Source: Candidatus Thorarchaeota archaeon (lineage in GTDB: Archaea; Asgardarchaeota; Thorarchaeia; Thorarchaeales; Thorarchaeaceae). Taken from it: a DNA stretch of 30,953 bases. The translations under genes were made by a program, and so were the position numbers. The DNA lies in contig JAEOTX010000139.1 in NCBI GenBank assembly GCA_016839605.1, positions 1 to 30,953 on the forward strand. Reading direction: 5' to 3'. The notes below the pieces were generated by a model. That model was not told the origin of the DNA, ran no database searches, and saw nothing but the letters and a program-made list of their open reading frames with translations. Positions 1 through 30,953 of the stretch are shown here, piece by piece; the first letter of the stretch is position 1, and each line of letters opens with the position of its first letter.

Positions 1-1016
1 ATGAAATCAAGAGAAGGTCTTACTCTCTCCTCCTTCCTGAAGGTTCGTTCCACCAAATATGCAACAACATCATCAACAGAGGCATGCTCATGATTCAGCA
101 TTATTGCCGCGTTCATGCTGCACATTCGAGACAGATTGGACAGAGCCCTAATTCTACGAGCATCATCAGTTCCTTCACCAACAGCAAGAAAATCGATTGC
201 AGTATCAGCAGTACCCTCGGAAATCACGCATCTTCCTGTCAGTGGAACAATTGAGAGGTCGGTCCAATCATTGTCATGATACGCTTTCTCCCTCCACAGA
301 TTTGAAACATGATGCTCATATTCGTGATAAATGACAGCAGTTAAACCGTGCTTACTGAAAGGACGATCCACATTGAACTCATTCTTTGATCTATAGTTAC
401 CTTGATAGTAATTGTATCCGCCCCACGGCTTGTCTGTCACCGCCTTGTATTCAACTCCGTTATCTGTCACACTGGCACCCATGATATCATAGACCTTAAC
501 CCTGAACAATTCCCCCACTTCTTTTGCACTCTGCTGTAATTCACCCTCGATGTAATTTTGGGCCTCCACTCCTATCAACTGTCCATCGAGATTGAATCTC
601 TCCACACGATCTCTTGTATCACTGCCGTGATAGTCTGAAAATGAAATCTCCACATTCTTCATTGCTTCTTTTACTTCAGTCTCTGAAAATCGAGTCGGTT
701 TGATACCAAAGACATTCTCCACTAAATCGACATAAGATAGATCCTCGCCGCTCATCCACCTAATAACAGACAACAATGAATGAACTTCGGTTACAAGGTA
801 TTTCGACCGCAGAGGCTCATCAATCTCATCTTTAATACTATCGGAGAGGTGTGATAACTCGTGCATCAATACCTCTGGCTTGCGGTTCTTTGCCTGTCGA
901 GCTGGCGCTAATTCATCAGGGCCGTAATATGCGTCAACAATGCTGATACCTGTCACGGATTCAGATAGATTGCCTACCTCACCACAAAGTCTTGTGAATT
1001 CTCTACCAACGTCCAT
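1..1016 (-). CDS. Putative zinc metallopeptidase-like protein (HExxH, DUF885-like), 3' end runs off the window
   Basis: Not in the ORF track because there is no stop in the window. Manual translation from ATG at 1016 gives MDVGREFTRLCGEVGNLSESVTGISIVDAYYGP...WGGYNYYQGNYRS...AVIYHEYEHHVSNL...VISEGTA. It has an HExxH motif plus a downstream EG third-ligand motif (gluzincin-like). Confidence 0.65.
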   Translation of the reverse strand, partial: MDVGREFTRLCGEVGNLSESVTGISIVDAYYGPDELAPARQAKNRKPEVLMHELSHLSDSIKDEIDEPLRSKYLVTEVHSLLSVIRWMSGEDLSYVDLVENVFGIKPTRFSETEVKEAMKNVEISFSDYHGSDTRDRVERFNLDGQLIGVEAQNYIEGELQQSAKEVGELFRVKVYDIMGASVTDNGVEYKAVTDKPWGGYNYYQGNYRSKNEFNVDRPFSKHGLTAVIYHEYEHHVSNLWREKAYHDNDWTDLSIVPLTGRCVISEGTADTAIDFLAVGEGTDDARRIRALSNLSRMCSMNAAIMLNHEHASVDDVVAYLVERTFRKEERVRPSLDF

Positions 1017-1132
1017 CAGAATCAAGGAAATTCAAATGTAAGGTGTTATAGAATGTACCGGCTAATAGCAGACTGTCCGCTTTTGACAACACCTTTTAGT
1101 CGATTTTGTCTGGTGATGATGAGGGTCTAAGC

Positions 1133-1492
1133 ATGTCAAAACGCAAGACGGGCTTGAAGGGAAGACTCATCGCGCTATTGTTTGGATTCCTCATAGCTGC
1201 TATGGTGGTTATTGCATGGCACGATGGTCTCATTGGAACGACAGCCATTGAAGATATCAATGATGGGAATGTATCTAATGGAACTGTTGTGACAGTGAAA
1301 GGAGAACTAATCTACGTGCTGGGGAATAGCTTCATTGTGACCCCTCCGGAGGGGGGCTTTCAAGGCCTCCTCTTTACTTGGGATGGGTGGATACCACCTC
1401 AGCACTCAATCGTTGTGGTCACAGGCACTGTATCCTCTCTTCTCACCTTATCTGATGTTACATCACTGCAGGCAGTCATCATATTCCAATGA
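1133..1492 (+). CDS. Small membrane-anchored protein with probable OB-fold-like beta domain
   Basis: Basic N-terminus, one hydrophobic helix (LIALLFGFLIAAMVVIAW), then VVTVKGEL...VVVTGTV beta strands. ATG 1133 preferred over TTG 1106. Confidence 0.55.
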   Translation: MSKRKTGLKGRLIALLFGFLIAAMVVIAWHDGLIGTTAIEDINDGNVSNGTVVTVKGELIYVLGNSFIVTPPEGGFQGLLFTWDGWIPPQHSIVVVTGTVSSLLTLSDVTSLQAVIIFQ

Positions 1493-1503
1493 ACCACTAG
1501 TGT

Positions 1504-2271
1504 CTATCCGAGAACGTCAGGACGGAGTTCGGCACGAGAGAATAGACTTGCGGAGCCTGATTTCTCAACCAATGTAAATGTGACATCGGTCTTGGAAAGC
1601 TCGATGAGTGTATGGACTTGGGTTGTAGCTCCACGAACGCGCCGTGAGAGCAGAGTACCCGTTGTATAGACAATCATATCATTCAAGTTCCACATCCAGG
1701 GGACATGACGATGACCACTTAGAACCAAAGAGCATTGTACACGATCCAAAAGACCTAGGACAGCACCAGAATCCTCCACAACGTTGTGTTCCCTGCCTGT
1801 GTTTGGTACAGGTATCAGATGATGATGTAGTGCGAATATACGAACTTTCTCCTTTGCCCCTCCAAGATAATCATGAATCTCATTGTACTTCACCCGACCA
1901 ACATGGCCGGCATCGTTGTCTGGCTCTGAGCTATCGGCCGCGTACAACGCAATTGATTCATCCTCATATGTTTTGAAGCGCTCTCCAAACAGCTCCTCGA
2001 AATGCGCCGCACCATAGTTACGTTCGTCATGATTTCCAGGGACCATCACTAACGGCGTTTCTATACCATTAACGACATCAGCAAATGCTTCGTATTCCTC
2101 TCTAAGACCCTCTCCTGTGAGATCCCCAGTGATGAGAATGAGAGGTGATGTCATATGCGGGGAACGCTTCTCAATCCCTTCAATTACTTCGCGGAAGTCA
2201 CCCAAAGAAACCCCAGATTCTCCAATGTGGATATCGCTCAAATGAAAAATCGTCTTGATTGTTTTTCCCAT
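1504..2271 (-). CDS. Calcineurin-like metallophosphoesterase (Icc/CpdA-like)
   Basis: All five motifs present: SDIH, TGDLT, PGNHD, LHHH, SGHRH. Its ATG overlaps the upstream TAA stop by 1 nt (TAATG), implying translational coupling. Confidence 0.9.
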   Translation of the reverse strand: MGKTIKTIFHLSDIHIGESGVSLGDFREVIEGIEKRSPHMTSPLILITGDLTGEGLREEYEAFADVVNGIETPLVMVPGNHDERNYGAAHFEELFGERFKTYEDESIALYAADSSEPDNDAGHVGRVKYNEIHDYLGGAKEKVRIFALHHHLIPVPNTGREHNVVEDSGAVLGLLDRVQCSLVLSGHRHVPWMWNLNDMIVYTTGTLLSRRVRGATTQVHTLIELSKTDVTFTLVEKSGSASLFSRAELRPDVLG

Positions 2272-4430
2272 TATCTAAAACCTCCAGAAACACATGCACT
2301 ATGGCAAGCACTGTGGCATGCACTATGACATACACAGGCACTGTGGCAAGCGCTATGACAGGCACTATGACATGCGTCGTGTGAAACGCATGCAGAGTGG
2401 CAGGCATCATGAGACACGCAACGACTGGTTTCTTCCAGAATGGGCTTCAAAGGCTCGCGGATTATATTGCCAACTCCAGAAAGGACATCTCCAATCGTAT
2501 TTGTCACGTTCGTCATAATCTGTCCGGTGGTGGAAGCCACATCTCCGACCACACGTCCAATTTCACCTATTGAATGACCAGCGGCATCTGCAATCCCCCC
2601 AAACCAATCAGGCACTTTTGGTGGGGAGATAGTCCCGCCAGGAGGCGTAAACACCCGACCGATTCTGCGGCTATGATGAGGATGCATGTAGAACCAATAC
2701 CAGGCCCAGCTATCATGATATCGTCGATTGAAGTAATAATCAACTCGACCATCAAGCGTAGGATCACTTTCTAGTTCTTCCCAAGCGCCTTCAACCATCT
2801 CCTCATGGTGTGTCTTTGTAGCGTCAAAATCGGCATCCCAAGATTTCTCTTGCACCTTCTCTGCGAGTTCTTCCAGCATGTCATCTATTTTGTCAGAATC
2901 GAGCTCATTATTGTGAATGGCGTCAACAAACATCTGCTCATAATAGGTAAGATCCTCAAATCTGAGACCGGTATCTGATAGACGCAGAGGATCTGTCGAT
3001 AGTACCCGAACCGCACCCTTCTTCACACAAGATATGAGTATCATTGACACCAGTTTCTTGCGACTTGTATTGACAAAGAAAGCACTCTCCACAGGGTCAA
3101 GATCGGCAACTGTTCCCGGAGTGCCGAAAGTTTGGATAGCTATCTCCGGACTCTCATACACTTGAGTGGTTTCATCGACCTCCCATTTCGCACCGTATCC
3201 GCCTGTGATTCGACTATAGCCATAGGACACAATGGCGATAGCTGCGATTCCAGCAAAACCCCAAATCAGAAGATTCGGGGGTATCAAAGGAGGAATGACC
3301 TCTCGCACATAGATGTTGACAGTAAACGTAACCCAATCGCTCGTGTTCAGGTCAGAAGATGAAATCTGAAAAGTAAGAGGAAGAATTTCCGGCAAATTAT
3401 CTGGCACGAAGTAGTATGTCAAGAACGAGTTTTCTCCACCATCAAGTGGACCAATATAGGTTGAAATCTGACCCGTGGTCATGGTGAGGTTATCTGGGAC
3501 CGAGAGAGTTACCGTTACATCCTCTAGTGGGGCATCTCCAATATTGAATACATTTACATCAACTGAGAATTCCGTGTTTGCATCTGCATTGATATTCTCT
3601 TGAGTGCTGTAAGCAATAGCACCGGGTTCCAGATATGGTGCATAGAAGCTCCAGTTAGTATAATGAAAGACTCGGAAGTGGTCATAGGAATCCAAATTGG
3701 AATGTGCTAGACTCACACTGAAATACCGTGGATCAGCAGATGCAGACGAGGGATACGCAAGAAGATTGTTCTCATCGAAGTCATAGAAGCTTCCAAAGTT
3801 GTCCTCTAGCCTTTGGCGAAAGTCTACAACATAGCTTGCGTAGTCTGCACCTTCGGAAGTTATCCCACTTTCTCCGGTTATCCATGAGGCCTGCATCTCT
3901 ATTGGATAGATAACTCTCACATTCTCGTAATCCATGGGTACATCCCATTGTACAGGAGCCCAGTTGAATACAGCCAAATCACCAGTGATTTCTTGACCAG
4001 ATCCCTCCAAGGTGAATGTCCCAGTTGTCTTCTCGAGAATTCGATTGGTACTGAAGTATCCAAAAACAACTGTGACGGTTTCTCCAGCTTGAGTTCGGGG
4101 AGTCCAGTCCAGTTCATATCCATTTGGGATTTGTCTGACAACCAAGCTGTAACGATTCTCATTGACCTCCGCATATGCACGGTCAGAATCATAAATGGTG
4201 GTTTCTTGAATTCCTTCTAAATTGAACCCTCCCAGCGATTCCTCTATGACTGAGATAGTTATCCAGTAGGTGACATTGATTCTACCATTTGGCAAAACTA
4301 CTACATCAACGTAGACGCTCTCAAGGTTAACGACTAGACTTTGACTAGTTGTAGCTCCTGTGACACACAAGGGGGCAACAGCTAGCAGAATGAAGCCTAT
4401 GGCAAATAAGAGAGGGAGGTCACGTTTCAA
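2271..4430 (-). CDS. Single-pass membrane protein (DUF2207-like N-domain, Ig/CARDB-like domain, TM, cytoplasmic domain) with C-terminal Cys/His repeat tail; candidate radical SAM substrate
   Basis: Signal peptide MKRDLPLLFAIGFILLAVAPLC. VDVVVLPNGRINVTYWIT resembles DUF2207 N-termini. VDVNVFNIGDAPLEDVTVTLSVP...LDGGE is Ig-like. TM is LLIWGFAGIAAIAIVSYGY. The tail is CVSHDACHSACVSHDACHSACHSACHSACVCHSACHSACHSACVSGGFR. Confidence 0.75.
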   Translation of the reverse strand: MKRDLPLLFAIGFILLAVAPLCVTGATTSQSLVVNLESVYVDVVVLPNGRINVTYWITISVIEESLGGFNLEGIQETTIYDSDRAYAEVNENRYSLVVRQIPNGYELDWTPRTQAGETVTVVFGYFSTNRILEKTTGTFTLEGSGQEITGDLAVFNWAPVQWDVPMDYENVRVIYPIEMQASWITGESGITSEGADYASYVVDFRQRLEDNFGSFYDFDENNLLAYPSSASADPRYFSVSLAHSNLDSYDHFRVFHYTNWSFYAPYLEPGAIAYSTQENINADANTEFSVDVNVFNIGDAPLEDVTVTLSVPDNLTMTTGQISTYIGPLDGGENSFLTYYFVPDNLPEILPLTFQISSSDLNTSDWVTFTVNIYVREVIPPLIPPNLLIWGFAGIAAIAIVSYGYSRITGGYGAKWEVDETTQVYESPEIAIQTFGTPGTVADLDPVESAFFVNTSRKKLVSMILISCVKKGAVRVLSTDPLRLSDTGLRFEDLTYYEQMFVDAIHNNELDSDKIDDMLEELAEKVQEKSWDADFDATKTHHEEMVEGAWEELESDPTLDGRVDYYFNRRYHDSWAWYWFYMHPHHSRRIGRVFTPPGGTISPPKVPDWFGGIADAAGHSIGEIGRVVGDVASTTGQIMTNVTNTIGDVLSGVGNIIREPLKPILEETSRCVSHDACHSACVSHDACHSACHSACHSACVCHSACHSACHSACVSGGFR
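2292..2420 (-). repeat. Coding tandem repeat: 7x CHSA plus 2x CVSHDA (43 aa, 11 Cys, 9 His)
   Basis: Read directly from the sequence. The 12-nt units are TGY CAY (AGT/AGC/TCT) GCN, and all seven CHSA units differ in codon choice. Confidence 0.95.
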
Positions 4431-4514
4431 TGAATCAGCCCCATATGCCCATCCTCAGTCCGGAATATTGTTCTAGTAGCTATATTGCTTCTAAACATCC
4501 CAACAGTTGCTCCA

Positions 4515-4907
4515 CTAATCTCCTTTCTGTGCACGCAGGACATCAGCCTGCGCTATTGTTAGATTCGACAGGTCTGCTTTTGCAGCAGCCCACTCATCAA
4601 GGTCTGGAAACTCCATAATCATGCCGCCCCAAACAAGATGATACACACGCTTGAGGATGACATCGGCGTCAGACCCTTTTCCCACATACTCGAAGAATGC
4701 CTTGACTGTGGCAGGTGACTGCTCCGTCATCTCAGCCGGAATCTCTGTTCCAAATCCTGCAAATGCAACATCAAGCTCTCGCAGGACATCCATTCTTTCT
4801 CTGATTCCAGCAGCAATAACTGGCAGGTCAATATCAAAGGCGCTGAAATGCATAATCAGCTTCTTCTTGCTAATTGTTCCATATGGCAATTTTATCTCGG
4901 AACTCAT
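4515..4907 (-). CDS. Hypothetical soluble protein (130 aa)
   Basis: ATG 4907 is preceded by an AGGAG Shine-Dalgarno-like motif. Composition is globular; no family recognised. Confidence 0.7.
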   Translation of the reverse strand: MSSEIKLPYGTISKKKLIMHFSAFDIDLPVIAAGIRERMDVLRELDVAFAGFGTEIPAEMTEQSPATVKAFFEYVGKGSDADVILKRVYHLVWGGMIMEFPDLDEWAAAKADLSNLTIAQADVLRAQKGD

Positions 4908-4916
4908 ATGACACAC

Positions 4917-5016
4917 TCCTTGATGGTGCCTTGCCTCTAGTCGGAAATGGAGGCTGATAAGCCTTTCAGGTTGTAGGCGAATCCTTAAGACACGCCCAAC
5001 AATGGCCTCATGAACG
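4917..5016. promoter_or_regulatory. Divergent promoter region between the 130-aa/Cys-tail gene run and the radical SAM gene
   Basis: About 100 nt between head-to-head genes. An AT-rich CTTAAG at 4984-4989 lies about 27 nt upstream of ATG 5017, typical archaeal TATA spacing for a leaderless mRNA. Confidence 0.4.
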
Positions 5017-6438
5017 ATGCATCAACCACAGTATGACTATAAGTTGGAGGATCTCAGCTGGATAGTCAACTTCATAGATGAAGTCAGGGACTATTTCTTT
5101 GTAAGACCACAAGATAATCTTCTGATACTGCGGCCGAACAAGGTTATGCACCTCAACGAAACAGGAACTGTAATGTTAAGAATGCTCTTAGATGGATCAA
5201 CAGCAGCAGAGGTTAGAGGCCACTTTGTAAGCAACTTCGATGCTGATGGACAGCAGGTGCTCAACGATCTGGCCGCTTTTGTTGACGATCTGAGAAGTAT
5301 GGTAATGGGAAATCAGAACATCTACTCATACAAGACAGCTAGAATTGTGCCCTTTGGAGAGGGCGACATCAAATACCCTGTATTGAGTGAAATCGCTCTT
5401 ACCTACCGTTGCAACAACAAGTGTCAATTCTGCTACGCATTCTCTCCATATAGGGAAACCAGTGAGATGACCACAGACGAGGTAAAACGGATAATTGACA
5501 TGATTACTGACGACGCCCATATACCAAGCTTATCTTTCACGGGAGGAGAGCCAACTCTGCGAGAGGACCTATTCGAGCTGATAGCATATGCTCGGGCAAA
5601 AGGACTTCGTGTCAATCTAATCACAAACGGTCGAAGATGTGCAGATCCAGAATTTGTACAACGCCTTGTCCAAGCTGATTTGAACAGCGCACAGGTGTCA
5701 ATTGAAGGCCCTGATGCCAATACTCATGACCAAATAGCAGGGGCGCCAGGCTCCTTTGAGCAAACAGTTCAGGGCATCAAGAATCTGAAGAAGACCGACA
5801 TCTATACTCATTGCAATACTACAATCTGTCGGCCCAATGTTGACAAACTTGAGGAGTTGGTTGATTTCATTGCTGATGAGCTGGAACTCAGTTACTTCAG
5901 CATGAACATGGTCATCTATACTGGCACTGCAGCAAAACTGAGGGACCAATTGCAGATCAAGTATAAAGACATTGGAGAAATTGTGAGAAGAGTGAAGAGA
6001 AGGGCAAACAAAAAGGGTGTGCAATTTGTCTGGTACGCTCCTACTCCAGTCTGCATGTTTAATCCCATTTCACTGGGCTTGGGTGCTAAGAGCTGCGCAG
6101 CATGCGACGGTCTACTATCTGTAGATGCAGAGGGTGGCCTCCTTCCATGCTCAAGCTTCAGTGAACCAGTAGGCAATATGCTGGAAGAGGGTTTTGAGAA
6201 AGTTTGGAATAGCAGAGCCTCAAGATTTTGGAGAAGCAAAGATTATGCTCCAGAGGGATGCAGGGTATGTGAACACTTTGCCTACTGCTTCGGCGCATGC
6301 CCACTATATTGGGATGTTCATGGATTTGATGAAGTTAAAGAATTTTGGCCAAAGAAAGGCCGCGTTGCATCAAAGGTCGATGAGGCAAGGCTGATTCTAA
6401 AGCGTAGGATACACGGTGACCAACATGGAATAACTTGA
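5017..6438 (+). CDS. Radical SAM/SPASM peptide-modifying-type enzyme with N-terminal PqqD/RRE domain
   Basis: CNNKCQFC is the CxxxCxxC motif, followed by FTGGEP. The N-terminal LNETGTVMLRMLLDGSTAAEVRGHFVSNFDADGQQVLNDLAAFVDDL is PqqD-like. SPASM Cys pattern: CAAC...GGLLPC...CRVCEHFAYCFGAC. Confidence 0.9.
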   Translation: MHQPQYDYKLEDLSWIVNFIDEVRDYFFVRPQDNLLILRPNKVMHLNETGTVMLRMLLDGSTAAEVRGHFVSNFDADGQQVLNDLAAFVDDLRSMVMGNQNIYSYKTARIVPFGEGDIKYPVLSEIALTYRCNNKCQFCYAFSPYRETSEMTTDEVKRIIDMITDDAHIPSLSFTGGEPTLREDLFELIAYARAKGLRVNLITNGRRCADPEFVQRLVQADLNSAQVSIEGPDANTHDQIAGAPGSFEQTVQGIKNLKKTDIYTHCNTTICRPNVDKLEELVDFIADELELSYFSMNMVIYTGTAAKLRDQLQIKYKDIGEIVRRVKRRANKKGVQFVWYAPTPVCMFNPISLGLGAKSCAACDGLLSVDAEGGLLPCSSFSEPVGNMLEEGFEKVWNSRASRFWRSKDYAPEGCRVCEHFAYCFGACPLYWDVHGFDEVKEFWPKKGRVASKVDEARLILKRRIHGDQHGIT

Positions 6439-6493
6439 GAATCCAGAGGACAGCACAATAACGGTTTTGAGGCGCCATTACTTCGATAATATT

Positions 6494-7624
6494 ATGCGTA
6501 TGGATGATGTGATAACACCAGCGACCTTGGTGGACTATGATAGGTTAGTGCAAAACGTCAAGAATATGGCAAATAAGGCCCGTGAACACCAGGTAGCACT
6601 GAGGCCACACATCAAGACGCACAAGTGTATTGAGATTGCCGAGATTCAAAGGAACTATGGAATCTCTGGCATCACGGCATCTACAATAGGTGAAGCGATG
6701 TTCTTTGCAGAGAATGGATTCGATGACATAACATTGGCTGTGCCCCTCGCACCCGACAAGATGAACGCAGTTGCCAAACTTGCCATAAAGATCAAGCTTA
6801 GGGTTATCATCGACCATCCTGCTGCACTCAAGGAATTGCGGCCGAGATTCAAGAATGCCAAGGAAGAACTTGACGTTCTTCTCAAAGTGGATTGCAACTA
6901 TCATCGAAGTGGAGTGGATCCCACTAAGAAAGGCGCGCTTTCGCTTGCAGAGAAAATTAGCAAGGCGCGTGGGCTGAACTTCGCAGGCATTCTTACTCAT
7001 GGTGGTCATTCATACTATGCCAAGTCCATTGAAGAAATTAAAGCCATAGCAGAAGAGGAGCAGAGTGTGATGCTCAAGTTTGCTAAGGACTTGAGAAAAA
7101 GGAGCAAGAAACTTGCCCCGAAGATAGTCAGCATTGGCTCCACGCCAACTTTGATGTTGACTGATTCTATTAAGAAGGGAATAACAGAGGTTCGTCCAGG
7201 TAGCTATGTCTTCTTCGACTATACACACGTGGCATTGGGTGTCTGCAAACCATACCACTGTGCATTTTCAGTTCTCTCGAGTGTCATGAGCGCGTATCCA
7301 AACAGAATCATTCTCGATGCGGGTGCTACATCACTTTCACTCGATCCCGGACCCACACACCTCTTTCCAGATTGCGGGTTTGGGAAAGTAATCTCAGACT
7401 ACCATGAGGGCGAGTTTGCACAGTACACTGACATAACAGGGCTTTCTCAAGAACATGGGAAAGTCAAGATAACTAAGGGTTCACCTCTAAAAGGCCTCGT
7501 TCCTGGAGACCGTGTTAGGATTCTGCCAAATCACTCCTGCTTAACGGCAAATCTCTCCAGTAGATTCTATGCGACCTCTGGTGATGAGATTCTAGATATC
7601 TGGGAAACCTACATGGACAGATAA
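6494..7624 (+). CDS. PLP-dependent fold-type III enzyme, D-threonine aldolase / D-serine dehydratase (DSD1) family
   Basis: TPATLVD, RPHIKTHK (PLP Lys), SIGSTPT, EVRPGSYVF, LSQEHG and PNHSCLT (metal His/Cys). Start could be 6467, 6494 or 6500. Confidence 0.85.
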   Translation: MRMDDVITPATLVDYDRLVQNVKNMANKAREHQVALRPHIKTHKCIEIAEIQRNYGISGITASTIGEAMFFAENGFDDITLAVPLAPDKMNAVAKLAIKIKLRVIIDHPAALKELRPRFKNAKEELDVLLKVDCNYHRSGVDPTKKGALSLAEKISKARGLNFAGILTHGGHSYYAKSIEEIKAIAEEEQSVMLKFAKDLRKRSKKLAPKIVSIGSTPTLMLTDSIKKGITEVRPGSYVFFDYTHVALGVCKPYHCAFSVLSSVMSAYPNRIILDAGATSLSLDPGPTHLFPDCGFGKVISDYHEGEFAQYTDITGLSQEHGKVKITKGSPLKGLVPGDRVRILPNHSCLTANLSSRFYATSGDEILDIWETYMDR

Positions 7625-7634
7625 TGGTCTACGT

Positions 7635-8348
7635 TTATCTCTCCAAGCGGTTTACAATGAAATGTCCACAGTATGGGCAGTTCTCTTCTTCTCCAGGGAG
7701 TATTGGATTAGGAAGCTTCCCTCCGCAATTTGGGCAAGTTGTCACAGCCTTTGGAAGTTGCTCAACAGCTTCTGAGGTGTAAACGACGCGGGAGTTCTTG
7801 TCGATAGTGCCTCTGAATTTACCCTTACTTGATAGGTTTTCAAGGGCTTCCACAATCTGATTATCAGTCGCATTTGCTACGTTCGATATCTGGTCAAATG
7901 TCATTCTACGTTGAGCATGCAATAGATGCAAAAGACTCTCTTCAAGGGACACCGCCGATGGGCTGACTATCTCATTCTTCCCTCTGTCAAGATACACAAG
8001 TGGAAGACGTCTGCGTGCTAGCTTCTCTGCAGCATCTGCAACGTCACTGGAGCCTACGTCAAGCGCTTTGGCAGCTTCAGCGACACCAATTCGACCTTCC
8101 TTCTGGACAAGCGGAATGAGCCTTCCAGAAATGTCACCTACACGAGCATCACGAGTGCCCTTCACTATGAGCCATAATCCAATTGCCAGCTCAGGCAGAC
8201 CAAGTATCCCCCACGCGATGATGCCTGAAGTGATAAGAGTCCCAATATCTCCACCCACCTGAATCGTTGCCTGATAGACAATATATGACATGGCAACGCA
8301 GATGATGAGTAGAATGAAACCTATAAGCTGAGATAGACGTGGATTCAT
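7635..8348 (-). CDS. Membrane protein: 2 TM, tandem winged-helix (PCI-like) domains, C-terminal Zn ribbon
   Basis: Two N-terminal hydrophobic helices. GRIGVAEAAKALDV and RRMTFDQISNV...GKFRGTIDKNSRVV are wHTH-like. C-terminal CPNCGG...CPYCG. Confidence 0.65.
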   Translation of the reverse strand: MNPRLSQLIGFILLIICVAMSYIVYQATIQVGGDIGTLITSGIIAWGILGLPELAIGLWLIVKGTRDARVGDISGRLIPLVQKEGRIGVAEAAKALDVGSSDVADAAEKLARRRLPLVYLDRGKNEIVSPSAVSLEESLLHLLHAQRRMTFDQISNVANATDNQIVEALENLSSKGKFRGTIDKNSRVVYTSEAVEQLPKAVTTCPNCGGKLPNPILPGEEENCPYCGHFIVNRLER

Positions 8349-8537
8349 GAGGTAGAAACTCCAATTTGGTCTTCAGCACCCCTACAATTATAGATTGTGT
8401 CCCATTTTTCATAGAATTCGACATTCACTACTCTATACAAAGCAGACGTGTTTCGCGGACATTTACGACAGAATCTTTAATAAAGAGAGAACGTCATGTC
8501 ACCGAGTACTACACCCTGAAAGGACGTGTAAAAGACC

Positions 8538-8954
8538 GTGACTATAGACCGTGAGGGAGCAACAAGCGCAATTATACTTCACTTCACTGAGGGGAAGCCC
8601 GTAGAATTTCCTCAAGATTTTGTCGCCGACATTGGGGAGCGAGCGGCTCTGACTGTGTTGCATCACAAGGACAGGGTTATGAAGATCTTTCCGGTTTCTA
8701 GCGATGATATATACCTGCTTCGAATTGAAATCAGTGATCTTTCAAGAAACTTCTTGAAGCAGCTGAACTTCGCTTTCAACGATGCCAAACTTAGTGACAT
8801 CATTTTCACGACTGGCGTTTGTCTCAGGGGCGAAAAATGCTACTACGAGTGTTACTTTGTACCTGACCAGCTCGTTGTTACACTGAAGGAGCTTGAGGAG
8901 AGCCTCAGGAAGATACCTGGTGTATCTCGAGTTGTGCTACGCAAGGTAGACTAG
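8538..8954 (+). CDS. Hypothetical protein with ACT-like C-terminal domain
   Basis: C-terminal LKELEESLRKIPGVSRVVL is a typical ACT helix-strand ending; contains TTGVC...CYYEC. Confidence 0.55.
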   Translation: MTIDREGATSAIILHFTEGKPVEFPQDFVADIGERAALTVLHHKDRVMKIFPVSSDDIYLLRIEISDLSRNFLKQLNFAFNDAKLSDIIFTTGVCLRGEKCYYECYFVPDQLVVTLKELEESLRKIPGVSRVVLRKVD

Positions 8955-9023
8955 TAACAATCGCGCTAGATTTGTATCCCTCTTTCATTGGACCGGAGAG
9001 AAGCTATCTACCCAAATGAATTA

Positions 9024-9059
9024 GGAGTGGTTCCCACTCCGCCCCACTTTCTTTTCTTT
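9024..9059. terminator. Hairpin plus pyrimidine tract between convergent genes
   Basis: GGAGTGG-TTC-CCACTCC (9024-9040) followed by CTTTCTTTTCTTT. Confidence 0.5.
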
Positions 9060-9060
9060 G

Positions 9061-9285
9061 TCATTCTGCAGGACTAACCATGGCCTTTGGAGTGCATTCG
9101 ATGTTATCCTTCTTGGATCTCCAGTATATTGCCCACTTGCCATTATCAGTACGCTTCAGATGGACTTCACACATCACAGAGAGAGTCCTCTGGAGAAGAA
9201 GGGCGGTGCTGACCTCGTCAACAACACGCTCGAGTCTGAAGACTCGTCCATTGACGACTACCCACTTGTCAGCATTAATTGTCAT
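9061..9285 (-). CDS. Small hypothetical protein (74 aa)
   Basis: ATG start, protein-like composition, co-oriented with the RIO pair, ends beside the terminator-like hairpin. Confidence 0.55.
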   Translation of the reverse strand: MTINADKWVVVNGRVFRLERVVDEVSTALLLQRTLSVMCEVHLKRTDNGKWAIYWRSKKDNIECTPKAMVSPAE

Positions 9286-9388
9286 ATCAGTATGTATGGA
9301 TTTTTCCTAATAACCACGACCTGAGAAACAGCGGCAATAATGCACCTCTTGAGAGCAAAGAATCATCAATTTGGGAGTACACCTGCAC

Positions 9389-10213
9389 TCATCGTACACG
9401 CCAGTATGAGGAACCAACCGACTCTCGATAGTTCCTCAAGTTATGCGGAGTATATTCTGAAATGAATTGCTCCAGAATGTAATCTGCATCCCTCCGGACA
9501 CCATACTTTTTGAAATATGATAGAACGTTTCGAATGTCCCTATATAGCAGTGATTCGACTTGTTTCATATCAGCCCATGCATCGACACGACAAGCCTGAG
9601 GAACATCGATGATCCACGGACGACCCCTCCACCACAAGATATTGTATTTGCTAAGGTCGCCATGGACATAATGCGCCTTGCTGTACATCAAGAGGTAGTC
9701 ATCGAGTATCTGATCCAAGACACGTTCAGGGTCAACAACCTCAGCATCCCGTAATTGGGGGGCGGTGTCCATTGCGTCTCCAATGAACCGCATAGTAACG
9801 TAATTTCCGACCCTACCTATTGGAGTCGGAACATGAACCCCTGCTTTGTAGCAGAGGCTCAAGATATCGAACTCCTTCGCTGCCAATGCCTCCATTTGGG
9901 TTGGTGCAAAGTACCCCTTTTTCTTTCGTGACTGAGCAGATGTCCAATACCTGAATGCCTTCAGGATTATCGGATGCTTCTTCCACATAGCTAGAAAGAT
10001 CGAAGCCTCCTTTCCCGCACTCACTTGATAGAGAAGGTCAGTGGCAAGTCCGAATTGGATGGCGTTCTTTCGCACTTCTTCAAGAGTTATCTCATGAATA
10101 GGGACATACCTTCCTCTTCGATTCCCCCGCACCAGATCGCGCTGTGAGGTCAACGCACTGGTTTTTCTTGGATTGAACTTCTCGACAATCCCGGGGCTCA
10201 AACTTACCACCAC
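9389..10213 (-). CDS. RIO-family atypical Ser/Thr kinase/ATPase (Rio1-like), paralogue 2
   Basis: AGKEASIF, ILKAFR, HGDLSKYNIL catalytic loop, IIDVPQA. Exact start is uncertain. Confidence 0.9.
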   Translation of the reverse strand: MVVSLSPGIVEKFNPRKTSALTSQRDLVRGNRRGRYVPIHEITLEEVRKNAIQFGLATDLLYQVSAGKEASIFLAMWKKHPIILKAFRYWTSAQSRKKKGYFAPTQMEALAAKEFDILSLCYKAGVHVPTPIGRVGNYVTMRFIGDAMDTAPQLRDAEVVDPERVLDQILDDYLLMYSKAHYVHGDLSKYNILWWRGRPWIIDVPQACRVDAWADMKQVESLLYRDIRNVLSYFKKYGVRRDADYILEQFISEYTPHNLRNYRESVGSSYWRVR

Positions 10214-11059
10214 CTATAGTAGCTCAATACCTTCAGATCTGAGCTCTCTGTAGTTCTTCAGATTCTCAGGTATATACTCTGAAAGAAAGACCTCAAGGAT
10301 GTGTTCTGGATCCCGATAGATGTCATAGTCCTCGAAATGCCTAAGCACATTCCTAATGTCCCTCATAAGCAGCTTTTCAACCCTGACCATGTTAGACCAT
10401 TTGTTGACAATGACTGCTTGCGGAACATCAATTATCCAGGGGCGTTCCTGCCACCATAGGATATTGTATTTGCTTAGGTCTCCATGGACATAGTGAGCCT
10501 TGCTATACATCAAGAGATAATCATCCAGAATCTGATCCAAGACTTTCTCAGGATTCTCAAGATGGACATCTTTGAGTTGCGGTGCAGGCTGAGCCCCATC
10601 GCCGATGAATCTCATTGTAAGGTAATTTCCAACTCGACCAATGGGAGTAGGAACATGAACTCCTGCTCTGAAGCAGTTCATGAGGTAGTCATACTCCATG
10701 ACAGCCAGGTCTTCCATCATTCCTAGGATGAAGTGTGTTCTCTTGCTAGTTCCCTGAGCAATGTATCCTTTCTTCTTCGACATCTTGTGAGAGGATTGCC
10801 ATAGTCTGTAAGCCTTGAGGATTATATGGTGTCCTCTCCATTGAGCAAGGAAGATTGAGGCTTCCTTTCCAGCGTTGATCTGATAGGTCACGTCTGTTGC
10901 GAGTCCATACTGTATCGCATCTTCTCGGACTGTATCAAAGGTTAGCTCTTTGATCTCAGTCACCCTACCAGAGGTTTCTCCCTTCAGAGCAGCCCGTTTC
11001 TGGGCGATTGCTCCGCTCTTCAAGGGATTATGCTTCTCGACTCGACTCACCGCTAGCAC
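10214..11059 (-). CDS. RIO-family atypical Ser/Thr kinase/ATPase (Rio1-like), paralogue 1
   Basis: AGKEASIF, ILKAYR, HGDLSKYNIL, IIDVPQA. Directly abuts the downstream paralogue. Confidence 0.9.
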   Translation of the reverse strand: MLAVSRVEKHNPLKSGAIAQKRAALKGETSGRVTEIKELTFDTVREDAIQYGLATDVTYQINAGKEASIFLAQWRGHHIILKAYRLWQSSHKMSKKKGYIAQGTSKRTHFILGMMEDLAVMEYDYLMNCFRAGVHVPTPIGRVGNYLTMRFIGDGAQPAPQLKDVHLENPEKVLDQILDDYLLMYSKAHYVHGDLSKYNILWWQERPWIIDVPQAVIVNKWSNMVRVEKLLMRDIRNVLRHFEDYDIYRDPEHILEVFLSEYIPENLKNYRELRSEGIELL

Positions 11060-11540
11060 CTGCCGCTCTGTGAGCCCAGCAATCTATGCATTGTGTTTTG
11101 TTTCAACTTCTATTTTCACTCTCATTGACTGAGCTGGTACGCATCCTATGTTCTAAGCACATCAAACCAAAATCAGCAGACAGCCAGCCACACACAATGT
11201 GCATCAATGAGCATCACATACATGATGCGTGGAATGAATGCTTGCACAAAGAAACAGCGGATGTCGTTCTAATTGACACCCTCATCGTGGGTGCAAGTGT
11301 CCACTGCATTAACCAATCTTATAACAATCATATGGAACTGCACCTCCTTTCGAGTCATGCAGGTTCTGCCCATCAGATTTTCTATAAAGGATTTGTGGTC
11401 AACGTGATGAGGAGCCGTTTTGATGCCAGACGGAAGGATTTATCTTAAAGTCATCTCGCCGTCCTTCGGTTTCCAACTTACGAATCAATGATTCCAGGTT
11501 AAGGAATGAAACCGCCGCAAGGCAGAAACGAGGAATAAGA

Positions 11541-13244
11541 ATGCCAAATCCGATGAATCCGCTGATAGTTCAGTCTGACAAGTCAGTCCTCCTTGAAGTT
11601 GACAATCCTAAGTATGAAGAGGCTAGAGACTCACTGGCTAGATTCGCGGAGCTGGTCAAGAGTCCAGAGTACGTACACACATACCGCGTGACTCCACTGA
11701 GCCTCTGGAACTCCGCCGCGATGGGTATGAACTCCAGAGAAATTGTAGACGCCCTTGAGAAGTATGCAAAGTATCCAATTCCAGACAACATCAAACGCGA
11801 GATCATCGAATACATGTCTAGATATGGGCAAATCACATTGTTCATGGAGGGGCCTGACCTCATTCTAGAATGTGAGGAGGAAGATCTTGCTGAAGAGCTT
11901 GGGGCTCAGACGAAACTACAAGAATATCTCGAAGAACGAATCGATGAAAGGTCATTCCTTGTTATTGCTGGACAAAGGGGATTTCTGAAGCATGCATTAC
12001 TAGAGCTTGGGCATCCAGTGGAGGACCTAGCAGGGTACGTAGAGGGTGATTCTCTCGCTCTGAAAATGCGTGATATAACACTGGAAGGGAAACAGTGGGG
12101 ACTGAGAAGATATCAGGGTGATGCAGTAGATACCTTCTATGCTGGTGGAGGTGTAAAGGGAGGATCGGGAGTAGTTGTGTTGCCTTGTGGCGCTGGCAAG
12201 ACCATGGTAGGCATGGGTGTGATAGATAAACTACAGACAGCAACACTCATCCTTTGCCCAAACGTGATTGCAGTTCGTCAATGGATTCAGGAACTTCTTG
12301 ACAAGACTGACCTAAAACCTGAGGATATCGGGGAGTACACTGGTGATATGAAAGAAGTGCGTCCGATAACTGTTGCCACCTACCAAATCCTCACGTGGCG
12401 GAAGTCTAGAGAGGATCCGTTTGAACACTTTGGTATTTTCGAGGCGCGGAACTGGGGTTTAATCATCTATGATGAGGTTCATCTTCTTCCAGCTCCAGTG
12501 TTCAGAGCCACTGCAACAATCCAAGCCACCAGACGTCTTGGACTGACAGCCACTCTAGTGCGCGAGGACGGGAGAGAGGAAGATGTGTTCAGTCTGATTG
12601 GACCCAAGCGCTATGATATGCCTTGGAAGCTCCTTGAGGATCAGGGATGGATTGCAACTGCTGTATGTTATGAGATACGCATTCCGCTGCCAGATCCCCT
12701 GAGAAGGAAGTATGCTCTCGCTGAAGACAGAAAGAAATACAGAATTGCCGCAGAGAATCCGGAAAAACTGAAACTCATCAAGACATTGGTGTCTTATCAT
12801 CAAGATGACAACGTGCTGGTCATCGGGATGTATCTCGACCAGCTCAAGATCATTGCTGATGAGATAGAAGCTCCATTGATTACTGGGAAAACGCCCAACT
12901 CAGAACGTCAGACATTGTATGAAGCTTTTCGAGTGGGTGAACAGAAAATCCTCGTAGTGTCAAAGGTGGCAAACTTTGCACTTGATCTTCCCGATGCCAA
13001 TGTTGCCATCCAGGTATCAGGTACCTTTGGGTCGAGACAGGAAGAAGCACAGAGGTTGGGCAGAATTTTGAGACCAAAGACGGACGGTAGTTTCGCCAGG
13101 TTCTACTCACTAATCACAAAAGATACTCGTGATATGGACTTCGCCGCAAAGCGTCAGCTATTCCTTACGGAGCAGGGTTATCAATATGTGATTGCGTCAG
13201 TTGATGAGGATATCTGGGAAAGACCACCGGAGAGCTTCTTCTAG
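11541..13244 (+). CDS. xpb: XPB/Rad25/Ssl2-family SF2 DNA helicase with N-terminal Helicase_C_3 (clutch-like) domain
   Basis: N-domain PLIVQSDKSVLLE...FAELVKSPEYVHTYRVTPLSLWN. Walker A LPCGAGKT, DEVH, GLTATLVRED (RED motif), GSRQEEAQRLGRILR. Confidence 0.93.
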   Translation: MPNPMNPLIVQSDKSVLLEVDNPKYEEARDSLARFAELVKSPEYVHTYRVTPLSLWNSAAMGMNSREIVDALEKYAKYPIPDNIKREIIEYMSRYGQITLFMEGPDLILECEEEDLAEELGAQTKLQEYLEERIDERSFLVIAGQRGFLKHALLELGHPVEDLAGYVEGDSLALKMRDITLEGKQWGLRRYQGDAVDTFYAGGGVKGGSGVVVLPCGAGKTMVGMGVIDKLQTATLILCPNVIAVRQWIQELLDKTDLKPEDIGEYTGDMKEVRPITVATYQILTWRKSREDPFEHFGIFEARNWGLIIYDEVHLLPAPVFRATATIQATRRLGLTATLVREDGREEDVFSLIGPKRYDMPWKLLEDQGWIATAVCYEIRIPLPDPLRRKYALAEDRKKYRIAAENPEKLKLIKTLVSYHQDDNVLVIGMYLDQLKIIADEIEAPLITGKTPNSERQTLYEAFRVGEQKILVVSKVANFALDLPDANVAIQVSGTFGSRQEEAQRLGRILRPKTDGSFARFYSLITKDTRDMDFAAKRQLFLTEQGYQYVIASVDEDIWERPPESFF

Positions 13245-14197
13245 AGCTGATTCAAAATCTGACTCAGCTGTGTAGTCTTTATCCTGACATAAGATTCCAT
13301 TGATTGAACTGAATCTTCATTAGATAGCATGGCTGTTACCTGTCGAAGTTCGCAGCGAATTAATCGTTCGAGGGTCCAGGAGATACAGGAAAACAAAGCG
13401 AGACCTCGTAGCCGCAGCATTTCAGCCGAATCTCTAGATGCAAAGCTTCTTGGAATATCGACCAAGAAGGGCTCCATTGGTTCTGAGAGTAGATAGGCTA
13501 CATCATAATGAGCAGTCCCTTCACAGAGCTCATTCCAATCCAATAGCAAGACACGATCATCTTGAAATATCACATTGCTTGGGCGAAGGTCGCCATGCAT
13601 TGCAGTTCCAGACCAGTTCACTTCATCCAAGATGACTTCAAGAGACCGATGCAATTCATTAAATGAAACCATGGTACGTTTCATCTTTTCAGACAGGGAT
13701 TCTGAACCAGACAAGAATGAGTCAGCTCGCGCACGTAGATAATGCAGATACTCTATGGCAGTGGAATAGAATGGCATACCAGAAACACCGAGGGGCTGAA
13801 GTTGCTCCAAACAGGTCTTCAGTCTCCGAAGCTCATCATGACTCATTGAATCCAACTGTGAATGAACCACACCAGGTTCGTAATGATAAGCCAAGAAAGG
13901 TGTGTGATTATCATCGTCAAGAACCCCGCATAGCAGGGGGTGAGGGCTAAGCCCTTTTCGAGCCATCTCTGCTAATACACGAAACTCTTGCTCGAAATGA
14001 CTTGCAGAGTACTCAATCATTAGAGCTGGAATGCGTAAAACCAAGACAGCCTGTTCACTCTGAGCAAGCAGATTGATGTTACTCATTCCGCCAAGAGTGC
14101 GTTCTATTGAGAGATCAGGAATATCCAAAGCATCACGGAAAAGGAGTTCAAGGTCGTCCTTGAATAACCCATGAGCTTTGAAATCATGATCTTTCAT
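13241..14197 (-). CDS. Aminoglycoside phosphotransferase / choline kinase-like protein
   Basis: GGMSNIN, VLRIP, Brenner motif HGDLRPSNVIF, LLDW, YDVAYL. ATG 14197 preferred over GTG 14227. Confidence 0.8.
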   Translation of the reverse strand: MKDHDFKAHGLFKDDLELLFRDALDIPDLSIERTLGGMSNINLLAQSEQAVLVLRIPALMIEYSASHFEQEFRVLAEMARKGLSPHPLLCGVLDDDNHTPFLAYHYEPGVVHSQLDSMSHDELRRLKTCLEQLQPLGVSGMPFYSTAIEYLHYLRARADSFLSGSESLSEKMKRTMVSFNELHRSLEVILDEVNWSGTAMHGDLRPSNVIFQDDRVLLLDWNELCEGTAHYDVAYLLSEPMEPFLVDIPRSFASRDSAEMLRLRGLALFSCISWTLERLIRCELRQVTAMLSNEDSVQSMESYVRIKTTQLSQILNQL

Positions 14198-14226
14198 CGG
14201 CGCGATTGCTTTTGGGACACGGAGCA

Positions 14227-14233
14227 CTTAAAG
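14227..14233. promoter_or_regulatory. Putative shared TATA-like element for a divergent gene pair
   Basis: CTTAAAG lies about 25 nt from ATG 14258 (+) and about 30 nt from ATG 14197 (-). Confidence 0.35.
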
Positions 14234-14257
14234 AGTCTCTACGCAGCCGCATCAAAC

Positions 14258-14545
14258 ATGGATGGAAGAGAGGTTCTCCTCATTCTGGCCCATCTCTTTA
14301 GGACTAAGGGAAACCAAATCACTGTGAATGATGCAGTGAAGTTCCTCTCATTCAATTGTAGGTATGGAAAACCCAGCAATATCAGACGACTTCTCTCGGT
14401 TGCTCTAGATAACGAGATGATATCAAGGAATGGGGATCAGATTAAAGCTGAGTTTATGTATGATCTCCAAAATCTCTCCCCAAATCAGGCCGCTAAATTG
14501 AGAAGGAATGTAATCTTCAAAGACTCCATTGAGCCATTGGTCTAA
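14258..14545 (+). CDS. DUF2240-like archaeal winged-helix protein
   Basis: AHLFRTKG...AVKFLSF...PSNIRRLLSVALDNEMISRNGDQIKAEF matches the DUF2240 pattern as I recall it. ATG 14258 avoids overlap with the divergent gene. Confidence 0.6.
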   Translation: MDGREVLLILAHLFRTKGNQITVNDAVKFLSFNCRYGKPSNIRRLLSVALDNEMISRNGDQIKAEFMYDLQNLSPNQAAKLRRNVIFKDSIEPLV

Positions 14546-15678
14546 GCAGCGGCAGATGCAATCTTACCAATAGAGGCCAATAGCGCCGTGATTTGAATGA
14601 ATGGATTTCGAGCCTGAACAAGACGATAGTCTATCTCTGCGACTCTATCTAGTAGGGTGAGGAGAACATCATGTTCAAATGGACGACTCAGCAAGTCCCT
14701 CTCAATTTGGAGCATGATATCACTTGGAGAATATCCCTCAAGAGCCAAGAGTCCTCGTAGTGCTTCTCTAGCAATAACGAAAGACCCGTCAATGGCTGCA
14801 GAAACCATGTTACGTACTCCCTTGGAAAGCGTGGTCTCAGAGCAAGCATAGACTGCATCCTCATTCACTGATTTGCCCTTTGCAGAAGCAACTTGGAGTA
14901 AATTGATTGCTCGTCGCATGTCACCATTGGACTCTTGGGCAATGGCATTTAGGCCCGCAGACTCCACCTCAACTCCCTCTGATTCCGCAATTCTGCTTGC
15001 CAGAGAAACAATCACATCATTTGAAGGGCTTGTGAAGTTCACGACCAACGAACGCGAAATTACAGCTGGACTCCAGCCAGCCAGAGTTGGAGTTGTAAAT
15101 ATGAAGCGGCACGCTTCATTGTAAATCTCCATGGTCCTTCGAAGTGCCTGCTGCATGCTACGAGTTAATGCATCAGCCTCGTCAAGCACTAGAATCTTAA
15201 TCATTTCATCCGAAACTGTCACGGTAGAGGCGAAGAGACTGATTGCGCCCAGGAGAAGCTGGGATTTATTTGGATCTCTCCTTCGACCCTTCATCTTTAG
15301 TTCTGCCTTGACCTCCTTGAACACCCTTGACATGTATTCATCAAGTTCGGAACGTTTACTCCGGTCCAATTTGGCTAAGTCTTTGATGTCGCGTTTTGCT
15401 TTAGATACTGAGTAATCAGAAACATCGCGGATATTCAGCATCATGTAATTAGCTGAGATTGTGTCACCAAGAAGCGCTCTAGAGAAGACCTGAGCGGCAC
15501 TGGTCTTTCCAGTCCCGTGTGGGCCATATAGAATCATGTTCGGACAAGAACCGCTTTCCGCTAGATTCCGAAGTTGGGATATGGCGTTATCTTGGCCAAT
15601 GAAGTCATCCCATGTCTTCGGACTGTATTTCACGCTCCAGAGTGGAGGCTCCAATCGATGCACCCAGAGTTTAGTCAT
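14542..15678 (-). CDS. rfcS: Replication factor C small subunit-like clamp loader ATPase (divergent, with insertion)
   Basis: WSVKYSP (canonical WxEKYRP), GPHGTGKT, LVLDEADALTRSMQQALRRTME, GDMRRAINLLQ, and a C-terminal collar domain. Confidence 0.85.
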   Translation of the reverse strand: MTKLWVHRLEPPLWSVKYSPKTWDDFIGQDNAISQLRNLAESGSCPNMILYGPHGTGKTSAAQVFSRALLGDTISANYMMLNIRDVSDYSVSKAKRDIKDLAKLDRSKRSELDEYMSRVFKEVKAELKMKGRRRDPNKSQLLLGAISLFASTVTVSDEMIKILVLDEADALTRSMQQALRRTMEIYNEACRFIFTTPTLAGWSPAVISRSLVVNFTSPSNDVIVSLASRIAESEGVEVESAGLNAIAQESNGDMRRAINLLQVASAKGKSVNEDAVYACSETTLSKGVRNMVSAAIDGSFVIAREALRGLLALEGYSPSDIMLQIERDLLSRPFEHDVLLTLLDRVAEIDYRLVQARNPFIQITALLASIGKIASAAA

Positions 15679-15817
15679 ATAGCACCAAAATAAGGTTGCC
15701 CCTCAAATTGGCTCCAAAGAAGGTCAAAACCACAATGGTCTTATGCAGAAAAACTCAGGGCTCTTGGATGCCGCCAGAAGGTGTGGACAAATAGATAGTA
15801 AGTCAGGGAAAAACGCG

Positions 15818-17536
15818 ATGCCTAAAGAATCACTTCAGAAAGAACTAGAACATATCCTAAGAGAGGACTTGATGTTCGCTTGTCAGTACTGGGACATCGA
15901 TGTCAGTGGGAGTGACTCTGGTACGAAGCTTGTATCACTACTTGCTGGAAAGATGAAGGACAAAGAAACCAGAGGTCGCGTCTTCGGGACATTCTCCGAC
16001 AGAGAGAAGGACCTTCTTGGAATGCTCGCGCTGAACAAGGGCGCTATGAGCTACGATAGACTCAAACCATTTAGAAAGATATACAGCTACGGGCAGCTCA
16101 ATCAAACTGAGCGGGACTTAAGGAAGAAAGGCATAATCATTCGGAGGCTTTTGTCGAGGCTAACAGATTTCGGAAGAGAGGTTGCAGAGTTCAAGATCCT
16201 GGACTATCTCACGCCATTCCTTTCGGATATGTTCTCCGAGAAACCCGAGCCCAGCAGGGAATTGCCTAAGAAAGCCCGAAACATCACAGATGATCGTGAT
16301 ACTCTTCTTCTAGACATGTTGTTGCTTGCATCGTATCTGGCAAAACACGACGTGAGAATGACAAGCTCTTGGGAGTTTCCAAAAAGAGAGGCGGATCAGA
16401 TTCGAGTAGCAATGTCAAAACCAACTGAGGAACGATTTGAACTGGTCCAAAAGATGGCGAGAAAGGCTGGCGTGTATGTGATTGTAGAGGAAGATAGAGT
16501 TGTCCCTGGCAAGATTGAATCCCTATTCTCAGGGAAGCAGGATACAGTTTCACGCAGATTCCTTCTGTCTTCACTTGGGCGAACACGTGCGATATGGGCA
16601 ACGCCAGACCAGCCGACAGAGTATACCATGAACCTGGCGATCTGTAGACTTAGAGAAAGTGACAAAGAGGAATGGATACCAATAGATGAGATGAAAGAGT
16701 GGATTCGTTCTGAACTCTTCATTGATGCTCAACCCTTGAAGTGGGTACAGGTTGATGCTGACAGAGTAAGACTTGCTCTGGAAACCCCACTGCGTCTGGG
16801 CCTTGTAGAAGGTGCCTACAGGGGAAAGAATCTGGTTGCTGTCAAGTTGACCGGGGTGGGAGAAAAAGTTCTAGCTGAGTCTTCCGAAGAAGAGGCAGCA
16901 GCTGATAAAACATTCTTTGTACTCCCCAACTTCGAGGTCACCACTTTCACATCTGAAATGGATTATTACAAGGTTTACCAGCTTATGCTGTTCACAGAAC
17001 CGACCAAAACGGATATTGTAAGCACCTACAAGATAACGGATAAATCAGTTTTCGAAGCAATTGAAATTGGGCTCAGAGAAAGCACAATGCTCGAATTCTT
17101 GAAGGAAGAGAGCAGCAAACCGGTCCCTAGGAATGTACACAGGTCGATTAAGGACTGGACCTCCCAGACAACCTTTGCGACTGTTTCAGACATTATGCTC
17201 TTTGAAACAGAAACGGAGAGAGAGATGGAGGATCTACTTCTCCTAGATGATTTTGCAAAATATGTTGTCAGAAGGATTGGACCGACCGCAATGATAGTTT
17301 CAGGTGACATGGACCAACTAGATGAAGACCTGGGGGAACACAAATGCAATGTTAGGCTGGAAGGCAAGCAGGCTCCTCCAATCGAGATTACTCCAGGTAC
17401 TGCAGTTGCGGAACAAGTACTCCTTTATGGCGAGCATACAGTCACCGACGTCCCAGAAGCATGTCTTGGTTGTCCAGCAATTCAATCGTGCAACAGAATC
17501 GTCAGGCGGAAAGCACGGGTGAAGAGAGCGACATGA
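15818..17536 (+). CDS. Helicase-associated protein with Helicase_C_3 domain (p52/Tfb2-like architecture), probable XPB partner
   Basis: FFVLPNFEV...LMLFTE...STYKITDKSVFEAIEIG...MLEFLKEESSKPVPRNVHRSIKDW aligns by eye with the XPB N-domain in this window. No Walker motifs. C-terminal CLGCPAIQSC. ATG 15818 preferred. Confidence 0.75.
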   Translation: MPKESLQKELEHILREDLMFACQYWDIDVSGSDSGTKLVSLLAGKMKDKETRGRVFGTFSDREKDLLGMLALNKGAMSYDRLKPFRKIYSYGQLNQTERDLRKKGIIIRRLLSRLTDFGREVAEFKILDYLTPFLSDMFSEKPEPSRELPKKARNITDDRDTLLLDMLLLASYLAKHDVRMTSSWEFPKREADQIRVAMSKPTEERFELVQKMARKAGVYVIVEEDRVVPGKIESLFSGKQDTVSRRFLLSSLGRTRAIWATPDQPTEYTMNLAICRLRESDKEEWIPIDEMKEWIRSELFIDAQPLKWVQVDADRVRLALETPLRLGLVEGAYRGKNLVAVKLTGVGEKVLAESSEEEAAADKTFFVLPNFEVTTFTSEMDYYKVYQLMLFTEPTKTDIVSTYKITDKSVFEAIEIGLRESTMLEFLKEESSKPVPRNVHRSIKDWTSQTTFATVSDIMLFETETEREMEDLLLLDDFAKYVVRRIGPTAMIVSGDMDQLDEDLGEHKCNVRLEGKQAPPIEITPGTAVAEQVLLYGEHTVTDVPEACLGCPAIQSCNRIVRRKARVKRAT

Positions 17537-18573
17537 GTGTAGTCAAGCTTCTTCCGGACGATTTGATAGGCGAATTCTACGCGGTAGGCAGTGTAAGTGA
17601 CAAGAGTCATGACGCTCCTCTTGAGTATACAAGCAAACTGAAGATTCCATATGCGTTCACACTCCCCAACTTGCGAGAAGAAGACATGATTCGTCAGTTT
17701 GCTGCTACCGTTCCAGAATTTGAGAAGGAGGGCAATCTAACTCAGAATATCGACTTGCATACTTTCAGGCAGTTTACAGAAAACGATGAGCCACTATTGC
17801 CCCATGAGAAGAACTTTGCCAGTTTGTTTCAAATGGTTGGCAAAAGAAGATTCGCCTACTTCAAGACCCAACAGACAGCTCCTGCTAGCATGTGCTTCAG
17901 CACTCGCGACAAGACAGGTAAACAACTGATCTCGAAAAGCATGTTCCATTTCTATGCTTCCTTAATGAAACGGATAGCTGAAGGACAACGGAGGCATCTA
18001 CATGGCCACTGTGATAGATTGATACTCTGCCAGGATGATCCAGCCTTAGGATTTGTAATTGAGATTATCAATAGAGGAGATGTTTCCAATCTCACTCTGA
18101 AACACATCGTGAAGGTGACGGATCAGATCTATCCAAATGACGTGATTCCTAGTTTCCATTACTGCGACGACTGGCGCAGCCTTAGTTCCAACGGATGGCA
18201 TCCGATATGGAGAAGTAGACCAAAGATAGCTCATCTTGATGTTCTTGCCTATTCACCTGACATAGATAACGAACAGGCTGAGATGATTAACAATTTCCTC
18301 GAGCGCGGAGGAGGGATAGCATTGGGGATTCTTCCGAATCGAGATGATGCACTCTCTGGGGAGATACCCGAAGTCCTTCATCGCAACCTAATGGCTACTC
18401 TCAAGGAATTTCATGATAGTGGCGTGAGCCTTGGTCTTCTTAGACCAAGATGTATGGTATCAACACAGTGCGGCCTGTACGCCGCTAGTGAATTATTATC
18501 GCGAAATATCCATCATCAGAGTTCACAATTCCCTGCAATCTATAAAGAAATCTTCTCCAAGCTTGGAGCATGA
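17533..18573 (+). CDS. Cobalamin-independent methionine synthase catalytic-domain-like protein (MetE/URO-D superfamily)
   Basis: AVGS, LCQDDPAL (canonical QIDEP), FHYC (HxC Zn ligands), GGGIALGI, STQCGL (third Zn Cys). ATG overlaps the upstream stop (ATGA). Confidence 0.7.
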   Translation: MSVVKLLPDDLIGEFYAVGSVSDKSHDAPLEYTSKLKIPYAFTLPNLREEDMIRQFAATVPEFEKEGNLTQNIDLHTFRQFTENDEPLLPHEKNFASLFQMVGKRRFAYFKTQQTAPASMCFSTRDKTGKQLISKSMFHFYASLMKRIAEGQRRHLHGHCDRLILCQDDPALGFVIEIINRGDVSNLTLKHIVKVTDQIYPNDVIPSFHYCDDWRSLSSNGWHPIWRSRPKIAHLDVLAYSPDIDNEQAEMINNFLERGGGIALGILPNRDDALSGEIPEVLHRNLMATLKEFHDSGVSLGLLRPRCMVSTQCGLYAASELLSRNIHHQSSQFPAIYKEIFSKLGA

Positions 18574-18640
18574 TTGTCCAATGAGATAGGCTTAAGTGAT
18601 GGAGGGTCCGGTCACCGTTCTTACAAGGCGGGAATTGCCC

Positions 18641-19507
18641 ATGAGTGAAGGAAAGAAAGAGCCCGGGATGATCATGAAATTCATCCAGGACTATCGGTTC
18701 AAGATGCTCATACCTGAGCTTCTAGTCGTCTTTGGTGTCTGGTATCTTCTTCCTGAATCCCTCACCATGAATGTCTTTTTGCTTCCAGATGTGCAATCAG
18801 CAATCGGCCCATTGGTCTACCTTTGTCAGCCTTTGGAACTTATTCTGCCAGGTATTCCATCTGGATTTCTCGCTCTTTTGACAGCATTCACCCTTCATGG
18901 AATCTATCCTCTCGATAATTACCATGAAGGAAAGATACCGGTCTTACCTAGGGCTGCGGTACTCATGATCCTCATTTCCTTCATTTTCCTCCCAGTTCTG
19001 GTAGCTTTTCAAATGCTGGGATATTACATGACCGAGGCTACTGAGTACTTCTCACGAAATCCACTCTGGGAACGGTTTGAGAGCTTTGGGGACCTGTTCT
19101 TCTATGCTGGGGCAATGTTCTTTGTTGGCCTTCAGTGGTGGATGTTCATACCTGTATTCTTCCTGTCGCAGGGGATTGATGGCATTCACAAGATTGGTCA
19201 TCATGAGACTTCGAATGAGAAGATAACCTGGTTGTTCTATTTCATATTTCCAGCATGCCTACCATTCTTCTTTAGTCCCATTGAGATTGTAGCAATGGCA
19301 GCATTGTCGATTCCAGCTTTCGCGTTCTATAGCTATATTCGACCTTACTACACATATGTCACCGCTGTCCATACACTGACATTTGCTGTGCTTGTACTGG
19401 TTACGATAATCATTGCACCGTATCTGCCGCTAATGAACCAGTGGATTCCAGGTTTCATTCCACCTCACGATCCAACGAGATTCTTTCCGCCACTCCTTGA
19501 ATGGTAG
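18641..19507 (+). CDS. Polytopic membrane protein, function unknown
   Basis: About 7-8 hydrophobic segments with polar motifs HGIYPLDNYHEG and DGIHKIGHHE. Confidence 0.65.
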   Translation: MSEGKKEPGMIMKFIQDYRFKMLIPELLVVFGVWYLLPESLTMNVFLLPDVQSAIGPLVYLCQPLELILPGIPSGFLALLTAFTLHGIYPLDNYHEGKIPVLPRAAVLMILISFIFLPVLVAFQMLGYYMTEATEYFSRNPLWERFESFGDLFFYAGAMFFVGLQWWMFIPVFFLSQGIDGIHKIGHHETSNEKITWLFYFIFPACLPFFFSPIEIVAMAALSIPAFAFYSYIRPYYTYVTAVHTLTFAVLVLVTIIIAPYLPLMNQWIPGFIPPHDPTRFFPPLLEW

Positions 19508-19535
19508 AGTCTTCTTAGGTTTAGGAATGGAAGAA

Positions 19536-19847
19536 CTACGTTTGACCCTCGAAAGTTGGCTTGCGAGTGGCCTCTTCTTCATCTTCCTCTCGGAGCTTGT
19601 GGCGGAATGGTCTGCCTTGTCCATAGATGGCAGGATCAGCATCCTTTGTCTTTGACATGATGACAGCAAAGCCACCAATCTGAATTGCAAGAGAGATGAA
19701 ACCTATCAGAGTAACATCATAGAAGAAGGGATGACTAATGAAGTCGGCAGGCTTTGTAAAAGCAATGAATGTGTAGGTGATTATCTGGATGATAATTCCT
19801 GCAATCAAAGCCAAGACCCATTTATTTGTCCAGTTTGACGATGCCAT
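19536..19847 (-). CDS. Small 2-TM membrane protein
   Basis: Two hydrophobic helices and a charged C-terminal tail. Confidence 0.65.
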   Translation of the reverse strand: MASSNWTNKWVLALIAGIIIQIITYTFIAFTKPADFISHPFFYDVTLIGFISLAIQIGGFAVIMSKTKDADPAIYGQGRPFRHKLREEDEEEATRKPTFEGQT

Positions 19848-19928
19848 TCTGCTTTCTCATCTCCGAGGATGGTTGATTCTCTCCGAAACTGAACCACAAT
19901 TAAAGATGCCTATGCATTCGTTCCTCGA

Positions 19929-20939
19929 CTACTTAGATGCATTGTAATTCTCGTTTAGCTGATCGGCTAGTAATAGAGCAAGTCTTCTGAAGTCACGGTT
20001 CGATATGCTTGGTACACCACTAGTTCTCTTAGGTATGTCAAATCTGGTCACAAACACAGATACCTCGCCATCCATCGATGTTTCCACCAAGGCAGGGTAT
20101 CTAGTTCCTATATCGTAGCGCTCCTTTCCTTTGGACACATGAGTTCCCTTGTAGACAGTTCCAACAAGATAGGGATATGCAAAGCCTGAGTGAGAAACCT
20201 GCACACCTACAGAAATGGTATCTGGAAGCCCCTCGAGGTAAGTCTTAATCTCAGCATCCAAGATAGTCTGGACGCCAGACCTTACTCCAAACTTGACATT
20301 GAGTCCAGCACGATATCCTTTGACCCCTTGCAACTCGCTAGCAAAGTCATATACGTTTCCTTTCACTGGTGCTTTGAAGAATTCCTCAGCATCAATAGCA
20401 GGGATTCTGAATCCATTGACAAACCCAGCCACTCCAACAATCGCATATAGGATGATGAGTAGGAGGAGAGAGTCTATTTGTGGATCAAAGAGTGGGACTG
20501 ACAATGTGAGAAAGTAAGCGGACAGAGCCCCTAAGGCAAAGGCGAATGGCAGCAGACAGAAGAATATGGTGAATCCTTCAGGATTGCCATAGAGATGGCC
20601 ATACGCATCTTCATAGTCCTCTACTGTCCTTTCATAATCACTATAGCTCATCCAGACTTTCGTTTCCTTCCACTCACCGGGAACATAGTCAATTGCACGT
20701 TTCGAAACGACACCGAAAACGGTTGATGCTAGAAGAACACCTACGGGAAAAATCAAGAACAGCCAGAAACCTACCTCTTCGTTTCCTGGGTTTGATAGTC
20801 TCAAAAAGGCTGCAACAGCAATAACGCCAATGAGTACTATCGTAAACACCTTGTTCACTGGGCCCTGTCTATTGTAATCCACTATCTCATCCTCGGTCAA
20901 TACAATCAACCCTGCTGCTATTTTGACAATCGGATTCAT
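19929..20939 (-). CDS. 4-TM membrane protein with C-terminal soluble domain (paralogue 3 of tandem trio)
   Basis: 2TM-loop-2TM-soluble layout; motifs W...DYEDAYGHL and DAEEFF. Confidence 0.75.
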   Translation of the reverse strand: MNPIVKIAAGLIVLTEDEIVDYNRQGPVNKVFTIVLIGVIAVAAFLRLSNPGNEEVGFWLFLIFPVGVLLASTVFGVVSKRAIDYVPGEWKETKVWMSYSDYERTVEDYEDAYGHLYGNPEGFTIFFCLLPFAFALGALSAYFLTLSVPLFDPQIDSLLLLIILYAIVGVAGFVNGFRIPAIDAEEFFKAPVKGNVYDFASELQGVKGYRAGLNVKFGVRSGVQTILDAEIKTYLEGLPDTISVGVQVSHSGFAYPYLVGTVYKGTHVSKGKERYDIGTRYPALVETSMDGEVSVFVTRFDIPKRTSGVPSISNRDFRRLALLLADQLNENYNASK

Positions 20940-20948
20940 CGAGATAAG

Positions 20949-21899
20949 CTAATCGATTGAAGGGGAGGAATCATAACTTGGTTCTGGGTCAAATCCAAGT
21001 TCCTCCATCAAGTCATCTAAAATCTCGTTGCTGCCATTCTCTTCAACATAGGTTGTGATGCACCATCGTACTATTCCTTCCAATTGATGCAACTCATTTC
21101 CAGGTTGCAGCTCCATCATCCTTTTAGATGCATCACCTTCCGCTGTGGAGGACACAGTACCAAAAGCAGTCAGTGGTGGAGAAATATCCCCTATGGTGAT
21201 CTCAACCTTGGCCACAGCCTCAATCCCTGCTATCCGGCCTATTGCAGCTGGACTTCGAAAAGCGTAGTATCCTCCAGCTTCTCCCATTGAAAACCCCACA
21301 CCGACCATAGCAAATCCAAGTGTATCTTCCAGGAGCTCGTATGCACGCTTAAGGCGCCTAGGATTCTCATAGTGAAAGTGTGTGCTCGCTTCATTCGAAA
21401 TACTACGATAGAAGTAACTCGTCAATAGGATTCCGTAAAACAACTCCAAGCCGCCATAAGTAAAAGGGAGAATGAAGACAAGATTGACGGAGATTGCGGC
21501 AACTAACGCGGGGAGTATCACAGCTGTGGCCATCATCACCAACGCAGCAGCAAGCAGTCTTTGGTCTTTTCGCGAAATCAGATGTGAATATCCTGAAGCA
21601 TAGTCGGCCATCATGTTGGCAAATGCATTATACTCAAGCTCTTGATTGTGGTAGTCCCAGTGCACATCCGGGTTAAATGTCACTCGACGCTTCATGACTC
21701 TCGCAATAATCCAGAATATTGGTGCTATAGCCAGCATGATGGAAAGGGCATACGCAAACCATAGGAGTGGGTCAGTGTATAAAATTACCACCAGATAGGA
21801 TGAAACCTCGACACCAGCAAAGGACAAGATAATGAGGACGGCAAAGAGTAGAATATAGTAAGGCATTAGTGATGAATACGTCACTGGCTCCTTAGTCAC
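20949..21899 (-). CDS. 4-TM membrane protein with C-terminal soluble domain (paralogue 2 of tandem trio)
   Basis: Same layout; motifs W...DYASGYSHL and NEASTHF. GAGGA SD-like motif precedes the GTG start. Confidence 0.75.
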   Translation of the reverse strand: MTKEPVTYSSLMPYYILLFAVLIILSFAGVEVSSYLVVILYTDPLLWFAYALSIMLAIAPIFWIIARVMKRRVTFNPDVHWDYHNQELEYNAFANMMADYASGYSHLISRKDQRLLAAALVMMATAVILPALVAAISVNLVFILPFTYGGLELFYGILLTSYFYRSISNEASTHFHYENPRRLKRAYELLEDTLGFAMVGVGFSMGEAGGYYAFRSPAAIGRIAGIEAVAKVEITIGDISPPLTAFGTVSSTAEGDASKRMMELQPGNELHQLEGIVRWCITTYVEENGSNEILDDLMEELGFDPEPSYDSSPSID

Positions 21900-21955
21900 A
21901 ATTTAGTCCTCGACACCATTCTAGAAACTTCATTGTTGAGCGTTGTGGTTGTAGA

Positions 21956-22954
21956 CTAGCCAACTCCAAGCTTTGCTAAGAGTGATGTGATTTCGTTAGA
22001 TTCACCTCGAAGTCGGGTGATTTCTAGCAGTATAATCGCAACTGCATTCTCTGTCACGAGACGCACATCTCGAACACTCAGCTCCTTGAAATGAGAGGGA
22101 ACAGGAAGTCGCACATAGTAGCCCGTATCTTCTGCATCAGTATATTTCCGGAAATTGCGATCTCTAGAAATCCACCACCAAACTACCTGACCATGTCCCT
22201 CACCCTCATGCAGCCGACACAGGACTCTCGCTATGGCTCTTAGGTCTTCGGACCAAGACTCGATATAGGCGTCATGTTCGAAACCTGCGATTCGCATGAC
22301 GATTCTGGGCTCTCTAAATATTCGGAACCCCTCATGAACCGCCTTGTCCAAGACAAGTCGAACCTGACTAATTCCAGGAGTCTTTGATTGAACATTCCCA
22401 AGCCAGAGGGCCTCTCGAATTAGTGGGAGAGCGAAGTCTTCTGATGCGTCGTTTGATGTAGCAAAGAACGCTCCGATAGAAGCGATAGCATGATTCAAAA
22501 TCAGTCCTGTAGGTAACATGAATTGTGTGGTAAACAGAACACTGGAATCGACAAAGGAGAGATAGAAAGGCATGCTGAAAAGAAGCATGATTACTATTAG
22601 GGGGAAATGATAGATCCAGTAGTTGCTCCTAGCTTCAAGTCGCATATAGTCACTGTGATATTCCTTGACCATATCGGGGACTTCTTCTAGCTTCATCTGA
22701 ATTGGTTCGAACTCCCAGTCCGGTCGGTTGTATTCTGCAATATGTTTCTTGGCGTACCAACCCATGAAATACGCAAGCATAACCGAAAGTGTGGGGAACC
22801 CAAGAAACAGTGCAATCACTAGTGTCAAATCAAACGGTAGGGGCAAGTAGGTTATTGATAGAAACAAGCCTACTACTAAGTTCAATATGAGCCCAACATC
22901 GAAAGCGATGATGAATCCCCAATATGACTTATAGATGACGGGACTAGCAGACAT
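21956..22954 (-). CDS. 4-TM membrane protein with C-terminal soluble domain (paralogue 1 of tandem trio)
   Basis: Same layout; motifs W...EYHSDYMRL and NDASEDF. Confidence 0.75.
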   Translation of the reverse strand: MSASPVIYKSYWGFIIAFDVGLILNLVVGLFLSITYLPLPFDLTLVIALFLGFPTLSVMLAYFMGWYAKKHIAEYNRPDWEFEPIQMKLEEVPDMVKEYHSDYMRLEARSNYWIYHFPLIVIMLLFSMPFYLSFVDSSVLFTTQFMLPTGLILNHAIASIGAFFATSNDASEDFALPLIREALWLGNVQSKTPGISQVRLVLDKAVHEGFRIFREPRIVMRIAGFEHDAYIESWSEDLRAIARVLCRLHEGEGHGQVVWWWISRDRNFRKYTDAEDTGYYVRLPVPSHFKELSVRDVRLVTENAVAIILLEITRLRGESNEITSLLAKLGVG

Positions 22955-23098
22955 CTCTCCACCGACTCACTCTATCGACGCCCATGCTCTCTTTAAGAGT
23001 TGCTGGTGACGGACACGGTATCTGTCAGACGTAAAGATTTATCAAGAAATATCAGATGTTTATTAACCATTGTTAATACCTAACGAGTGTGGGAAAAG

Positions 23099-23581
23099 AT
23101 GATAAAAACGGGTGACAAAGCACCAGATTTCGAAACAACAACGGAAAGTGGAGACAAATTCAGTCTCAGCGCCTATAAGGGAAAGAAAGTCTTTCTCTAC
23201 TTCTATCCAAAAGACAATACTTCAGGATGCAAGGCTGAAGCATGTTCAATCAGGGATAGCTACAGTGTGTTCGAGGGAAATGATATCCCAGTCTTTGGGG
23301 TTTCCGGCGGAACAGCTAAATCTCACCAGAGTTTCAAGGACAAGAATGACCTCCCATTTCCACTTCTCATGGATGAGGAGTTCAGGATAGCAAAACTCTA
23401 TGACGTCTATAAGACGAAGAAGATGTATGGTAAGGAATACTTGGGAATAGTACGGACTACGTTCCTTATCGATGAGAGTGGCAAAGTGGAGGGAATATTC
23501 GGTGGCACAGAGGGAATCGAGAAGGTCAAGACCAAGGAGCATGCGGACCAGGTCATCAAGTTCTGGGGGCTCAAGCTGTAG
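23099..23581 (+). CDS. bcp: Peroxiredoxin, BCP/PrxQ family
   Basis: GDKAPDF, YFYPKDNTSGCKAEAC (peroxidatic plus CxxxxC resolving Cys), RTTFLID. Confidence 0.92.
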   Translation: MIKTGDKAPDFETTTESGDKFSLSAYKGKKVFLYFYPKDNTSGCKAEACSIRDSYSVFEGNDIPVFGVSGGTAKSHQSFKDKNDLPFPLLMDEEFRIAKLYDVYKTKKMYGKEYLGIVRTTFLIDESGKVEGIFGGTEGIEKVKTKEHADQVIKFWGLKL

Positions 23582-23592
23582 GAGCGGATGCC

Positions 23593-24066
23593 ATGTTACG
23601 AGTAGGCGACGACGCCCCGGATTTCGAAACCGAAGACGACACGGGTAGCAAGTTCAAGCTAAGCAATTACCGAGGTAAGAAGTTAGTGTTATACTTCTAT
23701 CCCAAAGACTTCACACCAGGTTGCACTGCAGAAGCCTGCTCTATTCGTGACAGCTATCAGCTGTTCGAGGGCTCAGGGATTCCAATCTTTGGAATCTCAG
23801 GTGGCTCTGCAGAACTACATCAGAAATTCAGAAAGAAGCACAATCTGCCCTTCAATATCCTTGTAGACGAAGACCTCAACATAGCCAAGCTTTATGGAGC
23901 ATATAGCAGATTGAGTGTCATAGGAGCTGGAGTGAAACGCATCACATTCCTAGTCGATGAAGAAGGCAAGATTGAAGCTGTCTTCGGAGGCACTGAAGGG
24001 CTCGATCGAGTACGCTCTTCAGAACATGCTTCACAGATTGCGAGCTACTGGGGTCTCAAGCTCTAG
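23593..24066 (+). CDS. bcp: Peroxiredoxin, BCP/PrxQ family (tandem paralogue)
   Basis: GDDAPDF, YFYPKDFTPGCTAEAC, RITFLVD. Confidence 0.92.
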   Translation: MLRVGDDAPDFETEDDTGSKFKLSNYRGKKLVLYFYPKDFTPGCTAEACSIRDSYQLFEGSGIPIFGISGGSAELHQKFRKKHNLPFNILVDEDLNIAKLYGAYSRLSVIGAGVKRITFLVDEEGKIEAVFGGTEGLDRVRSSEHASQIASYWGLKL

Positions 24067-24806
24067 CGGCGTTCAATTTGCCGCAGTGGCCGAGCTACTG
24101 TGCTTAGGTAAATGACACTCTCATCTTCGCCATCTAGGTCTAGGAGTTCATTAAGTTCATCGTCATATATGGCACCAATCTGGCATGTGCCATAGCCAAG
24201 CGCTTCAGCAGCTAATGCCAAGTTTTGTGCGATGTGTCCTGCATCGAGGAATACGTAGCGGTAGGCACGCTGTAGGTACTTCCACTTTGATCGTTGAAAG
24301 ACAGCGGACCAAATGAATACCACCGCAGCCTTTTCAGTCATCTTCTGATCAAGAGCTCCGCGGCTGACGTTTCCTCCGAACTTCCCGGGTTTGAGGAAAT
24401 CGAGCTCATGGTGCGGGACGGAATAGTGATAGAGACCTGATTCCAAATCTGATACGCGATTGACACAGAGATAGGTTTCGATTGGGTATAAAGCCCCGGC
24501 AGAGGGCGCTGTACGTAGGTCATGGTCACTCACATTAGCAGTGACTCCTTGTGTTGCCCAAGCTAATTGTGACAAATCCTCAAGTGTCAGAGGATCGTCT
24601 GCATAGGCACGTCTACTGCGTCGAATGTTGAGGACCTTCCACAATCCAGCACCACCTTCACTGATTGGATCAGGAAGCTGGACCTTCTGAACGGATTCAT
24701 ACCTCTTGTAAGTCGGAGGCTTGTTACTCCAATCCAGTCTATGTCTAGGAAGATTACCCCTTGTGTACTTGGATTTTCGATAGAAATCATCACCGATGCC
24801 AGGCAT
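24063..24806 (-). CDS. SagB/ThcOx-family FMN-dependent nitroreductase-fold protein
   Basis: RRSRRAY, RTAPSAGALYPIE, GLYHY, KYLQRAYRYVFLDAGHIAQN. Confidence 0.9.
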   Translation of the reverse strand: MPGIGDDFYRKSKYTRGNLPRHRLDWSNKPPTYKRYESVQKVQLPDPISEGGAGLWKVLNIRRSRRAYADDPLTLEDLSQLAWATQGVTANVSDHDLRTAPSAGALYPIETYLCVNRVSDLESGLYHYSVPHHELDFLKPGKFGGNVSRGALDQKMTEKAAVVFIWSAVFQRSKWKYLQRAYRYVFLDAGHIAQNLALAAEALGYGTCQIGAIYDDELNELLDLDGEDESVIYLSTVARPLRQIERR

Positions 24807-24962
24807 TTGTCATCACGGCCAAAACAATACGGAGGGCTTATGAAATAGCTCTTGCAGCGGCATATCCAGAAGGCATAGACTTTAATCGTAGCTGCATATG
24901 CCCCGGTACCTGTGTGACGTACCGATATAGGTACGTTGAGCGACCCGAAGGGGCTCCATATA

Positions 24963-26324
24963 ATGCCTGAAGAGAAACTCACAGTTGAAGAACTGAAGAA
25001 GAAGGCTGAGAAGCCAGGAAAGGACGCTATGATCTTGCATCCTTTCTACAAGGGGAAGATACAGAGTATCGGAAAAGCTCCAGTACGCGACTTTTCTGAT
25101 TTCGCAATTTGGTACACTCCTGGTGTGGCAAAGGCCTGTCTAGCGATTAAGGAAAATGAAGACGCCTCCTATGATATGCTTAACCGTGGCAATATGGTTG
25201 CTGTGGTGAGCGACGGTACAAGAGTACTTGGTCTAGGTGACATTGGACCCTATGCGGCAGGACCGGTGATGGAAGGGAAGGCGATTCTTTTCAAATACTT
25301 GGGAGGCGTGGATGCATGGCCGATATGCCTTGACACAAAGGATGCAGATGAGATCATCAAAACGGTGAAGCTATTGCAGCCTTCGTTCGGGGGTATCAAC
25401 CTAGAGGACATCTCCAAGCCAAAGTGCTACAAGGTCCTAGAGGAGCTTCGAAAAGATCCAGACATCAAGATCCCAATCTGGCATGATGATGCGCAGGGCA
25501 CTGCAACAGTTGTTCTTGCAGGTGTCTTTGGAGGTCTAAACGTTGTCAAGAAGGATATTGAGAATGTCAAAGTCGCATTTCTCGGAGTTGGAGCTGCAAA
25601 TACGAGAACCGCCTATTTGATGATCTCAGCTGGTGTCGATCCGAAGAATATCATTATGGTTGATAGAAAGGGTGCGATATACGCCGATCGTGAAGACATC
25701 GTGGATCAGAAGGACTATGATTCGTTCAAGTACGACCTCGCTCAGAAGACAAATCCCGACAGAATGACTGGAAACCTTGGCGATGTCATCGAAGGCATGG
25801 ATGTGCTAATCAGTGCCTCGACACCCACACCAGGTGCAGTGAAGAAGGAGTGGGTTTCGAAGATGGCATCAGACTCGATTGTCTACGCCTGTGCGAATCC
25901 ATTGCCTGAAATATGGCCGTGGGATGCAAAGGAGGCAGGAGCAAGGATTGTAGGAACTGGTCGAAGCGACTTTGACAACCAGATCAATAACTCACTTGGA
26001 TTCCCAGGCATTTTCAGAGGCACACTAGATGTGATGGCAACAACCATCACGGATGAGATGTGCATTGCTGCCGCGCAGGCGCTGGCTGACCTAGGCGCCA
26101 AGGAAGCCAGTGAGAAGAAGGTCATCCCGACCATGGACCAGTGGGAGTTGTATCCACTAGAAGCAACAGCAGTTGGAATGAAGGCCATGGAACAGGGCAT
26201 CGCCAGGAAGCACTGGGAAGAGAAGGATCTCTACAAGCATGCGGAGAGAATTATCCGGACATCACGTGCGGCATCCGAGATGCTTTACAAAGAAGGCCAT
26301 ATTCCCAAAGCACCCCCAACTTAG
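24963..26324 (+). CDS. NAD(P)-dependent malic enzyme
   Basis: YTPGVA, VSDGTRVLGLGDIG, PVMEGKA, GGINLEDI, WHDDAQGTA, ANPLPEI, GTGRSDFDNQINN. ATG 24963 preferred. Confidence 0.95.
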   Translation: MPEEKLTVEELKKKAEKPGKDAMILHPFYKGKIQSIGKAPVRDFSDFAIWYTPGVAKACLAIKENEDASYDMLNRGNMVAVVSDGTRVLGLGDIGPYAAGPVMEGKAILFKYLGGVDAWPICLDTKDADEIIKTVKLLQPSFGGINLEDISKPKCYKVLEELRKDPDIKIPIWHDDAQGTATVVLAGVFGGLNVVKKDIENVKVAFLGVGAANTRTAYLMISAGVDPKNIIMVDRKGAIYADREDIVDQKDYDSFKYDLAQKTNPDRMTGNLGDVIEGMDVLISASTPTPGAVKKEWVSKMASDSIVYACANPLPEIWPWDAKEAGARIVGTGRSDFDNQINNSLGFPGIFRGTLDVMATTITDEMCIAAAQALADLGAKEASEKKVIPTMDQWELYPLEATAVGMKAMEQGIARKHWEEKDLYKHAERIIRTSRAASEMLYKEGHIPKAPPT

Positions 26325-26334
26325 TCATATTCAC

Positions 26335-26369
26335 GCGGCGGCTATTCCGCCGCAACCTCTCTCTTTTTC
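26335..26369 (+). terminator. GC hairpin plus pyrimidine tract after malic enzyme
   Basis: GCGGCGG-CTATT-CCGCCGC (26335-26353) followed by CTCTCTCTTTTTC. Confidence 0.6.
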
Positions 26370-26447
26370 TAGTCAAAACCGCAGATATCAGCAAGCCTAA
26401 TAATGCGTCGCCATGGCGATGCTTCAGCTTTCAGTCGCGGAGAATGA

Positions 26448-27563
26448 ATGATGTCAACATCCTATGACAAGTGTGTAAGGTGCGGTTCATGCGTCAAGTT
26501 CTGTCCACTCTTTAATGCTGTAGGAGAAGAACAGTATTCTCCCAGAGGGAAGACCTACCTCTTGCAGGTCATGGACCAGATAGAGGATGATCCAGAACTG
26601 GCCAAAGAGTTCAGGCAGTTACTCTTCCAGTGTACACTCTGTGGCAGATGCTCTGAGGTATGTTCCTCTGACGTAGACCTCCTGAAGGTCTGGCATGAGC
26701 AACGAGCAAAGGCTGTTCAGATGGCCCCAGAGGAGTTCGAGTACCTTGATGCACTTAGGGATGCTCTGGCCAACGTGGCAAACATCTACGGACTTGACCC
26801 AGAAGATAGAGCAATCTATTGGCTCGATGAGCTAGAGGATGACATCCCAGGTCTTGAGGACCGAGTCTATGAGAAAGGGAAGACCGCTGACACAATGGTA
26901 TTTCTGGGATGCCTGATGTCATTCCGTGGAAGTCAGATGGATGTGCTAAGATCCCTATTCACCATGTTGGAGGAAGTCGGAGAAGACTATCTCGTGATGG
27001 GAGCAGAAGAGAATTGCTGCGGACACCCCCTCTATCTGATGGGCGATGAGAAAGGAGCTGAAGACCTTCGCAAACACAACAGGTCTGTGATAGAGAATGC
27101 TCAGGCCAAGAAGGTAGTGACTTGCTGCCCTGGTTGCCTAATCCAGCTGAGAGAGCACCACAATCTTAAGAACGCAGAGGCGCTTCACCACACGCAATAC
27201 TTTGACCAGAAGATGGAGACTACGCCCAAATACAACCAGACTAAAGAACTAGCATATCATGATCCTTGTGAGCTTCATAGGATTCTTGGCATAAAGACCG
27301 AGCCAAGGTCCCTCCTGAAGAAGCTAGGTGTAGAGTATCGCGAGATGGAAGCCAGTTGCTGCGGAGGCGGAGGTCTCCTCAGGATGACTGACCCAGGATT
27401 GAGTGATATAATAATTCAGGCTCGGTCAGCTAAGGAGAAGCTTAGGGATACTGTTGTAGTGACAGCATGCCCATCCTGTCGTGAACAGCTGCTTGCAAGT
27501 GAGAACAGGACCAAGGACATCATAGAACTCCTGGCGGATGCGAGTGAAGGAGGCGCAGAGTGA
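26448..27563 (+). CDS. Fe-S oxidoreductase, GlcF/HdrD-like (2x[4Fe-4S] plus two CCG domains)
   Basis: CVRCGSCVKFCP, CTLCGRCSEVC, ENCCGHP, TCCPGC, YHDPC, CCGGGG, TACPSC. Confidence 0.9.
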   Translation: MMSTSYDKCVRCGSCVKFCPLFNAVGEEQYSPRGKTYLLQVMDQIEDDPELAKEFRQLLFQCTLCGRCSEVCSSDVDLLKVWHEQRAKAVQMAPEEFEYLDALRDALANVANIYGLDPEDRAIYWLDELEDDIPGLEDRVYEKGKTADTMVFLGCLMSFRGSQMDVLRSLFTMLEEVGEDYLVMGAEENCCGHPLYLMGDEKGAEDLRKHNRSVIENAQAKKVVTCCPGCLIQLREHHNLKNAEALHHTQYFDQKMETTPKYNQTKELAYHDPCELHRILGIKTEPRSLLKKLGVEYREMEASCCGGGGLLRMTDPGLSDIIIQARSAKEKLRDTVVVTACPSCREQLLASENRTKDIIELLADASEGGAE

Positions 27564-27564
27564 C

Positions 27565-28902
27565 ATGAAGCTGAGAGATATTGCTATCGGAGCAAATGCC
27601 TCCATGTACTATAGGTTGAACTTCAAGAAGATTAGGGGAGTCTACTATCCCAGGACAGAGACCGATGTTCTAGCCGCAATTGCCTTTGCTCGTGACAATG
27701 GGTATGATGTCACACCAAAGGGTGGCGGCTCCGGACTCAGTGGAGCATGCACAGGCGGCGACACAGACCGTATCATGATGAGCAGTCTGCAGATGACAGA
27801 GATGCTTGCTATTTCAAAGGACATAGGCTACGTGGATGTCCAGCCAGGACTGACTCCCGATGAGATCAATGCAGTCCTTGAACCGATGGGAATGAAATTG
27901 TTTGTCGCACCTAGCAGCAGAGATATTGCTACTGTGGGAGGAATCCTGTCAACTGACGGGGGAGGCAATGACACATGGGTCAATGGGACCATGAGGGATA
28001 ATACCATCAAGGTGAGGATGGTCACATATGATGGGCGAAAACTCACAGTGAGTCATGAGGGTGTCAAATCAGACGATCCCGACCTTGAAGCCGAGCTGAC
28101 CAAGAAAGGAATGACCATTCATGATGTGGCAAGTTCTCATGGGACACTTGGATTCATTACCGAGCTTAAGCTAGTCATCCGACCGGTAGTGGGCGAAACA
28201 CTGGTTGGCTCATTAGCGGAGTTCCCGGATTACGATACCCTTGGACAAGCAGTTGATGGGATGATTAAACGCGAGAGTCCTATTCGATATGGAGAAACTA
28301 TTGTGATGGCACACCCTGATGTGCGAGAAGGGTTCAATCCACCATTACTAATCCTTCAGTATCCAGAGGAATATGAGTCAGAGTTGAAGGAGTTCGTCGA
28401 CATCAAGCGACTGGATACAGATGAGTTCGAACGTTTGAAGGACATCAGGATAAAGCTACCAAAGCGTAATCCTATGGAGGGAGTCCAGTTCGCCCTCTTT
28501 GAAGGATATGGCTTTCATGAGGAGAGCCTCAGGAATATGCAGCACACCTTGGATGAGATTGACACTTTGCTGAAGAGCCATGACCTTGTACCCTTCGGGA
28601 AGTATGGACATGCACCAAGCAAGTGGTACCTCGGCGACAACACTGCAGCCTACGGTATTATCATGCACTCCAGAGAAATCAGACCTGAAGGCAAGACTGG
28701 GACTGAGCTCTTGCAGACCGTACTTGACATCGTAGAAAAATGTGATTCTCTCGGTGTAACTCCAAAGCCTGAGCACAAGTGGCCCTTTGATGATGAAGCC
28801 AAGTCATCTCGTCTCAATGAACTGAGAGAGGTCATTGGACCCGGGTTCAATAGCTTCATCTTGGATGAGGCCTGCGATGATGTCCTAAGCTCCATGGTCT
28901 AG
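27565..28902 (+). CDS. FAD-binding oxidoreductase, GlcD / D-lactate dehydrogenase-like
   Basis: PKGGGSGLSGA, ATVGGILSTDGGG, SHGTLGFIT; divergent C-terminal GHA...MH...PEH. Starts 1 nt after the GlcF-like stop. Confidence 0.8.
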   Translation: MKLRDIAIGANASMYYRLNFKKIRGVYYPRTETDVLAAIAFARDNGYDVTPKGGGSGLSGACTGGDTDRIMMSSLQMTEMLAISKDIGYVDVQPGLTPDEINAVLEPMGMKLFVAPSSRDIATVGGILSTDGGGNDTWVNGTMRDNTIKVRMVTYDGRKLTVSHEGVKSDDPDLEAELTKKGMTIHDVASSHGTLGFITELKLVIRPVVGETLVGSLAEFPDYDTLGQAVDGMIKRESPIRYGETIVMAHPDVREGFNPPLLILQYPEEYESELKEFVDIKRLDTDEFERLKDIRIKLPKRNPMEGVQFALFEGYGFHEESLRNMQHTLDEIDTLLKSHDLVPFGKYGHAPSKWYLGDNTAAYGIIMHSREIRPEGKTGTELLQTVLDIVEKCDSLGVTPKPEHKWPFDDEAKSSRLNELREVIGPGFNSFILDEACDDVLSSMV

Positions 28903-28929
28903 CAAAAATGCGGCAGAATACTTTCGGCC

Positions 28930-30117
28930 ATGTCCCTTAGGGGGTTTATATACCCAAATCAAGACGAATCGTTGATAGGAATGGTCCGTCAGAATCGAAG
29001 CCCTAAGGGCTTGTTTGATCCGTACTATGTCCCGGAGAAACTCCTTCATCGAGACCGAGAACTTGACGCGATTAGGGGGATATACCGTGACAGCTACGAG
29101 GAGGACTATGGCGTAAATTGCCTTGTCCATGGAATCACTGGAGTGGGGATGACTGTCTTCTCTCGGTACTTCTTAACAAAACTAACACCACATCATTTTG
29201 ACGCTCACACAGTTTACGTTGATGCACGCAAGAAAGATGTCCTAGAGATTGTTGCGGAGCTGAACGACAAGATACACAGGGAAACTAATACTCCAATCAC
29301 GGTCGCGTTCGATCTTGATGTATTATGGATGCAGTTCAAGAGAATGGCAGCCTCCACTTCAAAGAAGACTGTGTTCGTAGTCGATGGAATCGACGAGACC
29401 AATGAGGAGATATATTCGAAGCTCGCGCATCTATCAAAGGAGATCAGAGCCAGCACAATCGGTGTGTTGAACAGTCACGATTATCGACTGCTCACAAAGG
29501 GCTATGCGACGAAGGTCGCGTATGACTTTGAGATTCCTCTCGACACGTACACTCAGTCCCAGCTCTATGAGATTGTCAGGCAGAGAGTGGAAGATACATT
29601 TCCACTTGGCTTGACGGAGGAGGTTGTTAGGTACATCACTGACTGCGTAATAGAGTTTGATGCAGGAAAGCCGAGGACTTCAGTTGAAGCTCTCAAGGCT
29701 CTCTGGCCTATGGCTTCAAGCGGCCAAGAGATAACATCGGATGCGGTTAGGGCCGCCACCTCGAACATCACTGCTGCGGCTCATGACATGGACTACATGG
29801 ACACAATCGACACGATATCCACAAACGATTTTATGACTCTTCTTGTCCTTGAGAGCCTATCTCAACACCTGATGACTTACAAGACTGAGACCTACATTGA
29901 CAGGAAGACTCTCAATGAGCTTGTCTTGATCAAGTGTGAGGAACTAGGAGTGAAGTTCATTCCTGAGGACATTGAGAAGAGTCTTCAGACGCTAATATTC
30001 CAGAGCATTGTTTTTGAATCGGGATACTCTAGGAACTTGCTCTACCTCATCGCCCCTCCTGAGATACTATATGATTCCTCACTCAGCCTGCGTAGAGAAC
30101 TAGCAAGAAGAAAATGA
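28930..30117 (+). CDS. Cdc6/Orc1-family AAA+ protein with degenerate Walker A and B motifs
   Basis: FDPYYVPEKLLHRDREL is a diagnostic Cdc6 N-terminus; also YTQSQLYEIVRQRV and a C-terminal winged helix. Walker A reads GITGVGMT and Walker B reads VVDGID. Confidence 0.8.
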   Translation: MSLRGFIYPNQDESLIGMVRQNRSPKGLFDPYYVPEKLLHRDRELDAIRGIYRDSYEEDYGVNCLVHGITGVGMTVFSRYFLTKLTPHHFDAHTVYVDARKKDVLEIVAELNDKIHRETNTPITVAFDLDVLWMQFKRMAASTSKKTVFVVDGIDETNEEIYSKLAHLSKEIRASTIGVLNSHDYRLLTKGYATKVAYDFEIPLDTYTQSQLYEIVRQRVEDTFPLGLTEEVVRYITDCVIEFDAGKPRTSVEALKALWPMASSGQEITSDAVRAATSNITAAAHDMDYMDTIDTISTNDFMTLLVLESLSQHLMTYKTETYIDRKTLNELVLIKCEELGVKFIPEDIEKSLQTLIFQSIVFESGYSRNLLYLIAPPEILYDSSLSLRRELARRK

Positions 30118-30124
30118 AGTGATT

Positions 30125-30148
30125 GTGGGCCGGATGTTCCGGCACCAC
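30125..30148. terminator. Hairpin between convergent genes
   Basis: GTGG-GCCGGA-TGT-TCCGGC-(A)-CCAC. Confidence 0.45.
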
Positions 30149-30164
30149 ATATCATTGTGCTTGA

Positions 30165-30590
30165 CTATGCCGCCTTCTTCTCGGCGTAATCCTTCTTGAC
30201 CCATTCCTCGAGACCAGCACCGCCTTCTAGATTACCCATCTCTCCATCGAGATCCTCTGGATCAATCAAAGCAATCCAACCAGTCCCATATGGATCCTCG
30301 TTGAGGAGTCCGGGATTTTCTTTCAGAGCATCATTAACCTCTGCGATGGTCCCGGTCACCGGAGACTTTACCGGACCTGTCCATTTGCCAGATTCGAGAG
30401 TGCCAATGCTGCGGCCAGCCTTGATGGCTTTGCCAGCAGGTCGTAGGCGTACGAACTTAATCTTCCCAGCCAGGTCCATGCCAAAAGTGGTGAATCCGAG
30501 ACGGACCTTTCCGTCCTCTTGCTTCAACCAGATCTGGTCATCAGTGTAGAACAGATCGTCAGGCCACTCAAAACCTTCGTACGTAACCAA
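30165..30590 (-). CDS. gcvH: Glycine cleavage H-protein family lipoyl carrier
   Basis: PDDLFY, GTLESGKWTGPVKSPVTG (lipoyl Lys), NEDPYGTGWI. Confidence 0.88.
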   Translation of the reverse strand: MVTYEGFEWPDDLFYTDDQIWLKQEDGKVRLGFTTFGMDLAGKIKFVRLRPAGKAIKAGRSIGTLESGKWTGPVKSPVTGTIAEVNDALKENPGLLNEDPYGTGWIALIDPEDLDGEMGNLEGGAGLEEWVKKDYAEKKAA

Positions 30591-30681
30591 TAGTAGTCAC
30601 CGCTGCAGGATGTTCCTAGCCCGCTTTTGAGTCTATTGCTTCGTCTAGCAGCCATTGCAGTTGAATATCCACTCAGTGCTC

Positions 30682-30885
30682 TCACTTGTCACCGTTGATT
30701 GCGCGCTTGAATTTGTCAGCCTCATCCGCCTCGACTTCAACAAAGACAGGGCCCGAATAGCCGCACTCCTCATCTGAACAATAGTATGTCTTTGGAACCA
30801 GCCAGCCGCTTACAGAAGTCTTGGCTTCTCGTATCTGGGAACTCCCGCACCGAGGGCACACTCTGATTTTCTGCGTTTTTTCCAT
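30682..30885 (-). CDS. Small Zn-ribbon protein
   Basis: CPRCGS...CSDEECGYSGP; ATG 30885 is preceded by GGAGG. Confidence 0.7.
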   Translation of the reverse strand: MEKTQKIRVCPRCGSSQIREAKTSVSGWLVPKTYYCSDEECGYSGPVFVEVEADEADKFKRAINGDK

Positions 30886-30953
30886 GATTCCTCCCGGCCT
30901 GAGGGCATACATATCGGGGTATGACATTTAAACTGAGTGGCAACTGCACCCGC

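Follow-up and report, generated by a model that had tools for sequence, protein, structure and literature searches.

We found in a Thorarchaeota genome a candidate protein-modification module, in which a radical SAM enzyme would dock through its RRE domain on a large membrane protein and then covalently change, in place, the cysteines of the protein's C-terminal tail. We give this reading a probability of about 65%. The enzyme very probably acts on the tail, since it is encoded together with this near-unchangeable-tail protein in Asgard archaea and in many bacterial phyla. The window, meaning the whole stretch of DNA analyzed, comprises 30,953 nucleotides, and these are its relevant features:

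1504..2271, minus strand: metallophosphoesterase (Pfam Metallophos, 58.8 bits)
2271..4430, minus strand: 719-aa bitopic membrane protein, remotely DUF2207/TIGR04222-like (translation, weak Pfam matches, hydropathy, AF2 model)
2274..2423, minus strand: C-terminal (CHSA)n tail of the membrane protein, aa 670-719, presumed substrate (11 Cys and 9 His; codon conservation)
3126..3167, minus strand: predicted docking site of the RRE, a juxtamembrane motif at aa 422-435 with the core YESPEIAIQTF (conservation and complex model)
3216..3287, minus strand: transmembrane helix, aa 382-405 (Kyte-Doolittle segment; helix in the AF2 model)
4518..4907, minus strand: 130-aa conserved protein, directly upstream of the tail-protein gene (ORF 4515-4916, conserved from the ATG at 4907)
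5017..6438, plus strand: RRE-radical SAM-SPASM enzyme, 473 aa (Pfam domains above cut-offs)
about 5125-5298, plus strand: RRE/PqqD domain of the enzyme (PqqD match at aa 37-94)
5410-5433, plus strand: CxxxCxxC motif of the enzyme (C132/C136/C139)
within 6052-6300, plus strand: SPASM cysteines of the enzyme (cysteine conservation in 47 homologues)
7635..8348, minus strand: 237-aa protein, its gene convergent to that of the enzyme, containing two TM helices, a Zn ribbon, and winged-helix-like segments

At the level of the enzyme, a PqqD/RRE-like N-domain, a CxxxCxxC motif, and a SPASM domain had been read from the sequence, and all three Pfam domains scored above their cut-offs. They were PF05402 for the RRE/PqqD type (37.2 vs. 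23.4 bits, aa 37-94), PF04055 for the radical SAM superfamily (97.8 vs. 29.5 bits), and PF13186 for SPASM (29.4 vs. 21.5 bits), which includes the CxxCx5Cx3C pattern. Among the 47 homologues, the CxxxCxxC cysteines do not vary, nor do six of the seven conserved SPASM cysteines (C360, C378, C415, C418, C424, and C428); the seventh, C346, is nearly invariant. RRE domains are devices for recognizing peptides. The enzyme gene lies head-to-head with the minus-strand genes of the 130-aa protein, the 719-aa protein, and the metallophosphoesterase, as first described.

In the NCBIfam scan, the enzyme stayed under the cut-off of all curated families and missed the curated thioether-synthase families by far. 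The CteB-type assignment that had been proposed is not supported, with 48.5 bits against a TIGR03974 cut-off of 425. The enzyme was also below the cut-offs of TIGR04463, the CrpC family or rSAM_vs_C_rich (65.2 bits at 5392-6306 vs. 525), of NF047865, the PapB ranthipeptide maturase (91.6 vs. 340 bits), and of TIGR04340, the radical SAM enzyme of the ACGX system (95.6 vs. 400 bits). The radical SAM core also resembles those of two non-peptide SPASM enzymes, AhbD (155.7 bits) and the tetraether lipid synthase Tes (82.7 bits), both below cut-offs.

The extracellular N-domain of the membrane protein is followed by a single TM helix, then by a winged-helix and helical domain in the cytoplasm, and finally by the Cys tail. 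Hydropathy detects no hydrophobic segments other than aa 3-29 and aa 382-405, which predicts a cytoplasmic location for the C-terminal 314 residues. The original prediction had placed the tail in the cytoplasm with the enzyme, and hydropathy and the AF2 model bear this topology out. The C-terminus is also as it was quoted there, with the 11 Cys and 9 His falling in the last 50 residues.

Membrane protein and tail matched nothing above cut-off in NCBIfam or Pfam, even at an E-value of 10, and the only weak Pfam matches were the DUF2207 N-terminal domain (E 0.011) and CARDB (E 5e-4). For DUF2207 (PF09972/PF20990), the N-domain reached 16.4 bits vs. 24.4 and the C-domain gave no match; a remote kinship is plausible because the architecture looks similar. 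For TIGR04222 (cut-off 43 bits), the window's own protein gave no match, and 3 of 17 members of the tail-protein family did, with a best E-value of 3.9e-7 and 22.5 bits for the Chloroflexota member. Foldseek against the PDB retrieved nothing at E ≤ 0.001 for the cytoplasmic region. The part of the protein outside the tail is also conserved across domains of life.

The tail is strongly constrained at the codon level. Across 29 orthologues (61-90% identical overall), 46 of its 50 codon columns are fixed in amino acid with synonymous variation present, and third-position identity is 45%; just before the tail, 34 of 50 codon columns vary in amino acid. By these codon comparisons, the tail is under extreme purifying selection, with synonymous sites close to saturated, and the repeat is among the most strongly conserved to be found. 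A chance or slippage product is ruled out by the fixed residues with several codons per column. The Thorarchaeota tail contains two C-x3-D-type units. In public protein predictions of the orthologues, seven of seven matches stop before the tail, at least some of them being partial or cut at contig ends.

The original prediction took the tail of the large membrane protein as the substrate, and both computable findings named against it, enzyme orthologues usually lacking a Cys-tail protein and a separate small precursor, failed to appear; the interpretation is supported. In the window's own family, 54 of 76 genomes –related, and thus non-independent samples– carry both genes, 15 carry neither (a shared absence that is weak evidence, because adjacent genes can go in a single deletion), and seven are discordant, mostly as contig-end fragments and once through an assembly gap. 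As for a precursor, the intergenic regions contained no Cys-rich ORF of at least 20 aa, in line with the first reading. The 130-aa neighbor was rejected as a separate Cys precursor, having no Cys-rich region or repeat in its sequence.

Outside Thorarchaeota, the enzyme gene is the next one downstream, on the same strand, in 55 of 62 CHSA-tail loci (bacterial and other), in most cases -30 to +100 nt away. Five apparent non-adjacent exceptions have one enzyme orthologue each elsewhere in the genome. The DNA-pattern scan, by which the bacterial loci were gathered, located the pairing in about 15 bacterial phyla; it is present on Chloroflexota-type contigs and on one Helarchaeota contig. In the Asgard family f12, the enzyme homologue does not adjoin the tail gene, and members are at contig ends in 3 of 5 genomes. 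A profile search sized the family at 689 sequence clusters at 50% identity, and at least one carrier is cultured, Desulfobulbus alkaliphilus DSM 24258. The suspicion that the family extends beyond this archaeon was well founded, with Asgard archaea and those bacterial phyla now included.

Bacterial proteins with Cys-Ala repeats plus GGGR, mentioned in the original prediction, do exist and are paired with an RRE-type radical SAM enzyme. These (CA)n-GGGR tail proteins are a larger sister branch of the same family, with their own enzyme clade and a methyltransferase. In the unrooted enzyme tree, the enzymes adjoining CA-type tails formed one clade (SH-aLRT 100), and the Thorarchaeota enzymes grouped next to a sister set from Chloroflexota, Myxococcota, and Sumerlaeota, in which most tails share Val-His-Asp-type units. 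From the tree, enzyme clades follow tail types. We claim neither a root nor a direction of transfer, because the outgroup joins on a very long branch inside the tree. Both tail types have one unit in common, a small residue followed by Cys: Ala-Cys in CHSA tails, Ala-Cys and Gly-Cys in CA tails.

For an unbiased model of the complex, we used the full enzyme, tail-protein residues 412-719, SAM, and three 4Fe-4S clusters. The model scored 0.83 (0.84, 0.83, and 0.83 in three runs) vs. 0.00 for the best of three controls. In a benchmark that is rough here (own alignments, ligands included), 58 of 80 solved complexes attained this mark, as did 2 of 110 mismatched pairs; the pass may mirror likeness rather than specific binding, because related RRE-leader complexes have been solved. 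The runs had at least 32% of contacts in common, with a partner pLDDT of at least 64. The confident interface joins partner residues 11-24 (aa 422-435) to enzyme residues 36-116, the RRE. Confident placement was limited to this docking motif and a single helix of the cytoplasmic domain; the tail was not confidently placed in or near the active site.

Within the docking motif, P428 never varies in either alignment, and Y425 hardly varies in the one of 17 sequences; the motif is disordered in the AF2 monomer model. Recognition had been expected within the last ~100 residues of the membrane protein. Instead, in the model the docking site is separated from the tail by ~235 residues and a folded domain, an arrangement that differs from that of ordinary RiPP leaders. 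The motif falls in a region weakly common to TIGR04222 proteins and may be conserved for reasons other than docking, because those proteins pair with MNIO enzymes.

We propose that the N-domain of the membrane protein would face the cell exterior and the last 314 residues the cytoplasm, where the N-terminal RRE of the enzyme is predicted to dock on the linear motif 17-30 residues past the membrane helix. The docked enzyme would then covalently modify the cysteines of the far C-terminal repeat, and the modified tail would remain attached to the membrane protein. The finished Cys/His-rich tail would probably give a DUF2207-like membrane protein a rigid element for metal binding or redox function. 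By analogy with CrpC, QhpD, CteB, and PapB, the leading candidate for the chemistry is the formation of Cys-derived thioether crosslinks (ranthionine or sactionine), a tentative choice that we rate at somewhat under even odds.

SCIFF peptides contain CQSAC-like units. SCIFF/CteB and PapB are, like the present enzyme, RRE-radical SAM-SPASM systems, and they work on Cys-rich cores, to which the two C-x3-D-type units of the Thorarchaeota tail are a further likeness, but their substrates are peptides of ~45 aa with an N-terminal leader rather than a large membrane protein. CrpC of Methanococcus voltae (TIGR04463) makes ranthionine crosslinks on the 28.8-kDa Cys-rich CrpA (Dieter et al. 2026, PMC13692751). 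Its SPASM domain has seven Cys, which the authors read as leaving one auxiliary-cluster iron free for a substrate Cys (PMC13692751). CrpC/CrpA agrees with our system in the RRE-radical SAM-SPASM architecture, the seven-Cys SPASM, Cys motifs repeated toward the C-terminus of a full protein rather than a short peptide, a small co-encoded protein that may help, and a suspected metal-related role. However, CrpA is soluble, with a 17-residue repeat and an N-terminal leader, whereas here a 719-aa membrane protein carries a 4-residue repeat and a predicted internal docking motif, and the present module, unlike CrpC/CrpA, spans many bacterial phyla and Asgard archaea.

QhpD and its substrate QhpC belong to the system of quinohemoprotein amine dehydrogenase. 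QhpD, a radical SAM/SPASM enzyme modifying Cys in this protein subunit, has been cited as a precedent (PMC13692751). SbtM is a radical SAM enzyme with probable SPASM-type auxiliary clusters that converts a conserved Gly-Cys unit to a thio(seleno)oxazole, the carbonyl carbon of the preceding residue entering the ring (PMC9204691). Both act on Cys, as we propose here, but are paired with neither a membrane protein nor a tandem repeat. The ACGX system has a 4-residue Ala-Cys-containing tandem repeat beside a radical SAM/SPASM enzyme; its TIGR04340 family matches our enzyme weakly, and its substrates are short peptides.

SbtM also suggests a different product from the same module and docking: the enzyme would oxidize the Ala-Cys/Gly-Cys units to thiooxazoles or related oxidized Cys products, giving a membrane-tethered cytoplasmic metal chelator that acts together with the histidines. 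The small residue-Cys unit of both tail types fits this chemistry, and a role in metal handling would suit the nine tail His and the VIT1-type metal transporter gene found at one CA-type locus. Bufferin thiooxazoles, which are MNIO-made, chelate copper, and TIGR04222 membrane proteins with Cys-rich C-tails, the remote relatives matched by 3 of 17 members, are putative MNIO (DUF692) substrates (PMC12452194). However, the listed top 25 families include SbtM's TIGR04082 for the CA-type enzyme alone, at 75 bits vs. 350, and the window's enzyme is under the cut-off of every curated family, as is the TIGR04222 link under that of its model. We consider this outcome unlikely, though worth keeping in mind.

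The comparison with TIGR04222 goes beyond the product. Those proteins also have a low-complexity, Cys-bearing C-terminus on a membrane protein, a presumed in-place target of a RiPP-type enzyme, and they show weak sequence likeness to the post-TM region of the present family. Their partner is an MNIO rather than a radical SAM enzyme, their tails are Ser/Gly-rich, variable, and predicted to be periplasmic, in contrast to the cytoplasmic tail here –a further point against thiooxazoles–, and their association is looser, a third of the genomes with the protein having no MNIO. As a speculation that we would not expect to hold in full, DUF2207/TIGR04222-like membrane proteins might form a cross-domain class of 'protein-borne RiPP cores', whose Cys-rich ends dedicated enzymes, radical SAM/SPASM here and MNIO in Actinomycetota, would make into cofactor-like arrays, built into the protein, for metal binding or redox function. 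In that case, thiooxazole-type chemistry would have arisen twice, and Chloroflexota-like bacteria and Thorarchaeota would have exchanged the module.

It is improbable that the tail is an unmodified metallothionein-like or Fe-S-binding element and that the enzyme docks for another reason, such as being recruited to the membrane for some other substrate or drawing electrons or metal from the tail. C-x-C and C-x3-C repeats accompanied by His commonly act as metal ligands, and the likeness of the radical SAM core to AhbD and Tes would agree with a non-peptide substrate. However, the RRE is a peptide-recognition domain, enzyme clades follow tail type, the tail and enzyme genes share an operon across about 15 phyla, and the fixed Ser and Ala positions are hard to account for by metal binding alone.

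A RiPP in the strict sense has its modified core freed from the leader by proteolysis. That the modified tail is cut off and released as a small product, the membrane protein being only a giant leader, is very improbable: a TldD/PmbA pair and a JAB peptidase are neighbors of one variant locus, but no protease or exporter is a conserved neighbor in Thorarchaeota or at the 62 loci outside them (bacterial and other), the tail is cytoplasmic, and conservation between domains of life extends to the remainder of the protein.

In-place modification of the tail remains our preferred reading, and we came across no paper or curated family that describes the system of enzyme and Cys-tail membrane protein. 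The literature searched contained no paper with [9 protein letters not shown]-type or CACACAGGGR-type strings, and that on DUF2207 gives no mechanism. To our knowledge, proven RiPP-type modification of whole proteins concerns very few cases: QhpC, methyl-coenzyme M reductase, and, since 2026, CrpA. If our reading is true, a large family would be added, with an integral membrane protein as substrate and a predicted internal recognition motif. The module is a defined, readily testable putative enzyme-substrate pair, which could show what the enigmatic DUF2207-like membrane proteins do and may show how metal-binding or redox structures arise at the inner face of the membrane.

Among the neighboring genes, the metallophosphoesterase is a lineage-specific neighbor outside the module core. 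Its ATG overlaps the TAA stop of the tail gene (TAATG). Only about every second Thorarchaeota locus has it as a neighbor, and no bacterial locus does; beyond the window's family, it stands beside two Thor-type archaeal copies only.

The 130-aa protein, with a mean column identity of 82% in 14 Thorarchaeota, was found in 28 of 29 other loci, the exception (L005) being without upstream flank. Homologues with 37-40% identity occupy the same position in three bacterial loci (L077, L110, and L114). It belongs to no Pfam or NCBIfam family, and Foldseek against the PDB gave nothing at E ≤ 0.001. A wide structural comparison peaked at Z 7.9, a generic alpha/beta sandwich within background, and was set aside as a fold identity. 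From its conservation and position, this protein is an accessory component in a subset of these modules.

The 237-aa protein is a probable accessory component, judging from gene content and sequence likeness. Most Thorarchaeota genera show synteny between its gene and the enzyme gene, and it is missing from 13 of 14 genomes without the module; G128 and G299 retain it, unlinked. It is also weakly similar (E 1e-5) to a TM and Zn-ribbon accessory protein of Chloroflexota modules.

We consider that the region encodes a conserved cross-domain module in which, as sequence comparison and modelling suggest, an RRE-bearing radical SAM/SPASM enzyme most likely modifies in place the Cys tail of an entire membrane protein. 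This agrees with the main inference of the original prediction –that the tail of the large membrane protein is the substrate– which the comparative and modelling evidence supports. Its gene layout was also confirmed: the enzyme, three divergent minus-strand genes, and the Cys-repeat end of the 719-aa protein. The genes concerned are:

1504-2271, minus strand: metallophosphoesterase, divergent from the enzyme gene; its ATG overlaps the stop of the preceding gene
2271-4430, minus strand: tail protein of 719 aa, divergent from the enzyme gene
4515-4916, minus strand: small gene, conserved from the ATG at 4907 (130 aa), divergent from the enzyme gene
5017-6438, plus strand: RRE-radical SAM-SPASM enzyme of 473 aa, with three domains
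6467-7624, plus strand: Ala_racemase_N plus D-Ser-dehydratase-type gene, between the enzyme and TM/Zn-ribbon genes in this genus
7635-8348, minus strand: 237-aa protein with two TM helices, winged-helix-like segments and a Zn ribbon

Three domains were recognized in the enzyme: PqqD/RRE at aa 37-94 (37.2 bits), radical SAM with CxxxCxxC at C132/C136/C139 (97.8 bits), and SPASM (29.4 bits). Three radical-SAM and seven SPASM cysteines are kept in the alignment of 47 homologues. It scored below the cut-offs of the CrpC family (65 vs. 525 bits) and the CteB family (48.5 vs. 425 bits) and falls outside the PapB and ACGX families; among solved structures, SkfB (75 bits) and PqqE (65 bits) come closest to it by sequence. 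The same genome holds another radical-SAM/SPASM gene (G000:C244:1609-2649), which reached 154.6 bits against the SCIFF-maturase model, under its cut-off, and for which one search reported an in-frame TGA.

The tail protein presented only two hydrophobic segments (aa 3-29 and 382-405) and sub-threshold matches to DUF2207 and CARDB. Its last 50 residues contain 11 Cys and 9 His in a Cys-His-Ser-Ala (CHSA) repeat. No separate precursor had been seen at first reading, and indeed the intergenic DNA contained no short Cys-rich ORF. The source names of homologues assign the window to Thorarchaeota. Searching 301 genomes of the phylum, we found orthologues of the tail protein in 58 of the 76 genomes of its own family. 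In 29 of them the tail is nearly invariant, with an overall identity of just 61-90%. Across these orthologues, 46 of the 50 tail codon columns had a fixed amino acid but several codons, Ser positions switched between AGY and TCN codons, and third-position identity was 45%; in the 50 preceding codons, 34 columns varied in amino acid. Fixed amino acids despite varying codons indicate that the tail peptide itself is very strongly constrained, including its Ser and Ala positions.

Several family members depart from this form or are incompletely represented. In one orthologue (L029, G218:C156), an in-frame TAG lies shortly upstream of the tail and the frame runs on through a normal tail; the NCBI-annotated protein of 636 aa ends at this TAG, for which candidate explanations are sequencing error, a pseudogene and read-through. 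All seven public predictions of the membrane protein (P0006-P0012) stop short of the tail; four are annotated as partial, and one ends in a string resembling translated adapter sequence. In Asgard family f12, contig ends interrupt the gene (G067:C13, G043:C32, G096:C21). Assemblies apparently break at the repeat, leaving the tail under-represented in protein databases. In proteins P0231 and P0242 the repeat is internal and followed by an extra domain of ~90 aa; thus, it need not be the C-terminus. Some CHSA-type members (locus L035, G004:C6; proteins P0138 and P0222) exceed 900 aa; their cytoplasmic domain contains an additional zinc-ribbon-like insert rich in Cys, and they end in GGWG; at L035 the enzyme gene lies upstream, not downstream, of the tail gene.

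Enzyme and tail protein occur together. The order enzyme, divergent 130-aa gene, membrane protein was kept in 28 of 29 other loci from 11 genera of the family, the exception (L005) being without upstream flank; the phosphoesterase came next in only about half. Within the family, 54 genomes carried both genes, 15 neither and seven were discordant. Where inspected, discordance came down to a contig-end break or an assembly gap; most of the remaining cases were partial matches at contig ends.

Enzyme homologues also occur in bacteria at ~50% identity. On two Chloroflexota-type contigs, the enzyme gene is directly preceded by a gene for a tail-protein homologue of 577-613 aa that ends in the same kind of repeat, and a Helarchaeota contig holds a shorter version. 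Scanning one genome per species, the DNA pattern encoding CHSACHSAC was found at at least 80 loci, and 65 of 80 were real tail genes among the matches listed. Hosts include Chloroflexota, Spirochaetota, Planctomycetota, Myxococcota, Acidobacteriota, Bacillota, Pseudomonadota, Gemmatimonadota and Omnitrophota, among others; one carrier, Desulfobulbus alkaliphilus DSM 24258, is cultured. Outside Thorarchaeota, the enzyme gene was immediately downstream on the same strand in 55 of 62 loci among the matches listed, mostly -30 to +100 nt from the tail stop. For the five loci with enough flank and no adjacent enzyme gene, each genome has one orthologue elsewhere (41-51% identity). All these pairings are to be read knowing that one deletion removes adjacent genes together and that related genomes are non-independent samples.

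At the structural level, AlphaFold2 predicted a folded winged-helix plus helical domain at about aa 440-570 of the cytoplasmic region, separated from the TM helix by a low-confidence stretch (aa 412-437); the linker and tail beyond the domain were again low-confidence. The 412-437 stretch holds a strand-like motif in which P428 never varies in either alignment and Y425 is nearly invariant in the alignment of 17 sequences. We co-folded the complete enzyme and aa 412-719 of the tail protein, adding SAM and three 4Fe-4S clusters and leaving any segment free to dock. The complex scored 0.83 (three runs: 0.84, 0.83 and 0.83) and the best of three controls 0.00; 58 of 80 solved complexes attain this mark, as against 2 of 110 mismatched pairs, counts that are only rough here since our own alignments and ligands were used. 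At least 32% of contacts were common to the runs, with partner pLDDT of at least 64. The confident interface is predicted between membrane-protein aa 422-435 and enzyme residues 36-116: P428 would contact residues 46-50, 84 and 88, and I430 to Q433 would pair with residues 45-47 and 107-111. The model did not position the tail. RREs usually bind a leader strand in this manner, and RRE-leader complexes have been solved for related enzymes; thus, the score shows likeness to those complexes rather than binding by this enzyme and tail protein.

The closest precedent for the pair is CrpC/CrpA. CrpC, an RRE-rSAM-SPASM enzyme with a seven-Cys SPASM domain, forms ranthionine crosslinks on the 28.8-kDa Cys-rich CrpA (PMC13692751); our enzyme shares this build and SPASM type but lies outside the CrpC family. 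Thiooxazole formation instead of thioether crosslinks remains a serious alternative, because a small residue followed by Cys is the only unit shared by the CHSA tails and the CA tails of a sister system, and the radical-SAM enzyme SbtM, with probable SPASM-type auxiliary clusters, converts a Gly-Cys unit into a thio(seleno)oxazole (PMC9204691). Three of 17 tail-protein family members weakly matched TIGR04222 (best E 3.9e-7), which comprises membrane proteins with Cys-containing low-complexity C-termini, proposed as MNIO substrates; MNIO thiooxazole products chelate copper in bufferins (PMC12452194).

That sister system bears out the original prediction's mention of proteins ending in Cys-Ala repeats plus GGGR. 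Other Asgard families encode 510-640-aa homologues of the tail protein whose ends consist of a Gly run, then (CA)n repeats, then GGGR; each is followed by a radical-SAM enzyme 30-36% identical to ours and, in most loci, by a class I methyltransferase. In family f9, a gene for a small TM plus Zn-ribbon protein precedes the tail gene. A profile of the cytoplasmic region retrieved 689 clusters at 50% identity from 1.84 billion proteins, and among the best 147, tails were CA-type in 135 and CHSA-type in seven. A metagenomic CA-type locus had identical gene order. In a quick, unrooted maximum-likelihood tree, enzymes beside CA tails formed one clade (SH-aLRT 100), and Thorarchaeota enzymes grouped as sisters (support 87) of the enzymes from Chloroflexota, Myxococcota and Sumerlaeota, Val-His-Asp-type units being common to most of the tails concerned. 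Thus, enzyme clades follow tail types.

The CA-type locus L188 (JGI 3300056883) carries, near the tail gene, a second radical-SAM gene without SPASM and methyltransferase, HD-domain and VIT1-type metal transporter genes. A third tail variant (L190, P0159, P0180, P0184 and others) has CVSCAC-type units and an SGGAG end. Its sole locus examined, L190 (JGI 3300022552), adjoins a TldD/PmbA pair together with a JAB peptidase, on a short contig with no visible enzyme gene.

Regarding candidate accessory components, the 130-aa protein showed 82% mean column identity and a predicted generic alpha/beta sandwich fold, and in three bacterial loci a homologue (37-40% identity) occupies the position immediately before the tail gene. 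Most Thorarchaeota genera have the 237-aa gene convergent with the enzyme gene, and in several the two are directly adjacent; the 237-aa gene is missing from 13 of 14 module-less genomes and kept but unlinked in two genomes of one genus. Its product weakly resembles (E 1e-5) a TM plus Zn-ribbon protein of 165 aa found with the modules of Chloroflexota, Myxococcota and Sumerlaeota, where a coiled-coil protein of 390 aa occurs as well. The phosphoesterase and the D-Ser-dehydratase-like gene are lineage-specific neighbours, and the latter looks inserted into the module, because the enzyme and TM/Zn-ribbon genes are directly adjacent in those several other genera.
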